Positions 1-64,000 of a stretch of 64,000 nt of DNA are shown one piece after another; within the stretch, counting starts at the first letter, position 1, and the number at the start of each line of letters is the position of its first letter. Source of the stretch: a phage; the sequence record OZ556245.1. One strand, written 5' to 3'. A program made the translations under genes and the position numbers. The notes below the pieces were generated by a model. That model was not told the origin of the DNA and ran no database searches. It saw only the letters and a list, made by a program, of their open reading frames with translations.

Positions 1-262
1 CAATAGTGCGCGCGAGCTGAGACCGACGTTGACGAATATGACTTAGAACTGCACTGAATCCTTGTTTAGAACGCTGATTACCTACATAAAATCGTGCAGA
101 TACGCATGAACCATATGAACCATCGAATTCGCTTATTAAAAAGTAAAATCCAGGTTTAGATAAAATATCTTTGTGCGGAGTTCCCAAAAACCATTCACCG
201 CCCTTGATTGTACCAATAACAGTAGCACCTGCATTATTCAGATCAGTAACAGTCATGTATTT
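1..262 (-). CDS. hypothetical protein, N-terminal portion only (ORF runs off the window start)
   Basis: ATG near 262 preceded by GAGG Shine-Dalgarno; open reading frame continues to position 1 on minus strand; not in ORF track because incomplete. Confidence 0.4.
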
Positions 263-324
263 CATATTAATTTCCTCTAATTATTTTCTACTCCAAGGCC
301 GCATGAATACACACGGCCGATAAA

Positions 325-540
325 TTAATCGTCGCAGTCGACGCTCAATTCCCAGAACTCTTCTACGGTATAAGTTTCAGTATCATTTTCAATACAGAAA
401 CGTTCATTACTGTTGTTTGCTAAAGTAGCATTAACTGTCATTTTCTCGCTAGTGCTCTTAAGAGGTGAAATACGAATTAACTGATCACCACTATCTAAGC
501 AAAAAATTTCGCCAACTTTTACATCTTTAAAAATTTTCAT
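325..540 (-). CDS. hypothetical small protein (71 aa)
   Basis: ORF track; GAGGTG SD upstream; packed between neighbors. Confidence 0.5.
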   Translation of the reverse strand: MKIFKDVKVGEIFCLDSGDQLIRISPLKSTSEKMTVNATLANNSNERFCIENDTETYTVEEFWELSVDCDD

Positions 541-548
541 AATTCACC

Positions 549-659
549 TCAGGGAGTATAAAATCCAAATGCAGTTGTTGACCATCCCATCCAATACGGA
601 AAATTTGCACCGACGTAAAACATGAGAATATAAAACCAACCACTCAATAAATTCATCAT
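549..659 (-). CDS. tiny hydrophobic peptide (36 aa)
   Basis: hand-translated; ATG overlaps stop of upstream gene (ATGA); strongly hydrophobic; below ORF-track size cutoff. Confidence 0.3.
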   Translation of the reverse strand: MMNLLSGWFYILMFYVGANFPYWMGWSTTAFGFYTP

Positions 660-853
660 TTTACACCATTCCAAATTGTTTCAACCACAGATTTTAAGCC
701 ATTTTGATGAATGTCCATTCCGACAACTGCCATCAAATAAATTCCAACTACAACTGAACCTAAGGCAAAAATCAGCATGAAAATGAATAAAGCCGGAAAA
801 ATATTATCGAAAAACCATTCAATAAATGTAAAAGCACTGCGTTTACGCTTCAT
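656..853 (-). CDS. small membrane protein (about 65 aa)
   Basis: ORF track 656..874 trimmed to internal ATG with GAGGAAA SD; hydrophobic segment. Confidence 0.45.
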   Translation of the reverse strand: MKRKRSAFTFIEWFFDNIFPALFIFMLIFALGSVVVGIYLMAVVGMDIHQNGLKSVVETIWNGVK

Positions 854-860
854 ATTTTCC

Positions 861-974
861 TCACATAAATCCAAAGTAAGCGTTTAATACATCAATCATT
901 AAAACGATTGGGAATATACTCAAAACTACTAGTATTATAACTACATTCCATATAGCTTTAACAATCTTTTTCAT
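861..974 (-). CDS. small membrane protein (37 aa) downstream of conserved promoter-leader cassette
   Basis: ORF track 861..1070 trimmed: N-terminal part is translation of promoter/leader; true ATG follows GGAGGAACAGAAA leader. Confidence 0.4.
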   Translation of the reverse strand: MKKIVKAIWNVVIILVVLSIFPIVLMIDVLNAYFGFM

Positions 975-1248
975 TTTCTGTTCCTCCGTAGTTGATAGTT
1001 GTATAGTACCACAAAGGAACAGTCTTGTAAACAACTTTTTAAAAATATTCGTAATAAATGTGAATACCAATCACCACTGCCGAAACTTGTGCAACCCACC
1101 ATGCACAAGCAATAAGTACAGAATTCAAAATTTTCATAATAACCTCATTACAAAAGTAAATGTTAAACAAATTAATGGAATACTAACTAACCAAACAAAA
1201 CACCACCACAATGAACTCATAGTTCAATCTCAACGATTTTCATTTTAC

Positions 1249-1455
1249 TCAATAATCCGCTAAAAGATCGACGATTGTATCACGAAGACATTTATTCGCG
1301 ATACGTTTAAGAGCAATTTCAGTTTCTGGAGCATTTTGAATAATCATTGAATTCAATTCAGCTTCAGCAAACTGAAGTTCTTTAACTAATTCAGCTTTAT
1401 ATTTTCCTTGCCCTTTCTTAGCTTTTGCTCGTTTTAATTCAGCTGTAGTAAACAT
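1249..1455 (-). CDS. hypothetical small protein (68 aa)
   Basis: ORF track trimmed from TTG to ATG immediately after conserved leader GGAGAATAAA. Confidence 0.5.
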   Translation of the reverse strand: MFTTAELKRAKAKKGQGKYKAELVKELQFAEAELNSMIIQNAPETEIALKRIANKCLRDTIVDLLADY

Positions 1456-1487
1456 TTTATTCTCCAAATCCGTATCAGTTGATAGTT

Positions 1488-1519
1488 GTATAATACCACA
1501 GTCCTTGTGGTATGTAAAC
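1488..1519 (-). promoter_or_regulatory. early promoter (GTTTAC -35, TGGTATTATAC -10) with conserved leader
   Basis: reverse complement reads GTTTAC-17 nt-TGGTATTAT; copy of repeated promoter-leader cassette. Confidence 0.55.
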
Positions 1520-1536
1520 CATTTTGTGAAAATTTT

Positions 1537-2094
1537 TTAAATGGAAAGATACCATCCGTTGTAGTTGCTTTTTCTTACAACCTTACGAAGGTCTTCTCTA
1601 TCACCGATGAACTTCGGAGTGTACTGGATGACACCTGGATGAATTTCTTTAGTGTTGAATATAATTATACAGTCAGCGACCTGATGATTCAGAATGGGCC
1701 CTAGATTTATTCCAGAACCGTATGGATACTCTCCGCTGCATCCTGTTGTTACAGAAATCCAACGCGAGTCAGTTTGATGTGTCTTAACTTCTACGCGAAG
1801 CCCGCAGTATCTTGGATGCGCCAATACATCCCATGCGTATGTATACGGGTCATTAACATCCTCTTGGCCTTTGTTAACATACCCGCTTAGCCAATCTGCT
1901 ACAAAAAACTCTGCGTACACCGCGATACGACATCTTTCAATAACTTCTGCTTTATCCTGGTTCGGGTTTTGTTTTAAAGAGTATCTTGCTGTATCAGCAA
2001 TTTTGACCTTCATTTCACTAGTCAAGTCACTGTTCGATAGGGTAAATGTCGGAATCTGAAATAGTCTCTGTAAACCCGGATTCGTTTTCTGCAT
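1537..2094 (-). CDS. denB: endonuclease IV-like protein (T4 DenB position and length, 185 aa)
   Basis: position two genes downstream of rIIB and exact T4 DenB length; no catalytic motif verified; 5' end overlaps upstream ORF by 68 nt so start may be an internal Met. Confidence 0.55.
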   Translation of the reverse strand: MQKTNPGLQRLFQIPTFTLSNSDLTSEMKVKIADTARYSLKQNPNQDKAEVIERCRIAVYAEFFVADWLSGYVNKGQEDVNDPYTYAWDVLAHPRYCGLRVEVKTHQTDSRWISVTTGCSGEYPYGSGINLGPILNHQVADCIIIFNTKEIHPGVIQYTPKFIGDREDLRKVVRKSNYNGWYLSI

Positions 2095-2356
2095 TTAGAC
2101 TTTCCTTTTTACCGCTGAGATAAGCGTTATATACTTTAAGAGTGCCGTAATAAATTCGGTCATTTTCATCTAAAGACTCACGGTCAAGTTCATCGAGTTC
2201 CTTTTTATCCATGACTATAACATCATTGCAGTAAAGAAACCCAAGTTTTTCGTGACCAAACTCAAATTTATTGCAGTACACAATATTAGCGTGATGATTT
2301 CCGTGTAGATTAATCTCTTTTATGTCGGAATCACCGATATTCATACAATAAATCAT
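2027..2356 (-). CDS. hypothetical protein (109 aa)
   Basis: ORF track; overlaps denB 5' end. Confidence 0.45.
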   Translation of the reverse strand: MIYCMNIGDSDIKEINLHGNHHANIVYCNKFEFGHEKLGFLYCNDVIVMDKKELDELDRESLDENDRIYYGTLKVYNAYLSGKKESLNAENESGFTETISDSDIYPIEQ

Positions 2357-2374
2357 AATTTTTCCTTAAAACAA

Positions 2375-2392
2375 AAGGGCCGAAGCCCCTTA
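2375..2392 (-). terminator. UUCG-tetraloop hairpin, terminator-like
   Basis: GGGGCUUCGGCCC stem-loop followed by U-rich tract on transcript. Confidence 0.5.
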
Positions 2393-2394
2393 TT

Positions 2395-2589
2395 TTATTT
2401 GAATTGTGCAATTCTTTTTTCTAAACAATCTGCGTAAGATTTCATTGAGATGAATTGTGAAAGCAGTAATTCTTGCTCAACTTCATTAATCATTAGAAAC
2501 TTTGTGCTTTCTAAAAATTTGCTCAGTGCATTAATTTTGAGCATTAATTGATCGTATTCTTCTTTTACTCGTGCTTGATAACCTAACAT
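2395..2589 (-). CDS. hypothetical small helical protein (64 aa)
   Basis: ORF track; SD AAGGAAAA upstream; flanked by UUCG hairpins. Confidence 0.5.
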   Translation of the reverse strand: MLGYQARVKEEYDQLMLKINALSKFLESTKFLMINEVEQELLLSQFISMKSYADCLEKRIAQFK

Positions 2590-2602
2590 AATTTTCCTTA
2601 GT

Positions 2603-2620
2603 TAAGGGCCGAAGCCCTTA
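2603..2620 (-). terminator. UUCG-tetraloop hairpin at rIIB stop
   Basis: AAGGGCUUCGGCCCUU overlapping rIIB stop codon. Confidence 0.45.
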
Positions 2621-3556
2621 TTTAAATTGTTCAGTAACGTCTTCAACTACTTCGTATTGGCAGGTACGCATTTTAGCATCGTTGTAATCAATCGGAATTG
2701 ATACTACATCACGCGGATGCACTTTAACTTTTACAACTCGACTGGTTGAACTGCCAAAGTGACGAATATAAGATTTAGAACACACATGCAGACCACGAGA
2801 ACAAGTTTGTGTATCATCGTCATTCACACGAGTACGTGGCATTTTAACTACTTTACCAGGACTGTTATCAAAAGTATTTGAATGACAGTCAAAGTAATTG
2901 CTGCGAACTACTTTCCAAGCATAGAAGTAGCCATCTTCTGTAATTTCAATATCGTTTGCTACCAAGAAATCAAAGAGTCGAGATACCGCTTTTTGGCTTG
3001 GGTTTTCCAACAGATTTTCCAAGAACGGAAAATAAAATTCAAAGTTTTCGCCTTTTTCCATCGAATCGAGAATACGATCAACTAAACCAGACCGCAATTC
3101 AATATTTTGATAGAACAAGCTTCCACCTTCAATTCGAACATCACCGGAAATATATTTTTCAACGGCGCGACGAACATTAATTTTTTGTGCCGCTTCTTCC
3201 AATTTATCTGCAACAAGCAGATTAAGAATTTCCTGGAAGTTTGAATGAGTATTAGGAGTTGCGTTATAAGTTACACCATCAACAGTAATTGAAATGAATT
3301 TTTTAGATGCATTCCAAATAATGTCAGATTTAGCAACTGGAGCGATAGTTGTATCGCTATTAACTTTAACCGTAATGTCACCGCTAATGGTAACTTTGGA
3401 ACGCTCAGCTTCTTCAGCATTTTTCAAAACACGACGGATTGTGTCAACCGATACACCTTGCCAATCAGCCAATTCCTGTTGGGTGTAATTACCACTTGAA
3501 TACAGTTTGACAATTTCAGCTTGTTCGTTTTTGGTCAGGCATTTAATATTGTACAT
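2618..3556 (-). CDS. rIIB: rIIB protein (membrane-associated rapid-lysis / exclusion protein)
   Basis: 312 aa, same length as T4 rIIB, immediately downstream of rIIA. Confidence 0.85.
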   Translation of the reverse strand: MYNIKCLTKNEQAEIVKLYSSGNYTQQELADWQGVSVDTIRRVLKNAEEAERSKVTISGDITVKVNSDTTIAPVAKSDIIWNASKKFISITVDGVTYNATPNTHSNFQEILNLLVADKLEEAAQKINVRRAVEKYISGDVRIEGGSLFYQNIELRSGLVDRILDSMEKGENFEFYFPFLENLLENPSQKAVSRLFDFLVANDIEITEDGYFYAWKVVRSNYFDCHSNTFDNSPGKVVKMPRTRVNDDDTQTCSRGLHVCSKSYIRHFGSSTSRVVKVKVHPRDVVSIPIDYNDAKMRTCQYEVVEDVTEQFK

Positions 3557-3567
3557 AATTTTCCTTA

Positions 3568-5745
3568 TTAGGCCGCAAGGGCCTTCATAGTTTTAGCGAT
3601 TTGGGAAACTTCATCATCACTTAAAGAGTTGCGATAACCGATGAAGTCGGAAACAATACGGAATTTCTTGGTAAACTCAGCAACCATTTTATCACTGTTT
3701 TTTGAAGCATTATTTGATAATACATCAAAAAGATTAGTTACTGTCCAGATGTCATGACCGATGGTACCTTTTCCACCGTTGAAATATATACCCTGCAATG
3801 AACTAACCATATTACCAAGGCGAGTATATTCTTCAGAAACTTCATCTACACTGAAGTACTTCATCATAAAATCTAACTCAGGATACTTGATAATTTTATC
3901 AATATATCGTTTAGCTGAACTTGAATAACCTACATACTTATCATAATCTACAGCATCAAAAGCATCTACATATAAATCACGTAGAGTTTCAAAAATACAT
4001 TGGCACTGACCGAGTTCTTTTACCTTTTTCTGCAAAAGCGGACGAATAACATAAAATTCATTAATGCCAATAAGATTAGCCATACGAGTCAAAATACTCG
4101 TAGATGGATGACAAAGCGATGTAGTACCATCCATAGAGAAAATATCAGAACGATGCATGTATGCTACATAACCAGTAATTTCATCTGCTTCTGATGTGAG
4201 TGTAAACAGTTCCTCTTTTTCCCAGCGTCCGTCTTTAATTTCAAACTTAAATGCAGTAGCAGCTTTAGGACGAGGAGCTTTACTTTTAACTACCTTCGGA
4301 ATATAACTTTTAACTAAAGCTTCAATTTCTGACAAATAATGAATGTTAACTTCATCACTTTCAAACATCGCAATAATATCAGGAAGTAAATCAATCTGCG
4401 ATTCTACTTCCGGGTTAATAAACAGAAGACGCTCATTATGATGAATATTTAAAGTGTTATTAAATTCACTATCATCTAACGCATGTGCTAATCCACGGAC
4501 AATATTAACACGATTTTTAATATCATCAATAACGATATTAATTTTTGTTGTATTAATACCGAACAGACGATAGCTTGATGCAACGGCTGAAGTTTCATGG
4601 CTTTGCTTAATGCGTTTCAGTCGAGGGTCAAGATTTACTTCATACACAACCCCTGCATTACATAACTTACTATCAGGTTCAAACATGCTCTGCATCTTCT
4701 TATATGACAAATTTTTAGTCGTGAATTTGACTGAATTACTAATCATATAATCTCGAGCAGAATACCCCATCTTCATCAATTCGCGATATGTGTGACGAGG
4801 AGATGTAGATTCTTTAAATCGTTTTACATCTTCATTAAATGCTTGCTCACTAAGTTCTTTAACTCGTTCAATAATATTTTTACGAGTACGATCATCCAGT
4901 GAAAGAGCCTCGCGAGATGGAGCAATATCAAGTGAACCCATTGGAAACTTAATGTAATTCACTTCATTACGAATGCTTAGCCAGTTACGCTCTCTAATAA
5001 CACCATCAATAGGATAAACAATACCGCCATAGATGGCATACAATCCACCACGATCAGGCCAATATCTTTCTGGATTTACGCCATAGTAGTCATCAAAATC
5101 CGGAAAATAATCAATTTCACGGTCAAGACCATTGATGATAGCCAAATCTTTGAATGGCCGCATGATATAAGAAACTTCATAAGCAAAGTTTCTAAAGTCT
5201 TTTTCTTCAACTGGAACTACGATTTCAATACCAGTTTTATCATCTGGGCCCATTTCTTTTACAAATGTAGGTTTAATTTGTGGACCATCGCCATCCATAT
5301 AAGCTACATAACCACGAATTTCGCCTTTATGATACGAAGTAATACTAAACGTATCAGTATAACTAAATGGAGATTTAGAACCTAAACCAAATCCGCCAAT
5401 GAAATCGTTGGATTCGGCTTTAGATGAACTGAAGTATGAATTATACAGACCAGGAGAATTATCATCACCTTGAATATCAAAATCGCTCATACCCGGACCA
5501 AAATCTCGGCAAACAAATCGCGGATCTAATCGTCCTGGAACTTGAATGATAAATTTTTCATGATTTCCATTGAGAGCATGGGCGTCAATCATGTTGGTAA
5601 TCAATTCACGGACTACTGCGCGAATCTTGTTTGTATACAAATCAGATGACAGAATTTTAAATACTTTAGGAGATGCTGTGATGCTAAATGCTTTTGATTT
5701 AGAACCATTACCAAGAATTGTTTCTTTTTCAGTGGTGATAATCAT
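3568..5745 (-). CDS. rIIA: rIIA protein with N-terminal GHKL-type ATPase fold
   Basis: 725 aa as T4 rIIA; Bergerat N-box ELITNMIDA and DFGPGM G1 box near N-terminus. Confidence 0.9.
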
Positions 5746-5755
5746 AATTTCCTCA

Positions 5756-5959
5756 TTAATTCATATTGCGTTTAATAACTTCAGCAACTTCTAGTAGTTC
5801 ATCTTTAGTTGCGGTGTCGGATTGAATTTTATCTCTAATATCCTTAAAGCGGTTTTTAAACTCTTCGGCTTCTCCCATATCGAAAAAGCGTTGAATGATT
5901 CTATATTCTCGATGAACTGCTTTATCAAAAAGTTCTAAATTTACTTTATATGATTTCAT
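5756..5959 (-). CDS. hypothetical small protein (67 aa), rIIA.1 position
   Basis: ORF track; early promoter just upstream. Confidence 0.5.
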
Positions 5960-5984
5960 TTCAATATCCTCATTTGCCCAATTA

Positions 5985-6014
5985 ATTATACCACATCCTT
6001 GTGGTAAAGTAAAC
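5985..6014 (-). promoter_or_regulatory. early promoter between gene 39 and rIIA region
   Basis: GTTTAC - 17 nt - TGGTATAAT on transcribed strand. Confidence 0.6.
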
Positions 6015-7834
6015 TATTGGCTCATCCATTCTTTACGAAGGTCAGCATTATCTCCCATGAGCATTTCAAAAAGCTCTTTCCAGTTCTCAGGAAGTTTAAC
6101 AACATCATATACTGGGTTTTGAATCATCTCACGGTATTCAGATTTTTCCAAAGAGCCAAGTCCCTTAATATAACGGATGCTATGTTTAGGTAGAGCATCT
6201 TTGGCACTCTCATATTCAGCGACTGTATAAAACCATTCTTGTTTTTTACCGACCTGAGCGATGATTACAGGAGTTTTGACGAAGCGAATTCTTCCTTGTT
6301 CAAACAGTTCTGGCCAATTACTAAAAAATCCGAGCAGAGAAGGATAAATGCTTCCTAGACCATCATGGTCGGCATCGGTCATAATTGCAATATTATGATA
6401 ATTCAAGTTTTCAGCCTTTTCACCAAGAACTAATCCAGTGATTGCGCAAATATCAAACAGTTCTTTGTTTTTAAGCATATCAGCATATGACATACCCCAG
6501 CTGTTAAGAACTTTACCGCGTAATGGATAACCACCATGAAGTTCTTTATCACGAACATCAATAAGATATCCGATAGCCGAATCACCCTCAGTCAAGAAAA
6601 GAGTAGTGTCAGCATCTTTACCACAAAGATTCGCTTTAATATGTTTATGAACCTTAGCTTTAGAAGCCTTTTTAGCTGCTTTAGTTTCTGCTGCCTTTTC
6701 TGCAGCCAATTTACGAGCCAAAGCAGCTTCAATAATTGGCATTAAAATTGCTTCATTGTTTAAAATAGCGCGTGAAATCTTTTTAGCATCAAGCTGAATA
6801 TGACTACGAATTTCACCAAATGGAGAAGTCAAACGCTCTTTAGTTTGAGAATCAAATCGCATGTTTTTCATATCACGAACAAACATGACGATAGTCAAAC
6901 ATTCTTTAACACGTGCTTTAGTTACATCAATTTTGAACTTGCGTTTGATTTGTGGAATAAGGTCTTCACAAATATCATCCATAACACAGTCAATGTGATG
7001 ACCACCATTCTTAGTATGAATGTTATTAACGTATGTTAATTGACGAAAACCATCCGGTGAACGACCAACCGCAATAGAACAATTTTCTTGTTCTTGAACA
7101 ATAGCATGCTCATCATATTGGCGTGCGTATTTCTTAAAATTACCCTGAACCTTTTTACCATTAAAGGTAAATTGAATATCAGGATAAACTACTGCAAGTG
7201 TCTGGAGACGATCTAGTGTAATGTCAAGATAAACTTGAGATAGCTCATTAGTTTCAAATGACATAAAATCAGGAATGAAAGTAACACGTGTTCCTTTCCA
7301 TTTTCCAGGAATATCTTCCCATGATTTATTTTCCATGCCATTTGAACAACGAACTACAATATTATTTTGACCGTCGCCAGTTTCACCGATAAACATCACA
7401 GAAAAAATGTTAGTTAAACTAGAACCAACACCGTTCATACCGCCAGTGACGCGTTCTTTGTCATCACCAAAGTTACCACCTGCTTTTGGAATAGTCCAGG
7501 CAGCAACAGGACCAGGAATTTCTTCACCAGTAGGTGTTTTAACCATCGCTTGTGGAATACCACGACCGTTATCTTCAACTGTTACTTGATTGTTTTTGAT
7601 AGTAACATTAATTTTATTCGCGAATTTAAACTTAGTACGAATACCTTCATCTACCGAGTTATCGATAATTTCATCAATAAGCTTAACAAGACCAGGTACA
7701 TACTGAACACTTTCCCATTTACCAAACAGAAAGCGCTCATGCATTTCATTAGCGGAAGAGCCAATGTACATGCCGCTACGCTTTTTGATATGTTCAATAT
7801 CGCTCAGAATTTTAATTTCATTCTTAATCATCAC
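6014..7834 (-). CDS. 39: DNA topoisomerase II ATPase/TOPRIM subunit, single uninterrupted ORF equivalent to T4 gp39 plus gp60
   Basis: 606 aa; GHKL N-box LIDEIIDNSVDEG, G1 box EDNGRGIP, TOPRIM motifs LTEGDSA and MTDADHDG. Confidence 0.9.
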   Translation of the reverse strand: MMIKNEIKILSDIEHIKKRSGMYIGSSANEMHERFLFGKWESVQYVPGLVKLIDEIIDNSVDEGIRTKFKFANKINVTIKNNQVTVEDNGRGIPQAMVKTPTGEEIPGPVAAWTIPKAGGNFGDDKERVTGGMNGVGSSLTNIFSVMFIGETGDGQNNIVVRCSNGMENKSWEDIPGKWKGTRVTFIPDFMSFETNELSQVYLDITLDRLQTLAVVYPDIQFTFNGKKVQGNFKKYARQYDEHAIVQEQENCSIAVGRSPDGFRQLTYVNNIHTKNGGHHIDCVMDDICEDLIPQIKRKFKIDVTKARVKECLTIVMFVRDMKNMRFDSQTKERLTSPFGEIRSHIQLDAKKISRAILNNEAILMPIIEAALARKLAAEKAAETKAAKKASKAKVHKHIKANLCGKDADTTLFLTEGDSAIGYLIDVRDKELHGGYPLRGKVLNSWGMSYADMLKNKELFDICAITGLVLGEKAENLNYHNIAIMTDADHDGLGSIYPSLLGFFSNWPELFEQGRIRFVKTPVIIAQVGKKQEWFYTVAEYESAKDALPKHSIRYIKGLGSLEKSEYREMIQNPVYDVVKLPENWKELFEMLMGDNADLRKEWMSQ

Positions 7835-7858
7835 TTATCCTCGTTTGGTTTCGGGAAT

Positions 7859-7883
7859 ATTATACTCCGGTAATCATAAAGCT
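7859..7883 (-). promoter_or_regulatory. candidate MotA-dependent middle promoter upstream of gene 39
   Basis: GCTTTA MotA-box-like element 12 nt upstream of TATAAT. Confidence 0.45.
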
Positions 7884-7902
7884 AAAGGCCCGAAGGCCTT
7901 TT
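7884..7902 (-). terminator. UUCG-tetraloop hairpin
   Basis: AAAGGCCUUCGGGCCUUU. Confidence 0.5.
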
Positions 7903-8170
7903 ATTTAAAACGGATAGTCGAATCCTTGAAGAATAGACCAGAACACACGGTTCCTTCTACTTTCTGCCCAGTAGGTCCAATAGCACGAAATCCAGTATGT
8001 TGAAAATCATTTTCAGAGCAACCGAACCAGTTGTATCCAGTGATTTCAATATTAGTAAAACCACTTGAAGACAAAACTTTGGTTGCATTATCAGCATCAG
8101 TACATCCTGCTAAAGACACTGCTAATACTAATGCTGCGATAGAACGATTAATATATTTCATAGTTTTCAC
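7901..8170 (-). CDS. small lipoprotein (89 aa)
   Basis: signal peptide with lipobox LAGC. Confidence 0.55.
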   Translation of the reverse strand: MKTMKYINRSIAALVLAVSLAGCTDADNATKVLSSSGFTNIEITGYNWFGCSENDFQHTGFRAIGPTGQKVEGTVCSGLFFKDSTIRFK

Positions 8171-8538
8171 TTAAATTTAATGGCTTGAAGGAGACTAATA
8201 ATTCTCAAGCGACTTCTTTCATCTTTAACTGTAAATGAAAGAGGGTCACCAGATTTCATAGTGATAGTGCATTCAAAATCAAAACCTTCGGGGACTTCTT
8301 CGAATAGGTCAAATTCTTCATCATATATTAGAACATTACTCTGAAAACTGTGAAGAATTTTTCCATCATTTCCAGATGCTGTACTAATCATTGTAACATT
8401 ATGGCCTTTCATATCTTCAACGATAAATTCGCTTGTAGATATTACGGCATTAATAGAACCATTCCTATAAATAGAAGAAAGTAGATATTTCTTTTCTTCA
8501 CCTTCGCGAACACGATATTTCTTACCGATTTTAAACAT
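8167..8538 (-). CDS. hypothetical protein (123 aa)
   Basis: ORF track trimmed from GTG to ATG; translationally coupled to upstream zinc-ribbon ORF. Confidence 0.5.
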   Translation of the reverse strand: MFKIGKKYRVREGEEKKYLLSSIYRNGSINAVISTSEFIVEDMKGHNVTMISTASGNDGKILHSFQSNVLIYDEEFDLFEEVPEGFDFECTITMKSGDPLSFTVKDERSRLRIISLLQAIKFK

Positions 8539-8540
8539 AA

Positions 8541-8717
8541 TCACCCTTTAAGTAAGTCGTAAAAACCACCATTCACATGCTTAGGAGCAGAAGGCCGACG
8601 AGTAGACAGACGATGACATTTAGGGCAAACATCATTTTCTCGTTCAGAAATCTTTTTAATTTTTTCATATTCATGCCCACAATCTTCGGATTGGCATTTA
8701 TAATCATACATTGGCAT
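8541..8717 (-). CDS. FmdB-family-like zinc-ribbon small protein (58 aa)
   Basis: hand-translated MPMYDYKCQSEDCGHEYE...CPKCH; CxxCG...CPxC pattern typical of FmdB zinc ribbon; AAGGAATAATT SD; absent from ORF track (under 60 aa). Confidence 0.5.
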   Translation of the reverse strand: MPMYDYKCQSEDCGHEYEKIKKISERENDVCPKCHRLSTRRPSAPKHVNGGFYDLLKG

Positions 8718-8719
8718 AA

Positions 8720-9139
8720 TTATTCCTTAAAGTGTGCTTTCAACATCTGATACAAGGACCATGCCTGTTCATTATTTTCAATAGTGACTTTCATTACCGG
8801 GAATTCTGTGAAATCTTCTATTTGTTCTTGCTCTTCCTGCTCTTGTTCTTCAGCAGCCTGATATGGATTTTCCACTTCATCAAAGAATTCAGCTTCATTC
8901 GATGAAAGCCAAATAAAATCTTCATCCAAAATATCTTTACCAGAAGATAGTACTAAATTTCCAGCAAATGACATAATTTTAATAGGACGCCCAAGAGCAT
9001 CCACATCTAAAATTTTAAAAGGATGCATACCTAAACGCCGCGCATAGATTCCGTTATCAGTATGGTCTTTAATAAAATTTTCTTGAGCTTGTTTATTTTT
9101 AAATTGATACCATTTATTAACTTCAAATTTAATAGCCAT
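8720..9139 (-). CDS. hypothetical acidic protein (139 aa), goF position
   Basis: ORF track; synteny only. Confidence 0.5.
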
Positions 9140-9354
9140 TAATAAATTTCCTTCCAGTAAGTTGTACCGTCTTCAGTGATTTCACGAAATACACCGTAAA
9201 TTGGTTGTTTATCCCCAACCTTTTCATACACATAAACCGAAGTCAAGTGAGTAAACTTAGCAGTGTGTTCCTTTTGAACTACTACCAAATCTGGATCGAA
9301 TAACACATCTTCAAATTCGTCATTAGTGCAGTTCTGAACAATTTTACGTTTCAT
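9139..9354 (-). CDS. hypothetical small protein (71 aa), cef position
   Basis: ORF track; length equals T4 Cef but sequence not verifiable. Confidence 0.5.
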
Positions 9355-9525
9355 TACAATTTCCTCATTAATTGAACATTGGAGCGATGCGTTTCAGAAG
9401 AGTAGCAGCACCTTTGGCAAATTTTCCATTTTATTCTCCAAGTTATTTTCTGTATCAGTAGTTGATATTGATATAGTACCATAATCAACTACTGATGTAT
9501 ATAGTTTTATGAAAAATTTTAAACT

Positions 9526-10017
9526 TTATGCATAGCGAGCTTTGCTATAGTGTTTAATCCAACTTTCAGGAATGACTTTGTATGTTCCTAAAAATACCAC
9601 ATTGTACAACTTAACGCCATCTTCTACCCATTGATCTGTAATGTATGCACACATAGCGCGAGTACGATGAGGAAGTGGTTGTCCACCTTCAGTAAATTCA
9701 AACTCATAAGGAGCAACGAACTTAATAGCTTGACCGAGTTTCCACTTAAAGTCTACACCTACATGCGAAGTATCAATCGTTTCAATTCCTTTAGCAGGAA
9801 CAGCTTTCAAAAACGCAGATTCAAGAAATTTCGCGCGAACATAACCAAACTGAGGTTTAGACTTTCCATCTTTAGGAATGATACGAACTTTTACTTCAGA
9901 ATCTTCATCTTTAACACCATGCTTAAGCTGAATGCTTACAATTTCGACCAATTTTCCTGCTGCTTTAGAACGGGATTTATCAGATACACGAGCTAATTCA
10001 CCAATATTAATAATCAT
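9526..10017 (-). CDS. hypothetical protein (163 aa), MotB position; paralog of next gene
   Basis: C-terminal motif ITDQWVEDGVKLYNVV shared with 10094..10633. Confidence 0.55.
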   Translation of the reverse strand: MIINIGELARVSDKSRSKAAGKLVEIVSIQLKHGVKDEDSEVKVRIIPKDGKSKPQFGYVRAKFLESAFLKAVPAKGIETIDTSHVGVDFKWKLGQAIKFVAPYEFEFTEGGQPLPHRTRAMCAYITDQWVEDGVKLYNVVFLGTYKVIPESWIKHYSKARYA

Positions 10018-10061
10018 AGTTATCTCTCACTTGTTAAAAAGATTTTATACTCCGCGGGACC

Positions 10062-10091
10062 ATTATACTCTGGTCCCAAGAGTTTGTAAAC
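10062..10091 (-). promoter_or_regulatory. early promoter with palindrome GGGACCA/TGGTCCC flanking the -10
   Basis: GTTTAC - 18 nt - GAGTATAAT; 7-bp inverted repeat around -10. Confidence 0.5.
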
Positions 10092-10093
10092 TA

Positions 10094-10633
10094 TTAATTC
10101 AAAATAGCTACCACCGCACTACGAGGTACTACACTAAAATCACCTGCATGAACAACGTTCAGAAGTTCAACACCATCTTCAATCCACTGGTCTGTTACCC
10201 AACCACAGACCGAAACAAATGGGGTCTTGATAGCTACAGCACAAGTCAAAAGGTCAGTAGGATCGCATTCTTGAAAGAGGATAAGCTCTGCTTCAAAGAC
10301 TATAGTTTTAATTACTTCATCATTATCTAAGCGTTGTGCTCGAATCACATAAGCTTTATTCTTATCATGCCAATTACTTTTTGAAAAACTTTTAACCACA
10401 AACTCGCCTTCACCAAAAACACTAGTCAATGCTTTATAACCCAAACTTAGTTCAGTAGTTTTAATTTCAGTTTCAACCAGTTTGTAGGTTTTGCCGATTT
10501 CAATAGCGGTAGTCATAGTAGGTTCCTTAATTTCTAGTGGTTTAACAGGGCATACATAAGTGCTTACAACATCAAAATCAATCAGTTTAGCTACCGGATT
10601 TGGTGTGTATTCAGGATTATAATTAAATTTCAT
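10094..10633 (-). CDS. hypothetical protein (179 aa), paralog of 9526..10017
   Basis: C-terminal motif VTDQWIEDGVELLNVV. Confidence 0.55.
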   Translation of the reverse strand: MKFNYNPEYTPNPVAKLIDFDVVSTYVCPVKPLEIKEPTMTTAIEIGKTYKLVETEIKTTELSLGYKALTSVFGEGEFVVKSFSKSNWHDKNKAYVIRAQRLDNDEVIKTIVFEAELILFQECDPTDLLTCAVAIKTPFVSVCGWVTDQWIEDGVELLNVVHAGDFSVVPRSAVVAILN

Positions 10634-10635
10634 AA

Positions 10636-11136
10636 TTATCTCATTTCAATAAAATCTATAAGTTCAGCATGGGATTTACGGAACATTACTTGATGTCCGC
10701 CAATGATAACTTGGTCATCTGGCACTTCGTATACAGCAAGATAAAATCCTTTAGAAGATAATTCTTCACGCTCTTCTCGTGTGAACCATCTCATCATATC
10801 ATATTCACTAGCGAAAGCAAAATGATAAAGAGCTATAAACCATCCTGGAATATGATATTCTACTCCAACATAATCTTTCTTGAACTTAGTATTAATTACT
10901 ATATTAGCGTTTTTAACTAATAGTTTATCTTCATGTGGTACAGGAATTCTTTTATTATCATCGCTATGATGCATAAAATTAGGTCTACTATAACCTACAC
11001 GTAATAGCCACTCTTCGCTCCATGAATCTATTATACTCCTGTACGGCGTTATTTGAACACAAAGATTTCGACGTATTGTTATAGCATCTTCATAATCAAG
11101 AATACTAAACGATGATTCAACACGATAAATTTTCAT
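10636..11136 (-). CDS. hypothetical protein (166 aa)
   Basis: ORF track 10636..11175 trimmed: first 13 codons overlap promoter -10; internal ATG has GAGGATAATAAA SD. Confidence 0.5.
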   Translation of the reverse strand: MKIYRVESSFSILDYEDAITIRRNLCVQITPYRSIIDSWSEEWLLRVGYSRPNFMHHSDDNKRIPVPHEDKLLVKNANIVINTKFKKDYVGVEYHIPGWFIALYHFAFASEYDMMRWFTREEREELSSKGFYLAVYEVPDDQVIIGGHQVMFRKSHAELIDFIEMR

Positions 11137-11160
11137 TTTATTATCCTCAGTAGCTATGGT

Positions 11161-11193
11161 GTTATAATACCACAACTAACCGAGGAAGTAAAC
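11161..11193 (-). promoter_or_regulatory. early promoter
   Basis: GTTTAC ... TGGTATTATAAC. Confidence 0.5.
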
Positions 11194-11199
11194 AACTTT

Positions 11200-11883
11200 T
11201 TATCGTTTTGTTGGAAGAGACAGAGGATCGCACTCTTCCTCTGACGGAGCATCTTCAAGACCCATAGCATATCGCAAAGCATACTTCATCATCAGGATGT
11301 CTTTCGCACAGTCATGAATAGAATCATGCGCAACGAATCCGTCTAAAGTTCCCTTTGGAAGAGGACATGTAGTCATATCACGAACAAGCAGAAGTGCTTC
11401 AATTCTGGTACGAATATCACGCTGATTCCAGAATTTACATGGTTCTAACTTAAATGTATCAAGCTCATTCTCAGAAACGCCGTTAAAACGTTGAATATCA
11501 CGAATGAGATCGACTAAAATTGGAAAATCAAACGACATTCCACGGCACCAGCCTTGAGATTTCCAAGGATCAATGTTATGTGCATTGATGTAATCATTAA
11601 ATTTTGCAATACCGTCGATAGTGCTTACATCTTCATCTGATGGCGCAATATTTTTTCGAGCTTCAGGAGATTGATTTTTCCACCATTCGATAGTGCTTTT
11701 AGTAAAAAGACGATGTCCTTTTTGGCTTTTTAAATCAAACTTGATTTTAATGCCGCGTGAAACTAATTCATCAAATGTTTCAACTACTTCTGGGTTAGGA
11801 TCAAAGGCAATAACAGCTAAGTCAATAACAGCTGCTTTTTCACCGCTTCCCATTGTTTCAAAATCTATAATAAAATCAAACAT
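11200..11883 (-). CDS. dexA: exonuclease A (DEDD 3'-5' exonuclease)
   Basis: 227 aa as T4 DexA; N-terminal DFETMG exonuclease motif. Confidence 0.8.
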   Translation of the reverse strand: MFDFIIDFETMGSGEKAAVIDLAVIAFDPNPEVVETFDELVSRGIKIKFDLKSQKGHRLFTKSTIEWWKNQSPEARKNIAPSDEDVSTIDGIAKFNDYINAHNIDPWKSQGWCRGMSFDFPILVDLIRDIQRFNGVSENELDTFKLEPCKFWNQRDIRTRIEALLLVRDMTTCPLPKGTLDGFVAHDSIHDCAKDILMMKYALRYAMGLEDAPSEEECDPLSLPTKR

Positions 11884-12158
11884 TAAATTTTCCTCGCTAA
11901 ATCGCGAATTTGACCTACAGTATAATCTTGGATATAAACTTTATTAACGGGCTCATCAATAAATTTTGCCATAGATTCAATATCTTTTTGTATCTCTTCA
12001 AGACTGTATACTATCTTTAAAGCTTTTTCGCGAATAGTAACATTATCAGGTCCTGGATTTTCTTGAATGACAGCTTTAACATTTGCCATAAGAGATTTAA
12101 ACTGATGCAAACTCAATTCAATCATTAATAACCGCCTTATAAAGATGGCTAATTTCAC
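11883..12158 (-). CDS. hypothetical small protein (91 aa)
   Basis: ORF track. Confidence 0.45.
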   Translation of the reverse strand: MKLAIFIRRLLMIELSLHQFKSLMANVKAVIQENPGPDNVTIREKALKIVYSLEEIQKDIESMAKFIDEPVNKVYIQDYTVGQIRDLARKI

Positions 12159-12378
12159 CTAAAATATAATCACTGATTGTAACAGTTTTCACTTCACCGC
12201 AAAAGAATTCTAACGCAATCAAATCTCGTTCAATTTCTTCCAATTGAAGCATTAACTTGCCTGATTCAATTTTTACATTTGTACGATTTTTACTATAAGC
12301 TATTTCATAAATTTCGCTCACTTTATCTTGAAGCAGATAAAACTGGTCTTTAGTTATTTCCACGAATAGCTTCCTCAA
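12118..12378 (-). CDS. hypothetical small protein (86 aa)
   Basis: ORF track; 3' overlap with neighbor. Confidence 0.45.
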   Translation of the reverse strand: MRKLFVEITKDQFYLLQDKVSEIYEIAYSKNRTNVKIESGKLMLQLEEIERDLIALEFFCGEVKTVTISDYILGEISHLYKAVIND

Positions 12379-12610
12379 ATTTAATTAGTAATTTACAGAC
12401 ACTTTCATCTAGCGTAATTACCGTATCTGTATTACTGTGATATGATTGTTTTTCAATTCGTTTAATTGCTAGTATAGTATCACTTATAAGATTAAGCTTA
12501 TAAAGGAGCTCAGCTCCTGTTACCATAACACTGAGGTTATCTTGCTTATCAGTGTGCTTCTTTATACCATCTATTAGACGATTTAAATATTTTGAATTGA
12601 TGTTAATCAT
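12350..12610 (-). CDS. hypothetical small protein (86 aa)
   Basis: ORF track. Confidence 0.45.
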   Translation of the reverse strand: MININSKYLNRLIDGIKKHTDKQDNLSVMVTGAELLYKLNLISDTILAIKRIEKQSYHSNTDTVITLDESVCKLLIKFEEAIRGNN

Positions 12611-12616
12611 ATATCC

Positions 12617-13936
12617 TCACACATAAAACACATCATAACGACCACGAGTGACACCAACATAAAGAAGCTGCTGAGCCAATTCAGCGTCTGCATAATGAAT
12701 ACAAGGCGTATAGATGAAAGCACGGTCTACAGACATACCCTGCGCTTTATGGAACGTTGATGCAGGAAGTGCTTTCACTTTACTAAACTGTGATTTAGCA
12801 TCCCAAAAATCACTCCACGGAGCTTTTCCACCTTTATTCCAATTTTTATAAGTTTCTGCTGTTTTACCTAAAAATAGGTTAAACTTATACAGCTCTTCAT
12901 CAGATGAAATTATTTTAATCTTTTCACGATAATATTCATCATCGCCGTAAGTTTCTACTGTTAAATCCCAATGACGAATTAGATATTCTCCAGAAACACC
13001 ACGAGCTTTAACAAATGTTGATGTATACTCTGCTTCTATAATACGAACTAATTGTCCGTTATTAAAAATAATTTCTGACACAGGCTTTCCATCAATTTTA
13101 TATGTTTTAATTAATGGTTCCTGCATTACAATAATTTCACCAACGATAAAATCTTTATCAGTTTCAAAAATCTTTTTGCGAATAATGCTATTTAACTTAT
13201 CAACAGATTTATTCGTAAATGCCATTACGCGATTTTCAAACAAATCATCTAGTGATTTTACGATTGAAAAATAATTTACCATAAAATCGCGTAAAGCGGT
13301 ATCACCAGTAAATCCACGTACTCCATGGCCGTCAACAACTTTATCATAAATCCACTTACCGTTGCGAACATCAGTAGCTACATCAATAATAGGAGCATTA
13401 CTGCGTTTAACTTCAGTGAGTTCACACTGATAAAAATCTTTATGTGTAAAGAATGGACTGATATAAGCAGTGTTTTCTCCTGGGTCAACAGGTCTAATTT
13501 GCTTATTATCCCCTATTCCAATTATAGTACACCATGGCGGGATAGTTGAAAGTAGAATTTTGAATAGCTTTCTATCATACATTGACACTTCGTCGCAGAT
13601 TAATACTCTGCATTTAGCTAAATCCGGTACTTCTTTTTGTTCAAAAAGAACGTTTTCTTCATATGTTACTGGGTTAATTTTAAGAATACTGTGAATAGTA
13701 CTCGCTTCTTTCCCTGACAGTTTTGAAAGAATCTTTTTAGCTGCATGTGTAGGAGCTGCTAAAATAATGCCAGTTTCGCCTGTAGATATTAAGGCTTCAA
13801 TGATAAACTTGGTAAGAGTAGTCTTACCAGTACCGGCAGGTCCATTAATAGTCACATGATGTTTCTTTTCTTTGATAGCCCTCATAACAATGTTAAAGGC
13901 ATTTTTCTGACCTTCGGTCAAATCATCAAATGTCAT
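12617..13936 (-). CDS. dda: Dda DNA helicase (SF1B)
   Basis: 439 aa as T4 Dda; Walker A GPAGTGKTT. Confidence 0.85.
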   Translation of the reverse strand: MTFDDLTEGQKNAFNIVMRAIKEKKHHVTINGPAGTGKTTLTKFIIEALISTGETGIILAAPTHAAKKILSKLSGKEASTIHSILKINPVTYEENVLFEQKEVPDLAKCRVLICDEVSMYDRKLFKILLSTIPPWCTIIGIGDNKQIRPVDPGENTAYISPFFTHKDFYQCELTEVKRSNAPIIDVATDVRNGKWIYDKVVDGHGVRGFTGDTALRDFMVNYFSIVKSLDDLFENRVMAFTNKSVDKLNSIIRKKIFETDKDFIVGEIIVMQEPLIKTYKIDGKPVSEIIFNNGQLVRIIEAEYTSTFVKARGVSGEYLIRHWDLTVETYGDDEYYREKIKIISSDEELYKFNLFLGKTAETYKNWNKGGKAPWSDFWDAKSQFSKVKALPASTFHKAQGMSVDRAFIYTPCIHYADAELAQQLLYVGVTRGRYDVFYV

Positions 13937-14244
13937 CGTAAATTCCCTGCAATTGGTATACTAACAATACGCCCAGTATCTAAAATTCGCCGATATAATC
14001 TTTGTGTGTCTACATCAGGCTTAACACGTTTAACTTCTATTTTATTAAACCAAAACTTGCGTGGAGTCTCAACTAATCTCGGAATTCCCATACCTAAAGC
14101 TAGTCGATACTGCTCTTTAAGAGTAGTAAATACTTTATCAGCAATCTCCCTTTCAAAAAATACAGCAGGGCGATGTTCATCAAGCGGAACTGGCGCCGTA
14201 AATCCATCTTTATCTCTATAAACTATCGCATATACATAAAACAT
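13933..14244 (-). CDS. hypothetical protein (103 aa), dda.1 position
   Basis: ORF track. Confidence 0.5.
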   Translation of the reverse strand: MFYVYAIVYRDKDGFTAPVPLDEHRPAVFFEREIADKVFTTLKEQYRLALGMGIPRLVETPRKFWFNKIEVKRVKPDVDTQRLYRRILDTGRIVSIPIAGNLR

Positions 14245-14245
14245 A

Positions 14246-14992
14246 TTATCCTCGGATAAGTTTAAAAATTGAACAATTTAGCGGGTATCCTCTTTTCAGT
14301 TTAAGTTTATCAATAAAAGACAAGTTTTGATACCGCTCTACACCTTGAATAATTTTATCACACATATCATATTGCATTTCTGCTTCTGACAACTTTTTCA
14401 CAGTTTTCCAATCCGAGCCTTTAAGAAGAACGTTCAATTTAACAACTTCAGCGCCTTCTGCTATACGAGAACCATCAATACGAGCTTTGAGTGCTACAAT
14501 CGTTAGCTTAATATCAGAGGTTTGTTTTGATTTAGAAAGCTGAGAAATGTGTTCAATTCTGTTTTCACGTTTTTTCTGTATAGCTTTAATTTGATTATAA
14601 GTCTTTTTGATTTTAGCCCATTTCTTTTCATCTAAATTTAATTTATGAACTTTTTTCGCAGATGAACGACCAATTCGCAAAGCAAATAAATCACGCTTTT
14701 CAATCAACTCTTCTAAAGTATAATCAGAACGAAATGTATTGTACTTTTTCTTTACTGCAATAACATTCCCTTTAATGTATCCAACGTTATTATCAAAACG
14801 TTCTAATGATAATTTCTCTCCTTCAATATGGTTATCAAAAGGTTCTCCCGAGTAAGCGCAAACTTTCTGATCTAAAATGTTCTTAATGTAATTGAAGTCT
14901 AAGTTAAAATCTTTAGAACGTCTTTTGGCAGATGCCTGAGTGTGCTCTAGACGACGTGTAATTTTACGAATTTGATTTTTAGACAGTTTCAT
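14246..14992 (-). CDS. basic protein at T4 srd position (248 aa) carrying an HNH-like motif
   Basis: synteny between dda and modA; lysine-rich; segment LERFDNNVGYIKGNVIAV resembles HNH_3 endonuclease motif. Confidence 0.5.
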   Translation of the reverse strand: MKLSKNQIRKITRRLEHTQASAKRRSKDFNLDFNYIKNILDQKVCAYSGEPFDNHIEGEKLSLERFDNNVGYIKGNVIAVKKKYNTFRSDYTLEELIEKRDLFALRIGRSSAKKVHKLNLDEKKWAKIKKTYNQIKAIQKKRENRIEHISQLSKSKQTSDIKLTIVALKARIDGSRIAEGAEVVKLNVLLKGSDWKTVKKLSEAEMQYDMCDKIIQGVERYQNLSFIDKLKLKRGYPLNCSIFKLIRG

Positions 14993-15024
14993 ATTTTTCT
15001 CACGGACGGGTTAACTACTTATAC

Positions 15025-15052
15025 TATAACATTTTTACTTCAGTTTGTAAAC
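15025..15052 (-). promoter_or_regulatory. early promoter upstream of srd-position gene
   Basis: GTTTAC - 17 nt - TTATAGTAT. Confidence 0.45.
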
Positions 15053-15108
15053 AACTTTATGAAAAATGCTTTAAAACTTTCGTGGTATAATGAATCTAAG
15101 TCCTTCCA

Positions 15109-15711
15109 TTATAGATTAAATCCTTCAAAATCAAGAGTATAGATAGTGTATGTTGAATACTTTTTATACTCGTATCTATCCGCAATTCTAAATACACTTC
15201 CAGCTGGTATCATTACTTCTTGTTCATCTGAAACTAATTCCATATTACGATAGCGATGGCTATCTGGAAACTTAAAACTTGGACTATATTCTTTACAGCG
15301 TAGAGCTTTTATAGCATACTCCTGGAAATTAAACACCATAGGAGCTTTGAATTCAAAAATAACTTGTGTATTGTATTCTAATCCAGAAGCAAAATGTAGA
15401 GCTATATTTTTATCATATGAAGCTGATACTACTTTATCAAATGTAATAATATCAATTCCTTGATTTAACACCTGTTTAGTCTCAACTGGAACACCTCTCC
15501 AAAGAGGTTTATCGTTTGGTTCCAAACGAGATTTGATTATTTCATTTAACCAAGAATGATCGTCTGGTTTATTAGTAATACAATGAATTAAAAGTTCAAT
15601 TTCAGATAAATTAAATCCTTCGGAAAGTAATTCTTCACGAATAGAAGCACGCACCGATGCATCCATTGATTTGATTTTAAAATCTTTTAATTGCATTGCT
15701 GAATATTTCAT
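15109..15711 (-). CDS. modA: ADP-ribosyltransferase ModA
   Basis: 200 aa as T4 ModA; R-S-E ART motif elements (WRGVP, SAS, EQEVMIP). Confidence 0.8.
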   Translation of the reverse strand: MKYSAMQLKDFKIKSMDASVRASIREELLSEGFNLSEIELLIHCITNKPDDHSWLNEIIKSRLEPNDKPLWRGVPVETKQVLNQGIDIITFDKVVSASYDKNIALHFASGLEYNTQVIFEFKAPMVFNFQEYAIKALRCKEYSPSFKFPDSHRYRNMELVSDEQEVMIPAGSVFRIADRYEYKKYSTYTIYTLDFEGFNL

Positions 15712-16343
15712 TCAACTACCTCAATATCATACACTTTAAATGTTCCAAATGAATCATGTAATTTTTCTTTTGAAATAGAAGTTATTTTATACTTTCCAAT
15801 TGGAATCATCCATTCTTGTTCACGTACAATCATCATTAAGTTATCAGTACGTTCTGAATCTAATCCATCAGTATCTTCATATGTATACTTAAACTCAGTA
15901 TTAGGAGAAGAAAGTATAATATCGCTGATATGGTCAGAATAATTAAAAGCTTTATCAGTTTTTAAGCGAAATATTATTTCAGTGGAATATTCAACATAAG
16001 AAAAATCACAAGCTGTGTGCAAACTAGTAGTAAATGAATCTACTCTGTTCGTTGAAAACACTTCTCCGATTTGTAAATCTTTAATGAGTTCTTTTGTCGA
16101 TTTTGATATACCACGATATAGCTGATAAGGCGATTTAGTTAAATGCTTTTTAACGATTTTATTCAACTGCTGATGAAGAGCTTCATTCTTTTTGGCTTCC
16201 ATACATTGCCAAAGAATTGACTGTTCAAAGTCAGTAAATTTTTCACAGACCTTTTTATACATATCATATTGAAAATCGACACTTTCAGCTTTTATAGATA
16301 ACTGTTCAACATCTGCGAGATTAATAATCATGATAGCCTCCAT
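15708..16343 (-). CDS. modB: ADP-ribosyltransferase ModB
   Basis: 211 aa; ART motif elements (YRGIS, STS, EQEWMIP); adjacent paralog of modA. Confidence 0.75.
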   Translation of the reverse strand: MEAIMIINLADVEQLSIKAESVDFQYDMYKKVCEKFTDFEQSILWQCMEAKKNEALHQQLNKIVKKHLTKSPYQLYRGISKSTKELIKDLQIGEVFSTNRVDSFTTSLHTACDFSYVEYSTEIIFRLKTDKAFNYSDHISDIILSSPNTEFKYTYEDTDGLDSERTDNLMMIVREQEWMIPIGKYKITSISKEKLHDSFGTFKVYDIEVVE

Positions 16344-16398
16344 ATACTTCAGAAGCTATCATATCATTGTTAGGAAGGAAAGTAAACAACTTTTTGAA

Positions 16399-16581
16399 TT
16401 ATTTTGCCCAGGGAGCCCAAGGCGGAGGGTCAAGATGGTATGAAGCTAGTTCTTCTAGAAGAGCATCTGGGGCTTCAATTCCATAATTCTGTAATACTAT
16501 ACGGTACTCTTTCTTATAATCACTAGAATCATTCTGGATATTCGTAGAATGATTATCTTCTAACATCTCAAATAAATCCAT
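16399..16581 (-). CDS. hypothetical small protein (60 aa)
   Basis: ORF track. Confidence 0.4.
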   Translation of the reverse strand: MDLFEMLEDNHSTNIQNDSSDYKKEYRIVLQNYGIEAPDALLEELASYHLDPPPWAPWAK

Positions 16582-16589
16582 ATTAATTC

Positions 16590-17072
16590 CTAGCGATAAA
16601 AACCAAAATAACGATTAGCTTCAATAATCTTTCTTTCTTCTTCAGATATTCTCCAGCGTAGTCCAACATCAAAATGAGCCCAGACCATCTTAACAAATGC
16701 ATTTATATCTTTAATATCTTCAATAATGAATGTTTTACTTTTAGAAGGTTGACCTGCTAAATTAAGTGCTAATTTAACTTTATCGTCTTCAAACAGGGCA
16801 AAAAGACCATATTCATGAGCTCTTTTATAGCCTTTAATAGTTAAAGCTTCAGAAGAAGAAAACGGTGAATCAGTATTCTGTAAAATATCTTCAGTATGCT
16901 TTATAATTAGAATAACATTTTCTGGATATTTTCTTTCTTTTATATCTTTAATTAAAAGATCCGGATTTTCTGCTAAAGGAATAATTAATGAGCATTTTTT
17001 ATCAAGTGCATTTACTGATTTACCTTCTTTAGACATAAATTCTATTGAATAATGTTTTGCTACTTCAATCAT
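16590..17072 (-). CDS. hypothetical protein (160 aa)
   Basis: ORF track; start overlaps stop of upstream small ORF. Confidence 0.5.
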
Positions 17073-17229
17073 GTGATTTCCTTTTGCCTACTAATGGACC
17101 GTCAGGAATTTTGTTTTCCTGGATATATTTCTCATTTTCTTCCATCATTTTACTGCCAATTTTAAGAAGCAAATCCATTGCTTCATTTGCTTTAGCTTTA
17201 GCCTCTTCTAATGTCATATCTCTGTTCAT
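17065..17229 (-). CDS. small hypothetical protein (about 54 aa)
   Basis: hand-translated [19 protein letters not shown]...; ATGA overlap with upstream stop; missing from track. Confidence 0.35.
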
Positions 17230-17429
17230 GATTTATCCCCATAGATATCTCTCATCAATTTAAGCGCTGAGCGTTCTAATTTCTTTTCTTTCTCAGCACT
17301 AATCATTGATTTCATCAATTCTTCTGATTCGTTCTGCATTTCTTTATTTACCTGTTCAACCCAACCATCGTCAATGTACATTGAGTTTGGTCTATTGAAC
17401 CATTCAAGCATCTTCTTCAGAACTTTCAC
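17226..17429 (-). CDS. hypothetical small protein (67 aa)
   Basis: ORF track. Confidence 0.45.
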
Positions 17430-17901
17430 TTGTTTTACCTAAAACAATAGTAGGAGCATCGTCAAATTCATGAATTTTTAGCAATTTTGGATTTAAATTA
17501 TTCCATACATAATAAATGAAGTATGATAAAGCATCTTCACTCGCAATTATAAATTTATTTCCTTTATCTATTTTCCAGTCATATACTGAATCATATGAAT
17601 ATAATGGCAATGGTTTATTGTTATAATATGATTCAGCAACATCAATATAGTTAGATTTAGTAAATGCTTGAATTGACATAAATGGAGAATTTCGTACAGT
17701 TTCAATAATTCCGATCTTTTTAAGTTTTATTTCAACATCTTCTGGAACTGGCATTGAAATAAAATCTTCTACTAGATACATGTTATTATCATATCTTTTA
17801 TCAATTATTACTGCTACTGTAATTGGAATATCTTTAGCAAATGCCATGCTATCACTGCTAATATACATTTCAAACAAAATTGCTTCCATAATTTTCCTCA
17901 A
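17404..17901 (-). CDS. hypothetical protein (165 aa)
   Basis: ORF track. Confidence 0.5.
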
Positions 17902-18236
17902 TCACAAGATGTAGATGAACAACTAGAATCACAAGAACTTCCACATGAATCGCCCGTCCACACATGAACAGGAACATTAGTATCATATGAATCAGAACTA
18001 GACTGTGTATTCTGCGTATTAGATGATGTAGGTGTTGACCAACGCCAAGGATTTTTATAATATTCCTGGGCTTCTTCATAAGTCATAGTAACTGCTTCTA
18101 CTGTTCCATCTCCCATATAAACATATTCAACTACAGTTAAAGGAAGGTAGTCATTTGAAATAGGAACTACACCTTCTCCGGGAGTCGTAGAGAAAAAATC
18201 CGTAAAGAAACTTTTAAACCAATTAAAGATAAACAT
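17898..18236 (-). CDS. hypothetical protein with Cys/Ser-rich C-terminal tail (112 aa)
   Basis: ORF track; tail [17 protein letters not shown]. Confidence 0.45.
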
Positions 18237-18448
18237 TACAAAAAGCCTCTTTGAAATTCGACTCTTTGAAATCCACCCCAGTCAGTGTATCGCATTTCAG
18301 CATTGAACTCGACTGAACCATCTGCATGCATCATGAATGAATGCGTGACGATATCACAATCCCAGCTTTTCATACCCCATTTATCAGAGATAGCTTTATC
18401 AAGAACCTTCTGGAGGTCTTCATTTGGTTTAATCCAGCGATTTAACAT
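18236..18448 (-). CDS. hypothetical small protein (70 aa)
   Basis: ORF track; early promoter upstream. Confidence 0.45.
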   Translation of the reverse strand: MLNRWIKPNEDLQKVLDKAISDKWGMKSWDCDIVTHSFMMHADGSVEFNAEMRYTDWGGFQRVEFQRGFL

Positions 18449-18474
18449 AGTGCTCTCCTCTATAAGATAATTTT

Positions 18475-18504
18475 ATTATACCATACTTGTTTTGGAAAGT
18501 AAAC
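18475..18504 (-). promoter_or_regulatory. early promoter
   Basis: GTTTAC ... TGGTATAAT immediately after soc terminator. Confidence 0.55.
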
Positions 18505-18520
18505 CGGTAAAATGAAAAAA

Positions 18521-18540
18521 GGACTCCCGGAGGAGTCCTT
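18521..18540 (-). terminator. intrinsic terminator after soc
   Basis: GGACUCCUCCGGGAGUCC hairpin followed by UUUUUUCAUUUU. Confidence 0.65.
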
Positions 18541-18546
18541 GAATTA

Positions 18547-18792
18547 TTAACCACCAGTTACTTTCCACAAATCTTCGTTTGCAGTAATCCATGCATCACG
18601 TTGATTTTCTTCGTATACAGTAGTATATGCTGCTTTTTCTGAAGGGAATGTCTGGTAATGAGCACCAGAAATTTTGTGAACGTCAGAATAAAGAGGGAAA
18701 GCTACAGAAATTTCCTTTCCTTCAATTTTCTTATTTCCATCTAATTTTTGCTCAAATGTTTTAATATTAACATAACCGCGAGTACTAGCCAT
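18547..18792 (-). CDS. soc: small outer capsid protein Soc
   Basis: 81 aa; late promoter TATAAATA about 30 nt upstream; strong hairpin terminator downstream. Confidence 0.85.
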   Translation of the reverse strand: MASTRGYVNIKTFEQKLDGNKKIEGKEISVAFPLYSDVHKISGAHYQTFPSEKAAYTTVYEENQRDAWITANEDLWKVTGG

Positions 18793-18808
18793 GTAATTCT
18801 CCTTTTAT

Positions 18809-19018
18809 TTAAATTACATGACTATTTATAATAAATTCTTGCGGAACGTTAAAATACCCAATTTTAGTTAATATAACAACATCACCGTTAATAATTACCG
18901 GAGAATAATCGGCTGGAGCATTAAACTTCCAATGAGCTCTAATATTATATCCATCAGAACCAAATGCTCGACTAGCCGGTTTCCCGGCTTTTTGCCATGC
19001 ATAAAAATCAAATTTCAT
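18809..19018 (-). CDS. hypothetical small protein (69 aa)
   Basis: ORF track. Confidence 0.45.
   Translation of the reverse strand: MKFDFYAWQKAGKPASRAFGSDGYNIRAHWKFNAPADYSPVIINGDVVILTKIGYFNVPQEFIINSHVI
18823..18830 (-). promoter_or_regulatory. late promoter for soc (TATAAATA)
   Basis: TATAAATA on transcribed strand about 30 nt upstream of soc ATG. Confidence 0.55.
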
Positions 19019-19215
19019 TTTGAATGCTCTATAATTAATTTTAAGGCTTCTTCATGCACCTTACCTAATTGTATATGTCCAGTTTTAATTGTGTAAGCTT
19101 TGTGGAGCTGATTAGATAAGAGCTCACATACGAGCTCTTTGTCATAATTTTTAAATAGCTGGTCAATACGTTTCTTGTGGGCTTTCTTAAGCTGGCGTTT
19201 ATTTAAACGAGCCAT
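19015..19215 (-). CDS. hypothetical small basic protein (66 aa)
   Basis: ORF track. Confidence 0.45.
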   Translation of the reverse strand: MARLNKRQLKKAHKKRIDQLFKNYDKELVCELLSNQLHKAYTIKTGHIQLGKVHEEALKLIIEHSK

Positions 19216-19733
19216 TAATAACCTCGGTCTTGACGAGCGAAGTTTTCAGCATTTTTCAGATAATAAAGTTTAAAGATTTCTTCAGCCGTAAGACCGAGAC
19301 CTTGGAACATGTTCAGAACGAAATGAAGAATATCAATCATTTCGAATTTAATTTCCAACTGGTCTTGTGGAGACAAATCAGTAATCAGAGTTTCACGTCG
19401 TTCACCATGCTGAGCTTTCCAAGGCTTCCATACAGCAGATGCATCTTTTTCACCATTGCTCATACCACCAAGAGAAGTCAATAGTTCGCGGAATTCATCA
19501 TCAATATAATCTTTCTGATTACGCAGCCAATCAACAACTTCACCCGCAGTAGCCAAATCATCAGGATGACGGTTATATTCAGGTTTATCTTTAGCTAAAC
19601 GAACCTGCAGAGATTTCTGCATATCAAGCATAACCTGCAGCGGGTCTTTTTCATCACCGAGAATATCCCAGTATTCATTTTGAGCTTTATCAGCGCCTTC
19701 AATCAGTTGTGAACATTCATTAAAGTATGCCAT
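19215..19733 (-). CDS. 56: dCTP pyrophosphatase (dCTPase/dUTPase, MazG-like)
   Basis: ORF track 19215..19826 trimmed to internal ATG (MAYFNECSQ...) with AAGGAAAAATA SD, giving about 172 aa as T4 gp56. Confidence 0.8.
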   Translation of the reverse strand: MAYFNECSQLIEGADKAQNEYWDILGDEKDPLQVMLDMQKSLQVRLAKDKPEYNRHPDDLATAGEVVDWLRNQKDYIDDEFRELLTSLGGMSNGEKDASAVWKPWKAQHGERRETLITDLSPQDQLEIKFEMIDILHFVLNMFQGLGLTAEEIFKLYYLKNAENFARQDRGY

Positions 19734-19804
19734 TATTTTTCCTTTCAATTCATGGGTTAGTAGATTAATTATACAATAAATATATAAAGCAATAAGGAGG
19801 ATAT

Positions 19805-19900
19805 ATGGTACAAAAATTAATGGCACTTGTCGATGCCATAAAAGGTAATAAAAAACGTATAGCTTTTACTATTTCTGTTATGATAGGAATTTTACTCTGA
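19805..19900 (+). CDS. candidate plus-strand micro-ORF (31 codons, TGA stop)
   Basis: AAGGAGG SD 4 nt before ATG; lies in the only sizeable gap between minus-strand genes 56 and 61; followed in frame by 34 hydrophobic codons. Confidence 0.25.
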   Translation: MVQKLMALVDAIKGNKKRIAFTISVMIGILL

Positions 19901-20001
19901 AATTTTGTTTTATCACCAATTGCTATTGCTCATGGTGTTAATATTCCGGTAATTACTCTTGATACATTCGTAGATTTAGCATTTGCTTTGGTTGGGTTAA
20001 T

Positions 20002-21030
20002 TTAAATCTTAGCATATTTAGATAGCCGCATTTTAGCCATCAACCCTTGGGCAATATTATTTTTCATATATTCCATAATTTGTTTAGGGGTTGCACCTTC
20101 CTTTCTAATCATATCATTAACATCTTTTGATTTCCAGGGAGATTTGTCCCAAAACATAACCCTTTCTCCTGCATCAACTAATTTAGTCATTCGTTTAATA
20201 GTGTCAGGATGACGAGGTTCATTATCTAAAACCCATACACGTCTATCTTTAAATGGAACAATTTCTAGGTCTAATTGACCACCCGTAATAGCTATACCAT
20301 TTTCAATAAAAAGTGAATCTATAGGTCCTTCTAGAACATATACATCACCATCTTTGACTCGTTCGACTCCATAGATTTTTGTTGCCTCAGGATAAGCTTT
20401 GATGGTGATATATTTTTGAGGAGCATCTTTCTTTAATGCACGTCCTTGAAAAGACTCGGCTTTTCCGTTAGCATTATAAATTGGAATAACAAGACGAGGC
20501 TCAGGTATTTCCTTTTTATATGTTCCTGGCGCTATGCTATTAACTAATTTAGGCCATTCGGTTGTAAACCAAAGATATTTCCATTTATTCTTTGGAATAC
20601 AACGAGCTTTTACATATTTTATAATTGGATGGTCTTCCGCCAGTTTATCTAATCTAATGCATGACGGAAGAGATTTAATTATTTTCTTCTCAGGTTGTTT
20701 AGGAAGTTCTTTAGGTTTTTCTACTGGACGACTTTTACCTTTTTCTTTTCTTATTTCAAAGATATACTCACGATATAAATCAGGTTCAAACTCCTTTAAA
20801 TATATTCCGATTGGTGCATGATAGTTGCAGTTATAACAATGAATATTTCCTTCATTATTATCACCATAATACCATCCACGGGCTTTATTTTGGTCGGTTT
20901 TTGAATCTCCACAAACAGGGCATCTAAACCGTAATTTAAAAGTTGAACTATTATTTACTTGTGTGAATTTAGGTAAATGAGCTAATGCACGGTATGCAAA
21001 CTCATTATCAATCCAAGGTATTGATGACAT
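20002..21030 (-). CDS. 61: DNA primase gp61
   Basis: 342 aa as T4 gp61; N-terminal zinc ribbon CPVCG...CYNC. Confidence 0.9.
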   Translation of the reverse strand: MSSIPWIDNEFAYRALAHLPKFTQVNNSSTFKLRFRCPVCGDSKTDQNKARGWYYGDNNEGNIHCYNCNYHAPIGIYLKEFEPDLYREYIFEIRKEKGKSRPVEKPKELPKQPEKKIIKSLPSCIRLDKLAEDHPIIKYVKARCIPKNKWKYLWFTTEWPKLVNSIAPGTYKKEIPEPRLVIPIYNANGKAESFQGRALKKDAPQKYITIKAYPEATKIYGVERVKDGDVYVLEGPIDSLFIENGIAITGGQLDLEIVPFKDRRVWVLDNEPRHPDTIKRMTKLVDAGERVMFWDKSPWKSKDVNDMIRKEGATPKQIMEYMKNNIAQGLMAKMRLSKYAKI

Positions 21031-21032
21031 TT

Positions 21033-21197
21033 TTACTCTTCTTTTTCTTTAGATTCCTCTTTTTTCTTTTTAGGAATCTGTTCAGGACCTTTATTTACTA
21101 CAGCGCCTGATGTTGTTCCAGTGGAGATATTTTCAGGATTACCACCTGAATCTCCAGCTACCATATCTTCTTTAATAAATTCTTTATATGTTTTCAT
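21033..21197 (-). CDS. small Lys/Glu-rich protein (54 aa)
   Basis: hand-translated MKTYKEFIKEDMVAGDSGGNPEN...; GAGGTTAAT SD; absent from track. Confidence 0.35.
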   Translation of the reverse strand: MKTYKEFIKEDMVAGDSGGNPENISTGTTSGAVVNKGPEQIPKKKKEESKEKEE

Positions 21198-21198
21198 A

Positions 21199-21555
21199 TT
21201 AACCTCTATTCATAAAAGCATTAAAAATTTGGTCATCAATCGATGGAACAGCAACCTTTTCGGCATCATTTAGCAAATCATTAATTTCATCAGATAGCAT
21301 AACGCATGTACCTTTATTTCCTGTAATTGTTACTGCACAATTACGAACGTTTTCTTTATCAAATTTTAGGTTAATATTTTCGTAGTGAAAATCCTTTAAT
21401 GCCGAATATATTTTTAAAATGAAATTGTCTTTTACTGCAATAAACCCAACTTCACTATTAAAACGTGGTTCATGGAAACTGTAATAAACCTTTTCATCTA
21501 TAAAATCGTATGAAATTTTTTCCATTTTTAAATATGAAAATTCAGAACTGTACAT
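21199..21555 (-). CDS. hypothetical protein (118 aa), T4 61.1/61.2 position
   Basis: ORF track; synteny. Confidence 0.5.
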   Translation of the reverse strand: MYSSEFSYLKMEKISYDFIDEKVYYSFHEPRFNSEVGFIAVKDNFILKIYSALKDFHYENINLKFDKENVRNCAVTITGNKGTCVMLSDEINDLLNDAEKVAVPSIDDQIFNAFMNRG

Positions 21556-21567
21556 ACTAACCTCTAA

Positions 21568-21861
21568 TTACTCACCTACCACTTCAGCGATGATATTTTT
21601 ATTATTAAAGTTTTTATCGCAATACAGAACATAATTATACTGCATTACACCGCCAGACTTAAGCTGTTTTTGCACTTCAGCTTTCATTTCAGGACGATCA
21701 CGCTCAACGATATTCATAATATCTGCTTCAATTTGAGTTTCAACTTCAGTCTGATCTGCAGTCATAGACCATTCACACAAATCTTTGTCATAACCCGCCA
21801 TAGCAGGCTGAGCAGCGCAAGAAGATAAAGCAAAAATTGTAGCAAAGATAAATTTTTTCAT
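21568..21861 (-). CDS. sp: periplasmic protein Spackle-like (superinfection exclusion)
   Basis: 97 aa with cleavable signal peptide, at T4 sp (61.3) position. Confidence 0.6.
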   Translation of the reverse strand: MKKFIFATIFALSSCAAQPAMAGYDKDLCEWSMTADQTEVETQIEADIMNIVERDRPEMKAEVQKQLKSGGVMQYNYVLYCDKNFNNKNIIAEVVGE

Positions 21862-21919
21862 GATAATCTCCTCAGTAGTTTATGTTTATAGTATCTCAAT
21901 TTCCAATAAAAGTAAACAG

Positions 21920-22177
21920 CTATTTTAAAACTTCTGCATAATCACATGTTACAAACTGTTTCTCTAACTTGGCGATTTTACGAAAGTATCTTTTGCATTG
22001 ACGAATCTGTCGCTTCGTAGGGCGCACAGCAAACTTAATAAATTCCACTCGACCAAATGGAGGACTTTCTTCTGCTGGAATATCTAATACCAATTCCCAC
22101 GTATCTACAATAAGTGCTTTGAATTGAGTATTTTTCCTGACATTATACGGAGTAGGTTTAAATAAAACAATATGCAT
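21920..22177 (-). CDS. hypothetical basic protein (about 85 aa), T4 61.4 position
   Basis: ORF track 21920..22219 trimmed to internal ATG to remove overlap with dmd. Confidence 0.45.
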   Translation of the reverse strand: MHIVLFKPTPYNVRKNTQFKALIVDTWELVLDIPAEESPPFGRVEFIKFAVRPTKRQIRQCKRYFRKIAKLEKQFVTCDYAEVLK

Positions 22178-22178
22178 A

Positions 22179-22361
22179 TTATCCTCGGCAATCCACTTCA
22201 CATACTTTCTTGTCATCAATGAAAGCTTTAACTAATGCTTTATTAACTTCAGCGTATTGATTAGTAGCCCATTGAACGTCATCTTTCATCATTGTGATTT
22301 CTTTAGTAAACATGCTTTCGTTCTTAAACCACCCCATAAAAACTACCTTTACCAATTCCAT
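22179..22361 (-). CDS. dmd: Dmd-like small protein (60 aa)
   Basis: 60 aa as T4 Dmd, immediately downstream of gene 41 with own early promoter. Confidence 0.55.
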   Translation of the reverse strand: MELVKVVFMGWFKNESMFTKEITMMKDDVQWATNQYAEVNKALVKAFIDDKKVCEVDCRG

Positions 22362-22390
22362 AACAATCTCCTCATTTAACCAACAAGACT

Positions 22391-22420
22391 ACTATACCAT
22401 AGTCTTGTTGGCTTGTAAAC
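22391..22420 (-). promoter_or_regulatory. early promoter upstream of dmd
   Basis: GTTTAC ... TATGGTATAGT. Confidence 0.5.
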
Positions 22421-23847
22421 TAAAATTTTAATTCATTTGCCAAAGCATCTAACTGAGCTCGAGCAGATTCGTTTCTTTGATAGCGATTCTGTTCAGCCTG
22501 AATCTGCTGTGAACCTGCTACTTCGTTCACTTCAGTTGGAGTAGAATCTTGTTCAATTTCTACCCATTTCTGATTTCCTTTTTGAACACCCATCAAAAAC
22601 TTATTCCATTTATTCTTATCACCGTATCGTGATTTGATTTGCTTAATGAGTTGTTGTTCAGCAGCTGCTAACTCCTCGGTTTCAATGACCGCAAGCATAA
22701 AATCGGCTGTTGCTGGAAGACCGGCAGATTCTGCGATATCGCTCATGTTAACATCAGAAGAATCCCAAGCTTGTTTACCAACCTGTGCTGCAGTCCAAAG
22801 AACAGTTTCAGTTTCAACAGCCAGAGCACGCAATTCCTCTGCGATAGCTTTAACAGTTGTGTAACTATTTTCTGAGTAAACTCTGATGCGGCAAGATTTA
22901 CAAATACCCAGATAGTCAACAATAATGATTGTTGGAACAAAATTCTTCTTGAGCTTCAATTCATTCAAGAGAGACCTGAATGTATTAGCGTCTGCTCCAC
23001 CAGTAGGATACTGTTTAACGATTAAACGGCCGAGAGTAGATTTCTCACGCCATTTTTCCATTTTTCCTTTATACTCAGCGTAAGAAATATGCCCATCATC
23101 AATGTCATCAAGAGAAACATCAAGCATATTAGCGTCAATACGCTTAGCACAGACTTCTTCTGCCATTTCCATGGAAATGTAAAGAACATTATGTCCGAGC
23201 TGCAAATAATCTGCTGCCAATGAACACAGACCTAATGACTTACCGACGTTAACACCAGCCATTAAAACGTTCAGTGTTCCAGTTTCAGCTCCGCCTTTAG
23301 TAATTTTATTTAGAATTTTGAGTTTAAATGGAACCTTACGAGCTTTATTCATATAAGATAGCCAACGTGCTTCGTAGTCATCTATCCAATCATGACCAAC
23401 GTAACTATCAAATGAAATTGATAATGCTTGGCGCATGATGTCAGGAATAGCACCTACATCTGGCATTTTCTTATTTCGTTTTTCTGGAGGAAGCTCAGCA
23501 TTAGTTTGAATTTCAATTATTTTAGACGTAGCATTAAACATCGCCCTTTGCTGAACATATTTTTCTGTTTCTTTTACTAACCAGCTGTGGTCTTCCGGAG
23601 AATCGGCTAGTTTTGAAATAAGTGTTTTTACACCAGAATATTCTGTTTCAGTAAATGAACTATTTTCTAATGCAACATTTAACGCATTAATAGATGGAAC
23701 GCTATGGTATTCATTAACATGAGATTTAATTAATTTGAATGTATTTTTAGCTGGACCACTTTCAAAATATTCTGAATCCATATATGGCCAAACTTTTGAA
23801 AAATAAGCTTGATCAAATATGAGATGGGAAAGAATAATTTCTACCAC
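22420..23847 (-). CDS. 41: replicative DNA helicase gp41 (DnaB-like)
   Basis: 475 aa as T4 gp41; Walker A GVNVGKS. Confidence 0.9.
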   Translation of the reverse strand: MVEIILSHLIFDQAYFSKVWPYMDSEYFESGPAKNTFKLIKSHVNEYHSVPSINALNVALENSSFTETEYSGVKTLISKLADSPEDHSWLVKETEKYVQQRAMFNATSKIIEIQTNAELPPEKRNKKMPDVGAIPDIMRQALSISFDSYVGHDWIDDYEARWLSYMNKARKVPFKLKILNKITKGGAETGTLNVLMAGVNVGKSLGLCSLAADYLQLGHNVLYISMEMAEEVCAKRIDANMLDVSLDDIDDGHISYAEYKGKMEKWREKSTLGRLIVKQYPTGGADANTFRSLLNELKLKKNFVPTIIIVDYLGICKSCRIRVYSENSYTTVKAIAEELRALAVETETVLWTAAQVGKQAWDSSDVNMSDIAESAGLPATADFMLAVIETEELAAAEQQLIKQIKSRYGDKNKWNKFLMGVQKGNQKWVEIEQDSTPTEVNEVAGSQQIQAEQNRYQRNESARAQLDALANELKF

Positions 23848-23856
23848 ACTTACTCC

Positions 23857-24219
23857 TTAAAAGAATTTAAATTTTTTCTTTGACCTTTTATTAAATGCAT
23901 CTTGTAGTTGCATTGTAATACATTTTTCTACATGAGGAGCTAACTCAGCTTTTCTTTCTTGGTCAAGAACAGCAAAGTCCATTACGACTTTTCCATCAAC
24001 CCAATCTAATTTTGTCACATACACAATGTGTGTAGAACCATCTTCTAGTTTAATGACAATCTCCTGGATAACATTTTCCATGGCAGATTTAATTATCTTA
24101 AGAGATTCATTAAAAAGACGTTCTTTTCTTTCTTCTTCCCCCTCCGAAGAGGGGGATTCATCGATAATTTCTAGATCTAAATCTAAATCATCTTTATTCA
24201 TTAAATTCTTCCATATCAC
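23857..24219 (-). CDS. hypothetical acidic protein (about 120 aa), T4 gene 40 position
   Basis: ORF track; 5' end overlaps uvsX 3' end so start probably internal. Confidence 0.5.
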   Translation of the reverse strand: MIWKNLMNKDDLDLDLEIIDESPSSEGEEERKERLFNESLKIIKSAMENVIQEIVIKLEDGSTHIVYVTKLDWVDGKVVMDFAVLDQERKAELAPHVEKCITMQLQDAFNKRSKKKFKFF

Positions 24220-25375
24220 TTAACTGATCTAGGTCAGTTTCTAAATCAGCTGCTGATTTACTTTTGCTTTCTGGAGATTTAAATTTTTCAACCTTTGAGT
24301 TAATCAATTCATCAACTTCAGCTTCAACAATTTCATTACTATCAATAGCACCTAACTGATAAGCACGTTTAATAGCGTCTCGGAATGGTTGATGCTTAAA
24401 TAAAGGACCCCAGAATGTAGTGCAGTTGGTATCTTTTGCACGCCAAGATTTTTCTTCTCGAATCATCTCGCCAGTTTCTTCGTCAAGAAATTCACGAGCA
24501 TACCAGCCATTTTTAGGTTTTACCACAAATCCTAATTCAAGAGCCATATCTAACAATCCAGAATAAGGATCGATACCACCGTCAAATTTAACATCAATAA
24601 AGAATTTACTTTTTTCTTTAACGGTACGAGATTTTTCTACATTTAGAACAAATTGATACCCCTGAAGATCAGAACCATCTTTAATCTGGCGCTTACCGAT
24701 AATGAATACAGTATCAGCCGAATACATTACGCCTGTACCACCTGTCATCACGGTTTTACTGAACATTTCAATTGTTTCAATTGTATGGTTAACCGCAACG
24801 CATGGAATGTTTTTAATACTAAAATAAGGAGTAACAATACGGAATAATGACTTCAGTGATTTAGCACGAGTCATATCTGCCACAGATTTTTCATTCAAGG
24901 CATCTTCCGTTTCTTTCTTAGAAGCCATATTACCGATTGAGTCGATGAATACAATAACTTTTTCACCACGCTCAATAGCTTCAAGCTGATTCACCATATC
25001 AATTTTCAGCTGTTCAACTGACTGAATTGGTGTATGAATTACTCGTTCCGGGTCAACTCCCATGGATCGCAAATAAGCTGGAGTAATACCAAATTCGCTA
25101 TCATAAAATAGACATACCGCGTCAGGATATTTGTTCAAATACGCCGCAACCATAGTCAAAGACATATTTGATTTAAAGTGTTTAGAAGGACCTGCAAAAA
25201 TGGTTAAACCAGACTGCATTCCACCATCAATCGCACCTGAAATAGCGATATTAAGCATTGGGATTTTTGTACGGATTACATCCTTTTCATTAAAGAATTT
25301 AGATGTAGTCAGTTCAGCAGTCATTTTAGAAGTGGAAGCTTTAATCAAACGGGATTTTAAATCTGCAATAGACAT
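24194..25375 (-). CDS. uvsX: UvsX recombinase (RecA/Rad51 family)
   Basis: 393 aa; Walker A GPSKHFKS; acidic C-terminal tail. Confidence 0.9.
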   Translation of the reverse strand: MSIADLKSRLIKASTSKMTAELTTSKFFNEKDVIRTKIPMLNIAISGAIDGGMQSGLTIFAGPSKHFKSNMSLTMVAAYLNKYPDAVCLFYDSEFGITPAYLRSMGVDPERVIHTPIQSVEQLKIDMVNQLEAIERGEKVIVFIDSIGNMASKKETEDALNEKSVADMTRAKSLKSLFRIVTPYFSIKNIPCVAVNHTIETIEMFSKTVMTGGTGVMYSADTVFIIGKRQIKDGSDLQGYQFVLNVEKSRTVKEKSKFFIDVKFDGGIDPYSGLLDMALELGFVVKPKNGWYAREFLDEETGEMIREEKSWRAKDTNCTTFWGPLFKHQPFRDAIKRAYQLGAIDSNEIVEAEVDELINSKVEKFKSPESKSKSAADLETDLDQLSDMEEFNE

Positions 25376-25452
25376 TCATTTTTTCCATAGGCATCATTAT
25401 ATTTTCCTCACTGGTTAAAGATAGAGTAATTATAACACAATAAATTTAGGCA

Positions 25453-26301
25453 TTAATCAACTGCTATTGGATGAATAGCATTAAACTTATGAAACGCTTC
25501 TGATTTTTCTTTGCGCGAAACACACATGCGAAGAACCTTTAATGGCTCGTCTTCTTCACCCAACGATTTTCTCTTTTCAATATTCGATGTTTTCCAACGA
25601 GCTTGCTCTGGAAACTCTCTATTGATTTGCTCAAGAGCTCTATTATGTTTTGAATTACTACGAATTGAACTACATCCGCCAGGAGCCTGTGCTTTTCCAG
25701 ACACAACTAGATATTTGAACAGGGCCAAATGCGGATAACCTTGATTAATTAAATTGAGAAATGCATACATATCTTCGCATAAATCAATTTTTCCATACCC
25801 AATTTGTTCTGTCGTGAGTTTTCCGAGGTCATACCAAGTATTCGTGAATCCATATGAATTTTCACGATAATTACCCCAAGATGAAGTAATTTTAAAAATT
25901 GGTAAACGAGCATGACCATGATAATACCCACAATCCATGGCATCTTCAACGTATTGAATCAATTCATAGAACTGTTCACGAGTTAACTGATTAATTTTAT
26001 CTACGCAGCGACGATCATCTTTCTTTCGCATTGAACTCATACGAATAGTAGTATCATCATCAATCATCCAAATTCGTTGACCTGCATACATATCAGTAAT
26101 TGCTTTACGAGTACCAGCAATTCCATTAACATCATCAGGAATAGTTATAATTTTGGCTCTAGACCCGTAAGCGTCATAATAAGCTTTTTCTTCGTGTTCA
26201 CGTACTACAATATGCGGTTCATAATCAGATGGAAACATATCAAGGGCAGAAACTGCCCCTACGCGTTGATAGCTTGGAATTACGAATTGAATCATTTCCA
26301 C
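25453..26301 (-). CDS. DXD-motif glycosyltransferase at the beta-gt locus (candidate hmC-glucose modifying enzyme)
   Basis: 282 aa; WMIDDDTT DXD motif; sits between uvsX and gene 42 where T4 has beta-glucosyltransferase (351 aa). Confidence 0.6.
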   Translation of the reverse strand: MEMIQFVIPSYQRVGAVSALDMFPSDYEPHIVVREHEEKAYYDAYGSRAKIITIPDDVNGIAGTRKAITDMYAGQRIWMIDDDTTIRMSSMRKKDDRRCVDKINQLTREQFYELIQYVEDAMDCGYYHGHARLPIFKITSSWGNYRENSYGFTNTWYDLGKLTTEQIGYGKIDLCEDMYAFLNLINQGYPHLALFKYLVVSGKAQAPGGCSSIRSNSKHNRALEQINREFPEQARWKTSNIEKRKSLGEEDEPLKVLRMCVSRKEKSEAFHKFNAIHPIAVD

Positions 26302-27032
26302 TCACCGTTATAATCTTTTTTCGCAATATGAGTTTCGCCAGTTTTCCACCAATGGTCAACCAAATAAAAATGACGGGAATACACATGAAGGCTTCCGACA
26401 TTCCATATAATGGAACCTGCTTTATACTGACGAGTTGAATCACCTGCATTCAAATCAGATACTAATTTATCTAGTACGTATTTTTGCCATGCATAATCAT
26501 TACGGAATCCGAAGACCACGTCATTTGAACGCATGCTTACTACTGCATTGACTTTCTTATCACGAATCAGGTACTGTACTGTATTCGTACACATGAAATC
26601 TGACATACCGTCTTTATTGTAGTCAAACTGCATGGATGGACGAGTATAAATCATGATACCACGTCGAGAATCAGGATTTTGACCAAGTTCAGCTAAACAC
26701 ATATCATACTGGGCATAGTTATCTTCTGACCAGATGGCCCAACCATAATTCGAGTTAATTTCGCCTTTAGAAGATGCTACCTGCTGCCAAATCTTCGGTG
26801 TTTCACCCGGAATATCTTTAACAAACAAACTTTTAGATTTATACCATTCAAGTTCATGTTGAATGTATTCATCATTAAGAGCGCCAAAAATAAACGGTTC
26901 ATCTGCTACAAATGATGCACCAATAATTTCAATAGTTTTAACACCAGTTTTATCAACTACGAAATCTTTTTCCTTTAATGCAAGCCCCAAATGAAGACGG
27001 ATTTCTTCAACTGTCATAGAGTCACTAATCAT
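26292..27032 (-). CDS. 42: dCMP hydroxymethylase
   Basis: 246 aa as T4 gp42; position between glycosyltransferase and imm. Confidence 0.85.
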   Translation of the reverse strand: MISDSMTVEEIRLHLGLALKEKDFVVDKTGVKTIEIIGASFVADEPFIFGALNDEYIQHELEWYKSKSLFVKDIPGETPKIWQQVASSKGEINSNYGWAIWSEDNYAQYDMCLAELGQNPDSRRGIMIYTRPSMQFDYNKDGMSDFMCTNTVQYLIRDKKVNAVVSMRSNDVVFGFRNDYAWQKYVLDKLVSDLNAGDSTRQYKAGSIIWNVGSLHVYSRHFYLVDHWWKTGETHIAKKDYNGEWK

Positions 27033-27039
27033 TTAAACC

Positions 27040-27189
27040 TCAATTGATACATTCATATTTAACTTGTAACAGTAATAAACCCCAACCTATAATAAGTGTC
27101 GGAATCATAAGAGGAACTGTTACGCTATAGTATATACTTATTATAATCATCAAGATTAAAAGCAATACTGCTAAAATTTTGCTTTTCAT
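27040..27189 (-). CDS. small membrane protein (about 49 aa)
   Basis: hand-translated MKSKILAVLLLILMIII...; ATGA overlap with imm stop; missing from track. Confidence 0.35.
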   Translation of the reverse strand: MKSKILAVLLLILMIIISIYYSVTVPLMIPTLIIGWGLLLLQVKYECIN

Positions 27190-27437
27190 TCCTTCTCTCT
27201 GATGATAATTACTTGGTTTTGCTGTGCAGATTTTTTAGTTTCACCCGCAATTGACCAAATAAATGTAATAAACCAACCAATGATTGACCAGTTAAACAGT
27301 AAAGATGTGAAAAAGATTCCTACTGTCGATTTTGACCCACGCATCAAGGCGATGAACCACGGAAGCATGTATATAATAATAGCCAACACGCCTGAAACTA
27401 AAACCATAAAAATTGAACCTGCTACTAAAGTTTCCAT
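27186..27437 (-). CDS. imm: immunity (superinfection exclusion) membrane protein Imm
   Basis: 83 aa, two hydrophobic helices, next to gene 42. Confidence 0.8.
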   Translation of the reverse strand: METLVAGSIFMVLVSGVLAIIIYMLPWFIALMRGSKSTVGIFFTSLLFNWSIIGWFITFIWSIAGETKKSAQQNQVIIIREKE

Positions 27438-27444
27438 GTTTTCC

Positions 27445-27825
27445 TCACTTAGTCAAATTTTTTACGCATGAATTATAAGAATTCACTACATACTCCATTG
27501 GAGCATTTTTACCAGTACGCCATTGGTAATTATTAGCCCAATTAGCCCAAAGTTCGGCGCAGTAGTTTTCAATTTTTTCTTCGCGTGTAATTACATCCGA
27601 ATTACGATATGCTTGGGCAGATTCATCTGGACGAATAGCTTCATCAAAATTCGCCTGCATTTGTTCTACTGTCTGTTTTGGAGCTTCTTTATAACACTTG
27701 ACGTTAGGATTATAAAATTTGCTTGAACAGTTTACAATTTTTCCTACATCAGACTGATTTACTACCGGTCCTTGAGCTACACAGCCAGTAAGACCTAATG
27801 CAATAACCAAAATAGCAATTTTCAT
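27445..27825 (-). CDS. lipoprotein (126 aa)
   Basis: signal peptide with lipobox LTGC. Confidence 0.55.
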   Translation of the reverse strand: MKIAILVIALGLTGCVAQGPVVNQSDVGKIVNCSSKFYNPNVKCYKEAPKQTVEQMQANFDEAIRPDESAQAYRNSDVITREEKIENYCAELWANWANNYQWRTGKNAPMEYVVNSYNSCVKNLTK

Positions 27826-27835
27826 AATAATTTCC

Positions 27836-28093
27836 TCAAATACAAGTAGTAATTACTCCAGTAGTGCTTACACAGGTATTACCTAATTGAACACCAAGCG
27901 TTCCATTAGTATTCATATGAAGATTATCATCAATTTTTGTTGATACTTTACCATTCATGTGAATAACAGTATTAGATTCAATCACATTCTGAGTGTCATT
28001 TTCAATATCAATAAATGGAACAGCTGCTAATGCAACTAGAACAACTGCTAATGCAACTAAACACGCTGCTAAACAACCATAAACAATTTTCAT
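27836..28093 (-). CDS. small secreted/membrane-anchored protein (85 aa)
   Basis: ORF track 27836..28282 trimmed to ATG after conserved leader; N-terminal hydrophobic segment. Confidence 0.5.
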   Translation of the reverse strand: MKIVYGCLAACLVALAVVLVALAAVPFIDIENDTQNVIESNTVIHMNGKVSTKIDDNLHMNTNGTLGVQLGNTCVSTTGVITTCI

Positions 28094-28123
28094 TTTATTC
28101 TCCAAATCCGTATCAGTTGATAG

Positions 28124-28157
28124 TTGTATAGTACCACGGAAGAACAGGGATGTAAAT
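28124..28157 (-). promoter_or_regulatory. early promoter with conserved leader (cassette copy)
   Basis: ATTTAC ... GGTACTATAC followed by leader ACAACTATCAACTGATACGGATTTGGAGAAT. Confidence 0.5.
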
Positions 28158-28243
28158 AGTTTTGTGAAAAAATTTTTAATGAATTTACAGGACCTAGAAT
28201 CATCTATTTTTATTAAGTATAGATTTATATTACTTGTATGAAA

Positions 28244-28262
28244 AAGGGACCCGGAGGTCCCT
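28244..28262 (-). terminator. intrinsic terminator after gene 43
   Basis: AGGGACCUCCGGGUCCCU hairpin followed by UUUUUCAU. Confidence 0.6.
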
Positions 28263-28274
28263 AGATTTATTCTA

Positions 28275-30971
28275 TCAGCCAAACAGGAAGTCTAACGAAG
28301 CTTTTTCTTCATAGTCCATACCCGCCGATTCACACATGCCCGCAAGCGGTTTAACAAACGATTTTTGGAACAAAGTTGAGTAGTCAATCCAAGACAGTAC
28401 ATCAGAACGAATTTCTTTTGGAAGTTCTGTGCCTGATGGCCAAGCAATGCACTTGTCACCAAATGGATTTCCTTCACGTAATGGAAGAACCATTACCTTA
28501 TTTCCATCCAAAATTGGAGCTACACCTAAACCGCTAACAGCTCGACGATAAGTTAGCACACCACGAATATGGAACGGACATTTAAATCCTGGCCAACCTT
28601 TATCATCATATTTCGCTATATCGTTCGCAGTTTTTACTTCAGCAATAACTTTATAGTCAAGTTGACGATATTCTTTCTCAAAGTTCTTGTAGTATTCTTG
28701 GACAGACTCTTCGCCTTCCTGAAGAATACGACGAATACTTTCTTCGAGAGCTTCTTGTACTGCTTTTGGTGTTGAACTCTGCTGAGTTTCCATACCCATG
28801 ATTTTTAGATGTGGTTCAGCAAATCGCTTATCTTCCATATCATAAACGTTCAGAGCATAACGTTTTTTCGCTTTCCAAAATCCACCAACACCCTTTGAAC
28901 CAAGCGGAGGACAAGAAATAGCTTCACGGTCCATATGCATCAGATGCTCGCGGTTATTCATATAATCACATAACTCACGATATGCAACATCAATCATAGG
29001 TTCCATCTTTTTCTTACCAAACTGATTCATGAATTCAACTAAATCATTTTGTTCTTTAAAGCGATCAAGACCTACTTTTTCAATTACTTTATCTACACAA
29101 ACATATACCGAATCAGTATCACCTGCTGCGATGAAATCTTCACCATTAGTTCCACACACTTTATTTAGATATTCATTAATTTTGCGAGCAATCCACTGAA
29201 TACCGACTTGACCGAAAATTGTGATAGCAGTAGCATTTCGCAAATCATAGTAACGGAAATGAATATTACCAAGAGCGCCATAAAGACTGTTAATAAGAAT
29301 TTTACGGTTCAGCTGATTTGTGTTAGCAAGTGTAGCAGCTTTTTCACATTCTTCAATCAGACTGTTAAGAACAGATTCGGTGTAATTCGATAATTCGTTT
29401 AAGAAATCATCACTGAACTTAACATATCGTTCAACTTCTGGTTTAGTTGAGCAAGACCCTGCACCTTTCATAATAATCTTTTTAATAGATTCGGCATTCA
29501 TTTCTTCCGCGAACATTTTCTTTTTCCAATCTTTACGCTGGAAAAATACTTTAGCGATTTCCTTTGGAATGATACCTTCTTGGTGCTTATCATACATCCA
29601 TCCATTCGGAGAGCAAGAATATTCATCACTTGGCTTAGGAGCTGTTCCTGCGATATATTCATGAATTGGATGAACTTTAAACTGCCCGCGAATAGTCTCA
29701 GGACTAATGTTAACCTGACGAATAATGCTAGGATACAGAGACGTCAAGTCAAAACTCATAATGTATCGACGAGCAATCGGTTTAGGTTCAAACACAAATG
29801 CACCTGGAAAACTCTGTTTAACGTGCGAACCTTGTTGAGGAATAACCTTATGTTCACCTTTCAGTGAGTTAAAAATAATAGCGTCCCAAGTTTTAATAGG
29901 ACTCATTACACCAGAAAAAGGCATTTTAGCGTAATAAGACATACTTAAAACTAGATCGATAAACCCACGAATTTTATCAATTGCTTGAACTGATTCTACG
30001 TCAATGATGTTATAACTAATGTATCGTTGATGATTAGTCTCACGAAGTTTATTAATAGGACCATCGTACGGCAATTTACCTTTTTTGGTTTCATGTTGAG
30101 CAACTGATTCCAAAGAGAACGATGGCAAATTAGTAAATGCGAATTTCTTGTACAAATCTAAATAATCAAGAATAGATACGCCATCAATAGAATAAATTTC
30201 TTTACTACCGTACATATTTTGAATTAGTTTAGATTTTACTCGACCGATTGGAGAGAAGCGTTTCATACTACGTTCACCGAGAACCATTTTAACACGATTC
30301 ATGATATACGGAACGTCAAATCCCTCAATATTCCAACCAGTAAAAATAGCAGGTCGTTTCTGTTCCCAGAGATTGATATATTCCATGAGCATATCACGCT
30401 CATTATCGAATGGCATATAAATTACTCGGTCAAGAATTTCTTGAGGAACTTCATCACCACCTTCACAGTCAAGCTTAGCAGCTAACTTTGCATCCCATTT
30501 TGATACTGAACCGTACATTGAATTCAACAAATCAAAGACGTAAAAACGATCATCAATTGAATCATAATGAGTGATAGCATCAATTTCATATTCTGCTTTC
30601 ATTGGGTCAGGAAATTTATCACCAGTAACCTCAATGTCGCAGTTAGCTACACGAACAAATTTTCGGTCATAAACAATTTCTGAACCATATGTATCACTGA
30701 TATAAGCGAGTTTAAAATCGTTCATACCGAGAGCTTCGAGACCGATGTCTTCCATTCGCTTCATCCAGTCTCGTGCATCTTTCATTGATGGAAATTTTTG
30801 AGGAGCACAATTTTTACCATAAATGTCTTTGTATTTTGACTCTTCCTTACAATGCCTAAACATAGTCGGAAGATATTCTACTTCACGGGTACGTTCCTTT
30901 CCATTTTCATCAATATAACGTTCAACAATATTATTTCCGACTGTTTCGATAGAGATATAAAATTCTTTCAT
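28275..30971 (-). CDS. 43: DNA polymerase gp43 (family B, with 3'-5' exonuclease)
   Basis: 898 aa as T4 gp43; exo motif CDIEV; polymerase motif AAGDTDSVY. Confidence 0.95.
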   Translation of the reverse strand: MKEFYISIETVGNNIVERYIDENGKERTREVEYLPTMFRHCKEESKYKDIYGKNCAPQKFPSMKDARDWMKRMEDIGLEALGMNDFKLAYISDTYGSEIVYDRKFVRVANCDIEVTGDKFPDPMKAEYEIDAITHYDSIDDRFYVFDLLNSMYGSVSKWDAKLAAKLDCEGGDEVPQEILDRVIYMPFDNERDMLMEYINLWEQKRPAIFTGWNIEGFDVPYIMNRVKMVLGERSMKRFSPIGRVKSKLIQNMYGSKEIYSIDGVSILDYLDLYKKFAFTNLPSFSLESVAQHETKKGKLPYDGPINKLRETNHQRYISYNIIDVESVQAIDKIRGFIDLVLSMSYYAKMPFSGVMSPIKTWDAIIFNSLKGEHKVIPQQGSHVKQSFPGAFVFEPKPIARRYIMSFDLTSLYPSIIRQVNISPETIRGQFKVHPIHEYIAGTAPKPSDEYSCSPNGWMYDKHQEGIIPKEIAKVFFQRKDWKKKMFAEEMNAESIKKIIMKGAGSCSTKPEVERYVKFSDDFLNELSNYTESVLNSLIEECEKAATLANTNQLNRKILINSLYGALGNIHFRYYDLRNATAITIFGQVGIQWIARKINEYLNKVCGTNGEDFIAAGDTDSVYVCVDKVIEKVGLDRFKEQNDLVEFMNQFGKKKMEPMIDVAYRELCDYMNNREHLMHMDREAISCPPLGSKGVGGFWKAKKRYALNVYDMEDKRFAEPHLKIMGMETQQSSTPKAVQEALEESIRRILQEGEESVQEYYKNFEKEYRQLDYKVIAEVKTANDIAKYDDKGWPGFKCPFHIRGVLTYRRAVSGLGVAPILDGNKVMVLPLREGNPFGDKCIAWPSGTELPKEIRSDVLSWIDYSTLFQKSFVKPLAGMCESAGMDYEEKASLDFLFG

Positions 30972-31008
30972 AGATATTCCTTAGTTTATAGCCCGAGTTA
31001 TTAGGCTC
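30972..31008 (-). promoter_or_regulatory. candidate gp43 translational operator (hairpin plus SD upstream of gene 43)
   Basis: AGCCUAAUAACUCGGGCU hairpin directly 5' of AAGGAA SD and ATG of gene 43. Confidence 0.45.
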
Positions 31009-31028
31009 TTGATATATTATACTCCAAA

Positions 31029-31046
31029 TAAGGGGCCGAAGCCCCT
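31029..31046 (-). terminator. UUCG-tetraloop hairpin after regA
   Basis: AAGGGGCUUCGGCCCCUU. Confidence 0.55.
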
Positions 31047-31049
31047 TGC

Positions 31050-31418
31050 TTAATTACCAATCGTATATTTTGGAACGAGTTTCCATTCATGTTTTTGTTT
31101 AAAAGAAATAACTCGGAAGTTATTGGTTAAATCTTTCATAAAAGTTCTTTGACCAGGAACGATTTCAATCAGTCCCCAATCTTCTAACAGCCACGCAATC
31201 GAATCACGACGAACTTCATCTTCTTCTGTCATTTCAACCTGACGGCCATCCATACGAAGCATTTCTTTAAAATGAACGATATAGTATAGTCCTTTTTTCT
31301 GAAGAATATGACAGGACTGATACAGAACTTTATCTTTATTATTAGCAATTCCCATACGAGTCAAGGTTTCTTTTACTTTCAGAAAATCTTCAGGTTTTTT
31401 AAGAGTAATTTCAATCAT
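31050..31418 (-). CDS. regA: translational repressor RegA
   Basis: 122 aa; between gene 62 and gene 43. Confidence 0.85.
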   Translation of the reverse strand: MIEITLKKPEDFLKVKETLTRMGIANNKDKVLYQSCHILQKKGLYYIVHFKEMLRMDGRQVEMTEEDEVRRDSIAWLLEDWGLIEIVPGQRTFMKDLTNNFRVISFKQKHEWKLVPKYTIGN

Positions 31419-31419
31419 T

Positions 31420-31983
31420 TTACCATTCCAATGCTAGTTTTTTGAATTGTTTCTGTTCTTTTACATTCTTAGTCACTTCTTTTAAAAAATCATCCGTGAC
31501 TAAACCTTTTAGTTCTTTTAATACTAAAGGAAGTTTTCCATTTTTAGCAAGAATTGATTTATAGTTAATTGCATCATTTGTATTAACTTGATACCGCTTA
31601 GCAAGTAACTTAATAATCAATACTTCAGTAGAATCTTCAACCAGTTTTGCCCATTTACCATATCTTTTACCACGAGGAACAGCAGCCATTAGATAATTAA
31701 AATGAGCTTCATCGCTTAAACCTGATCCAATTAAATTCATAGCATATACAGCTGGCATGCACTCAGGAAATTGTGATAATGCATTCTCAACCATGTATTT
31801 TGAATAATCTTTTTGAGCAATAGAGCATTTAGTTTTATTATTAATAGCTCCAATTATTTCAAAAAATTCATTTTCAGCTTTTTCCTTAAAAGAATCAGCA
31901 GCAGATTGGACAGCTGTCCAATCTTTTGAATACCAAGCAACTTGATGCTCGTTTAATTGAATATCATCTTCAAATAAGCTCAT
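31420..31983 (-). CDS. 62: clamp loader small subunit gp62
   Basis: 187 aa; translationally coupled to gene 44. Confidence 0.85.
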
Positions 31984-31984
31984 A

Positions 31985-32959
31985 TCACTTCCACTGCATT
32001 TCGCATGCTAATTGAATGAAAAGATATGCTAAATGTAATTCCGTATTAGCCGCAATTCCATGATACTGGTTATTTTCACCAACAATTTCATACATACGAA
32101 TAATACTTTGCGGAGTTACGCGTGTATAGATTTCTTCGGCAAGTTTACCTACGAACCACGAATAATCAGCTGCATATTTTGGTGCTAAAGCTCTGAGCTG
32201 TTTAACATCTTTATTTTTGAGAGACTCAAGAACATCATCAATAGCACCACGATCGTTAGTAACCAGTGATAAAATACCAGCATCCAAAACACCTTTAGAT
32301 GAATAACTATCGAGCTCGCCGATAGTTTTACGAAAATCAGGAAAATTCTTTTTAACCAAAGCTGCTACAACTTTCATATCAGCTATAGCAATTCCTTCAT
32401 GCTTGCAGATTTCAGTCAATCGACGAATCATCTGCTTCATCATTTCAATTTTATCTTCATCGGTCGGTTGACCGAATGTAATAACACGACAGCGTGACTG
32501 AAGCGGTTTAATAATACCATCAATATTGTTAGCAGTAATAATAATACTGCAGTTTGAACTATAAGCTTCCATAAAGGAACGAAGATGTCGCTGAGACTCT
32601 GCTAACCCTGAGCGGTCAAATTCATCAATAACGATTACTTTTTGACGACCATCAAATGAAGCTGCACTAGCAAAATTAGTCAAAGGACCACGAACGAAAT
32701 CAATTTTACAATCTGATCCATTCACAAACATCATATCAGCATTTACATCATGACACAATGCTTTTGCTACAGTTGTTTTACCTGTTCCTGGAGAAGGAGA
32801 ATGAAGAATAATATGTGGAATCTTACCTTTACTTGTAATAGATTTAAAGGTTTCTTTATCAAAGGCGGGAAGAATACATTCATCGATAGTAGATGGACGA
32901 TATTTTTGTTCAAGAATGTGTTCTTTTTCATTTACAGTAATCATAATTTCCTCATTCAA
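31985..32959 (-). CDS. 44: clamp loader ATPase gp44 (AAA+)
   Basis: Walker A GTGKTT; SRC motif LQSRCRV. Confidence 0.9.
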
Positions 32960-32974
32960 GTTTTAGTGTAAATT

Positions 32975-32992
32975 TAAGGGCCGAAGCCCTTT
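32975..32992 (-). terminator. UUCG-tetraloop hairpin between genes 45 and 44
   Basis: AAGGGCUUCGGCCCUU. Confidence 0.5.
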
Positions 32993-32993
32993 A

Positions 32994-33680
32994 TTAAAAG
33001 TCGTGGGTAGAATCAGCTTCAAGAGCTACTACATAATTCGCGTGTTCACCTTCAAATTTAGCAGCACCTTGTTTACCTTTTGCCCAGAGCAGAAGTTTAT
33101 AATTTCCTGGTTGCATTTTCATATTTGCCATATTGATAATGAAATTAAATGTATTTTCACCATCATAATCACCAAGAGTCAAAGAATATTTAACACGGGT
33201 CAAAGCAGAATCTTCTACTTTATTAAAACCGTTAATTACGATTTTTCCTTCTTTTACTGTGATAGCAATTGTATCAATCTGCAGACCACGAGATACACGC
33301 AACAGCTGTTGAAGGTCTTCAGCTTTAATTTCAGTAACAACAGATGCTACCGGGAATGGAATTGGTTTATTAGGAGCAACTACTGTACTTGGATCGGCTG
33401 CTGGCCAAAAAATTGTTGAACGAGCATCAGCAATTTTAATATTTCCATCTTCTGACTGGGAAATTTCTGCATCGTCATTAACTAGGGACAGAATACCGAG
33501 AAAACCGTTCAAATCGTAAATTGCTACATCAAAATCAATAGTGTCAGAAATATTTGCTTCCGCATAAGTTGTACCATTAACTGCGCGAGTCATAATAAAT
33601 TGACCAGATTTAAGCATAATACCAGAGTTAATAGTAGCGAAATTTTTAAGCAGAGCAGTAGTATCTTTAGACAGTTTCAT
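32994..33680 (-). CDS. 45: sliding clamp gp45
   Basis: 228 aa as T4 gp45; upstream of 44/62. Confidence 0.9.
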   Translation of the reverse strand: MKLSKDTTALLKNFATINSGIMLKSGQFIMTRAVNGTTYAEANISDTIDFDVAIYDLNGFLGILSLVNDDAEISQSEDGNIKIADARSTIFWPAADPSTVVAPNKPIPFPVASVVTEIKAEDLQQLLRVSRGLQIDTIAITVKEGKIVINGFNKVEDSALTRVKYSLTLGDYDGENTFNFIINMANMKMQPGNYKLLLWAKGKQGAAKFEGEHANYVVALEADSTHDF

Positions 33681-33735
33681 GTAATTTCCTTCAATTCAAA
33701 TGAGATTTAATTTTATAACTAATTTAATAAAGCAA

Positions 33736-34125
33736 TTAACGATTAAAATCGGCAGCAATTGTTTCCGCAACAATTTGAGCAGCGACAATTAGGCGTTCAT
33801 CTGCATTACCACAATAATCGTCTTCAAGGCGTTCACCGCATGAAGTCATAATAAATTTAGCACCAGCATTTAAAGATTCTGTCGTATGTTTGCGCATTAG
33901 TTCAATCCATTTATTACTTACTTCGCGATCGATAGCTTCATAATACGCATGACGAGCAGGTGCAGATTTAATTTTGCTCTGAATAACTTCCATCGCGTTA
34001 TCAGAAAGAGACAAAACCCATGCTCGACGAATTTTATTTTGGTTTTGTGGATTTGAATCAGAACGCACGTGTTTTGGCTGAATATCTTTTACATCAACAG
34101 TATAATTCACAGTAATTTTAGTCAT
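33736..34125 (-). CDS. rpbA: RNA polymerase-binding protein RpbA
   Basis: 129 aa; between gene 46 and gene 45. Confidence 0.7.
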
Positions 34126-34134
34126 AATACACCT

Positions 34135-34323
34135 TTAGTCATAATAATCAGTAACAGTCCAAGCTTCATTTCTGTTGGACATTATTTTCGTATATTCTGC
34201 TTTAAATGCATTCTTAAGCATAGATTCAGTAACTATATGCTCTTCATTAGAAAAATTATTTCTCAGAATATATCGTTTTATTTCAGGAATAGTTAATAGA
34301 TGCTGTCCAGTTGAATATTCCAT
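34135..34323 (-). CDS. hypothetical small protein (62 aa)
   Basis: ORF track. Confidence 0.45.
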   Translation of the reverse strand: MEYSTGQHLLTIPEIKRYILRNNFSNEEHIVTESMLKNAFKAEYTKIMSNRNEAWTVTDYYD

Positions 34324-34378
34324 GTTTTTCCTCCATAGAGATTATACTCTAATAAATTAAAGCATAATCTCTTATAAA

Positions 34379-36061
34379 TTAAACCATTACAGTAAATCGA
34401 CCAACTTTCTTCATTTGAAGATGCTGACCATATTCTTGTGGGTCATGGTCTTTATGTGAAATTATAAAAACATTAGTATTTTTCATTGAATTTATAATAT
34501 TAGCTACACCTTTAATACCTTCGGCATCAAATGACCCATCAAACACTTCATCGAGTATTAATGTACTAATACTAACACCAGATACAATAGAAGCAATATC
34601 ACGCCAAGTAAATAAAAGAGCAATATCAATTCGTGCTTTTTCACCTTCACTAAATGAAGCATAACTAAAATCTTCACGACCACGGGATTTAATTGTCTCA
34701 TTAAATTCTTCATCTAATGTAAACACATAATCCGCTTCCATTATTTTAAGATAATGGTTAATCTGCTTATTAAATAATGGAATGTACTTTTTAATAATAG
34801 CACCTTTAATACCAGAATCTTTGAGCATATCAGTCAAAATTCCTCTGTGGTATTTTTCCATTACCAAATTAGTTTTTGTCTTAACAATTTTATCAAGTTC
34901 TTCTTGAAGCAGTGCTATTTCATCAGCATGGTCAATAAACTCAGATGATGCTTTTTCTATAGCTGCTTTAACTTTTTTAGCTTTATCTACCGTCGTGATT
35001 AGAGATTGCTTTTTATTGCGAATATCATTCGCCAACGTCTGCTGGGTTTTAATATTATCTCTGTATTCATCAACAAGAACTTTTAAATTATCACGATGTG
35101 TTGAAAGCTGTTCAAACGAATGTGTGCATTCAGAAACTTTATCTTTAATTTTAGAAACAACTTTATCACCGGAACTTAATTGTGACAAACAGGTTGGACA
35201 TAATCCACCTTCGTGATACATATTAATGACTTTATTATACGAGTCAATTTTTGATTTAATTAAAAATGCTTCTTGACCGATTTTATTAAATGCATCAGTC
35301 GGGTCTTCATCCAAAACAATATTAACTAATCTTTCATTAGCTTCTTCTATTTCCGATTTTAACGTTCTAGCTTCTTTTGCCAAATCATCATACATATTCT
35401 GCAGACGAGTAAGGTTATCACCGGTTAATTTTTTCTGGCGTTCAACGTTATCATTATATATTTTAATTTGCTGGATAATACTATCTTTTTTAACATCAAG
35501 CACTTGGTTTTGTGAATTTAATTCACGTATTAGTGCTTTATTAAGCTTATCCATTTCAGCTAATGTTCCTACCTCGAGCAAGTCTTCGACGAGTTTTCTT
35601 CTTGCAGGAGTGGATAGGCCCATAAAAGGGGTATATCCAGCCGTGCCGAGTACGACGATTTGTTTGAAACTGGCATATGACATTCCGATAAGCTGTTCAA
35701 ATTCTGCTTGGAAATCTTTACTGCTGGCAGATTCATTAAGACGTGTACCGTTAACGGTGATTTCGAAAACATTCGGTTTTTGTCCTCTTTTGATATAGTA
35801 CTTTTTCTCATCATATTCCATCCACAGTTCAACTAAAAGTTCTTTCTTATTTGTGCTGTTTATTAATTGACCTTTCTTTACATCACGAAATGGCTTGCCA
35901 AAAAGCCCAAATGTGATGGCTTCTAACATAGTAGACTTACCACCGCCATTTCGTCCAGTAATAAGAGTTTTTTGAACCTTATCTAGTTGAATGTCAATAG
36001 GATTTCCACCTACTGACATTATATTTTGATACCTAACTCGGTTTAGTTTAAAATTCTTCAC
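34379..36061 (-). CDS. 46: recombination/repair ATPase gp46 (Rad50/SbcC-like)
   Basis: 560 aa; N-terminal Walker A GRNGGGKST; zinc hook CPTC; C-terminal LILDEVFDG. Confidence 0.9.
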   Translation of the reverse strand: MKNFKLNRVRYQNIMSVGGNPIDIQLDKVQKTLITGRNGGGKSTMLEAITFGLFGKPFRDVKKGQLINSTNKKELLVELWMEYDEKKYYIKRGQKPNVFEITVNGTRLNESASSKDFQAEFEQLIGMSYASFKQIVVLGTAGYTPFMGLSTPARRKLVEDLLEVGTLAEMDKLNKALIRELNSQNQVLDVKKDSIIQQIKIYNDNVERQKKLTGDNLTRLQNMYDDLAKEARTLKSEIEEANERLVNIVLDEDPTDAFNKIGQEAFLIKSKIDSYNKVINMYHEGGLCPTCLSQLSSGDKVVSKIKDKVSECTHSFEQLSTHRDNLKVLVDEYRDNIKTQQTLANDIRNKKQSLITTVDKAKKVKAAIEKASSEFIDHADEIALLQEELDKIVKTKTNLVMEKYHRGILTDMLKDSGIKGAIIKKYIPLFNKQINHYLKIMEADYVFTLDEEFNETIKSRGREDFSYASFSEGEKARIDIALLFTWRDIASIVSGVSISTLILDEVFDGSFDAEGIKGVANIINSMKNTNVFIISHKDHDPQEYGQHLQMKKVGRFTVMV

Positions 36062-36321
36062 AAAAGATTCCTTTTAATGTATCTTTTAGACCATTCTATC
36101 ATATCATCATAATCTAAAAAGTATTCATCAAATTCAGCCATGCAAACAACACCTTGCGCTGCTTTTGATGTGATATAAATTATTCCAACATATCTAGAAT
36201 CTTCTTCGGTGTAATCAATATTTGCTACGAATTCATCGTTAATGTCAAATGTCGAAAACTTCACAGTATGCATCCTTAATACAAGATACAGCCATATCTT
36301 GTAATGATTTAGGTGTGTCAT
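36058..36321 (-). CDS. hypothetical small protein (87 aa)
   Basis: ORF track; overlaps neighbor, start may be internal. Confidence 0.4.
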   Translation of the reverse strand: MTHLNHYKIWLYLVLRMHTVKFSTFDINDEFVANIDYTEEDSRYVGIIYITSKAAQGVVCMAEFDEYFLDYDDMIEWSKRYIKRNLL

Positions 36322-36508
36322 TATCTAAAATGTTGAAGTTAAAAGATACAGCCCAGTCAGTGCAGACCGTAACCTTTTTAATACAATTATCTTCAACCTC
36401 TAGCGGTTCAAACCAATATTCAATAATTTCTTTATGCCCAATATCATCTTTTACTTCGCATTCAAAATGCTGACTCATCATAACATTTTTAAATTCATCA
36501 AAAGTCAT
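36245..36508 (-). CDS. hypothetical small protein (87 aa)
   Basis: ORF track. Confidence 0.45.
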   Translation of the reverse strand: MTFDEFKNVMMSQHFECEVKDDIGHKEIIEYWFEPLEVEDNCIKKVTVCTDWAVSFNFNILDNDTPKSLQDMAVSCIKDAYCEVFDI

Positions 36509-37524
36509 TGTGTTGCCTCTACATATAACTGGTTTGCATATTGAATAAGTGCTTCGCGATCAGAATCAGTGATGTCTGGAATTGCATTAATGTATTCTTC
36601 CATTAACGTCTGAAGTGATTGAACTTCAACTTCTTCACTATCATCTGACTCGACAGAGTTATCAATCTTTGACACAACTCGTAATGAATGCACAACTTTT
36701 TCTAGTTCAGATTCGAACTTCGTTAGATTTTTGTCTACTTCAGTTACTATAACACGCACTGATAGATTTGTAAAATCTTTATAGTCAATTTTTCCCTTAA
36801 ATGGATATTGAATTCGACGATGCCAGGTAGTGTTGTTTGGAATAAATTCCATTCGTTCTGTTTCTGTATCAAACATCCAGAACCCACGAGGGTCATTCTC
36901 GTCACCCGCAGTTAGTGTCCATGGTGTCCCAATATATCTGACGTTAGCAGCCTCAGAGATAGTATGGAAGTGACCAGACCACACCTCTTTATAAGTCTTA
37001 AGGAAATCAGGTTCAAGACCGTGAGATTTCATTCCTTTATAAAAATAAAATCCATTCAGTTCCCAGTGACCAACACAAAAAGAAGCAGATGAAGTTTTAA
37101 TATGTTCAAGAATTTCACCAGTATTTTCTTCACACATCCAAGGAATTAAATCAATCAAACATCCGTCAAAATCTACTGTAGTAGGCTTATCATATACTTT
37201 AACATTAGGATATTTAGCCAAAAGCTCAGTAGAAGCATTTGGAGTTAAAGTATTTTTAAAGTGCATATCATGGTTTCCTACGACAGTATGTAGGGTAATA
37301 CCAGCATCATCAAGCATTTGAACTATTTCACGAGCGAACTCCATAGTTTTATGCGTAATTGCTTTTCGCACATCAAAAATATCGCCGTATTGAATCCATG
37401 TAGTAATTCCGTTTTTCTTAGAATATTCTATTGCTTGTTTAATTCCATCCAACTGAATGGATTGAACCCATTCATCGTCGGCTTTAACACCTAAATGCCA
37501 ATCACCTAAATTTAAAATTTTCAT
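36505..37524 (-). CDS. 47: recombination nuclease gp47 (Mre11/SbcD-like phosphoesterase)
   Basis: 339 aa; motifs GDWHLG and GNHD. Confidence 0.9.
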   Translation of the reverse strand: MKILNLGDWHLGVKADDEWVQSIQLDGIKQAIEYSKKNGITTWIQYGDIFDVRKAITHKTMEFAREIVQMLDDAGITLHTVVGNHDMHFKNTLTPNASTELLAKYPNVKVYDKPTTVDFDGCLIDLIPWMCEENTGEILEHIKTSSASFCVGHWELNGFYFYKGMKSHGLEPDFLKTYKEVWSGHFHTISEAANVRYIGTPWTLTAGDENDPRGFWMFDTETERMEFIPNNTTWHRRIQYPFKGKIDYKDFTNLSVRVIVTEVDKNLTKFESELEKVVHSLRVVSKIDNSVESDDSEEVEVQSLQTLMEEYINAIPDITDSDREALIQYANQLYVEATQ

Positions 37525-37659
37525 ATATCAAGAACCGTCATTGAAATGCAAAATAAAATTATTGAAATAAATCCATCTGGAGTGCTAAAGAACCCAATCC
37601 AACATGCTCTAGTGAATAGATAAAACGCGAGAAAAAGTACCACATATCCAAGAAATATC

Positions 37660-37684
37660 ATTATATCAAACTCCGTATAAAGCT
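37660..37684 (-). promoter_or_regulatory. candidate MotA-dependent middle promoter upstream of gene 47
   Basis: GCTTTA - 12 nt - TATAAT immediately after UUCG hairpin. Confidence 0.45.
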
Positions 37685-37702
37685 AAAGGGCCGAAGCCCT
37701 TT
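37685..37702 (-). terminator. UUCG-tetraloop hairpin after alpha-gt
   Basis: AAAGGGCUUCGGCCCUUU. Confidence 0.55.
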
Positions 37703-38903
37703 ATTTTGTAATAATGTCAAACTGTTCTTTAAAGCAGAAGCTTGAATCTTGATGCTGATACAAAAATTCATAAGCTTTTTCGCGTTCACGGTCATAAAGA
37801 GCTCGGTCAGATGACAGTTCTTTAATACGTTCAAATGTTGATTCCATGTCATTTTCATCAAACCAAACGATACCGCTATCATGAGAAATTAACGGAGTAT
37901 TATCAACACGGAATTTTAAATTTTCGCCAGTAGATTTCCAAAATACCGGAATTGTTCCACACGCACCAAGCTCGAGATGAGTATATTCTAAAGAACGTTG
38001 TAGATATTTTTTATCCAACTTACTCAGCTGATAACCAAATCCGGATTTACTCATGCGTTCAAGCATTTCGCTATTTACATAACGGTCGAGAATTTGCGTC
38101 GGCAAATTAGGAGCAATTTTAATTTGGTCTACTTGATGAAGACGATAATATTCGTATGGAATTCCTTTTTCTTTAATAGGAATGAACGCTGGAGAACGTT
38201 CCAGACCTTCCATAATAGTACTTAATCCCGCAGGTTTAAGATGTTTTTCGTGAAAATCAAACATCTGATAAAAACCTTTCCATGTAGTCGTACGACCGAT
38301 CCAACGGTTGACATTCATATTAATTTCAGAAACATCTTTCCAGTAGGTTGATCGAACCTTCGCAATATCCATAGGAGGCTGAAAGTTGTATACAGTCGGT
38401 GCTTCTTCAATATCATCAAACAGAGAAACTGTTTCTGGATACCATTCTTTCATCAAAACTTTATTAAAATCGCCATTATCAGAATGACTAAAAATAACAT
38501 CAGCTCGACGAACAGTTTCTTCTAATCCCAAATTTCGGCGCAAAGAAAGAGAAGAATGGTCATGTTGATAAACTACAACACGAACCGAAGGTTTAATGTT
38601 ATCAATAATTTTTTTATAGTTATTAATAGTGTCTTCTTCGACTGAAGTAGCAGGAACTGAATTGATAATTAGAATATCACAATCATTTACCAGCTTAAGT
38701 GTTTTATCGTATTCTTTTGCCAATAAAACCGGAATTGAAAATGATTTATAATCATGCGCACAATTACGGGTAAATGATTTATCTTTAGCATAAACCAAAG
38801 TTACTTCATGACCATTTTTAATAAACCAATCACGTTGCTCGAGAGAAAATTTAGTTACGCCGCAACCTTCAAGACCTCGAGCCATAAAAATGCATACTTT
38901 CAT
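37701..38903 (-). CDS. agt: DNA alpha-glucosyltransferase
   Basis: 400 aa as T4 alpha-gt; between gene 47 and gene 55. Confidence 0.8.
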   Translation of the reverse strand: MKVCIFMARGLEGCGVTKFSLEQRDWFIKNGHEVTLVYAKDKSFTRNCAHDYKSFSIPVLLAKEYDKTLKLVNDCDILIINSVPATSVEEDTINNYKKIIDNIKPSVRVVVYQHDHSSLSLRRNLGLEETVRRADVIFSHSDNGDFNKVLMKEWYPETVSLFDDIEEAPTVYNFQPPMDIAKVRSTYWKDVSEINMNVNRWIGRTTTWKGFYQMFDFHEKHLKPAGLSTIMEGLERSPAFIPIKEKGIPYEYYRLHQVDQIKIAPNLPTQILDRYVNSEMLERMSKSGFGYQLSKLDKKYLQRSLEYTHLELGACGTIPVFWKSTGENLKFRVDNTPLISHDSGIVWFDENDMESTFERIKELSSDRALYDREREKAYEFLYQHQDSSFCFKEQFDIITK

Positions 38904-38927
38904 TTAATATCCTCATTGTTTTGGTTT

Positions 38928-38951
38928 ATTTTACCAAAAATTTATAAAGCA
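38928..38951 (-). promoter_or_regulatory. candidate MotA-dependent middle promoter upstream of alpha-gt
   Basis: TTGCTTTA MotA box about 11 nt upstream of TAAAAT. Confidence 0.45.
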
Positions 38952-38952
38952 A

Positions 38953-38972
38953 TATAGGAGCCGAAGCTCCTA
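38953..38972 (-). terminator. UUCG-tetraloop hairpin upstream of alpha-gt
   Basis: AUAGGAGCUUCGGCUCCUAU. Confidence 0.45.
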
Positions 38973-39143
38973 TCCGCATAATACACCATACAGAGGCTCA
39001 TTAGAGCTTCTAAATTTTATACGCTTATATGTTATAGTTCCTTCTGCTTTAGCTTTATCATGAGACTCTTTAAAGCGTCTCATCATTTCTGCTTTAGAGG
39101 AACGAATTTTATTATAATCTATTTCAGAAGTCTGGGTGTTCAT
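38970..39143 (-). CDS. small basic protein (about 57 aa)
   Basis: hand-translated MNTQTSEIDYNKIRSSKAEMMRRF...; ATG follows stop of upstream ORF; not in track. Confidence 0.3.
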   Translation of the reverse strand: MNTQTSEIDYNKIRSSKAEMMRRFKESHDKAKAEGTITYKRIKFRSSNEPLYGVLCG

Positions 39144-39146
39144 CTT

Positions 39147-39353
39147 TCACAGTTGCCACCATTTTTTGACTTGATAGGAATCAACCCACACTTTCATATT
39201 AGGGTCTGCTCTTACAATAGGAGGATTAACTTCTTTAATTGAACTATCATGGTATTCTTTTTCAGAAATTTTCACACAAAGATGACCGTTCAAAGATTCA
39301 GTAAATCCTGCATTAATTTTAAGACGCTTGAATTTTACGTTTGTAAGCATCAA
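39147..39353 (-). CDS. hypothetical small protein (68 aa)
   Basis: ORF track. Confidence 0.45.
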   Translation of the reverse strand: MMLTNVKFKRLKINAGFTESLNGHLCVKISEKEYHDSSIKEVNPPIVRADPNMKVWVDSYQVKKWWQL

Positions 39354-39636
39354 TCATATCCTCAATCTGCGATCTAGTAGTCTTCCAAAGAATACTAATG
39401 AGTTCATCGTTATATGGCTGTTTTAGAATATCCCGACTTTTCTTGATAGCATATTCGTATTGAGCAAAATTATTGTTTTCAGCTGCAATCTGAGCGTGCT
39501 TATAAAGACGGTTCAGTTCGCGTTTGTTTTTAGACAATAACTTATTTGCTTTTCTTTCTGCTTCAAGACGGTTCTTTTCTTCAATAGAAGAAATAAGCTT
39601 TTCCACTTCATCATTAATTTCGGGTTTATCAGTCAT
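39319..39636 (-). CDS. hypothetical coiled-coil protein (105 aa)
   Basis: ORF track. Confidence 0.45.
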   Translation of the reverse strand: MTDKPEINDEVEKLISSIEEKNRLEAERKANKLLSKNKRELNRLYKHAQIAAENNNFAQYEYAIKKSRDILKQPYNDELISILWKTTRSQIEDMIDAYKRKIQAS

Positions 39637-39637
39637 A

Positions 39638-39856
39638 TTATTTCTCTAATATAAAATAAAAATCATCATCTGTTAAATGATACCGATAGTTTAATTCTAC
39701 ACCATTAGATTTAAAAGCGGTATCATACGGATTTTCTGGATCAATATCAATGTCAAGAGCTAAAACTTCCCTGAGATACATTTTAAGTAAATAGGGAATA
39801 GCTTCAACTTCAGGTATTTCTTCCAAGAATCCGGAGAGGTTAATCGTTAGCCTCAT
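39638..39856 (-). CDS. hypothetical small protein (72 aa)
   Basis: ORF track. Confidence 0.45.
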
Positions 39857-40403
39857 ATAAAAAATCCAAACTAGGAGAATCGTCTACAACACTTTTCTTT
39901 TCAGCCCCCGGTGTTCTATAGGTTGATTCTTCGTAATGCGTCATTTTATCGTAGATGTCTTGAATAAAAGTTTCATCTACTAACGCAACCATATCGTCGT
40001 CACGACTGTCATAGACATTGTGAACGAAGTAACTGTATTTCTTTGCAACTTCCTTACGTTCTTTTTTAATACGTTGGACGAATGCATTAAAACAAGCTTG
40101 AGTTATATATGCATGCGGGTTTTTATATTTCGTTTCATCAAAATTATGAAGCCCCTTAATAGAAGCTTCTATACCATCTGCAATCATTTCTTGTTTCCAG
40201 GATTGGGTGTATCCTGAAAAGTTGAAACGTTTAGATAAGCCTTCTGCAATAAGCATAATGGCTAATCCGATAGTATCATTCTGACGAACTACTTTATTTG
40301 GGTCTTTATTATTTGCTAATTCTGTTTTCCAATCAATAATAGCTTGTAAAAGCTCTTTATTGTTTACGTAATTATATTTAGGCTTAGTTTCTGACATTTT
40401 CAC
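39840..40403 (-). CDS. 55: late-transcription sigma factor gp55
   Basis: 187 aa; position between nrdH region and alpha-gt. Confidence 0.8.
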
Positions 40404-40475
40404 CTCTTAGCTCAATTCATAGATCTATTATATCATAATATTTGAAGATCTATCTTAAAGCATAGAGGATATCAG

Positions 40476-40745
40476 TTATCTAAGTAAGCAGTATGCTTGG
40501 AACACTTTCTCCATCATCTTTTTAAATTCATGAATATCTATGTAATGACTAGTTAAATCAGCGTGATATAAAAAGTCTAAAAACTTTTCATGCGTGCTAA
40601 CATATTCGCTTTCATTTAATTCAGAAACATGGCTTTCCCAATATCCAACACCAGTCTTATTTGGGAAAAATGAAATTTTCATGTATTGATCAACATAGAA
40701 AATGCCATAATTTTCAATAGTAATAGAAATATTAATAAATTTCAT
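40476..40745 (-). CDS. hypothetical protein (89 aa)
   Basis: ORF track. Confidence 0.45.
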   Translation of the reverse strand: MKFINISITIENYGIFYVDQYMKISFFPNKTGVGYWESHVSELNESEYVSTHEKFLDFLYHADLTSHYIDIHEFKKMMEKVFQAYCLLR

Positions 40746-40963
40746 GCATTCATCAACTTAGCCGCTTCAAGAGCTGCATCTAGTGAATCAAACTGGTCAA
40801 CATATTCAATCAATTCGCCGTAATTAGCGTATAACCACCATTGGCTAAATTCATACTCAAGGATGAATCCATTTCCTTCAATTTGAGTTAAACCAATGCC
40901 ATTTGTATTTACTTCATATCCGGCAAGACGTAAATCGTTAATAAGAGCTTCGTTCATATTCAT
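40742..40963 (-). CDS. hypothetical protein (73 aa)
   Basis: ORF track. Confidence 0.45.
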   Translation of the reverse strand: MNMNEALINDLRLAGYEVNTNGIGLTQIEGNGFILEYEFSQWWLYANYGELIEYVDQFDSLDAALEAAKLMNA

Positions 40964-41286
40964 ACCTTAGCAATTTTCAGGTCAGCAAATTTTTTCTTGC
41001 GTTGATTTTTCATACGACGAATAGTTTTATCGGAAATTTCATGCTTTTGATAAGCTTTAGATTCTACACCAAAAGCTTTAACATCAAATTCTGACAAGAT
41101 ATATTGAACCAACAATTCGCGGACAGTATTGCGTCCAATCTTCTGATCGTTTTGTTTCATCGTCTGATGAAGCTCTTTTTCCCATTTATCCAAAATTTGA
41201 GGAGTTACAATATCGCCTTTTTCTAGCAAAGAAACCACTTTATCATATGCGTAAGAATTGATGGCGTTTTTAATTTGAATAGTCAT
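40960..41286 (-). CDS. hypothetical protein (108 aa)
   Basis: ORF track. Confidence 0.45.
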   Translation of the reverse strand: MTIQIKNAINSYAYDKVVSLLEKGDIVTPQILDKWEKELHQTMKQNDQKIGRNTVRELLVQYILSEFDVKAFGVESKAYQKHEISDKTIRRMKNQRKKKFADLKIAKV

Positions 41287-41323
41287 ACATTATCCTCAAT
41301 TGCGTTAAAATTTTATTATCCAA

Positions 41324-41341
41324 AAAGGGCCGAAGCCCTTA
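41324..41341 (-). terminator. UUCG-tetraloop hairpin
   Basis: AAGGGCUUCGGCCCUU. Confidence 0.5.
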
Positions 41342-41539
41342 GCTAAACTGTTTGGCGCCCTTCCAGCCTTCGTACATCATTGCGGCTGATATTAATATTG
41401 CTCCTGAGCAACTTGAATATTTGTGATTCCAAAACCAGTTTAGAAAAACTTCGTCATCAATACCTTGAGCTATCATATTTTCAAAGAACTGACGACGAGC
41501 TTCAGCAATTCGTTGCGATAATTTAGATTCAGGATTCAT
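41339..41539 (-). CDS. hypothetical protein (66 aa)
   Basis: ORF track. Confidence 0.45.
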   Translation of the reverse strand: MNPESKLSQRIAEARRQFFENMIAQGIDDEVFLNWFWNHKYSSCSGAILISAAMMYEGWKGAKQFS

Positions 41540-41671
41540 TTAAATTTTCCAGTTACCATTTTCATCAATAAATTTAATCCAGTCATTTACTGACCACTTG
41601 GTCGTATCGCCTTTTGGAGCAACATTTAAAGTGTATAATCCTTGTTTAAAAAGCATGCGTTTGATATTCAT
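41540..41671 (-). CDS. hypothetical small protein (43 aa)
   Basis: ORF track 41540..41755 trimmed to internal ATG with GGAAAAT SD after upstream stop. Confidence 0.35.
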   Translation of the reverse strand: MNIKRMLFKQGLYTLNVAPKGDTTKWSVNDWIKFIDENGNWKI

Positions 41672-41678
41672 ATTTTCC

Positions 41679-41972
41679 TCAGCTGTAACGATAGCACTCG
41701 TTTGATTTACGCTTAGCAACTCGTTGAGAAGTATTGTAATCAAAATCATCGTCAATGTAAACTGATTTTTTCAACTTTCTTACTTCACCACGTAATTGGC
41801 GATTTAACTCATCTTTAACTTCTGAATCAATGCCTTTCATTCTACGCCATTTATCAGAGCGAAAAATGTTTTCGACCATATCTTTATGACTTACACCATC
41901 AGGAGCTTTACGCTTTCCAAAATAGTCATAATCACGCACTTTTAAATCTTTACGACGATACGTTTTACCCAT
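41679..41972 (-). CDS. hypothetical basic protein (97 aa)
   Basis: ORF track 41679..42017 trimmed to first ATG. Confidence 0.45.
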   Translation of the reverse strand: MGKTYRRKDLKVRDYDYFGKRKAPDGVSHKDMVENIFRSDKWRRMKGIDSEVKDELNRQLRGEVRKLKKSVYIDDDFDYNTSQRVAKRKSNECYRYS

Positions 41973-42147
41973 GGAGTTTAATTTCCTTAGCAACTGAACT
42001 AAATACAGCACGATCACAAATCATCTGTTTATGTAACTTGAGTATAAGATAATAAACTTCAAAGCCGTTTACATAAGTAACACGAACAACATTACCATTA
42101 ATAAAATAATACTGTCCCTTTTTAATTTCTTTATCAACCACAACCAT
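41965..42147 (-). CDS. hypothetical small protein (60 aa)
   Basis: ORF track; early promoter upstream. Confidence 0.45.
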   Translation of the reverse strand: MVVVDKEIKKGQYYFINGNVVRVTYVNGFEVYYLILKLHKQMICDRAVFSSVAKEIKLHG

Positions 42148-42175
42148 ATCAATTCCTCAAAGGCAATTCATGTGT

Positions 42176-42207
42176 TAATAATACCACAGTTTGAACTTCT
42201 TGTAAAC
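42176..42207 (-). promoter_or_regulatory. early promoter
   Basis: GTTTAC ... TGTGGTATTAT. Confidence 0.5.
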
Positions 42208-42284
42208 AACTTTGTGAAAATTATTTTAGGGAATGATAAGAAGGGAACGATAGTTAGAATGGTAATATACAGAATGTGAGAAAG

Positions 42285-42303
42285 AAAGGCCCAGAGGGCC
42301 CAT
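42285..42303 (-). terminator. hairpin terminator after nrdH
   Basis: GGGCCCUCUGGGCC hairpin followed by U-rich tract. Confidence 0.5.
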
Positions 42304-42304
42304 C

Positions 42305-42613
42305 TTAGTCTTCTATGATATCTCTATCATATCCAAGTGAAATGAGAGTTTCTTTGAACTGTTTAATGTTCTTTTGTCTAGAATCATTAATGAAAATGAC
42401 TGGATACCGAATGTTAAGAGATGTGAATCCAGCACGTTTAGCAAGAGATACAATCAGTGGACGATCATACTCAATCTTACCATTATTTGTAAGAACTTTA
42501 TAGAAAGTAAAAGGAGCATTGAGCTCCTTTAAAAGTTTTGTAACTGATTGACATCCAGGACAACGACCTACTTCATCTGGAATTCCATAGACTTCAATCT
42601 TGTTCTGTTTCAC
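42305..42613 (-). CDS. nrdH: glutaredoxin-like protein NrdH
   Basis: 102 aa; CPGC redox motif; adjacent to nrdG/nrdD. Confidence 0.8.
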   Translation of the reverse strand: MKQNKIEVYGIPDEVGRCPGCQSVTKLLKELNAPFTFYKVLTNNGKIEYDRPLIVSLAKRAGFTSLNIRYPVIFINDSRQKNIKQFKETLISLGYDRDIIED

Positions 42614-42615
42614 AA

Positions 42616-42828
42616 CTATTCCTTACTAAGAGCAGCATTCAGTTTATTAGTAATTTTATCCAGACGCTCATTGAACTCGCTAGAAGACAGTCCTTTTTCT
42701 GGAGAAATCAAACTAATCACGAAAAATATAGCAATAAAAGGAATAAGAAAAATAGCACCAACTGCCATAAACAAAAAGAACGTTACAGTTGTAAGAAAAT
42801 CAGCTAAACCTTTACGAAATTTATACAT
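42616..42828 (-). CDS. small membrane protein (70 aa)
   Basis: two hydrophobic segments. Confidence 0.5.
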   Translation of the reverse strand: MYKFRKGLADFLTTVTFFLFMAVGAIFLIPFIAIFFVISLISPEKGLSSSEFNERLDKITNKLNAALSKE

Positions 42829-42943
42829 ATTTTATCCTTAATTGATTAACCAAGCATTGATAAGCACTAAACTATATTGTGAATAAAATTCTGGACCAAA
42901 ATGAAAAATCATATCATTTATAGTGTCCATAATATAATTCAAT

Positions 42944-43414
42944 TTAATCATGTTTCCACACCCCATCGGTATTTGACCAAAGTCGCTGATTATCTGATCC
43001 TCGCCACAGCTTTTTGGTCGGAAGATTTTTCTCATACTTCCCATCAATAATAACATCAACATATTTAAGCATTTCTAGTTGTTTAATATCCTCAAACTTA
43101 TATCCTGTCCACAACCAAATGCTTTTATTTGGATAAAGATTTTTTACTGTTTGAACAATGCAATGAATAACATCTCGGTTATCAGGATAGAGAGGGTCTC
43201 CTCCAGTTATAGTCAATCCTTCTATATAATCATTATTCAAACATTCAATTAATTGTTCCAGTGTTTCACCAGTGAATGGAACGCCATTTCTAGCATTCCA
43301 TGTTGATTTATTATAACACCCTTCGCATTTATGCAAACAACCTGTAACGAAAAGAACGACCCTGCATCCAGGGCCATTCACAAAATCACAAGGATAAAAT
43401 CTATCATAATTCAT
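42944..43414 (-). CDS. nrdG: anaerobic ribonucleotide reductase activating protein NrdG (radical SAM)
   Basis: 156 aa; CLHKCEGC radical-SAM cysteine motif. Confidence 0.85.
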   Translation of the reverse strand: MNYDRFYPCDFVNGPGCRVVLFVTGCLHKCEGCYNKSTWNARNGVPFTGETLEQLIECLNNDYIEGLTITGGDPLYPDNRDVIHCIVQTVKNLYPNKSIWLWTGYKFEDIKQLEMLKYVDVIIDGKYEKNLPTKKLWRGSDNQRLWSNTDGVWKHD

Positions 43415-45228
43415 CGGTGTTTAACCCTATGCATGATTTCTTTATTTTTTCCAAGATTAAATCCGCGTTCATTCGGATTTCCCAAATAACCACAAGTTCT
43501 TCTTATTGTGTTCATCTTTTTAGGATCAGTTTCTCCACAAATAGAACAAACAAACCCGTTTTCAGTAGGAGTCATTTCATGGGTACTTCCGCATGTAAAA
43601 CATTTATCTACTGGCATATTAACACCAAAATAATCTAAATGTTGTGCAGCATAATCCCATACAGCCTCAAGACCTTTTAGGTTATTTTTCATATCAGGAA
43701 GTTCAACATAAGAAATGTGACCACCTGTCGCAATGAAATGATATGGGGCTTCGCGAGAAATCTTTTCAAACGGAGTAATATTTTCTTCTACTGAAACATG
43801 GAAACTATTAGTGTACCAGCCTTTATCAGTAACATCCTTTACACTTCCATATTTCTCAGTATCAAGTTTACAGAAGCGATAGCACAGGTTTTCAGCAGGA
43901 GTAGAATACAAGCTAAAAGCAAAACCGGTTCTTTCAGTCCACTGCTTAAGACGAGCATTCATTTTAGTTAAAATTTCCTGTCCAATATCACGACCGACAA
44001 GAATATTCAATTCGTGAATACCAATGTATCCTAAGGACACTGAACTTCTACCGTTTTTAAATAACTCAATTATGTCGTCATCAGGTTTAAGACGAACCCC
44101 AAATGCACCTTCTTGGTAAAGAATAGGAGCAACAGTCGCTTTAACTCCTTTTAAGGAACTAATTCTACACATCAAAGCTTCAAAACACAAATCCATTCGT
44201 TCATTGAACAATTCAGCAAATTTCTGTTCATTGAACTGTGTTCCAATATAAGAATCTAACGCAATGCGAGGAAGATTCAGTGTTACAACGCCAAGATTAT
44301 TACGTCCATCAAGAATTTCATTACCAGTCGAATCTTTCCATACGCTCAAGAAACTACGGCAACCCATTGGAGAAACAGGAATAGATGAGCCGGTGATAAC
44401 TTTATTGTTCTTAGCTGAAATAATATCAGGATACATTCTTTTGCTTGCACACTCTAAAGCAAGCTGCTTAATATCATAGTTCGGATCGTCCTTATAAAGA
44501 TTAACACCTTCTTCAACGAACATAACAAGTTTAGGGAAAATAGGAGTTATCCCATCACGGCCAAGGCCTTTAATACGATTTTTCAGAATTGCTTTCTGAA
44601 TCATTCGTTCAGTCCAGTCAGTTCCCGTACCAAATGTAATTGTTACAAAAGGCGTTTGTCCGTTTGAACTAAAGAGAGTATTTACTTCATATTCATAAGC
44701 TTGGAATGCATCGTATACGTCTTTTTCTGTTTTAGATTGGGCATAATTCAATGCATCGGCGATTTGCCATTTTTCTGCATCCTCAATATGTTTTGCATAG
44801 GTGCGTTTAACATAAGGAGAAAGTACTTTATCTACATTCGCAAAAGTCGTTCCGCCATATTGATGAGAAGCAACCTGCGCAGTAATTTGTGCCATAATTG
44901 CAGTAGCAACGCCGATTGATTTAGGAGTTTCAATCTGCGCATTACCGAGCTTAAATCCGTTCTCAAGCATTCCTTTTAAATCTACTAAACAGCAATTAGT
45001 AAATGGAAGAGCAGGGGAATAATCAATATCGTGGAAATGGATAATTCCGCTTTCATGCGCTTTCATAATAAAAGACGGGACCATATTTTTGGCAATGTGT
45101 TTAGACACAATACCAGCCATAAGGTCCCGTTGAGTTGGAAAAACACGAGAATCTTTATTAGCATTCTCGTTTAAAAGGTCTTTATTAGTTTTATGAATCA
45201 ATCCTTCAATTTCTTTTTCAATTGTCAT
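43411..45228 (-). CDS. nrdD: anaerobic ribonucleoside-triphosphate reductase NrdD, uninterrupted
   Basis: 605 aa; C-terminal glycyl-radical motif RRTCGY and zinc ribbon CFTCG...CSICG. Confidence 0.9.
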   Translation of the reverse strand: MTIEKEIEGLIHKTNKDLLNENANKDSRVFPTQRDLMAGIVSKHIAKNMVPSFIMKAHESGIIHFHDIDYSPALPFTNCCLVDLKGMLENGFKLGNAQIETPKSIGVATAIMAQITAQVASHQYGGTTFANVDKVLSPYVKRTYAKHIEDAEKWQIADALNYAQSKTEKDVYDAFQAYEYEVNTLFSSNGQTPFVTITFGTGTDWTERMIQKAILKNRIKGLGRDGITPIFPKLVMFVEEGVNLYKDDPNYDIKQLALECASKRMYPDIISAKNNKVITGSSIPVSPMGCRSFLSVWKDSTGNEILDGRNNLGVVTLNLPRIALDSYIGTQFNEQKFAELFNERMDLCFEALMCRISSLKGVKATVAPILYQEGAFGVRLKPDDDIIELFKNGRSSVSLGYIGIHELNILVGRDIGQEILTKMNARLKQWTERTGFAFSLYSTPAENLCYRFCKLDTEKYGSVKDVTDKGWYTNSFHVSVEENITPFEKISREAPYHFIATGGHISYVELPDMKNNLKGLEAVWDYAAQHLDYFGVNMPVDKCFTCGSTHEMTPTENGFVCSICGETDPKKMNTIRRTCGYLGNPNERGFNLGKNKEIMHRVKHR

Positions 45229-45698
45229 TTTAAACTCTTTCTAAGCTGCTTCTTAAATGAAGCTATTAATTGTGTTTTAGTGTCAGATTCATTATATTCA
45301 AATCCTCTTTGAAGCATCTCAGCCATCATTTCCTCTTTTCCCAAACGAGAAAATTCCTTTGATTTATCTCCAACGAAGTTAGGGTGAATATTATTTTGGG
45401 TGTAATCGGATTTTAAATAAGTAAGTAAATTTTCTAACCATTCAAGATAATCAACGCCTTGCCCCTTTAAGCCAGAACGATTAAATTTGTGTTTCATTTG
45501 ACCTTCCGCTGCATTGCAAAGATTACAGAGCAATCCACGTACCTTTCCTGCTTTTGGTCCATTTAATTCATGGTCATGGTCAAGGTGATTAGCTTGAACA
45601 TCAGGATTTAGTTCTCGTTGGCAAATTAAGCATTTACCGTTTTGTGCGTTATAAAATTTCTGTTTTTCTTCTTTATATAATTTGCCAGTCAATAACAT
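45225..45698 (-). CDS. 49: endonuclease VII (Holliday junction resolvase)
   Basis: 157 aa as T4 gp49; Cys/His zinc-binding cluster CLICQ...HLDHDHE...CNLCN. Confidence 0.85.
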   Translation of the reverse strand: MLLTGKLYKEEKQKFYNAQNGKCLICQRELNPDVQANHLDHDHELNGPKAGKVRGLLCNLCNAAEGQMKHKFNRSGLKGQGVDYLEWLENLLTYLKSDYTQNNIHPNFVGDKSKEFSRLGKEEMMAEMLQRGFEYNESDTKTQLIASFKKQLRKSLK

Positions 45699-45739
45699 AA
45701 TAAACCCTTACCTTAAATAGATAAGGGTATTTATTATTT

Positions 45740-46225
45740 TCAAGTATTGTAAAACATTTGATGCAATCGCTTATATTGCCGAATCTTTTGGTCAGAAAAA
45801 GAAATTTGAGTTTCAAGCCATTCAATATATTCTGCTGCAGCTTGCATCAAATTTCCTTCATAACCATCATTATTTTCTTGTGCAGCTAATTTAGCTAATG
45901 CATATGAAATACGTTCACCTTGAAAAGCGGCTTTAGGTTTATGAAGAGCTTGATCAACTCGTTCTACAACTTCTTCAATTTCGCCATTTTCCGCTGATTC
46001 AGTATTCCACAAGCACCAATACGTAATTGGCTTATCATAGATGTTAATAATCTTTCCATCAGAAAGTTCAATTTCAATAATTCCAGTATCAGGTTCTATA
46101 TCATCTTCGCATTCTTTTGCAAGTTCACGAACTTTAAAGACAGTACCTGCACTAAGTTCCGGCCAGTAATTACACAGCCCTTTATCAGCACGATTAATTC
46201 TAAACCACTTATCTACTGCAATCAT
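45740..46225 (-). CDS. hypothetical protein at T4 pin position (about 161 aa)
   Basis: ORF track 45740..46243 trimmed from TTG to first ATG; synteny only. Confidence 0.45.
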   Translation of the reverse strand: MIAVDKWFRINRADKGLCNYWPELSAGTVFKVRELAKECEDDIEPDTGIIEIELSDGKIINIYDKPITYWCLWNTESAENGEIEEVVERVDQALHKPKAAFQGERISYALAKLAAQENNDGYEGNLMQAAAEYIEWLETQISFSDQKIRQYKRLHQMFYNT

Positions 46226-46348
46226 GTCCCATCTCCATATCAATTAAGTCGTTTATCGTCGGTTCATTATATACTGTTTCTTCATCAGTGTAAACCGGTT
46301 CTTCCGGCTCTGGCTCTACTGTTTCCCATCTAGCCGCCCACCAAGGTT

Positions 46349-46669
46349 TTATAGCGTAATCCATTCTCGTACTGTCTGAGTTACTACACGTTCACGGGGC
46401 TCGACTAGTTCAACAGTCGGAACTGCATAATACCAGTCAGAATGGTAAGAACCTGAGCGAGTTTCATTTACAGACACATGAACGTTATGTTTTGGACTAA
46501 AATAAACACACTGACGATAATGGCATTTACCATCTTGTACCCAATCTTCTATTTCGATAGGTTTAAGATAATCCGAAAAATCGAAATCATAATTTTCTGA
46601 AAATGCATCATGGTCTTCGATGATTTCACTCAGAACTGCATCAACATCTAATTTATTTTCAATAGTCAT
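46349..46669 (-). CDS. hypothetical acidic protein (106 aa)
   Basis: ORF track. Confidence 0.45.
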   Translation of the reverse strand: MTIENKLDVDAVLSEIIEDHDAFSENYDFDFSDYLKPIEIEDWVQDGKCHYRQCVYFSPKHNVHVSVNETRSGSYHSDWYYAVPTVELVEPRERVVTQTVREWITL

Positions 46670-46679
46670 TTTTCACCAA

Positions 46680-46889
46680 TTAATTTCGCAATTTATTAAG
46701 TTCTTCATAATCAATCCAGGATTCTAGTCCTGATGGCAAATCAGATTCAATTTCCCAAAGAAGTTCTTCAATTTTCTGAAGACGATCTAATTCTTCAGCA
46801 GGAATAGTAACCATTGACGGAGTTCTTGATACGCTAATATCGTAAATCATATTTACCCCAGTTTGACCATACAATCGCCATATTTCCAT
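46680..46889 (-). CDS. hypothetical small protein (69 aa)
   Basis: ORF track. Confidence 0.45.
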   Translation of the reverse strand: MEIWRLYGQTGVNMIYDISVSRTPSMVTIPAEELDRLQKIEELLWEIESDLPSGLESWIDYEELNKLRN

Positions 46890-47068
46890 TTAGAAATAGA
46901 CTTTTCACCATTAGAATAATAAACTTCAAGTTTAGCACGATTATTTTTAATTTGAATAACCTTTGCTGTCATCAAAGTTCCATACCCATAATAAACTGCA
47001 ACCTCATCACCTACATATACCGCGCTTCCGCGGTAGTCATGGATATAATCAGTTCCTTCGAGCATCAT
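46853..47068 (-). CDS. hypothetical small protein (71 aa)
   Basis: ORF track. Confidence 0.45.
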   Translation of the reverse strand: MMLEGTDYIHDYRGSAVYVGDEVAVYYGYGTLMTAKVIQIKNNRAKLEVYYSNGEKSISKWKYGDCMVKLG

Positions 47069-47328
47069 TTAAAGTATTCCCGCAATTGGTCAAATCCACC
47101 AATATGACTTCCATCAGGAGCAAATACTTGCGGCATTGTCAAACCAATTTGAGTATCACGACCTAGTTTCGTCAGAAGCTCAGCGATTTTCTCATCATCA
47201 AAAACACCTTTTTCCGGCATAATGTTGATAAATTCAAACGGCTGTTTCTTCACAGTCAAAAGACGTTTTGCATTATCACAATACACGCATTTATGGATAC
47301 TGCTATCATAACCATATACTTTAAACAT
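47065..47328 (-). CDS. nrdC: phage thioredoxin/glutaredoxin NrdC
   Basis: 87 aa; CVYC active site. Confidence 0.85.
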
Positions 47329-47572
47329 AATATTCCTTAATTCCTAGTACTTGTTTAAAAGTCTCGTCGTAATCAAGACTTTGGCCCGTTTGTTCTTTAT
47401 GTTTGTATATAATATCACTTACTTCTGATAGCATATTTTTATATGAACGAGTTAAAGCAGATTTAAGCACGCTGTATCTATCAGGAAATTTACCATGTTC
47501 ATAATAATAAGCTATTGCTAATTCACGGACTGCCTTTTCAGCAGTCTCCATATATTCTTTACGCTTTGTCAT
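47321..47572 (-). CDS. hypothetical protein (83 aa)
   Basis: ORF track. Confidence 0.45.
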
Positions 47573-47876
47573 TTTCTTCTCGGTTAAATCGGTGTTTGCA
47601 ATGACGGCATTTATAACGAAGATTACTAGTCTGCCAATGGACTAATTGAACCTGTTCAGTACCGCATTCAGGACAATTAGGAACGCTTTTAGAAGCCCTT
47701 TCGCGACGTTCAACCATAGCCATAATGGCATCCCAAGCTGGAGGTTTAAAATCTAAATCATCGCAACCATGAATCTTTCCACACATTTCCAGATCGTCTT
47801 CTTCACCAGCCATAATAATTTTAATTAGACTGGAATTACTTGAAGCTGCAATATCTTCTAATAAGCGCTTTTTCAT
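47559..47876 (-). CDS. zinc-ribbon protein (105 aa)
   Basis: CPECG...CRHCKH motif. Confidence 0.5.
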
Positions 47877-48802
47877 TTCAATACCTCAATAGCATTACGT
47901 AAACCATTTGCTTTTGCATTAAGAGCTTTTAACAATTTGGTGTGTTCGGCAATCTGGGCTTCAACTTCAATTAAACGAGCATTGAGATATTCACGTTCTT
48001 CGCTCAGGTTATCAACCTTTTCTACTTTAGGTTCTTTTACAGCTGTCTTATATGTATTAGGGTTCTTCAGTTTAATTAGAATGCGTGAACTGTATAACAT
48101 TGAACCATTATCTTCGGTTTCGTCATACATTTCTACTACGTCCATGATTTTTAACATCATGCGGAGTTTATAAGACAACGAACGAATAGTTTTGTTGTGC
48201 TTATTAATTTCTCTAGAGTTCATGGTGCCGAGATTACGTGAGTAATAATAAGGAACCTGGATATTAATTAGCACTGATGAACCACCTGGCTTATGTGTTA
48301 CTTCATCAGCAATAACCCAGTCCTTAACATGAACTGTATTTGTACGGTCATCACCAGCAGTAAATAGTTTGCGAGCATGCTTAAAAAGCATATTCACTTG
48401 GGTATTGAATTGACAAGCAAATTTATCAGCAAATTTAGTTTCAGGAATGGTAGATAACCAATCAGCCAAATGGGTCTTTTTAACATCGTTAACAATAGTA
48501 AATTCAACCAAATCGGTTATAGATGTCGTAGATTTAATGAAGCTCGGCTTCATAAAGTTTTTAATGTTATCGCGAGCTACAGTAGAAGATAACATACGAG
48601 AACGTTTAAACCATTCAAGCAAATTGCCTAACGAATGAGAATAAGCGTTTTGAGTATCTTTACAGATATGATTTTCCTGGCCAACATATTGAAGGAAATC
48701 ACGAAGAATATTATTGATTACTGCTCTGTGTCCGATATTATAATTACGGTGTTTAGTAATAAGGCTGTCAAAATAATCAATATAATGTTTACGAGTTTTC
48801 AT
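47873..48802 (-). CDS. hypothetical protein with C-terminal coiled coil (309 aa)
   Basis: ORF track; heptad-like C-terminal 45 aa. Confidence 0.55.
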   Translation of the reverse strand: MKTRKHYIDYFDSLITKHRNYNIGHRAVINNILRDFLQYVGQENHICKDTQNAYSHSLGNLLEWFKRSRMLSSTVARDNIKNFMKPSFIKSTTSITDLVEFTIVNDVKKTHLADWLSTIPETKFADKFACQFNTQVNMLFKHARKLFTAGDDRTNTVHVKDWVIADEVTHKPGGSSVLINIQVPYYYSRNLGTMNSREINKHNKTIRSLSYKLRMMLKIMDVVEMYDETEDNGSMLYSSRILIKLKNPNTYKTAVKEPKVEKVDNLSEEREYLNARLIEVEAQIAEHTKLLKALNAKANGLRNAIEVLK

Positions 48803-48854
48803 GTTCTTCTCACTTGGTTAATGATTTATACTCCGAGCCATCCTTGGCTTTAAA

Positions 48855-49856
48855 TTACTTAATTAACTGTAAAGCTTGTTCAAGACGATCCAGGCGATTA
48901 ACAGATTCTTCCCAAATCCTTTTAGCTTGCTCATATTCTTTCTGCGCTTTATTAGAAATTTCTAGAACTTCTTTATAAGCTTTTTCTAATGCAATAACTT
49001 CTGGACGAATTTCTACCGGTTCAGGTGAATCGTCAAGACATTCCATTAGTTTCTCAAGGGTAGTTTCTTCTTTAGGAGTATTCACAATTTCTTCACATTT
49101 TTGTTGATAAATTTCTTTATCAGTCGGTGAGTACGCACACTTTACTTCACGGAGACTAACTACAATTTTATATCCTTCCCAACCGCATATATTCTTAAAA
49201 GGATAAGTATGAATATTTTCTACTGTTTCCATACAAAGTAATGCGGTCTCTAACTGACGAGTTATATCGCTAGCAATTGAGAAAAATTTATTAATGTTCT
49301 TTTGATTAGCTTCTGGTGTAAAAAATTCATAATTCACAAAAATAGCTGCTTTATTTTTATCAAGTTCATATTCTTTTATGATAATCATATCAGAAGCCCA
49401 AGGATGAATTTGACGATAATCGCCATAGCATAATTTAGAAGCTGATTTTAGAATTTGCTTTTTGAAAAGTCTGAAATTACTAATCCAACGACGAGTAAAA
49501 ATATTCTCAGGGTCTTCTTTATTATTAAGATGATATGAATTAACATCACCGAACCAATTATATCCTACTACATCTTTAGTTCGTTTAATTTCTTTCCCAA
49601 ATTTACCGAGAATATCTTGGTTAACTAAATATGAAAGAAGACGAGAACCTTTGAAGGTTTCCTTAATATCATCTTTATATTCGCGACTAGAAATTTTATG
49701 AACTTCATGAATAAATTTGTTGGAAGAGACAATACTTGCATCAGTATTATTGAGCCATTGATTGATAATGGAAATAACACTATTCTGACTAGACACAGGT
49801 TTAACTTTATCATCAATAACGCTATTGAATGATTTGATATATTCGTTACGAGTCAT
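48855..49856 (-). CDS. hypothetical protein with C-terminal coiled coil (about 333 aa)
   Basis: ORF track 48855..49907 trimmed: first 17 codons are promoter sequence; ATG with GAGGAG SD. Confidence 0.55.
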   Translation of the reverse strand: MTRNEYIKSFNSVIDDKVKPVSSQNSVISIINQWLNNTDASIVSSNKFIHEVHKISSREYKDDIKETFKGSRLLSYLVNQDILGKFGKEIKRTKDVVGYNWFGDVNSYHLNNKEDPENIFTRRWISNFRLFKKQILKSASKLCYGDYRQIHPWASDMIIIKEYELDKNKAAIFVNYEFFTPEANQKNINKFFSIASDITRQLETALLCMETVENIHTYPFKNICGWEGYKIVVSLREVKCAYSPTDKEIYQQKCEEIVNTPKEETTLEKLMECLDDSPEPVEIRPEVIALEKAYKEVLEISNKAQKEYEQAKRIWEESVNRLDRLEQALQLIK

Positions 49857-49885
49857 ATTAATCTCCTCAGTAGAAAGTAAGAACA

Positions 49886-49914
49886 TTATACCACATCCTT
49901 GTGGCAAAGTAAAC
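49886..49914 (-). promoter_or_regulatory. early promoter
   Basis: GTTTAC - 17 nt - TGGTATAAT. Confidence 0.55.
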
Positions 49915-50936
49915 TAGTTTAGTGCATTTAGTGCATTGTTCAGTTTAGAACGTTGCTTCGTAAGATTTTTGACTTTTTCTTGAGCTTTTTCTAGCATCTT
50001 TTCAGCTTCTAACACTTCATTAGTTGCTTTAACGAGTTCATCATCTACTGCCTTGATAGACTTCTCAATCGCATCCGCATGCCATTTTTCAACAGGTTTA
50101 AGACTCGGATTTTCAACAGGAAGAAAATTCACTTTATTGAATTTCCATGCATCTTTATTACTTGAACTATACATCCAAAATTTAGGATCGTTTGATGAGT
50201 AATTGGATAAATTTAAGTTATCTTGCACTTCCTGCTTTTTCTCTTGTGGGACTTCGTCCTTTCTCAAAAAATCGTATTTAAATGAAACGATCATATCAAG
50301 TTCATACGTTGTTGTATGTTCCCAATTTCGCTCAAAATGAGGTAAAATCTTAGACTGAACAGCGGCAACAACATCCATATACTTAAATGCTTCTGTCAAC
50401 TGTGATTTAAGGCATTCGCAAATTGAAAGAGAATTTTTTGTATTAGGTTTAAAGCTAATTCGCGCAGTTCTGTTATTTTCTTTTAATGGTCTTACTTCCA
50501 TCTGAAGAGTATAATCATCAAATTTCAGATTCTTTAAGTTAATATCAGAACCTTTTAATCGACTCGCAATTGATAAAATTTGTTTTAATTGTTTACGGAA
50601 TAGAGCAATAAATCTCCATTCAATACGATAATGATTTGGATTGAAAAATCCAGATGATAAATCGACCTTACTTTGACCAACGCCTTGAACAAATAGAGGA
50701 TTTTTATAATCAATAGTTTTACAGAAATCGGTGAGCTGCTCACGAGCAGTCATTTGTGTAATATATCCTGCTTGGTTAAAATTGCGCACCCATTCACTGC
50801 TGTTCAGATGTTTAAAGGCATGAATGGAACAATTAACTTTACCAAGGTCTAAATTATTTTCACACAAAAACGTCATAGCATCACGAGTATAGCTGGCATT
50901 ACGAACCATATCTTCAATTTGAGAACGAGTTTTCAT
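49914..50936 (-). CDS. hypothetical protein with C-terminal coiled coil (340 aa)
   Basis: ORF track. Confidence 0.55.
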   Translation of the reverse strand: MKTRSQIEDMVRNASYTRDAMTFLCENNLDLGKVNCSIHAFKHLNSSEWVRNFNQAGYITQMTAREQLTDFCKTIDYKNPLFVQGVGQSKVDLSSGFFNPNHYRIEWRFIALFRKQLKQILSIASRLKGSDINLKNLKFDDYTLQMEVRPLKENNRTARISFKPNTKNSLSICECLKSQLTEAFKYMDVVAAVQSKILPHFERNWEHTTTYELDMIVSFKYDFLRKDEVPQEKKQEVQDNLNLSNYSSNDPKFWMYSSSNKDAWKFNKVNFLPVENPSLKPVEKWHADAIEKSIKAVDDELVKATNEVLEAEKMLEKAQEKVKNLTKQRSKLNNALNALN

Positions 50937-50944
50937 GGTGTTCC

Positions 50945-51856
50945 TTAAGATTTAAGTAAATCGACAATTTTAATTAACTTTTCACGCTCAGATTTAGCTT
51001 TACTACTCAGTCCAGATAGTCTGAAAATTTCATCATCATATTGTTGAATAGAAATATTCAGCTCTTCAATTTGCTTATTAAAATAATCAATTTGTTCAGA
51101 ATGTTTTTCGTTACTACGAACTGGTACAGGTTTCGTAGGCAATGTAGTTGAACTGGATTCATCCGGGCGGTAAATTAAAATACAACTTGAACCAATAGGG
51201 CATTTTGCACCAGATGAATATTCTAATGTTCCAGATTCTTTTAAAACTTCAAAAGCTAAACAGAGATGATGCCCCATATTAATATAATCTGTAGAGCGAG
51301 CTCTGATGTAATAATCATCGCCACGAATACTAAATTTAAAGCATTTAAGGTCTTCTGTATTATTGGTCTTAAAAATCATTTGTTTATCTAGACCTTTAGC
51401 TAATCGAGCGCCTAATGCTAATAATCGTCTTTGATTTTCCCACAAATCCGCAATCATTTGATCGAATGATAATTTTGGCATCAGTCGACCATAAAGGTCA
51501 TATCCTTTATTATAATTACGAAGGATTTCATTCGCGTTAATACGAGACAATGCTCCAATTTTATTAAGGGCTTTCATAATGCGATTAGATAAACTCATTC
51601 CAGATCCGTTTGTTCGCTGCAAATGTTTTTCTAATCCAAATCCAATATCAACTTTAAACTTATCTAAAATTTCTGCATGAACATCTCTGTCGATAACATT
51701 CAAATCCAAAGTTGAGTTAAATCTATGAAAAAATTTATCTGGCTCTGCACTGCGAAATACAGTCCATTCATTCATCATTTTTTTATTAACTAAAGATTTA
51801 ATTACTGCATTGACATTATTAATTACTACTGACATATTTTCCTCACTCAATTTCAA
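50945..51856 (-). CDS. hypothetical protein with C-terminal coiled coil (303 aa)
   Basis: ORF track. Confidence 0.55.
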   Translation of the reverse strand: MKLSEENMSVVINNVNAVIKSLVNKKMMNEWTVFRSAEPDKFFHRFNSTLDLNVIDRDVHAEILDKFKVDIGFGLEKHLQRTNGSGMSLSNRIMKALNKIGALSRINANEILRNYNKGYDLYGRLMPKLSFDQMIADLWENQRRLLALGARLAKGLDKQMIFKTNNTEDLKCFKFSIRGDDYYIRARSTDYINMGHHLCLAFEVLKESGTLEYSSGAKCPIGSSCILIYRPDESSSTTLPTKPVPVRSNEKHSEQIDYFNKQIEELNISIQQYDDEIFRLSGLSSKAKSEREKLIKIVDLLKS

Positions 51857-52250
51857 TTTTACTAAATATACAGAATAAGATGGAACAGACTATATAAGCA
51901 CCACACACAGATTGAACTAATACCATTCCAAAGAACCAAACAATATTATCAAACAATGTCTGTTTTACGTCGAAAGGACGTAAACTTACAGTAATATTAT
52001 CACCTTTTTCTATTGAAGAATACATCTCTGGGGAAATATATTCACTAAATCTATAACCGTCTTTTAGTTCATATACGGCAATAAACGATAAACTAGACCC
52101 TTTTCCTTGTGTTCCTGTAATGGTATTAACTACAGTAACATCATAATCTTTATAATGCATATAATCATTAATTGCGTAATAACCATATGCAATTACTACA
52201 CATAAACAACATATCAATAAATTCAATCTTTTAATTATCAACTGTTTCAT
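51843..52250 (-). CDS. membrane protein (135 aa)
   Basis: two predicted transmembrane segments. Confidence 0.5.
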   Translation of the reverse strand: MKQLIIKRLNLLICCLCVVIAYGYYAINDYMHYKDYDVTVVNTITGTQGKGSSLSFIAVYELKDGYRFSEYISPEMYSSIEKGDNITVSLRPFDVKQTLFDNIVWFFGMVLVQSVCGAYIVCSILFCIFSKIEIE

Positions 52251-52305
52251 AATAATCTCAATTAAAAGGGCTTAGAACCATTATACCATCCTTGGTATAA
52301 AGCGG

Positions 52306-52833
52306 TTATGCGAGTACCGTCTTTAACCGTTCTTCAAACTTCCGAAGAGTATTTTGGCGTTCAGCTCTTTGCTTTTTGTAAGTTTCAATACGCTCTGAAA
52401 TGAGAGAGTATCGTTCATTTACTGATTCTTTCATAAAATCAGGAATTTCACGAGAAGCTTTAATCTCGTCAAATTTATCAATAACAGCCTGCTCTTCAGC
52501 AATTAAGTTATCATACATTAAAATATCTTTCTTGATGAACTCAATATCTTCTTGAGTTACACGAGATAATTTAGATGCTTTATCCTTTTTGTACTGTTCG
52601 TTAGTATCACGAGACCAGTGTAATGTACGATTTTTATTCGTATTTTTGTAAATTTCTACAATACCGATCTCATCGATAATAACGATCCAATTCCAACGGG
52701 ATTTGTAAATTTGTCCTCCATCAACAGTGATTTCACCTCCAATTGAGATGTCATTAAAGAACTTGCTTTGCGCTTCAGATTTAAATTTACCATCGTTGTA
52801 ATTTACCAAGTTGAAAATATCTTTAGCGTTCAT
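52306..52833 (-). CDS. hypothetical protein with C-terminal coiled coil (175 aa)
   Basis: ORF track; directly follows conserved promoter-leader cassette. Confidence 0.55.
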   Translation of the reverse strand: MNAKDIFNLVNYNDGKFKSEAQSKFFNDISIGGEITVDGGQIYKSRWNWIVIIDEIGIVEIYKNTNKNRTLHWSRDTNEQYKKDKASKLSRVTQEDIEFIKKDILMYDNLIAEEQAVIDKFDEIKASREIPDFMKESVNERYSLISERIETYKKQRAERQNTLRKFEERLKTVLA

Positions 52834-52859
52834 TTTGTGTTCCTCCGTAGTTGATAGTT

Positions 52860-52891
52860 GTATAGTACCACAGAGGAACAGTCTTGTAAAC
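52860..52891 (-). promoter_or_regulatory. early promoter with conserved leader (cassette copy)
   Basis: near-identical to cassette at 1000..1032. Confidence 0.5.
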
Positions 52892-52893
52892 CA

Positions 52894-53208
52894 CTAAAAG
52901 AAACTTCTTTCACATTTTTTTCCACTGAACCATGCACTTACCGCTTTCTTGGTCTCAGGAGCAGTGTTATCCATAAACCATTCAAAGGCAGCCTTTTTAT
53001 GATTCTGGAGGGCTTCTCGGGCTTTAATCTGCTCACGGTCTATTAACACTAACATATGAGCCTTTCTTGTCACCATGGGCTTCTTATGATTTTTTGAATA
53101 CTCCCAGTCATTTGTCCATCGCATTGTCGTTGCGAACTGAAATACTGCTTCTTTAATTTTAGTTTCGTAAATTTCACGAGCCTTTGAGTATAACATCACT
53201 ACCTCCAT
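52894..53208 (-). CDS. hypothetical protein (104 aa)
   Basis: ORF track. Confidence 0.45.
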   Translation of the reverse strand: MEVVMLYSKAREIYETKIKEAVFQFATTMRWTNDWEYSKNHKKPMVTRKAHMLVLIDREQIKAREALQNHKKAAFEWFMDNTAPETKKAVSAWFSGKKCERSFF

Positions 53209-53297
53209 TCACCAGTTTAATTCTAGTCATCTTTTTAATGGCAGTCCATATAATCTATTTCTGAACTGCCTTTTTGTCATAGAAGTCCTCTTATGAA

Positions 53298-54284
53298 TTA
53301 TTTCAGAAGAGTAACCTCAGCAATTTCTTCCCAACCGTTTTTGTCGGTCATAATAAAGTCAGCAAGATAAAGAGCAGTACGCAGTGAAACATTGCGTAAA
53401 CGATTAACATTAACTTTCATCCATGATAATGCTTTATAAGTTTCTTCATCAGAAAGACCGCGCTTTTGCATCATGTCAGTTGAAAGAATAACATCTTCAA
53501 CCCTGACCATAATTTCTTCATTAGTGTGAACACCCAAATCTAAATAAACCGAGCGGGACACTAATGCTTGTAAATGTGGAGCAAGTTTAGTACCACGGTC
53601 TAATTCGCGGTCAATGTCAACGTTTGTGATAAAAACAATCGTTCCTTTAAATTCAAACTCACGCTCAATGCCTTTTTCTTCTAAGTAAGAAGACGCAGTG
53701 CTCCAGCAGACTTTACGGGTCTCTCCAGTGTCCAGAGCGGCTTTTAGAAGATTAAGAATATCCATATCAGAGAAAACATCCACATCATCAATCAAAAGGA
53801 CAGAATTCTCTTCACGATTATTCCAAAGCTGCTCATAAAGACCAATACCAGAGATTTTACCATTAATGCTTTTATATTCAATGTATCCAATATCATTTGC
53901 TTTATTCAAAGCTTTATCTAAAGAATACGTTTTACCAATACCTGCTGCGCCAGAGATAATTAATGAACGAATATTTCCATTAATAATACCATTCGTCATC
54001 ATTCCCATAACATTAAATCTTTTATTAATGCGGGTTTTCATATCTTCATATGATTCTTTAACTTCTTCAACTTTTACACCATCATATGAAATATCTGATT
54101 TGTAAACCCAAACACCGCGACGCTTACCGTCAATTTCAACAAAAACTTTACCATCTCCTTGTGCATCTACCGGAGCATTATCTGGGAACCATTCGCCTAA
54201 GAGCTCAAAAGTTCCAGAGATTTCTTTACCGAAGTAGATACCCTTATTGATAGTTACAGTTTTCATTTTATTCTCCAATTTCAC
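53298..54284 (-). CDS. AAA+ family ATPase (328 aa)
   Basis: Walker A GAAGIGKT, Walker B VLLIDDVD, sensor-1-like FITN. Confidence 0.65.
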   Translation of the reverse strand: MKLENKMKTVTINKGIYFGKEISGTFELLGEWFPDNAPVDAQGDGKVFVEIDGKRRGVWVYKSDISYDGVKVEEVKESYEDMKTRINKRFNVMGMMTNGIINGNIRSLIISGAAGIGKTYSLDKALNKANDIGYIEYKSINGKISGIGLYEQLWNNREENSVLLIDDVDVFSDMDILNLLKAALDTGETRKVCWSTASSYLEEKGIEREFEFKGTIVFITNVDIDRELDRGTKLAPHLQALVSRSVYLDLGVHTNEEIMVRVEDVILSTDMMQKRGLSDEETYKALSWMKVNVNRLRNVSLRTALYLADFIMTDKNGWEEIAEVTLLK

Positions 54285-54335
54285 ATTTGTTTTGATAGGG
54301 TAATAGTATCACACTACTACCCTACTGTAAACAAT

Positions 54336-54599
54336 TTATTTTAATGTTTGCCAAATTTTTACTGCTTCGCGACGAGATACTTCTACAGCTCCAAGTTCTA
54401 CGGCTTTTTGGCGTCGGCGAGCATGTAAGTCATAATGTTTAATGCGTTTATCTTGAAACCAAGAACGTTTCATTCCTATTGCTTCTGCCATTTTATGAAG
54501 CTCTTCAATATCTCCATCAGTGAACATATGACAATTTTTAGTTGGATGACCGCGAAGTTTCCATCCATGATTCATTAAAACATCTACGTAAACTGTCAT
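54336..54599 (-). CDS. DUF4031-like small protein (87 aa)
   Basis: MTVYVD...CHMFTDGDIEELHKMAEAIGMKRSWFQ...HYDL pattern; translationally coupled to upstream 49-aa ORF. Confidence 0.5.
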   Translation of the reverse strand: MTVYVDVLMNHGWKLRGHPTKNCHMFTDGDIEELHKMAEAIGMKRSWFQDKRIKHYDLHARRRQKAVELGAVEVSRREAVKIWQTLK

Positions 54600-54745
54600 T
54601 GATTCTGCTCCAAATATGTTTCTATAATTTTCTGAGCGAGATAAACTGCGTTATCTTCAGTTGCATCTTCTAAGAAATTTTCAAAATAAACTGAAATTTC
54701 TTCTGTGTCAATCAACTTTTTTACTTCAATTAACGTAGTTTTCAT
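54596..54745 (-). CDS. small acidic protein (49 aa)
   Basis: hand-translated MKTTLIEVKKLIDTEEISVYFENFLEDATEDNAVYLAQKIIETYLEQNQ; ATG directly after conserved leader GGGGAATAAA; stop overlaps next ATG. Confidence 0.4.
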   Translation of the reverse strand: MKTTLIEVKKLIDTEEISVYFENFLEDATEDNAVYLAQKIIETYLEQNQ

Positions 54746-54777
54746 TTTATTCCCCAAATCCGTATCAGTTGATAGTT

Positions 54778-54809
54778 GTATAGTACCATAAAGCTTTATG
54801 CTTGTAAAC
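54778..54809 (-). promoter_or_regulatory. early promoter with conserved leader (cassette copy)
   Basis: GTTTAC ... GGTACTATAC plus leader ending GGGGAATAAA. Confidence 0.5.
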
Positions 54810-54839
54810 CGTTTTGTGAAAAAATTTTGAAATAAAAAA

Positions 54840-54860
54840 GGGAGCCCGAAGGCTCCCTAT
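54840..54860 (-). terminator. UUCG-tetraloop hairpin after nucleotidyltransferase gene
   Basis: AGGGAGCCUUCGGGCUCCCUUUUUU. Confidence 0.6.
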
Positions 54861-55873
54861 CATTTATAATAACTTCGATGGTTTTCAAGATAAACCCTCT
54901 CAAGGAAGTCATCCCAAAAACACATGTCTACTTTTTGCTGCATACCGTTCTTAGAAGCTTCAATGGATGCTGCTTCTACTTGATCGACCACATCTTCCAA
55001 AAACTCTTGAACAGTTTTAAATGGATGTTTACCCAACTTCACGTCGAGAATAAATGGAGCGTCTTGAAGTGGATAGACTAAGTCACCAGTTTTGTAAATT
55101 TCCAATAGTTGGAGTCCACCACGGCAAGCATGACTCAGAGCTTTCCAGTCAATGCCCTCATTAGCTTCGGCCTTACGAGCGCGTTCGCCGTATTCAGCAT
55201 CAAGTTTATTCAAAGATTGCTTAAGCTCGATAAGAGAAAGCGTTGTTTGATATTTACGACCCAACACGGTGTAGAACGTTTGTGGGCCTGTTTTCTCATG
55301 ATTATGGAATACCCATTCACAGAATTCGTTCTCTGGAAGACGATGCTTAATATCTTCAACTTTAGTTCGACGCTGCTTAATGGAACCGTCTTCTTGGTAA
55401 TCAACCCATTGCTCAGGGATTTGATTAACTACTTTCAATACATCACGTAATGCGGCCAAACGAGAACCCTTAACACCGTATTTAGAAGCTTGCTTGCGAA
55501 CATATCCTAAATAGGATTTCATGTTAGTCGTATAAAAACGAGAACGATTGTCTTGAATAAACTTCCATACATCAGGCAAATCAGATTTAACCACTAGTTC
55601 CGGTGGAGTGTGGAGCATATCCAATGCTACAGTTTCACCATCTGCAGCTAATTTAAAGAAATACTTAAGACTATATAGTTCATGGTCAATATCATCTTTA
55701 GTGTTTTTAGATGATGTGTTGTTAGTGTTTTTACTCATATGCTCTTTAACATTTCCGATAAGAATATCGCGAGCAGGAGGAACAAAGATTTCTTTAAAAT
55801 CTACATCAGATTCTGGAGTAGAAGTTCCATAAAGATGACTACCAAAATAGCTTTTCATTACTGTTTTCATCAT
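54860..55873 (-). CDS. Pol-beta-superfamily nucleotidyltransferase (337 aa)
   Basis: N-terminal GS-x10-SDVD nucleotidyltransferase signature (GSHLYGTSTPESDVDF). Confidence 0.55.
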   Translation of the reverse strand: MMKTVMKSYFGSHLYGTSTPESDVDFKEIFVPPARDILIGNVKEHMSKNTNNTSSKNTKDDIDHELYSLKYFFKLAADGETVALDMLHTPPELVVKSDLPDVWKFIQDNRSRFYTTNMKSYLGYVRKQASKYGVKGSRLAALRDVLKVVNQIPEQWVDYQEDGSIKQRRTKVEDIKHRLPENEFCEWVFHNHEKTGPQTFYTVLGRKYQTTLSLIELKQSLNKLDAEYGERARKAEANEGIDWKALSHACRGGLQLLEIYKTGDLVYPLQDAPFILDVKLGKHPFKTVQEFLEDVVDQVEAASIEASKNGMQQKVDMCFWDDFLERVYLENHRSYYK

Positions 55874-56355
55874 TCAGCCTTATATTCAATAACAGGACAT
55901 ACTTTAGCTTTACGCGCTTTTAAAAATTCGACGATAATAGATTTCTTGGGTTGAATAGGCTCAAGTCCATTTTTGATTCGTTCTTCGTTTTGTACAATGA
56001 GCTCAATTTCTTTATTGAGCTTTCGGTCGTTATATTTGTCTAACAACCAGGAAGGACCAATTACCGCCCCGACAGCAATAAGAACCATGACCGATAATGC
56101 TAAAATGCCTATACCAATTGAAGCCGGAACTAATGTCCATAGGCTACTAAAGACAAAGAATTTAATTAAAATTTCTTGGCCAATTATTGCGGTACCCGCT
56201 AAAGTTGCAAATCCAACAATTGAAACAGCTAATACCGGGAGAAACGTTTTCCAAAAATAAGCACATAACGTTTTTGGACGATTCCATGTGCTGTTAAATG
56301 CCGAGTAAATTTTATAGTGCCAAGAGTTTTCATTAATAACCATAATTATAATCAT
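55870..56355 (-). CDS. integral membrane protein (161 aa)
   Basis: multiple hydrophobic helices. Confidence 0.5.
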   Translation of the reverse strand: MIIIMVINENSWHYKIYSAFNSTWNRPKTLCAYFWKTFLPVLAVSIVGFATLAGTAIIGQEILIKFFVFSSLWTLVPASIGIGILALSVMVLIAVGAVIGPSWLLDKYNDRKLNKEIELIVQNEERIKNGLEPIQPKKSIIVEFLKARKAKVCPVIEYKAE

Positions 56356-56873
56356 CCTTTCATTGAAGGTGTAACAGTTGTTAAATACTTAATCATAGCT
56401 TCAGCTTCTGATTTTGATAATGAAATTTCTCCATTGTTTTGACGAATAGAAATAAAATCCGGATGACGGTCACCACCAGCTTTTAAAACACACATATAAG
56501 TATCAGTTTCATCTTCAATATCTGAAATGATTGAAGCAGTTCCACATGAATGTGGTTTTTGATAAATCAATGCAGCTTTTCTTCCACCGTTTGACTGTTC
56601 ATAAACTTTTAACACATCAAACAAATCACTTCTTTTGTCAATAGCTAAGATGTTGTTTTCATCTTCAATGTTAAATCCTTCGGATACTTCATAAAGTGTC
56701 ACCCATAAATCACCTATATCAATAACAGCGTTCACTTTTCCATGACTTTCAAGAGCATGACAAATTTTCTTGATTTCATCATAACTCATTTTAATAATAT
56801 CATCTCCTTGAATAAGAAAGATGTCATTTTTAAATTCAACACGAATTAAACCGCTTTCACTTGAAATAAACAT
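56352..56873 (-). CDS. hypothetical protein (173 aa), paralog of next gene
   Basis: C-terminal SKSEAEAMIKYLTTVTPSM matches TKDEAIALKTYLDSVIPTM in 56880..57443. Confidence 0.5.
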   Translation of the reverse strand: MFISSESGLIRVEFKNDIFLIQGDDIIKMSYDEIKKICHALESHGKVNAVIDIGDLWVTLYEVSEGFNIEDENNILAIDKRSDLFDVLKVYEQSNGGRKAALIYQKPHSCGTASIISDIEDETDTYMCVLKAGGDRHPDFISIRQNNGEISLSKSEAEAMIKYLTTVTPSMKG

Positions 56874-56879
56874 ATTTCC

Positions 56880-57443
56880 TCACTTTGAAATCATAGTTGG
56901 AATGACAGAATCGAGATAAGTCTTTAGCGCAATAGCTTCGTCTTTGGTAAATGTGACAATATGTGAACGAAAATCATCAATTTGACGAATAGTTAAGACA
57001 TCTCCATCTTCATAGCATTTTGACACATTTAAAACAGTTTCATCATTTTGATCGCACTGATCGCAAGCGTTAGTAATAATAGCATTGCAATTTTTGAGCC
57101 ATTTTAAACTATGTTTTCTTTCATTAGAATAATAAAAATATTTAATCTTATCTATAAAACTATCCCAATGGATAACTGATAAACACATTGACTCACTTTT
57201 AATATTAAATCCTGGACATGAAGAATAAAAATGAATTTTGTGCTCATCATTGATGCTTACTATTTTATCAGTATAAGGATATTCAATTTGGGTTAAATGA
57301 ATGATTTCGCTAGGAGTAAAATATAGCATATCATCTTCTTGTGTCAAGCGATACATGTTATTTACTTTTTCTATAGCCAATTCACCAAAAAGCGGACTAA
57401 CTTCTAATACTAATCGTTTCATATTAATCCTTTTTACTGACAT
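56880..57443 (-). CDS. hypothetical Cys-rich protein (187 aa), paralog of previous gene
   Basis: shared C-terminal motif. Confidence 0.5.
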   Translation of the reverse strand: MSVKRINMKRLVLEVSPLFGELAIEKVNNMYRLTQEDDMLYFTPSEIIHLTQIEYPYTDKIVSINDEHKIHFYSSCPGFNIKSESMCLSVIHWDSFIDKIKYFYYSNERKHSLKWLKNCNAIITNACDQCDQNDETVLNVSKCYEDGDVLTIRQIDDFRSHIVTFTKDEAIALKTYLDSVIPTMISK

Positions 57444-57702
57444 AAATTTGTTCTAAAATTTTAGAGTATTCCTTTGTATCAGATTTACGCACAATCGATA
57501 CGCTATAAGGCATACTATCAGTGTCTTTTATAAAGCGTTCCAAATGACACTCTAACAAAATTTCTGGATTATAAATCGTGTACATCAAATTACCTGTTGC
57601 TCCACGATATTGGCAGATTTCTACTGATTGAGCATCATTCCACAATTTTGTTAAGACTAAATCACCTACTTCTAATTTCGGAAAGCTCACATTATTCACC
57701 AA
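57424..57702 (-). CDS. hypothetical protein (92 aa)
   Basis: ORF track. Confidence 0.45.
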   Translation of the reverse strand: MVNNVSFPKLEVGDLVLTKLWNDAQSVEICQYRGATGNLMYTIYNPEILLECHLERFIKDTDSMPYSVSIVRKSDTKEYSKILEQIYVSKKD

Positions 57703-57877
57703 TTAAAGTTTCAATATAAGAATCAAGATTTACTTTAGCTTCTTCCATAAGAGTTTTGTATTTAATCTTGTTAGCATATCCAGAGAAAGCTGATTCATCA
57801 ATAACTGTTGATGTATGAACAGCTTTACTATACATCTCAATTAATTCTCTTAATTTAAAAGCCTGCTCACTTGTCAT
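57692..57877 (-). CDS. small helical protein, S/T-x-EQ family (61 aa)
   Basis: N-terminus MTSEQAFKLRELIE; early promoter upstream. Confidence 0.45.
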   Translation of the reverse strand: MTSEQAFKLRELIEMYSKAVHTSTVIDESAFSGYANKIKYKTLMEEAKVNLDSYIETLIGE

Positions 57878-58006
57878 TACATACTCCTTTGAATAATATC
57901 AATAATGTTATTCACCAAATTATACGTAAACATTGGGTAATTATATTGAATCATCACATACACAACAAACAAAACTTTCATTCTCTTCTCCTTGGCAGTT
58001 GACAAG

Positions 58007-58039
58007 ATTACTATACCATAACCTTGCCAACTTGTAAAC
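58007..58039 (-). promoter_or_regulatory. early promoter
   Basis: GTTTAC ... TGGTATAGT. Confidence 0.5.
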
Positions 58040-58041
58040 CA

Positions 58042-58215
58042 TTAAATGACGTTTTCAATAAAATTCTGAAGCTTTGTGTGAGCATCAACCATGATTTTCA
58101 TTTCTTCCTTTGCGAAAGCTGTACCTCTTTCCCGAGCAGAATACTCATAGTCAGAAACTGCATTAGCATATTCTTCAATTAGCTTCATTAAAAACATCTG
58201 CTTTTCAGTTTTCAT
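58042..58215 (-). CDS. small helical protein, S/T-x-EQ-like family (57 aa)
   Basis: hand-translated MKTEKQMFLMKLIEEYANAV...; not in track. Confidence 0.35.
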   Translation of the reverse strand: MKTEKQMFLMKLIEEYANAVSDYEYSARERGTAFAKEEMKIMVDAHTKLQNFIENVI

Positions 58216-58399
58216 TATTCCACCTAATCATTTCAAGATATTGAACTAACTTAGCTTTGGATTTATCCAAATCCTTTTTAGTTGCTTCTATACCATCGTA
58301 TGAGTATCCTTCACAATGCTCAACTGCTAATTGGTATGAATCTATTTCAATATCACGTGCTAATTTAATGATTTTTTCAAACTGTTCACTTGTCAGCAT
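58205..58399 (-). CDS. small helical protein, S/T-x-EQ family (64 aa)
   Basis: N-terminus MLTSEQFEKIIKLARDI. Confidence 0.45.
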   Translation of the reverse strand: MLTSEQFEKIIKLARDIEIDSYQLAVEHCEGYSYDGIEATKKDLDKSKAKLVQYLEMIRWNNEN

Positions 58400-58401
58400 A
58401 C

Positions 58402-58605
58402 TTAAACTCTCGTATTATGATCGATAATTTCATCAAGAAACATATCTAAAGCTTCTACAGCATTATTAACTTTAGCTTCAAATTTTTCAATACCTTTATT
58501 TGCAATGCCTGCCGAAAACCAAGCAAAGTCACTAAGTTCCTCATCTGCTTTGCGAATTAAAGCTACCAATTCTTTAATTTTATCTGCTTGTTCAATTCTA
58601 GTCAT
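58402..58605 (-). CDS. small helical protein, S/T-x-EQ-like family (67 aa)
   Basis: ORF track 58402..58641 trimmed to internal ATG ([14 protein letters not shown]). Confidence 0.45.
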   Translation of the reverse strand: MTRIEQADKIKELVALIRKADEELSDFAWFSAGIANKGIEKFEAKVNNAVEALDMFLDEIIDHNTRV

Positions 58606-58838
58606 TATTCCACCACATATGAAAGAGAGAATATTGCACACGCCATATGAGTTGCAGCTTCATCACACATATCATAACGTTTCTTAAGAAGTTCTACAAG
58701 TTCTTCACTAGTAACTTCATCCATGTCGACGAAAAAATCACCATTAATGATGACGTAGATATTTCCTTCTTGATTGAGTGCTTCAATTTTCATGATGTTC
58801 TCCTCTTTATCCGATGGTTGTATAGTATCACGGCTCAA
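58605..58838 (-). CDS. hypothetical small protein (77 aa)
   Basis: ORF track; early promoter upstream. Confidence 0.45.
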
Positions 58839-58866
58839 ATTGAAAGTAAACTGGTAAAATGAAAAA

Positions 58867-58884
58867 AGTCTCCCGAAGGAGACT
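58867..58884 (-). terminator. UUCG-tetraloop hairpin
   Basis: AGUCUCCUUCGGGAGACUUUUUUC. Confidence 0.6.
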
Positions 58885-58888
58885 AATG

Positions 58889-59275
58889 TTATTCGAGGGA
58901 AAGAAGATATTTGCTCTGGTAAAACATCCCAGTAATATCATCTATCGTGCTTTGAATGGCTGGAGGCATTTCTTTATAAATGCTGTTAGATTGGTCTAGT
59001 ATGTGATCAATCATTTTAATTGTATCGGTAGGAAGTTTACTGGCATCTGGAATAGAAGGCGTGTATTTTCTACCAGAATACCCCAAATATTGCTCACCAA
59101 ATTTATCAATCAAATCTGGCAATTCAGAGAAAATAAAATCGTATGCTTTGTGTCTAGCATAACTTTTAGTTTCAAAATGTGCAGAATGAAAATAAGCTTG
59201 TGCAGCCATTAATAAACCTAAGTATTCATCTGCCTTTGAAGGTTTTCCACTTTGTGAAAAGTCGCTGAATTTCAT
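58889..59275 (-). CDS. hypothetical protein (128 aa), rI.-1 position
   Basis: ORF track; synteny. Confidence 0.5.
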
Positions 59276-59565
59276 TCAGTCTCCAATTTAATGTTCATAA
59301 TTCTAGCGTATGATTGTGCCATCTCCGCGCCTCGCTCTATACATTCAAAATCGGAAGAGCACGGGTCATTTTTATAAGTCGTTCGCATAAAACTATAGAA
59401 CTGTTCAGATGATTCTACGCTTTTATTTTCAAAAAGCATATAAACGTGTCTAATACCAGATTCCATAAATTTATCAAAATGAGGATCGACATTCGCTTCA
59501 ATTGGTGGAGATAAAGCAAACGCTAATCCTAGCATGGCAAATAGTGCCGTTGCTTTTAAGGCCAT
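59272..59565 (-). CDS. rI: lysis-inhibition regulator rI (periplasmic antiholin)
   Basis: 97 aa with N-terminal signal/SAR segment, next to tk. Confidence 0.75.
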   Translation of the reverse strand: MALKATALFAMLGLAFALSPPIEANVDPHFDKFMESGIRHVYMLFENKSVESSEQFYSFMRTTYKNDPCSSDFECIERGAEMAQSYARIMNIKLETE

Positions 59566-59577
59566 AAAGGCCTCCTA

Positions 59578-59790
59578 TCATTTTTGTCCTGTATTTACTT
59601 TATGCCGATGCACGGCCTTAACTTTATCAAGGTATTTTTCAAAATTTCGCAATCTAGTATAGTCTGCCGGAGATTGGTTGAGTGATACTTCTCGACGCAA
59701 AGCTGAAATGATATTTCCAACTTCCCTACGAATTTCATCTAATTGAAGAACAGTAAGATTGCGAAGTTGCTTTTCAGTTAATTGTAGCAT
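59578..59790 (-). CDS. hypothetical protein (70 aa)
   Basis: ORF track. Confidence 0.45.
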
Positions 59791-59832
59791 ATATACCCCT
59801 TTAGTTAGATAAACCTATTTATAACTTTTGCA

Positions 59833-60414
59833 CTAACCAAGCTTTTTAGTTAATTCATTCCAATGTTTTCTACACAAAGAAACATAAATTTCATCACCAA
59901 TACAGATTTGATTACCTTCTTTAACTGGCGTTCCATCTTCCATTAATCGAGCTGTCATAATAGCTTTTTTACCACAATGACAAACTGCTTTTAGTTCAAT
60001 AAGTTTATCTGCAATCGCCAAAAGTTCTTTAGAACCTTCAAATAATTTTCCAGCGAAATCAGTCCTTAGTCCATAAGCCATAACAGGAACATTATATGTA
60101 TCAACAATTCGGCTTAATTGATGCACCTGTTCAGTTTTTAAAAACTGGGCTTCATCTACAAATACACAATGAATATCCTTTTGTGCTTCAGCCCATTTAT
60201 AGAACTCAAAAATATCCATATCATCCGTAATAATATTCGCTTCCTGCTTAATTCCAATGCGAGAAACGACTTCACAGACAGAATCACGAGTATCAATAGC
60301 AGGCTTAAGAACTAATACACCCATTCCGCGTTCTTTATAATTATGCGCAGCAGTCAAAAGAGAAGCAGATTTTCCAGCATTCATTGCTGCGTAAGTAAAA
60401 ATTAAACTCGCCAT
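59833..60414 (-). CDS. tk: thymidine kinase
   Basis: 193 aa; P-loop AAMNAGKSASLL; C-terminal Cys cluster. Confidence 0.9.
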   Translation of the reverse strand: MASLIFTYAAMNAGKSASLLTAAHNYKERGMGVLVLKPAIDTRDSVCEVVSRIGIKQEANIITDDMDIFEFYKWAEAQKDIHCVFVDEAQFLKTEQVHQLSRIVDTYNVPVMAYGLRTDFAGKLFEGSKELLAIADKLIELKAVCHCGKKAIMTARLMEDGTPVKEGNQICIGDEIYVSLCRKHWNELTKKLG

Positions 60415-60415
60415 C

Positions 60416-60604
60416 TTAGTCCTTAGTTAAATTTTCTAAATATGTTTCTAAATCATTTTCAGCTTTATCGATAGATTTTACTAATTCGTAATATGTTTCA
60501 GCATCTCCATAATCTGAAGCCGCTTCAAAAGATAAATCTCGTTCTAAACTAACAATTTCGCTGATTAAAAATCGTATTTCATTCTTTTGTTCGCGAGTAA
60601 TCAT
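60416..60604 (-). CDS. small helical protein, S/T-x-EQ family (62 aa)
   Basis: N-terminus MITREQKNEIRFLISEI. Confidence 0.45.
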   Translation of the reverse strand: MITREQKNEIRFLISEIVSLERDLSFEAASDYGDAETYYELVKSIDKAENDLETYLENLTKD

Positions 60605-60786
60605 AAGGAATTTATATAATCAATAAGTTCTTGTTCTTTATCGTCGAAATCTTTACACAGTTCTTCGTATTCATCGGTATTAAAAGGACCGCATTCATCA
60701 CAAACTTTTTCTAATTCATTGTTTTTATCCATAACTTCATGAATAAGAGAAAACAGCCTGTCTTTCTGTTCTTTGCTTAGGCTCAT
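60601..60786 (-). CDS. small helical protein, S/T-x-EQ family (61 aa)
   Basis: N-terminus MSLSKEQKDRLFSLIHEV. Confidence 0.45.
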   Translation of the reverse strand: MSLSKEQKDRLFSLIHEVMDKNNELEKVCDECGPFNTDEYEELCKDFDDKEQELIDYINSL

Positions 60787-60955
60787 AGTATGTCAATCCC
60801 CAAAAGTTTTAAAATGACTCGTTTCTGATTCATAACCGCTACGATTGAATGACCGTTGGGGTCTTTTTGACCTGATCCAATTATAAATCCTTTTTGCGCA
60901 GAAAGTTCAATCAAAACATCAAGTTCACGTAATAATTGATATTTTAAATCATCAT

Positions 60956-61183
60956 TCATTTTGGTTTACCTTCTTTAACGAAATCGGGATAAGGATAAAA
61001 TCCTGAATAAAATCCTTCACCTTTATGATTGATGCATCCTTTATTAGAACAGTAGCACCAATAATCGAAATCACAAGCCATTTCATCATTACATAAAGCA
61101 AAAACAACCGGCCATTCACACTTTTCGCAGTGGGCATTTTTAAGAATACTAGTTTGGCTCATAACCATGTAACCTTTAAGCAA
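60956..61183 (-). CDS. Cys-rich small protein (75 aa)
   Basis: eight Cys in CEKCEW...CNDEMACDFDYWCYCSNKGC. Confidence 0.45.
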   Translation of the reverse strand: MLKGYMVMSQTSILKNAHCEKCEWPVVFALCNDEMACDFDYWCYCSNKGCINHKGEGFYSGFYPYPDFVKEGKPK

Positions 61184-61371
61184 TATTCTTCTACGTGCTG
61201 TTTACGACCTTTCTTATCAATAAAGGTATATTCAACGAATGTTCCAACATAGTCTTTATTTACATCATGTGGACTATTAATTGGGCATTTAGTACGGCAA
61301 ATGCGTTCCCATTGACGAATAATTTCCACTTTGTTTTTAGGATCAAATGGATGCGGGTAATGTACTTTCAT
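61159..61371 (-). CDS. hypothetical protein (70 aa)
   Basis: ORF track. Confidence 0.45.
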   Translation of the reverse strand: MKVHYPHPFDPKNKVEIIRQWERICRTKCPINSPHDVNKDYVGTFVEYTFIDKKGRKQHVEEYCLKVTWL

Positions 61372-61822
61372 AATCCACCACTATTAAATCAATATCAGGA
61401 GTAAACATGTCGATTAATTTAGAAACCTTATCCCAATCGCCGCCAGCAATACCGCAACCGATGCGTGGAATGTAAATTACTGGTTTAAACAAAAGGGTTT
61501 CTGCCTGTAGATTTAATTCTATCATGCAGTTTACTAAAGCACCATAATCAAGATTAGGACCCGGTTCGTATTGCGTATACAAATTATAGCACATACTAAA
61601 TCCTGTAGGATTATGTTTAAAAACAATAGACATATCGCCTAATTTATCACGAGAACCGTACTCGGTAGTGGTTTTATCTATTTCTAAAATTTTGGGATAG
61701 GCTCTTGCTAATTGACCTGCTACGCCAGAGCCCATTGTGTGGAAGCAATTACACCCGTGCGCAATAATATTACCTTGAAGAAATAGGGCGACAATATCGC
61801 CCTTGATATATTTTACAATCAT
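61343..61822 (-). CDS. macro-domain protein (ADP-ribose binding/processing fold)
   Basis: KGDIVAL...HGCNCFHTMGSGVAGQL...IPRIGCGIAGGDW matches macro-domain GDI, Gly-rich loop and second Gly loop. Confidence 0.6.
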   Translation of the reverse strand: MIVKYIKGDIVALFLQGNIIAHGCNCFHTMGSGVAGQLARAYPKILEIDKTTTEYGSRDKLGDMSIVFKHNPTGFSMCYNLYTQYEPGPNLDYGALVNCMIELNLQAETLLFKPVIYIPRIGCGIAGGDWDKVSKLIDMFTPDIDLIVVDYESTLPASI

Positions 61823-62166
61823 CTAGTACTCAATCCTCGATTATAAGAATCTACTAAACGGTCAACCATTGAATGACAAGCGGCTTTATCTTTCTCCTCC
61901 GCAACTGAACATTCTAAGGTATTCCACTTTTTAGCATATCGTTTTAACAATGTATCATTTTTGTATCTGCTTGATTTATCTCTTTCTCCGCCTTTATATG
62001 CATATATTAATTTCTGCGCAAATTCAGCTTGGCATGCTTTATTTTTCCCACAATAATCCGCGGCAGTACGGTTTACATACTCTCTAATTTCAGTATATGA
62101 TGTATCTGCTAACGCAGAAGCAGAAAATGAAATTAATCCTATACATAAAACCAAAATTTTAGTCAT
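61819..62166 (-). CDS. secreted small protein (115 aa)
   Basis: N-terminal signal peptide MTKILVLCIGLISFSASALA. Confidence 0.5.
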   Translation of the reverse strand: MTKILVLCIGLISFSASALADTSYTEIREYVNRTAADYCGKNKACQAEFAQKLIYAYKGGERDKSSRYKNDTLLKRYAKKWNTLECSVAEEKDKAACHSMVDRLVDSYNRGLSTR

Positions 62167-62704
62167 TTACTATTTCCAAAAGTTTATTATTTTTAAGGTA
62201 ATTAGCCTTTTCTAGGACTTCAGAAGCATATTTAGAACCTGCTTTAACATTCCATCCCGAATTATAAGAGGATATCGCCTTTCTTATATCGCCCTTATGT
62301 ATATTTAACCAATAAGAAAGTTCAATGTACGCCCAGGAAGCTGAATTGGACCGTTTATTCAACATTCTTTTTATTTCAGCATCGGTCATATTATAACCAA
62401 GTTCCTTAACTCTTGCTCGCATAGTAGGCAAATAATTTTGGAACATTCCATAGGCATGATGCTTTGGTTTAGATTTTAAATTAACTCCGCCAGAGCTTTC
62501 TTGCCATAAAATGGCTGCCATTATATGACCTAATCCACTCTTGTGGATATTTTTGTGCGTTTTATATTTTCCATCCTTAGAAAACTGTTCCCCGAATTGA
62601 TACGCGTAACGCATGTTATCGAGTTGGACATTACTGAAAGTATGCTCGGAGCTATGTGCCATCATTGAAATGGCCAATAGACCAGCGAGTAGTGCTTTTC
62701 TCAT
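62159..62704 (-). CDS. periplasmic lytic transglycosylase-like protein (SLT domain)
   Basis: signal peptide; catalytic-type motif ILWQESSGG and AYGMFQ. Confidence 0.6.
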   Translation of the reverse strand: MRKALLAGLLAISMMAHSSEHTFSNVQLDNMRYAYQFGEQFSKDGKYKTHKNIHKSGLGHIMAAILWQESSGGVNLKSKPKHHAYGMFQNYLPTMRARVKELGYNMTDAEIKRMLNKRSNSASWAYIELSYWLNIHKGDIRKAISSYNSGWNVKAGSKYASEVLEKANYLKNNKLLEIVND

Positions 62705-62711
62705 GCTTACC

Positions 62712-63173
62712 TCATTGAGTTTTAATTACTGCTTTAGAAGCCTTTCCTGGTAAACGACGACTGTTAATAATTGCCATCCTGCATTGAAGCGACGGGTCTT
62801 TGAACTTCGCATTAGGTTTACAAACTGTAAATCCAAGCCAAAGATTTCCATCTGTAATTTCTAAACGTCCAGGACGGTATTCAACCCCATCAATAAAATC
62901 CTCATCAATGTCAGGACGCGGAGGCATACTCAGGAATTCATTAACTTCTAAAACATGGTCTTTTATTTTGTGGAATAATTCAAAAACATATGTCTCATCA
63001 ATCTCCCGTTGAATTGCACGATCAAGAAGATGCTGAGAATATTTTAGATGAAACGATGAGACCCCTGCTGCTTTTGATGCCTCACGAATCTCATTGTTAA
63101 TTTGACGAAACTCCGACTCAAAGTGACGACGAAGCTTATTTCGACGGATAAAAACTTCTGTGTTGATAGTCAT
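62712..63173 (-). CDS. regB: RegB endoribonuclease
   Basis: 153 aa as T4 RegB; own early promoter immediately upstream. Confidence 0.75.
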   Translation of the reverse strand: MTINTEVFIRRNKLRRHFESEFRQINNEIREASKAAGVSSFHLKYSQHLLDRAIQREIDETYVFELFHKIKDHVLEVNEFLSMPPRPDIDEDFIDGVEYRPGRLEITDGNLWLGFTVCKPNAKFKDPSLQCRMAIINSRRLPGKASKAVIKTQ

Positions 63174-63201
63174 GTTATTCTCCTCTTAACTGATAGAAAA
63201 A

Positions 63202-63231
63202 TTATACCACAGTCAAGAGGAAAAGTAAACA
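63202..63231 (-). promoter_or_regulatory. early promoter upstream of regB
   Basis: GTTTAC - 17 nt - TGGTATAAT. Confidence 0.55.
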
Positions 63232-63232
63232 G

Positions 63233-63553
63233 TTATTCTTTAAATTTAATCAATTTATTCATAGACTTTGAAACTTCTGCACGGACCTCATGTAGGTTTT
63301 TAAGCTGTTCAAGACGTTGCTCATAGTAAGCAATTTCATCTTCTTCAAGACAGTCCTGTGAATCTTCTTTAAGATAACGTGCATAGTCCTGGAAAGCTTT
63401 ACGGACTACTTCTTGGAAGTCATCAAGACTTTGAATTTTCTTAGGAGCAACAGATACACGACGAGGGGCAGTATAATACTCATAACCAAACCCTGCGCTT
63501 AATTGAGCCATTAATATTTTTCCTCTGGTTGGAATACCGCGCGACAAGCCCAC
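63233..63553 (-). CDS. hypothetical protein (106 aa)
   Basis: ORF track. Confidence 0.45.
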
Positions 63554-63813
63554 ATACTAGCTTCTTTGAGTTTCGTTTTAGCAATAGTTAGCTGATCAAG
63601 GCTTTCAGCATAATTCTTTGCGAATTCGTAGTCTTCGCAATTATCTAGTGCTTCCCAGAATTCATCGTATAAAGCGTCAAAGATAAGTCCTAAACGAACT
63701 TCAGCGTCTTTAATAGCATTCACTTTATCGATTTTCTCTTCAGTGTGCGGCTTATAACCTTTAATATCTTCAATCATATTTGACTTCCTCACCCGTTCCC
63801 AAATCATATTCAA
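63511..63813 (-). CDS. hypothetical helical protein (about 100 aa)
   Basis: ORF track; start may be internal. Confidence 0.45.
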
Positions 63814-63991
63814 CTAAACGAATAGGTTCATGAATGCCATATCCTTGAACAGAAATTTCTGTCGTAGGATAAATTCCATTAATATCACCCATGTTCCACG
63901 CTTCATTAAATTGCTGTTCGCCTGAATTACTAAACCATTCGGCAAAAGCATTTAACACATCTTCAGAACCTTCAATAATCATCTTTGCCAT
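63770..63991 (-). CDS. hypothetical acidic protein (73 aa)
   Basis: ORF track. Confidence 0.45.
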   Translation of the reverse strand: MAKMIIEGSEDVLNAFAEWFSNSGEQQFNEAWNMGDINGIYPTTEISVQGYGIHEPIRLVEYDLGTGEEVKYD

Positions 63992-64000
63992 TACAAGCTC

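Follow-up and report, generated by a model that had tools for sequence, protein, structure and literature searches.

Two adjacent open reading frames (ORFs) on the minus strand of a T4-like phage end in similar sequences, which raises the question of whether they are related over their entire length or through a C-terminal motif alone and, if they are related, what such a pair of proteins could do. The window analysed here, meaning the whole stretch of 64,000 nucleotides taken from sequence record OZ556245.1, is Tequatrovirus (T4-like phage) DNA, and the locus comprises the following features:

56880..57422, minus strand: copy 2 ('MobD.1-2'), 180 aa plus stop, ortholog of T4 MobD.1 (Y05I_BPT4)
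56352..56873, minus strand: copy 1 ('MobD.1-1'), 173 aa plus stop, diverged paralog
55870..56355, minus strand: small membrane-protein gene directly 3′ of the pair, 157 aa from ATG 56343
54839..54858, minus strand: intrinsic-terminator-like hairpin after NrdC.11 (8-bp stem with 6 G-C pairs, then a T run)
58867..58884, minus strand: intrinsic-terminator-like hairpin after the rI.-1 gene, upstream of the unit that holds the pair

Both ORFs of the original prediction, with 173 and 187 aa, are present on the minus strand as it stated, the longer one most likely being 180 aa. The mechanical ORF of copy 2 (56880..57443, minus strand, 187 aa) begins with an ATG at 57443; the second ATG, at 57422, is most likely the start because it comes after an AAGGA Shine-Dalgarno sequence and after the stop codon that ends the previous gene, and because the product then agrees with the 543-nt gene annotated in relatives. 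A GAGGA ribosome-binding site lies 5′ of the copy 1 ATG at 56873, and the mechanical ORF of the membrane protein starts at 56355. The pair had been described as lying downstream of the membrane-protein gene, which has to be reversed: on the minus strand the pair lies 5′ of that gene by transcription. The transcription unit that holds the pair likely ends 3′ at the hairpin after NrdC.11. The window was also scanned with an HMM in its six reading frames for a third y05I copy, and just these two were returned.

The two ORFs are almost certainly diverged tandem paralogs of the T4 MobD.1/y05I family, judging from similarity that runs through both proteins. BLASTP aligned copy 1 with copy 2 at E=4e-10 (27% identity, 179 aligned positions), and a full-length Smith-Waterman shuffle test gave z=14.9. 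The pairwise alignment proposed with the original prediction might have confined the similarity to the last 20 residues; it did not, because the N-terminal domains alone reached z=8.2 (the observed score was reached in 0 of 2000 shuffles) and the proteins without their last 25 residues reached z=9.7, while those 25 residues by themselves gave z=7.0. Each copy also contains the same two Pfam domains in N-to-C order, PF24449 (T4_y05I_N; 9.2e-34 and 116.5 bits in copy 1, 2.7e-39 and 134.2 bits in copy 2) and PF24448 (T4_y05I_C; 2.1e-23 and 82.9 bits in copy 1, 1.6e-23 and 83.3 bits in copy 2), all above the gathering cut-offs of 24.9 and 27 bits, respectively, and both copies match PHROG 1502. 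The tandem paralogy that had been proposed is therefore borne out by full-length similarity and by shared domains. The shared C-terminal motif is real as well and is the most conserved element of the family; the peptides that had been quoted for it are correct and lie as follows:

56361..56417, minus strand: copy 1 C-terminal motif, SKSEAEAMIKYLTTVTPSM, sharing its alignment columns with the copy 2 motif
56892..56948, minus strand: C-terminal motif of copy 2, TKDEAIALKTYLDSVIPTM, which in the structural model corresponds to helix 160-173 plus the tail

The suggestion of a duplicated module is supported, with the qualification that the y05I/MobD.1 gene alone is present twice and the membrane-protein gene once. 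An alternative in which the resemblance is a chance or low-complexity likeness of unrelated ORFs, or in which one ORF is no gene, has practically no probability left: it is refuted by the BLASTP and shuffle scores, by the two Pfam models found in both ORFs, and by the ribosome-binding sites and purifying selection seen for both, and we found no point in its favor.

Membership in the MobD.1 family accounts for the ancestry of the pair, not for its mechanism. Copy 2 is 85% identical to T4 MobD.1 (PF24449 + PF24448; PHROG 1502) and occupies the same position between the mobD.2/Tudor and nrdC.11 sides, an orthologous position supported by synteny with T4, PST, RB51, Mosigvirus and Dhakavirus; copy 1 shares both domains with T4 MobD.1. 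T4 carries a single MobD.1 gene whereas this phage carries two, and in T4 the HNH homing-endonuclease gene mobD occupies the place taken here by copy 1 and the membrane-protein gene. The distribution among T4-like phages, which had been suggested as a check, is mostly a pair in Tequatrovirus and one copy each in Mosigvirus, Dhakavirus and T4. Most Tequatroviruses have the pair, copy 1 being found at ≥90% identity in ~434 phage records, and the family as a whole is tiny (28 representatives among 1.84 billion proteins) and confined to T4-like phages. The pair was already known, having been sequenced in hundreds of T4-like phages, covered by an existing Pfam family and annotated in RB51 and RB32, where the second gene (copy 1) is labelled 'similar to mobD.1'. 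As such it is of little consequence; what is added is a testable picture of a T4 gene family with candidate Pur-alpha-like three repeats and a motif that probably forms its pairing helix, a small membrane-protein gene as near-invariant partner, and signs of rapid modular turnover (alternative alleles, hybrids, homing-endonuclease replacement in T4, decay in T2). A search of NCBIfam gave zero matches, and PADLOC-DB at E≤0.1 gave no match for either copy, the membrane protein, the Tudor protein, NrdC.11 or NrdC.10; in the literature we found no functional studies of mobD.1, y05I or their Pfam accessions. Copy-2 orthologs bear the RefSeq name 'Molybdopterin-guanine dinucleotide biosynthesis protein MobD', which we rejected, as there is no MobA/MobB-type Pfam or NCBIfam match and the name was carried over from the neighboring gene mobD (mobile endonuclease D).

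The duplication is not recent: the copies have diverged to the low identity given above, and copy 1 branches apart from the clade that unites copy 2 with the single-copy Mosigvirus/Dhakavirus genes, for both domains, in a neighbor-joining tree that was midpoint-rooted and has no support values. This branching also speaks for another origin, in which copy 1 is an old or foreign allele that recombination with a different T4-like phage set beside copy 2, so that the pair would be two alleles brought together and no in-situ duplicate. The mosaic structure of the locus points the same way: one finds breakpoints within copy 2 and at either end of the membrane-protein gene, and the copy-2 N-domain of some Tequatroviruses is 76% identical to the Mosigvirus gene. 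However, a copy-1-type gene was never found as the sole copy in a phage, and a duplicate that evolved fast would yield the same unsupported, midpoint-rooted tree. We consider such a juxtaposition of alleles somewhat unlikely. That both allele types of copy 2 have identical C-termini was also considered as a sign of extreme functional constraint, which was rejected; the identity reflects a recombination breakpoint, because the DNA there is ~97% identical vs. ~57% further upstream.

For the fold of these proteins the copy 2 model was the main source, and its domains were placed as follows:

57114..57422, minus strand: N-terminal domain of copy 2, residues 1-103, two predicted beta-beta-beta-beta-alpha units
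56883..57113, minus strand: C-terminal domain of copy 2, residues 104-180, one predicted strands-plus-helix unit, a putative unpaired third repeat

The AlphaFold2 model of copy 2 (32-sequence alignment, mean pLDDT 86.7) contains three strand-strand-strand-strand-helix units, of which units 1 and 2 are predicted to pack as one PC4-like 'type I' domain. The structure prediction for copy 1 returned the same order of elements, though this model is of low confidence (8-sequence alignment, mean pLDDT 51.9), and it was kept out of the fold search and used for secondary-structure order alone. On the basis of the models, the y05I proteins probably have a three-repeat PC4-like/PUR/Whirly fold, and they fall within the PC4-like fold class (PUR/Whirly/PC4) as described in PMC7549692. 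Pur-alpha (PURA; PUR repeats I-II, with repeat III as the dimerising one) is reported as the sole known protein that joins an intramolecular PC4-like domain to a dimerising repeat (PMC7549692), and the layout predicted here is alike, units 1 and 2 forming one intramolecular domain and unit 3 being left as a half-domain. A viral family with the Pur-alpha layout would be a second example beside Pur-alpha, and the y05I family would be a tractable system for studying re-use of the PC4-like fold. By sequence, neither copy matched a Pfam family of the PUR, Whirly or PC4 type at E≤1, and a profile search of PDB sequences returned no PUR/Whirly/PC4 chain at E≤10 and nothing below E=0.2. Foldseek against the PDB gave just spurious long alignments (Ctf4, Pob3, sliding clamps; TM ~0.19) and was uninformative; against the BFVD viral structure library it returned own-family members alone. 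A literature search linking T4-like phages with Pur-alpha found no functional study. There are hints of an internal repeat in the weak signal from the profile comparison of unit 1 with unit 3 (P=9e-5), the comparisons of unit 1 with unit 2 and of unit 2 with unit 3 giving no similarity.

The C-terminal unit also occurs by itself. Stand-alone proteins of 67-87 aa that consist of this unit only account for ~12 of the 28 family representatives, and the C-terminal motif is the best conserved block family-wide, these proteins included. The shared motif, (F/L)TKxEAxALxxYLxxVIPTM, would correspond to the amphipathic helix and tail of unit 3. A lone PC4-like unit usually becomes complete when it pairs with another copy of itself. 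Since lone units of the fold pair, dimerisation of y05I proteins through unit 3 is to be expected, and we give it an even chance; it would produce homodimers via the C-terminal element and possibly heterodimers of copy 1 and copy 2. The single-repeat PC4-like homodimers (Borrelia Pur-alpha, PC4/Sub1, the phage T5 PC4-like protein) are an analogue of the stand-alone y05I_C proteins and also parallel the C-terminal unit here, as one repeat needing a partner. Whirly proteins (p24/PBF-2, StWhy2) and trypanosome MRP1/MRP2 are tetramers that bind ssDNA or guide RNA by basic beta-sheets; unlike the y05I proteins they are without a third repeat, and they are unrelated to them in sequence.

Given this predicted fold, the y05I proteins could be Pur-alpha/Whirly-like regulators that bind ssDNA or RNA, the two-repeat N-terminal domain holding the single-stranded nucleic acid and the C-terminal repeat dimerising, with paralogs that differ in their targets or heterodimerise as proposed for Pur-alpha and Pur-beta. 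The Pfam label 'putative transcription factor' fits such a role. However, every full-length family member is acidic (pI 4.1-5.8, net charge -3 to -30), the conserved motifs LTQEDD and GFNIExE, of surface type, are themselves acidic, and no basic residue is invariant in the family alignment; judged by composition alone, the basic/aromatic beta-sheet surface with which PC4-like proteins hold single-stranded nucleic acid would be lacking. This acidity speaks against nucleic-acid binding of the classical kind. Acidity is common among T4 early proteins, however, and by itself does not rule out such binding. The regulator role also leaves the near-invariant adjacency to the membrane-protein gene unexplained and has no sequence-level relation to the PUR, Whirly and PC4 families behind it, and we consider it unlikely.

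The neighboring membrane protein matches PHROG 944 'membrane protein' (7e-51) and has a hydrophobic core at residues ~30-100 between conserved ends, MIINxNSWHYK and KARKxKVCPxIEF. Its homolog (~150 aa) directly follows a y05I or y05I_C gene in 28 of the 29 loci checked, which come from Tequatrovirus, Mosigvirus, Dhakavirus and more distant metagenomic T4-like phages, with a gap of ~20 nt or less where measured. The exception is T4, with the mobD endonuclease gene in that place. The adjacency is kept even where other genes part the membrane-protein gene from NrdC.11. These observations suggest that the C-terminal unit cooperates with the ~150-aa membrane protein encoded directly 3′ of it. The probability of such functional coupling is evenly balanced, as the adjacency also fits plain co-inheritance in a highly syntenic phage group, and T4 retains copy 2 without the membrane protein, so that copy 2 may act alone or be a remnant. 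Among the matches listed (120 of 170 homologs), the membrane-protein homologs are all stand-alone proteins of 147-161 aa, and a Rosetta-stone test found no fusions with y05I.

From gene order, composition and population genetics, the y05I proteins may be protein-binding, membrane-associated adaptors, possibly nucleic-acid mimics, with a role in host interaction such as exclusion or counter-defence. An adaptor or mimic is preferred over a DNA/RNA-binding transcription factor because all of the proteins are acidic and none of their basic surface residues is conserved, although this preference is tentative. The best explanation in its entirety, combining the paralogs, the fold, the dimer and a membrane-linked adaptor, is one we favor with moderate confidence. 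A more specific proposal, that these are acidic, virus-specific Pur-alpha-type derivatives that have lost nucleic-acid binding and act as dimeric adaptors or mimics, tethered via the C-terminal repeat to the membrane protein and with paralog heterodimers, in an arms race with the host, is quite unlikely to hold in full. It would accommodate the hypervariable N-domain of copy 2 as well as the alleles of the membrane-protein gene, for example in counter-defence or superinfection exclusion and, if true, such a tethered adaptor or mimic would be a previously unrecognised phage host-interaction module.

The module is accessory and fast-changing, as seen in the T4 replacement, in a T4 fragment from nrdC.11 to mobD.3 that is deletable (PMC9825161), in T2, where all three genes (both copies and the membrane-protein gene) carry frameshifts in two independent records, and in the N-terminal part of copy 2 and the membrane-protein gene, which occur as alternative alleles ~55% identical within flanking DNA that is ~96% identical. 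It would serve a dispensable function, with expression from the early/middle region lying between tk/rI and nrdC. The absence of copy 1 from T4, the loss of all copies in T2 and the viability in nature of hybrids that merge the two genes into one might also mean that the copies are redundant, with labor not divided between them and one of them heading for loss. Yet for all their divergence from each other, the copies are each 92-100% conserved across hundreds of Tequatrovirus genomes, and both are functional genes under purifying selection (dN/dS across 11 phages of 0.14 for copy 1 and 0.26 for copy 2). Such conservation and dN/dS values are unlike those of a decaying redundant copy, and redundancy is therefore very unlikely. 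The natural hybrid genes join a copy-2 head to a copy-1 tail with the frame intact at a 10-nt microhomology, located in the window as follows:

57035..57044, minus strand: GATGAAACTG in copy 2, the hybrid-junction microhomology site
56504..56513, minus strand: GATGAAACTG in copy 1, the matching site for the junction

Hybrids were found on 6 contigs from at least 3 samples, and they show that the C-termini of copies 1 and 2 are interchangeable. In one of them (P0021, loci L030-L032), the switch from copy-2-like to copy-1-like sequence falls exactly at GATGAAACTG.

Both ORFs of the original prediction, of 173 and 187 aa within 56352-57443, are present on the minus strand, and ORF translation reproduced their quoted C-terminal peptides. 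The 187-aa ORF exists as such, but copy 2 (MobD.1-2) most likely begins at its second ATG (57422), giving 180 aa; this codon lies five bases past AAGGA and just past the stop codon of a phage Tudor-domain gene, and counterparts in relatives are annotated as a 543-nt gene. By BLASTP, copy 2 and copy 1 (MobD.1-1, 173 aa) share 27% identity across an alignment of 179 positions (E=4e-10). In Smith-Waterman comparisons against 2000 shuffles, z was 14.9 for the full-length proteins, 8.2 for the N-terminal domains alone, 9.7 without the last 25 residues and 7.0 for the last 25 residues alone. Since the similarity reaches beyond the tail and is not limited to the last 20 residues, the proposed paralogy stands. 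As members of the MobD.1/y05I family, the copies are true tandem paralogs, and chance similarity is excluded. Both match PF24449 (T4_y05I_N) and PF24448 (T4_y05I_C) far above threshold, as well as PHROG 1502, which has no function assigned. Y05I is T4 MobD.1, of which copy 2 is the ortholog (85% identity); in Yersinia phage PST the two genes are named MobD.1-2 and MobD.1-1, and the RB51 record already terms the second 'similar to mobD.1'. Because genes, family and paralogy stand in public databases, the finding as stated is known and ordinary.

The window belongs to a T4-like phage, a Tequatrovirus. The 2 kb surrounding the pair match 550 phage records, with 99.8% identity to Escherichia phage UGKSEcP1 and 99.7% to UGKSEcP2. 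All genes of the region are on the minus strand and follow, in transcription order, as tk, rI.1, rI, rI.-1, several small DUF7438 genes, the Tudor-domain gene, copy 2 and copy 1, a small membrane-protein gene, the NrdC.11 nucleotidyltransferase and NrdC.10. The pair had been placed downstream of the membrane-protein gene; because of the strand, this order is reversed, and the membrane gene (55870-56355) lies downstream of the pair. The neighboring features are:

58884-58867, minus strand, terminator-like hairpin at one border of the block holding the pair
54858-54839, minus strand, terminator-like hairpin at the other border of this block
57692-57877, 58042-58215, 58205-58399, 58402-58605 and 60416-60604, minus strand, small paralogs matching Pfam DUF7438
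57424-57702, minus strand, phage Tudor-domain gene (PF24144, E=1.5e-38; TTG start in the ORF list)
54596-54757, minus strand, 53-aa ORF
54336-54599, minus strand, DUF4031 gene, 87 aa (PF13223, E=1.6e-21)
53298-54284, minus strand, NrdC.10, 328 aa, with the Walker A motif GAAGIGKT

Since the two hairpins bracket it, the block between them is probably one transcription unit. Both hairpins, which enclose the genes from mobD.5 to nrdC.11, are strong and G+C-rich with T runs on both strands, as in bidirectional terminators; a stretch of 6 kb holds nine terminator-like sites, where shuffled sequence would lead one to expect 2.6.

At >=90% identity, copy 1 occurs in ~434 phage records; ~406 carry copy 2 at >=80% identity. 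In Mosigvirus (Shf125875, RB69-like) and Dhakavirus (WG01) there is just one copy, and the membrane gene comes next. T4 differs in having copy 2 alone; where copy 1 and the membrane gene would stand, it has mobD, an HNH homing-endonuclease gene. In T2, copy 2 and copy 1 are frameshifted, as is the 5′ part of the membrane gene, with the same pattern of breaks in two independent deposits (AP018813, L004:1940-3481; PV648364, L033), and the three genes appear to have decayed together. The y05I family has very few members; searching 1.84 billion representative proteins with a profile gave 28 matches at E<=1e-3, and the contigs examined with such matches were all from T4-like phages. About 12 of the 28 are stand-alone proteins of 67-87 aa consisting of the C-terminal domain alone, across which the C-terminal motif first noticed, with the consensus (F/L)TKxEAxALxxYLxxVIPTM, is the best-conserved block.

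The module formed by the pair and the membrane gene is dispensable yet maintained. The nrdC.11-mobD.3 fragment of T4 can be deleted in the laboratory (PMC9825161), and across 11 Tequatroviruses dN/dS is 0.26 for copy 2 and 0.14 for both copy 1 and the membrane gene. Simple redundancy of the two copies is unlikely because each is conserved.

By DNA comparison, the locus is a recombination hot spot. Against RB27, which lacks the Tudor gene, the first three-quarters of copy 2 are ~57% identical; identity rises to ~97% near 57006, holds through copy 1, drops to ~57% over the membrane gene (56346-55930) and is back at ~96% in NrdC.11. The membrane-protein allele of the window is 79% identical to the Mosigvirus protein and ~55% to the common Tequatrovirus allele. 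Within Tequatrovirus this gene (55870-56343, minus strand) has two very different alleles, with sharp breakpoints in DNA identity at both gene ends. Natural hybrids occur on six contigs, where one intact gene precedes the membrane gene; the hybrids switch from copy 2 (nucleotides 1-388) to copy 1 (nucleotide 361 onward) at the common 10-nt microhomology GATGAAACTG (57035-57044 and 56504-56513 in the window). The pair is thereby merged into an intact 179-aa gene on the metagenomic Tequatrovirus contigs L030:3001-3540, L031 and L032. Since such intact hybrids exist, the C-terminal units of the two copies are interchangeable, at least as far as the hybrids go. Neighbor-joining trees, built without support values for the full protein and for each domain separately, place copy 1 outside the clade of copy 2 and the single-copy Mosigvirus and Dhakavirus genes. 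Copy 1 is thus probably an old, fast-evolving or imported duplicate (from another lineage) and not a recent in-situ copy.

The copy 2 model, from a 32-sequence alignment, is good (mean pLDDT 86.7; >90 over residues 1-100, with values of 66-91 in the C-terminal part), while that of copy 1, from eight sequences, is poor (pLDDT 51.9). The former shows three units (residues 3-45, 53-100 and 105-173), each with four to five strands and then a helix, a predicted layout of the PC4-like class, in which two beta-beta-beta-beta-alpha repeats form one domain within a single chain or through dimerization and Pur-alpha is reported as the sole protein uniting both modes (PMC7549692). The y05I model is arranged as Pur-alpha, with units 1 and 2 as the intramolecular domain and unit 3 unpaired. 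A Pur-alpha-like three-repeat fold, with the common motif as the helix of the unpaired third repeat, is well supported by prediction. The motif would form an amphipathic helix followed by an invariant tail; its hydrophobic positions (A, L, Y/L and V/I) are spaced as a packing stripe. Profile comparison matched units 1 and 3 (P=9e-5), aligning LTQEDD..F...E with I.Q.D..V.FTK.EA, which is weak but suggestive; the other unit pairs gave no match.

Pfam describes these domains as 'y05I-like putative transcription factor', and the predicted fold favors a literal Pur-alpha/Whirly-like nucleic-acid-binding regulator. We consider this, the main rival reading, rather improbable, and do not simply adopt the label, mainly because the proteins are acidic. 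All full-length members have a pI of 4.1-5.8 and a net charge of -3 to -30, the conserved N-terminal motifs LTQEDD and GFNIExE are themselves acidic, and the alignments revealed no conserved basic residue across the family, which is hard to square with the basic sheets that bind nucleic acid in the PC4-like class. The linkage with the membrane gene also speaks against such a regulator. Of 29 loci examined, all but T4 (28 loci) have a membrane-protein homolog directly behind a y05I or y05I_C gene, among them metagenomic T4-like phages with NrdC.11 only 62-69% identical; the gaps that were measured are ~20 nt at most. This linkage is kept where the y05I protein is the C-terminal unit only and where other genes stand between the membrane gene and NrdC.11. 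In the membrane protein, a hydrophobic core spans ~residues 30-100 and the ends are conserved (MIINxNSWHYK and KARKxKVCPxIEF); of its 170 homologs, 120 were listed, and none of these is fused to y05I. We favor an accessory host-interaction role, in which the paralogs would pair through their third repeats as homo- or heterodimers, may be functionally coupled to the downstream membrane protein, and would act as an acidic adaptor or mimic instead of binding nucleic acid. The structural reading and the linkage offer a modest, testable lead for an uncharacterized T4 family.

The RefSeq name 'molybdopterin-guanine dinucleotide biosynthesis protein MobD' on many copy 2 orthologs was rejected as a gene-name artefact with no Pfam or NCBIfam support; the mobD gene is a homing endonuclease. 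It is one of several product names that look like artefacts in relatives' RefSeq records, e.g. NC_027404 (L002:5063-5605); others are 'thioredoxin', given to NrdC.11 by some records, and, in the T2 record, 'prohead core protein', 'integrase' and the like. Just upstream of the pair, the DUF7438 array offers another, larger instance of tandem paralogy, with paralogs of 57-67 aa (genes of the mobD.2a/.3/.4 and tk.1 type); one member is labelled 'helicase loader' in relatives with no visible support. The Tudor gene, directly upstream of copy 2, is a presence/absence polymorphism, found in some Tequatroviruses and unannotated in T4. The DUF4031 gene and the 53-aa ORF lie between NrdC.10 and NrdC.11, where T4 has a short intergenic gap only. 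NrdC.10, with sub-threshold Pfam matches only (AAA_14, AAA_22 and novel STAND NTPase models), is an uncharacterized P-loop NTPase adjoining the RlaP-type nucleotidyltransferase NrdC.11.

What the first reader, a model, noticed from the sequence alone, without database searches (positions are those of the whole stretch)
57692..60786. Family of small (about 60 aa) helical proteins with an N-terminal S/T-x-EQ motif
At least six small ORFs scattered around rI and tk (57692..57877, 58042..58215, 58205..58399, 58402..58605, 60416..60604, 60601..60786) begin with similar N-termini (MTSEQ, MLTSEQ, MTRIEQ, MITREQ, MSLSKEQ) and have similar length and helical character. Some are missing from the ORF track. 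This looks like an expanded paralog family of unknown function.
Basis: seen in the sequence. Interest (0 to 1): 0.5.

Follow-up and report, generated by a model that had tools for sequence, protein, structure and literature searches.

The report
Known T4 small helical-hairpin family (DUF7438)
Six small genes around rI and tk in this T4/T6-like phage are true paralogs encoding about 60-residue two-helix hairpin proteins; the family is already curated as Pfam DUF7438 (T4 genes mobD.2a, mobD.3, mobD.4, tk.1, tk.2) and its function is still unknown.

Summary
The window is a Tequatrovirus genome (98% identical to phage Ec_YwIITB1, 94.5% to T6). All six ORFs are intact on the minus strand at the stated coordinates. 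Each matches Pfam PF24219 (DUF7438) over the full profile at 54-70 bits (cut-off 25). A leave-one-out profile ranks each omitted paralog first of 715 window ORFs, and no seventh member lies in the window.

- **Identity:** they correspond to T4 mobD.2a (frameshifted in T4, intact here), mobD.3, mobD.4, tk.1 and tk.2, plus one gene that T4 lacks.
- **Structure:** AlphaFold2 predicts a two-helix hairpin for Tk.2 and MobD.4 (pLDDT 92 and 90).
- **Expression:** T4 omics data place the RNAs early and assign a protein class to MobD.3, MobD.4, Tk.1 and Tk.2.
- **Selection:** dN/dS is 0.06-0.32, so selection is purifying but looser than on tk.
- **Variability:** copy number runs from 0 to 6 across T4-like phages, with divergent alleles and in-register Tk.2/Tk.1 fusions.
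- **Function:** no solved relative, named family or paper gives one.

My inferred mechanism is early accessory proteins that bind host or defence proteins. The finding is real but already catalogued, so interest is modest.

The parts
57692..57877 (-). Member A, 61 aa (MTSEQAFKLRELIE...). T4 has no counterpart; T6 does.
   Evidence: PF24219 at 54.5 bits. Best PHROG is phrog_4859. No match in the T4 locus. A tblastn match in 193 phage records, against 502 records with tk at 95% identity or more. GGAG lies upstream of the ATG.
58042..58215 (-). Member B, 57 aa. An intact version of T4 mobD.2a.
   Evidence: PF24219 at 59.8 bits. In T4 the N- and C-terminal halves lie in two different reading frames, i.e. 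a frameshift. Its start overlaps the end of C by 11 nt.
58205..58399 (-). Member C, 64 aa, equivalent to T4 mobD.3.
   Evidence: PF24219 at 60.6 bits. 94% identical to T4 MobD.3, with dN/dS 0.14. The loop motif AVE(H/L)CEGYSY is kept in relatives only 45-72% identical overall.
58402..58605 (-). Member D, 67 aa, equivalent to T4 mobD.4 but with a longer loop allele.
   Evidence: PF24219 at 58.2 bits. AlphaFold2 gives a hairpin, H3-31 and H39-66, pLDDT 90.4. The loop varies by insertions and deletions among orthologs.
60416..60604 (-). Member E, 62 aa, equivalent to T4 tk.1. Very acidic.
   Evidence: PF24219 at 56.5 bits. Net charge -9.5, pI 4.26. Its ATG overlaps the stop of F as ATGA. Absent from loci L003, L005 and L006 although their tk is 99.5-100% identical.
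60601..60786 (-). Member F, 61 aa, equivalent to T4 tk.2. The most acidic member.
   Evidence: PF24219 at 69.6 bits. AlphaFold2 gives a hairpin, H5-30 and H37-60, pLDDT 92.3. Net charge -11.4. Two allele classes exist: 168 records at 80% identity or more, 573 records below 60%.
58822..58851 (-). Context only: early-promoter-like site (GTTTAC, 18 nt, TACTAT) upstream of mobD.5. It could drive mobD.5, D, C and B.
   Evidence: Read from the sequence. A mobD.5 promoter was mapped by primer extension in T4 (PMC1702504). That the two sites are equivalent is inferred from position only.
58867..58884 (-). Context only: terminator-like hairpin plus a T run after rI.-1, separating it from the mobD.5-to-mobD.2a block.
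   Evidence: Consensus scan. Function not shown.
58438..58465 (-). Context only: MotA-box-like TGCTGTA and a -10-like TATGTT inside the 3' end of D, about 32 nt upstream of C.
   Evidence: Read from the sequence. T4 middle promoter PmobD.3 is listed at T4 position 58381, 32 nt upstream of mobD.3 (PMC2988021). Equivalence is inferred.
58010..58038 (-). Context only: sigma-70/T4-early-like promoter match (TTTACA, 17 nt, TATAGT, with TG) between B and mobD.2, upstream of A.
   Evidence: Consensus scan, 10 of 12 matches. Not tested.

Best explanation
Shown: the six ORFs are anciently duplicated paralogs of one phage protein family, Pfam DUF7438. Each encodes a soluble, acidic protein of 57-67 aa. 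The two members modelled are predicted to fold as a single antiparallel two-helix hairpin. They sit in two same-strand clusters in the early, dispensable region of a T4/T6-like genome. One cluster is mobD.5 to mobD.2a plus the extra gene; the other is tk.2-tk.1, directly upstream of tk. The genes have overlapping or abutting starts and stops, which fits translational coupling. In T4 their RNAs are early and four of the proteins are assigned a temporal class. They evolve under purifying selection, but faster than neighbouring core genes. Copy number changes between phages through gene loss, frameshift decay, allele replacement and in-register fusion of neighbours.

Inferred mechanism: the proteins have no catalytic features. 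I propose they act stoichiometrically as small binding modules, probably pairing into four-helix bundles. The helix termini, which are conserved across the family (N-terminal Ser/Thr cap plus Glu-Gln; C-terminal A-x3-L-x2-Y/F-L/I-E-x-L), would form the common scaffold. The paralog-specific loop and loop-proximal surfaces would each recognise a different host or anti-phage defence protein, blocking or redirecting it early in infection.

Confidence that this is a real, expressed DUF7438 paralog family is about 0.97. Confidence in the binder/inhibitor mechanism is about 0.35-0.4.
For: **Family membership**
- Pfam PF24219 at 54-70 bits for all six.
- Leave-one-out rank 1 of 715 for each.
- Exactly six members in the window.

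**Fold**
- AlphaFold2 predicts hairpins with pLDDT 92.3 and 90.4.

**Soluble and acidic**
- pI 4.2-5.3 and negative GRAVY for all six.

**Expressed in T4**
- MobD.3 and MobD.4 are classed early RNA, early protein. Tk.1 and Tk.2 are classed early RNA, middle protein. The frameshifted mobD.2a has no protein class (PMC9697503 supplements).
- Promoters PmobD.3 and Ptk.3 are listed for T4, and a mobD.5 promoter was mapped.

**Dispensable**
- The block nrdC.11 to mobD.3 is deletable in T4 (PMC9825161).

**Under selection**
- dN/dS is 0.06-0.32 where dS is at least 0.09, against 0.01-0.03 for tk.

**Accessory and plastic**
- 6 copies here and in T6; 4 plus a pseudogene in T4; 0-3 in other T4-like genera.
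- A is found in 193 and Tk.1 in 195 phage records, against 502 records with tk at 95% identity or more.
- Tk.2 has two allele classes.
- tk.1 is missing next to a 99.5-100% identical tk in L003, L005 and L006.
- Tk.2(N)-Tk.1(C) fusion proteins exist (P0043, P0093).

**Paralog-specific motifs**
- Loop motifs are kept across genera, for example AVEHCEGYSY in MobD.3.

**Precedent**
Against: - No experiment or homology links any member to a target.
- dN/dS gives no sign of gene-wide positive selection.
- Oligomeric state was not modelled.
- A variable loop with conserved helix ends is expected for any helical hairpin, so it does not prove target specificity.
- Conserved position directly upstream of tk in several genera could instead point to a link with nucleotide metabolism.
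Confidence: 0.45

Rival explanations
1. The proteins are accessory or regulatory partners of phage nucleotide metabolism, for example modulators of thymidine kinase or adaptors of the dNTP-synthesising complex. This would explain the conserved position of a member immediately upstream of tk.
For: In many T4-like loci from several genera, a family member ends within a few bases of the tk start (L011, L015, L021, L025). In the window tk.2, tk.1 and tk are tightly packed, with the tk.2 stop overlapping the tk.1 start.
Against: Four of the six lie about 1.2-2.7 kb away, beyond rI, next to unrelated genes. tk.1 is absent beside a 99.5-100% identical tk in L003, L005 and L006. Sixteen of the 40 tk-anchored IMG/VR loci have no member at all. 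Gene order in T4-like phages is broadly conserved anyway.
Confidence: 0.1
2. The proteins regulate gene expression by binding RNA polymerase, sigma factors or RNA. This would resemble the small helical T4 protein AsiA, or the plasmid hairpin protein Rop, which dimerises and binds RNA loop complexes.
Against: No sequence similarity to Rop, AsiA or any named family. The proteins are acidic, which argues against direct nucleic-acid binding. The hairpin fold is non-specific.
Confidence: 0.15
3. The proteins are accessory factors of lysis inhibition, acting with the neighbouring rI, rI.1 and rI.-1 genes, in the way the small cytoplasmic helical protein RIII supports the antiholin.
For: They lie close to rI, rI.1 and rI.-1. 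rI.-1 and rI.1 have reported roles in lysis inhibition (PMC2962797, title and abstract listed).
Against: Profile comparison with rI.1 shows no relationship (probability 0.7%). Members vary in presence while rI is nearly invariant. Early timing does not fit a lysis-timing role. Distant members sit in other early regions, or in a non-T4 phage with no rI nearby.
Confidence: 0.05
4. Tk.1 and Tk.2 specifically are DNA mimics. Their dense negative surface would imitate the DNA backbone and so inhibit a DNA-binding host enzyme such as a restriction or repair nuclease.
For: Net charges of -9.5 and -11.4 over about 61 residues, pI about 4.2. Small size and high Asp/Glu content are typical of known DNA-mimic proteins (general knowledge, not tested here).
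Against: The other four paralogs are only mildly acidic, -2.4 to -5.4, so this cannot be the property of the whole family. No structural match to known mimics stands out.
Confidence: 0.1
5. There is no real family: the ORFs are chance or non-coding, and they look alike only because of helix-favouring composition.
For: Pairwise identities are low, 24-34%. With the N-terminus masked, two of the six fail the leave-one-out test.
Against: Strong full-length Pfam matches. Rank 1 of 715 in leave-one-out tests. dN/dS well below 1. Protein classes assigned in T4. Orthologs in hundreds of phage genomes.
Confidence: 0.02

Closest known systems
Pfam PF24219, DUF7438 (T4 MobD.2a, MobD.3, MobD.4, Tk.1, Tk.2); NCBI name 'DUF7438 family protein'
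   Same: All six proteins are full-length members (54-70 bits, profile positions 1-57). They share the size, the phage group and the genomic positions of the T4 genes. NCBI already uses the family name.
   Different: Nothing differs in kind. This genome has more intact copies (6) than T4 (4 plus a frameshifted mobD.2a). It also carries one member, at 57692-57877, that T4 lacks.
Rop (ColE1 repressor of primer), a 63-aa helical hairpin that forms a homodimeric four-helix bundle
Small counter-defence proteins of T-even and related phages that bind and neutralise host toxins (AdfA of RB69, AdfB of ICP1; also Dmd and TifA of T4)
   Same: Small early accessory proteins without enzymatic motifs. Alleles vary between related phages (PMC11825919; the Dmd and TifA examples come from general knowledge).
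   Different: No homology was shown or tested against these proteins. No target, phenotype or interaction is known for any DUF7438 member.
PHROG families phrog_653, phrog_2758 and phrog_4859
   Same: The six proteins fall into these three PHROGs and cross-hit between them.
   Different: phrog_4859 carries the label 'helicase loader'. Nothing found here supports that label, so it looks like a propagated annotation.

Membership tests
Pfam DUF7438 (PF24219) | Whole-protein HMM score above the curated gathering score of 25 bits | tested here: met
   54.5, 59.8, 60.6, 58.2, 56.5 and 69.6 bits for the six ORFs.
Pfam DUF7438 (PF24219) | The match covers the whole 57-position profile in a single-domain protein of about 60 aa | tested here: met
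   Profile positions 1-57, 1-56 or 3-57 of 57; proteins of 57-67 aa.
Pfam DUF7438 (PF24219) | Two-helix hairpin architecture | tested here: met
   AlphaFold2 for Tk.2 gives H5-30 and H37-60 (pLDDT 92.3). For MobD.4 it gives H3-31 and H39-66 (pLDDT 90.4). These are predictions, not experimental structures.
Pfam DUF7438 (PF24219) | Found in T4-like (Straboviridae) phages, in early gene blocks | tested here: met
   The window is a Tequatrovirus. Named relatives are from Tequatrovirus, Mosigvirus and VR25/VR26-type phages. Only 38 representative clusters among 1.84 billion proteins reach E of 0.001 or less. One outlier lies in a 58%-GC phage contig that is not T4-like.
Rop-like four-helix-bundle dimers | Sequence membership in the Rop family | tested here: not met
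   No Rop hit in Pfam or in PDB sequences, even at permissive E-values.
Rop-like four-helix-bundle dimers | Helical hairpin that homodimerises into a four-helix bundle | not testable with these tools
DNA-mimic proteins | Very high density of surface negative charge | tested here: inconclusive
   Tk.1 at -9.5 and Tk.2 at -11.4 qualify. The other four, at -2.4 to -5.4, do not. The spatial charge pattern was not analysed.
Known anti-defence protein families | Sequence or profile homology to a characterised anti-defence protein | not tested
   No anti-defence library was available. Pfam, NCBIfam and PHROGs give no such name. PADLOC, which holds defence rather than anti-defence proteins, gives nothing significant.

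The most novel reading that the evidence does not exclude
DUF7438 could be a diversifiable hairpin scaffold that T-even phages use as a small arsenal of inhibitors. Each paralog or allele would neutralise a different host immunity component, for example toxins of abortive-infection or toxin-antitoxin systems. The extremely acidic Tk.1 and Tk.2 could act as DNA mimics against nucleases. The gains, losses, allele swaps and fusions seen between phages would then record an arms race.
Probability: 0.25. Interest if true: 0.65.

Novelty: already known. Interest (0 to 1): 0.3.

Why it matters
Roughly half of T4's genes still have no function, and small early accessory genes are where counter-defence and host-takeover factors keep being found. 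This work shows that six such genes in one genome are a single, expressed, selected hairpin family with strong presence/absence and allele polymorphism. That turns six orphan ORFs into one testable target. It also gives natural comparisons for experiments: T4 lacks two intact copies that T6-type phages have, and some phages lack tk.1. As a discovery it adds little, because the family is already in Pfam and in NCBI naming.

Tried and rejected
- **Locus search with the family alignment.** The search for related loci failed because no stretch of the alignment was conserved enough. I used tk as an anchor instead.
- **Literature.** Searches for DUF7438, tk.1, tk.2, mobD.2a-mobD.5 and the neighbouring Pfam names found no functional study. 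Searches failed on term length.
- **Homology to solved structures or named families.** PDB sequences, NCBIfam and PADLOC gave only insignificant hits.
- **Neighbouring small ORFs as hidden members.** I tested rI.1 (which begins MLQLTEKQ), the 58-aa ORF at 60783-60959 and mobD.5. hhalign probabilities were 0.7%, 0.4% and 0.1%, so all three were rejected.
- **Suspected Tk.2/Tk.1 fusion in L003, L005 and L006.** DNA alignment showed a divergent tk.2 allele with tk.1 simply absent. Real fusions exist elsewhere (P0043, P0093).
- **Recent duplication.** DNA-level repeats between paralogs are absent beyond 13-15 nt, so the duplications are old.
- **Positive selection.** Pairwise dN/dS stays below 1, so this is not supported gene-wide.
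Full report
**What the window is.** The stretch 57400-61000 is 98% identical to Escherichia phage Ec_YwIITB1 and 94.5% identical to phage T6. The genome is therefore a Tequatrovirus (T4/T6-like, Straboviridae). All genes in the region run on the minus strand. Comparison with the T4 record fixes the order in the direction of transcription:
- vs.1, vs, tk.4 (a macro-domain protein), tk.3
- two small genes that T4 lacks
- tk.2, tk.1, tk, rI.1, rI, rI.-1
- mobD.5, mobD.4, mobD.3, mobD.2a, mobD.2
- two further genes that T4 lacks
- mobD.1

**Checking the observation.** The six ORFs are present exactly as listed, each with an ATG and a stop.
- Pairwise BLASTP between them gives colinear alignments over 56-63 residues at 24-34% identity.
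- Every one matches Pfam PF24219 (DUF7438) over essentially the whole 57-position profile. Scores are 54-70 bits against a curated cut-off of 25.
- They fall into three cross-hitting PHROGs: 653, 2758 and 4859.
- I built profiles from five paralogs and searched all 720 stop-to-stop ORFs of the window. The omitted sixth ranked first of 715 every time (E from 2e-7 to 0.03).
- With the first 12 residues removed from the training sequences, four of the six still ranked first.
- Profiles from the six, or from 27 diverse family members, find exactly these six in the 64 kb window.
- rI.1, mobD.5 and the 58-aa ORF at 60783-60959 are unrelated by profile comparison.
B reads MKTEKQ and D reads MTRIEQ. 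Only M1, the Glu, and one Leu in each helix are invariant among the six.

**Correspondence to T4.**

| Window ORF | Label | T4 gene | Note |
|---|---|---|---|
| 58205-58399 | C | mobD.3 | |
| 58402-58605 | D | mobD.4 | |
| 60416-60604 | E | tk.1 | |
| 60601-60786 | F | tk.2 | |
| 58042-58215 | B | mobD.2a | intact here |
| 57692-57877 | A | none | present in T6 |

In T4 the annotated 38-aa MobD.2a is only the N-terminal half. The C-terminal half lies in another frame just downstream, so the T4 copy is a frameshifted pseudogene. A has no T4 counterpart but is present in T6.

**Are they real genes?** Yes.
- Against T4, T6 and five IMG/VR relatives, pairwise dN/dS is 0.06-0.32 wherever dS is at least 0.09. 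That is clearly purifying, but several-fold looser than tk (0.01-0.03), rI or rI.-1.
- In the published T4 time-course, MobD.3 and MobD.4 are classed early RNA, early protein. Tk.1 and Tk.2 are classed early RNA, middle protein. The frameshifted mobD.2a has no protein class (PMC9697503 supplements).
- T4 middle promoters are listed at PmobD.3 and Ptk.3 (PMC2988021). A mobD.5 promoter was mapped by primer extension (PMC1702504).
- Sequences resembling these signals sit at the equivalent positions in the window. That equivalence is my inference.
- Starts and stops overlap or abut: ATGA at F/E and at the ORF upstream of F, and an 11-nt overlap of C and B. This fits translational coupling.

**Structure.**
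- AlphaFold2 with family alignments predicts a single antiparallel two-helix hairpin for Tk.2 (helices 5-30 and 37-60, pLDDT 92.3) and for MobD.4 (3-31 and 39-66, pLDDT 90.4).
- The Ser/Thr before the conserved Glu-Gln sits at the helix N-cap position in the Tk.2 model. Part of the "motif" is therefore probably a helix cap (inference).
- In a hairpin, the conserved N-terminal segment and the conserved C-terminal A-x3-L-x2-Y/F-L/I-E-x-L segment lie side by side at the open end. The loop end is variable across the family.
- Within individual paralog lineages, however, the loop can be the best-conserved part. AVE(H/L)CEGYSY in MobD.3 is kept in relatives only 45-72% identical overall.
- All six proteins are soluble and acidic. 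Tk.1 and Tk.2 are extreme, with net charges of -9.5 and -11.4.
- PDB sequences, NCBIfam and PADLOC give nothing significant.

**Distribution and dynamics.**
- An exhaustive profile search of 1.84 billion representative proteins found only 38 clusters at E of 0.001 or less. About two-thirds are proteins of about 60 aa. The long hits match in several stretches, so I read them as coiled-coil noise.
- Named members come from Tequatrovirus, Mosigvirus and VR25/VR26-type phages, and NCBI already calls some "DUF7438 family protein".
- One divergent member lies in a 58%-GC phage contig beside a DUF5906 protein, so the family is not strictly confined to T4-like phages.
- In 40 tk-anchored IMG/VR loci, copy number ranges from 5 down to 0. 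Members are always on the tk strand, and one often sits immediately upstream of tk.
- In GenBank phages, tk at 95% identity or more occurs in 502 records. A occurs in only 193 and Tk.1 in 195. Tk.2 occurs in 742 records but as two allele classes: 168 at 80% or more, 573 below 60%.
- Loci L003, L005 and L006 carry a tk 99.5-100% identical to the window's, yet lack tk.1 and have the divergent tk.2 allele.
- Two database proteins are in-register fusions of the N-terminal helix of Tk.2 with the C-terminal helix of Tk.1 (P0043 from phage UFV-AREG1, and P0093). The halves are therefore structurally interchangeable.
- The paralogs share no DNA-level repeats beyond 13-15 nt, so the duplications are old.
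- The block nrdC.11 to mobD.3 can be deleted from T4 (PMC9825161).

**Most likely mechanism.** No tool or paper gave a function. What is shown is this: small, non-enzymatic, acidic hairpins; made early; dispensable in the laboratory; under purifying selection; variable in copy number and allele; and carrying paralog-specific conserved surfaces. From that I infer stoichiometric binding modules, probably dimerising into four-helix bundles, that each engage a different host or defence protein early in infection. AdfA and AdfB set a precedent: small phage proteins without known homologs that appear to block a defence toxin by binding it (PMC11825919). I put this mechanism at about 0.35-0.4.

**Rivals.**
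- A regulatory role on RNA polymerase or RNA, in the manner of Rop or AsiA: 0.15.
- A link to thymidine kinase or dNTP metabolism, suggested by conserved adjacency to tk: 0.1.
- DNA mimicry by Tk.1 and Tk.2 only: 0.1.
- Lysis-inhibition accessories: 0.05.
- A chance or non-coding origin: excluded.

**Novelty and verdict.** The family is already curated (Pfam DUF7438) and five of the six genes are named in T4, so this is already known as a family, with function still open. Its value is as a compact experimental target, not as a discovery. Interest is 0.3.

Noticed in passing
window 56352-56873 and 56880-57443 (minus strand): Two adjacent genes, one being the mobD.1 homolog, are tandem paralogs. 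Both match Pfam T4_y05I_N plus T4_y05I_C ('y05I-like putative transcription factor'), making a second paralog pair right next to the DUF7438 cluster.
   Followed up: partly
window 57424-57877 (minus strand): A 92-aa 'Phage tudor domain' protein (PF24144, 131 bits) together with family member A forms a two-gene insertion relative to T4. It lies between mobD.1 and mobD.2 and is present in T6.
   Followed up: partly
L002 (T4, NC_000866) locus 3994-4178, i.e. T4 about 57993-58177: T4 mobD.2a, annotated as 38 aa, is a frameshifted DUF7438 gene. Its C-terminal helix is encoded in another frame just downstream. The T4 omics tables give it no protein class.
   Followed up: yes
Public annotations of window 58402-58605 and 57692-57877 homologs: MobD.4 homologs are widely named 'molybdopterin-guanine dinucleotide biosynthesis protein MobD', apparently from confusion with the gene symbol mobD. 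Homologs of A are labelled 'helicase loader' through phrog_4859. Nothing found here supports either name.
   Followed up: partly
window 60783-61162 (minus strand): Two small genes between tk.2 and tk.3 are absent from T4. One is a 58-aa ORF (phrog_3452) whose alleles in relatives are only 55-59% identical. The other is a 68-aa 'Phage zinc binding domain' protein (PF23895).
   Followed up: partly
window 61343-61822 (minus strand): The tk.4 macro-domain gene exists as two allele classes. The window's copy is 97-98% identical to those in L003 and L005, but only 56-58% identical to those in T4, T6, L004, L006 and L007, while the flanking vs and tk genes are 96-100% identical. This is a sharp mosaic boundary.
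   Followed up: partly
L044 23818-24042 (Ec_YwIITB1 138818-139042), outside the window: A 74-aa protein next to pseT (MISWHQFEHLKGLI...KASKDLHDYIQSLVEK) resembles the family at both ends. It gets a marginal profile hit (E 0.0035, 15 bits) and no Pfam DUF7438 hit, so it may be a distant seventh member. Genome positions 80-115 kb of this phage were not scanned.
   Followed up: partly
L048 4821-5210: A 129-aa protein with a C-terminal DUF7438 domain (39 bits) lies in a 58%-GC, 35-kb phage contig beside DUF5906, AAA_3/AAA_5 and DUF2201 genes. This is outside the T4-like phages.
   Followed up: partly
window 58212-58224 and 58602-58614: An identical 13-nt junction, GGTGGAATAATGA on the coding strand (Shine-Dalgarno-like sequence plus ATG), precedes both B and D. 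It ends the upstream genes mobD.3 and mobD.5 respectively.
   Followed up: no
L008-L010 (IMG/VR contigs; L009 and L010 about 121 kb, L008 21 kb): These contigs carry a tk 82% identical to the window's, plus 2-3 DUF7438 members. Their identity was not determined.
   Followed up: no
window 57877-57981 (minus strand): The mobD.2 homolog encodes a short, strongly hydrophobic peptide (MKVLFVVYVMIQYNYPMF...) between B and A. A metagenomic protein, P0045, is a read-through fusion of B with this peptide and carries a PF26864 hit alongside PF24219.
   Followed up: no

What the first reader, a model, noticed from the sequence alone, without database searches (positions are those of the whole stretch)
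61343..61822. Macro-domain protein in the tk-vs interval
A 159-aa ORF has macro-domain hallmarks (GDI, HGCNC...GSGVAG loop, GCGIAGG loop). Macro domains bind or hydrolyse ADP-ribose derivatives. This phage also encodes ADP-ribosyltransferases (ModA/ModB), and host defences that use ADP-ribosylation or NAD-derived signals are known, so this is a plausible counter-defence or regulatory enzyme. I do not know of a characterised function for it in T-even phages.
Basis: partly seen in the sequence, partly recalled or inferred. Interest (0 to 1): 0.6.

Follow-up and report, generated by a model that had tools for sequence, protein, structure and literature searches.

The report
T-even phage anti-DarT2 macrodomain (Tk.4/AdfM)

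Summary
It is a bona fide macro domain:
- Pfam Macro scores 33.8 bits against a cut-off of 22.
- The AlphaFold model has pLDDT 95.

The gene sits between tk.3 and vs, so it is the positional ortholog of T4 tk.4. GenBank has long annotated tk.4 as "phosphatase, A1pp motif". A November 2025 preprint (HIDEN-SEQ) found tk.4 as the only T4 gene needed on a DarTG2 host. A clean knockout sensitised T4, and the authors renamed the gene adfM.

Three points are not in that literature:
- The family has an invariant Gln (Q84) where DarG, TARG1 and PhiKZ AdfM have the catalytic Lys. This matches Streptomyces SCO6735, whose Gln85 is essential for thymidine-ADP-ribose removal.
- This phage's allele is only 57% identical to T4 Tk.4, while the flanking genes are 98-100% identical. 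It is a sharply bounded allelic cassette.
- No biochemistry exists for any T-even Tk.4.

Interest is low to moderate.

The parts
61343..61822 (-). tk.4/adfM ortholog: single-domain 159-aa macro-domain protein
61715..61759 (-). Codons for H22-G36 (HGCNCFHTMGSGVAG), ADP-ribose-binding loop 1. H22 aligns with SCO6735 H24. N25 aligns with SCO6735 N27 and PhiKZ AdfM N23.
   Evidence: H22, G23, N25, C26, G33 and A35 are invariant in 57 homologs. Residue equivalences come from the MSA. Mutant data are in PMC9411070 and PMC13309987.
61571..61585 (-). Codons for N80-L-Y-T-Q84. Q84 occupies the position of the catalytic Lys of TARG1 (K84) and DarG (K80), and equals SCO6735 Gln85.
   Evidence: N80, Y82 and Q84 are invariant. 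HMM alignment to TARG1. MSA with SCO6735, BT1257, DarG and PhiKZ AdfM. SCO6735 sequence and numbering derived.
61433..61468 (-). Codons for P119-W130 (PRIGCGIAGGDW), diphosphate-binding loop 2. A126 sits where TARG1 has catalytic D125.
   Evidence: P119, G122, G124 and W130 are invariant. The loop is nearly identical to SCO6735 PRIGCGLAGGTW and BT1257 PRIGCGLAGGKW.
61819..61822 (-). ATGA overlap of the vs stop codon and the tk.4 start codon, suggesting translational coupling within one transcript
   Evidence: Read directly from the sequence. The coupling is an inference.
63201..63229 (-). Sigma-70-like promoter (TTTACT-17-TATAAT with TG) upstream of regB. It is the likely early promoter for regB-vs.1-vs-tk.4. 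Assignment is inferred.
   Evidence: Best promoter-like site in 60700-63400, with no convincing terminator between it and tk.4. This is a consensus match only.
61340..61785 (.). Divergent allelic cassette. Nucleotide identity to T4 falls from 97-100% to 40-80% and returns to 92% or more at the tk.3 side.
   Evidence: 40-nt sliding identity. Gene-by-gene identities.

Best explanation
The gene is this phage's version of T4 tk.4/adfM, a stand-alone antitoxin-like macrodomain. It is probably made early, from the regB-vs operon. The host DarT2 toxin attaches ADP-ribose to thymidines in single-stranded phage DNA (TNTC motifs). The proposed job of this enzyme is to remove that ADP-ribose, so replication can proceed and DarTG2 abortive defence fails. 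Chemically it should work like Streptomyces SCO6735 rather than like DarG. The two glycine loops and N25/H22 hold the ADP-ribose. The invariant Gln84 replaces the catalytic lysine and positions the substrate or a water molecule. What is shown here: the macro fold, the class, the residue equivalences and the synteny with tk.4. What is shown in the literature for relatives: T4 tk.4 is required against DarTG2 (genetics); SCO6735 and PhiKZ AdfM hydrolyse thymidine-ADP-ribose on DNA (biochemistry). What is inferred: that this 57%-identical allele has the same activity, its timing of expression, and the Gln-based mechanism.
For: Fold and class:
- Pfam Macro scores above the gathering cut-off.
- The AF2 model has pLDDT 95.
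- The family profile against PDB gives BT1257 5e-20, TARG1 1e-16, SCO6735 7e-16 and DarG 1.6e-11.

Orthology:
- The gene occupies the same slot between tk.3 and vs as T4 tk.4, at 58% identity with E=8e-71.

Function of the ortholog:
- tk.4 was the single HIDEN-SEQ hit on a DarTG2 host, and the knockout was sensitised.
- T4 lacking adfA and adfN stays DarTG2-resistant, which had predicted a further factor.

Chemistry:
- Q84 aligns with SCO6735 Gln85, whose Q85A/E mutants lose all thymidine-ADP-ribose DNA hydrolase activity.
- N25 aligns with PhiKZ AdfM N23, whose mutation lowers DNA de-ADP-ribosylation.
- H22, N25 and Q84 are invariant in 57 homologs.
- The window allele has the family-consensus loop GCGIAGG, whereas the experimentally validated T4 allele is the outlier (GAGIGKG).
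- Its acidic pI (5.0) equals that of the active PhiKZ AdfM (5.05).
Against: - No T-even Tk.4 has been assayed biochemically. The T4 evidence is genetic and comes from a preprint.
- The allele here is only 57-58% identical to the tested one.
- The SCO6735 lysines proposed to bind DNA (K34, K89) are S32 and G88 here.
- The closest solved relatives also include a protein-Glu ADP-ribose hydrolase (TARG1) and an ADP-ribose-1''-phosphate phosphatase (Poa1p). The fold therefore does not fix the substrate.
- Early expression rests only on a consensus promoter match.
Confidence: 0.75

Rival explanations
1. It is a metabolic ADP-ribose-1''-phosphate phosphatase or O-acetyl-ADP-ribose deacetylase, as in the traditional 'A1pp phosphatase' annotation. 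On this view it clears small ADP-ribose metabolites rather than acting on DNA.
For: GenBank and PHROG call it a phosphatase. Yeast Poa1p is among the best sequence and structure matches. H22 aligns with Poa1p H23, a residue the depositors chose to mutate.
Against: The DarTG2 phenotype of T4 tk.4 is not explained by metabolite clearance. From established knowledge, the T4 Pnkp/Rnl1 RNA-repair route does not generate ADP-ribose-1''-phosphate. Many macro domains show this activity in vitro without physiological meaning.
Confidence: 0.05
2. It is an eraser for the phage's own ADP-ribosyltransferases (Alt, ModA, ModB), resetting or limiting protein ADP-ribosylation or RNAylation during infection.
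For: ModA and ModB are encoded in the same window. TARG1-class enzymes can remove protein-linked ADP-ribose, and SCO6735 acts on auto-modified PARP1.
Against: From established knowledge, Alt, ModA and ModB modify arginine, a linkage this macro class is not known to cleave. tk.4 was dispensable without DarTG2 and scored only with DarTG2. The gene is not linked to the mod genes, which lie about 45 kb away.
Confidence: 0.05
3. It is a broader nucleic-acid ADP-ribose eraser. Its relevant targets would include ADP-ribosylated uracil in RNA or products of other ADP-ribosylating defences, with DarT2 only one of them.
For: TARG1, DarG and SCO6735 all reverse uracil-ADP-ribose on ssRNA (PMC13036486). 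The family occurs in 2768 phage records across many genera and hosts. Orphan bacterial homologs have no DarT neighbour.
Against: No phage phenotype other than DarTG2 has been reported. CmdT adenine-ADP-ribosylation of mRNA is described as irreversible, and CmdTAC provides robust defence against the T-even family (abstract seen).
Confidence: 0.1
4. It neutralises DarT2 mainly by binding and inhibiting the toxin, acting as an antitoxin mimic, rather than by hydrolysing the DNA adduct.
For: Catalytically dead SCO6735 Q85A inhibited DarT in vitro more strongly than DarG or TARG1 mutants did. The deep allelic divergence on a conserved backbone would fit co-evolution with a protein partner.
Against: The protein lacks the C-terminal DarT-binding domain of DarG. 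It is 159 aa and scores 28.9 bits against the NCBIfam DarG cut-off of 250. All residues invariant in the family lie in the ADP-ribose site.
Confidence: 0.05

Closest known systems
T4 Tk.4 = AdfM (anti-DarT factor Macrodomain), bioRxiv 10.1101/2025.11.20.689424
   Same: Same syntenic slot between tk.3 and vs. Single macro domain of 155 versus 159 aa. Identical loop 1 (HGCNCFHTMGSGVAGQL) and NLYTQ motif. Same ATGA-type overlap with vs.
   Different: Only 57-58% amino-acid identity, although the flanking genes are 98-100% identical. Loop 2 is GCGIAGG here and GAGIGKG in T4. There are four extra C-terminal residues. This allele itself has not been tested.
Streptomyces coelicolor SCO6735 (PDB 5e3b) and Bacteroides BT1257 (2fg1/2afc)
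   Same: ALC1-like macro class. Gln at the catalytic-Lys position. His and Asn of loop 1 are conserved. Loop 2 (PRIGCGxAGGxW) is nearly identical. Orphan genes with no DarT partner. SCO6735 hydrolyses thymidine-ADP-ribose on DNA.
   Different: About 25-29% identity. SCO6735 K34 and K89, its proposed DNA-binding residues, are S32 and G88 here. The bacterial proteins are basic (pI 8.4-9.5) while this one is acidic (pI 5.0). The bacterial genes sit in cellular, DNA-damage-related contexts rather than in an anti-defence role.
DarG (DarG2) antitoxin macrodomain (PDB 5m3i, 5m31, 7omu)
   Different: The catalytic Lys80 is replaced by Gln. There is no C-terminal DarT-binding domain and no adjacent darT. 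The NCBIfam DarG model gives 28.9 bits against a cut-off of 250.
PhiKZ gp104 AdfM (Cell Rep 2026, PMC13309987)
   Same: A phage-encoded stand-alone macrodomain that counters DarTG2. The conserved Asn (N23, equivalent to N25 here) is kept. Both proteins are acidic.
   Different: A different lineage. gp104 is a close DarG homolog (E=9e-25 to Mtb DarG) with the FPTK catalytic lysine. BLASTP against the window protein shows only marginal similarity (E=0.001 over 33 residues). gp104 is imported into the phage nucleus.
Human TARG1/OARD1 (PDB 4j5r)
   Same: Best Foldseek match (E=2e-10, TM 0.74-0.83). It also reverses thymidine-ADP-ribose on DNA.
   Different: Neither residue of the TARG1 K84/D125 catalytic dyad is kept; the window protein has Q84 and A126.

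Membership tests
Macro domain (Pfam PF01661) | Profile score above the curated gathering cut-off | tested here: met
   33.8 bits against 22, E=3.7e-8, covering model positions 2-117 of 118.
Macro domain (Pfam PF01661) | Alpha/beta/alpha macro fold with the two Gly-rich ADP-ribose-binding loops | tested here: met
ALC1-like class (TARG1 / DarG / Poa1p / SCO6735) | Closer in sequence and structure to this class than to the MacroD, PARG or viral Mac1 classes | tested here: met
T4 Tk.4/AdfM orthologs | Same genomic position (tk.3 - tk.4 - vs) and full-length homology | tested here: met
   Collinear with T4 60712-63565. 58% identity over 155 aa, E=8e-71. Flanking genes are 90-100% identical.
T4 Tk.4/AdfM orthologs | Protects the phage from DarTG2 | not testable with these tools
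   Shown only for T4 tk.4, by Tn-seq and a clean knockout.
SCO6735-type (Gln) thymidine-ADP-ribose DNA hydrolases | Gln at the position of the DarG K80 / TARG1 K84 catalytic lysine | tested here: met
   Q84 aligns with SCO6735 Q85 and the BT1257 Gln, and is invariant in 57 homologs.
SCO6735-type (Gln) thymidine-ADP-ribose DNA hydrolases | Loop-1 His24 and Asn27 equivalents | tested here: met
   H22 and N25 are invariant.
SCO6735-type (Gln) thymidine-ADP-ribose DNA hydrolases | Basic residues K34 and K89 lining the DNA channel | tested here: not met
   The aligned residues are S32 and G88. Overall pI is 5.0 against 9.5 for SCO6735.
SCO6735-type (Gln) thymidine-ADP-ribose DNA hydrolases | Hydrolysis of thymidine-linked ADP-ribose on ssDNA | not testable with these tools
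   Needs an enzyme assay. Shown for SCO6735.
DarG antitoxin (NCBIfam NF048014) | Score above the equivalog cut-off; macro domain plus C-terminal DarT-binding domain | tested here: not met
   28.9 bits against a cut-off of 250. Only model positions 2-142 of 338 are matched. The protein is 159 aa.
DarG antitoxin (NCBIfam NF048014) | Catalytic lysine (Taq/Mtb K80) | tested here: not met
   Gln84 sits at that column.
DarG antitoxin (NCBIfam NF048014) | Encoded next to a darT toxin gene | tested here: not met
   The neighbours are vs and tk.3.
TARG1 terminal ADP-ribose glycohydrolase | Lys84/Asp125 catalytic dyad | tested here: not met
   Q84 and A126 sit at the aligned columns.
Poa1p ADP-ribose-1''-phosphate phosphatase | Phosphatase activity on ADP-ribose-1''-phosphate, with its active-site residues | tested here: inconclusive

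The most novel reading that the evidence does not exclude
The tk.4 locus is a hot spot of allelic replacement in T-even phages. At least two deeply divergent classes exist, about 57% identical, set in 98-100% identical flanks. The alleles might differ in specificity: for different DarT2 variants, for thymidine-DNA versus uracil-RNA ADP-ribose, or in toxin binding. On this reading the window allele, an untested Gln-type enzyme, is functionally distinct from T4 AdfM rather than a simple ortholog.
Probability: 0.15. Interest if true: 0.55.

Novelty: already known. Interest (0 to 1): 0.3.

Why it matters
DarTG systems are common in enterobacteria and in pathogens such as M. tuberculosis and P. aeruginosa. 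Whether a therapeutic T-even phage carries a working anti-DarT2 enzyme affects its host range. For this window the value is mainly correct annotation. The gene should be called adfM/tk.4-like anti-DarT2 macrodomain, not "phosphatase" or "hypothetical protein".

Two residual points are worth an experiment:
- T-even AdfM proteins are Gln-type (SCO6735-like) rather than Lys-type (DarG-like) enzymes. They would be a compact and very abundant model for the unresolved lysine-independent mechanism.
- The locus is exchanged as a cassette among otherwise near-identical phages, as would be expected of a gene under arms-race pressure.

Tried and rejected
- Literature search for "adfM" was swamped by the journal abbreviation Adv Funct Mater (88,125 papers). 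It still surfaced the PhiKZ AdfM paper.
- The CmdTAC paper mentions macrodomains only in its reference list and says nothing about Tk.4.
- The Aravind-group survey of viral NAD/ADP-ribose systems does not name tk.4 in its main text.
I reran it without that row.
- A half-length query meant to force a direct SCO6735 alignment aligned only loop 2. I recovered the SCO6735 sequence through a BT1257 query instead and confirmed its numbering (H24, N27, K34, Q85, K89) by counting.
- I considered net charge as an argument against DNA binding. I rejected it because the biochemically active PhiKZ AdfM is equally acidic.
- I looked for a DarT partner next to a bacterial homolog (Pelagimonas P0093) and found none.
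- The terminator-like hairpin inside the 5' end of the ORF was not followed up.

Full report
**Observation**

The window has a 159-aa ATG ORF at 61343..61822 on the minus strand.

Thymidine kinase lies downstream in the direction of transcription (59833-60414). The 115-aa vs ORF (61819-62166), vs.1 and regB lie upstream. The tk.4 ATG overlaps the vs stop codon as ATGA. The 3' end overlaps the start of the 70-aa tk.3 homolog by 29 nt.

The best matching GenBank record is Shigella phage sb2, at 99.6% nucleotide and 100% protein identity. The window is therefore a Tequatrovirus.

**Is it a macro domain?**

Yes, on four lines of evidence:
- Pfam Macro PF01661 matches almost end to end, at 33.8 bits against a gathering score of 22.
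- The single sequence hits solved macro domains: BT1257 1e-10, Poa1p 2e-9, SCO6735 8e-8, Mtb DarG 2.5e-5.
- A profile of 57 homologs raises these hits: BT1257 5e-20, TARG1 1e-16, SCO6735 7e-16, Poa1p 4e-14, DarG 1.6e-11.
- An AlphaFold2 model built on 56 sequences has mean pLDDT 95 and pTM 0.89.

**What gene is it?**

The region is collinear with T4 60712-63565. In the T4 reference record the ORF between tk.3 and vs is tk.4 (NP_049723, 155 aa), annotated "phosphatase; contains A1pp phosphatase motif". The window protein is 58% identical to it over the full length, with E=8e-71.

A full-text search for tk.4 found the HIDEN-SEQ preprint (bioRxiv 10.1101/2025.11.20.689424, 20 Nov 2025). It reports the following:
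- In a T4 transposon library grown on a DarTG2-expressing host, tk.4 was the single significant hit.
- A clean knockout sensitised T4 to DarTG2.
- The authors named the gene adfM (anti-DarT factor Macrodomain) and proposed that it removes ADP-ribose from DNA. No enzyme assay was reported.

This fits an earlier result. T4 and T2 lacking adfN, and T4 lacking both adfA and adfN, remain DarTG2-resistant, which led those authors to predict a further factor (PMC11825919).

Independently, a DarG-like macrodomain of phage PhiKZ (gp104) was also named AdfM. It removes DarT2-made ADP-ribose from a DNA oligonucleotide, and an N23A mutation weakens it (PMC13309987).

**Mechanism**

I aligned the window protein with T4 Tk.4, BT1257, SCO6735, TARG1, two DarG macrodomains and PhiKZ AdfM, anchored by 55 family members. 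The known sequences were recovered from the HMMER alignments.

| Window residue | Conservation in 57 homologs | Equivalent in other proteins |
|---|---|---|
| Q84 | invariant | catalytic Lys of TARG1 (K84), DarG (K80) and PhiKZ AdfM; Gln in SCO6735 (Gln85) and BT1257 |
| A126 | at least 90% | TARG1 D125 |
| H22 | invariant | SCO6735 H24 |
| N25 | invariant | SCO6735 N27, PhiKZ AdfM N23 |

For SCO6735, Q85A and Q85E abolish hydrolysis of thymidine-linked ADP-ribose on DNA. Its authors propose a water-initiated, lysine-independent mechanism (PMC9411070). Loop 2 is almost the same in all three proteins: PRIGCGIAGGDW here, PRIGCGLAGGTW in SCO6735 and PRIGCGLAGGKW in BT1257.

The T-even AdfM family is therefore a Gln-type, SCO6735-like enzyme. 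It is not a close DarG derivative. PhiKZ AdfM, by contrast, is a Lys-type close DarG homolog (E=9e-25) with only marginal pairwise similarity to the window protein. The two "AdfM" proteins represent separate acquisitions within the same macro class.

There are differences from SCO6735. Its proposed DNA-channel lysines K34 and K89 are S32 and G88 here, and the phage protein is acidic (pI 5.0 against 9.5). PhiKZ AdfM is equally acidic and is active on DNA, so the charge is not a strong objection.

The protein is not a DarG family member. The NCBIfam DarG model gives 28.9 bits against a cut-off of 250, there is no C-terminal DarT-binding domain, and there is no adjacent darT.

**Expression**

The only strong sigma-70-like site on the coding strand in 60700-63400 is TTTACT-17-TATAAT with a TG extension, at 63229-63201, just upstream of regB. 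No convincing terminator separates it from tk.4. Together with the overlapping stop and start codons, this suggests co-transcription and coupled translation of regB-vs.1-vs-tk.4 from an early promoter. That would suit an enzyme that must act while the DNA replicates. This step is inference only.

**Rivals**

- Metabolic phosphatase. The old "A1pp phosphatase" label rests on family membership alone and does not explain the DarTG2 phenotype.
- Eraser for Alt, ModA and ModB marks. This is unlikely because those enzymes modify arginine, and because tk.4 scored only on the DarTG2 host.
- Broader nucleic-acid eraser. This is plausible as an addition, since TARG1, DarG and SCO6735 also reverse uracil-ADP-ribose on RNA (PMC13036486). 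The family is also very widespread, in 2768 phage records covering T-even, Felix-O1-like, rV5-like, Ackermannviridae-sized and Pseudomonas phages. A chromosomal homolog in Pelagimonas is an orphan with no DarT neighbour.
- Inhibition by binding. This cannot be excluded, because catalytically dead SCO6735 inhibits DarT in vitro.

**An allelic cassette**

Gene-by-gene identity to T4:

| Gene | Amino-acid identity to T4 |
|---|---|
| tk | 99% |
| tk.3 | 90% |
| tk.4 | 56.6% |
| vs | 98% |
| vs.1 | 100% |
| regB | 99% |

A 40-nt sliding comparison shows 97-100% identity through vs and the first roughly 40 nt of tk.4. Identity drops to 40-80% from about 61785 down to about 61340. It returns to 92% or more in tk.3.

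Across GenBank phages the distribution is discontinuous:
- Measured against the window allele: 319 records at 90% or more, one at 80-90% and 96 at 60-80%.
- Measured against the T4 allele: 224 records at 90% or more and 159 at 80-90%.

The locus is thus exchanged as a cassette among otherwise near-identical phages. All classes keep H22, N25 and Q84. The window allele carries the family-consensus loop 2, whereas the experimentally validated T4 allele is the outlier (GAGIGKG). This favours the window allele being an active enzyme. Whether the alleles differ in specificity is unknown.

**Verdict**

The function is already described for the T4 ortholog, by genetics in a preprint, and for related enzymes, by biochemistry. 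The finding is therefore not new.

Three things remain open: direct biochemistry of any T-even Tk.4, the lysine-independent mechanism, and the meaning of the allelic dimorphism. I rate the anti-DarT2 thymidine-ADP-ribose DNA hydrolase explanation at 0.75, and interest at 0.3.

Noticed in passing
window 61340-61785: The body of tk.4 is a sharply bounded divergent cassette: 40-80% nt and 56.6% aa identity to T4. The flanking genes vs, vs.1, regB and tk are 98-100% identical. GenBank phages fall into discrete allele classes: 319 records at 90% or more to this allele, and 224 at 90% or more plus 159 at 80-90% to the T4 allele.
   Followed up: partly
window 60788-61157: A roughly 370-bp insertion relative to T4 between tk.2 and tk.3. 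It carries two small minus-strand ORFs: 60783-60959 (58 aa, phrog_3452, unknown function) and 60956-61183 (75 aa, Cys-rich, Pfam PF23895 Phage_zn_bind, E=4e-29).
   Followed up: no
window 61785-61803: A perfect G+C-rich inverted repeat (AGGGCGA-TATTG-TCGCCCT) inside the first 40 nt of the tk.4 coding region. It lies exactly where identity to T4 drops from 100%. It was flagged as terminator-like on both strands. It could be a chance consequence of the KGDIVAL codons, an mRNA structure, or a recombination junction.
   Followed up: no
window 21202-21618: The only match to T4 gp61.2 (AdfA, the other T-even anti-DarT factor) is 32% identical, over the C-terminal two thirds. A second anti-DarT locus thus seems strongly diverged from T4 in this phage.
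   Followed up: no
window 63233-63813: The homologs of vs.3 and vs.4 are noticeably more diverged from T4 (84-86% aa) than the neighbouring regB and vs.1 (99-100%). From my own knowledge, not tested here, T4 Vs.4 is the anti-CBASS sponge Acb2. This early region therefore seems to hold several fast-evolving anti-defence genes.
   Followed up: no
window 61819-62166 (vs): The same HIDEN-SEQ preprint reports that vs, the gene immediately upstream and translationally overlapped with tk.4, is the most strongly depleted T4 gene in minimal medium. The vs protein has no Pfam match.
   Followed up: no
window 15112-16331: ModA (97%) and ModB (95%) orthologs are present on the minus strand, about 45 kb from the macro-domain gene and not linked to it.
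   Followed up: partly
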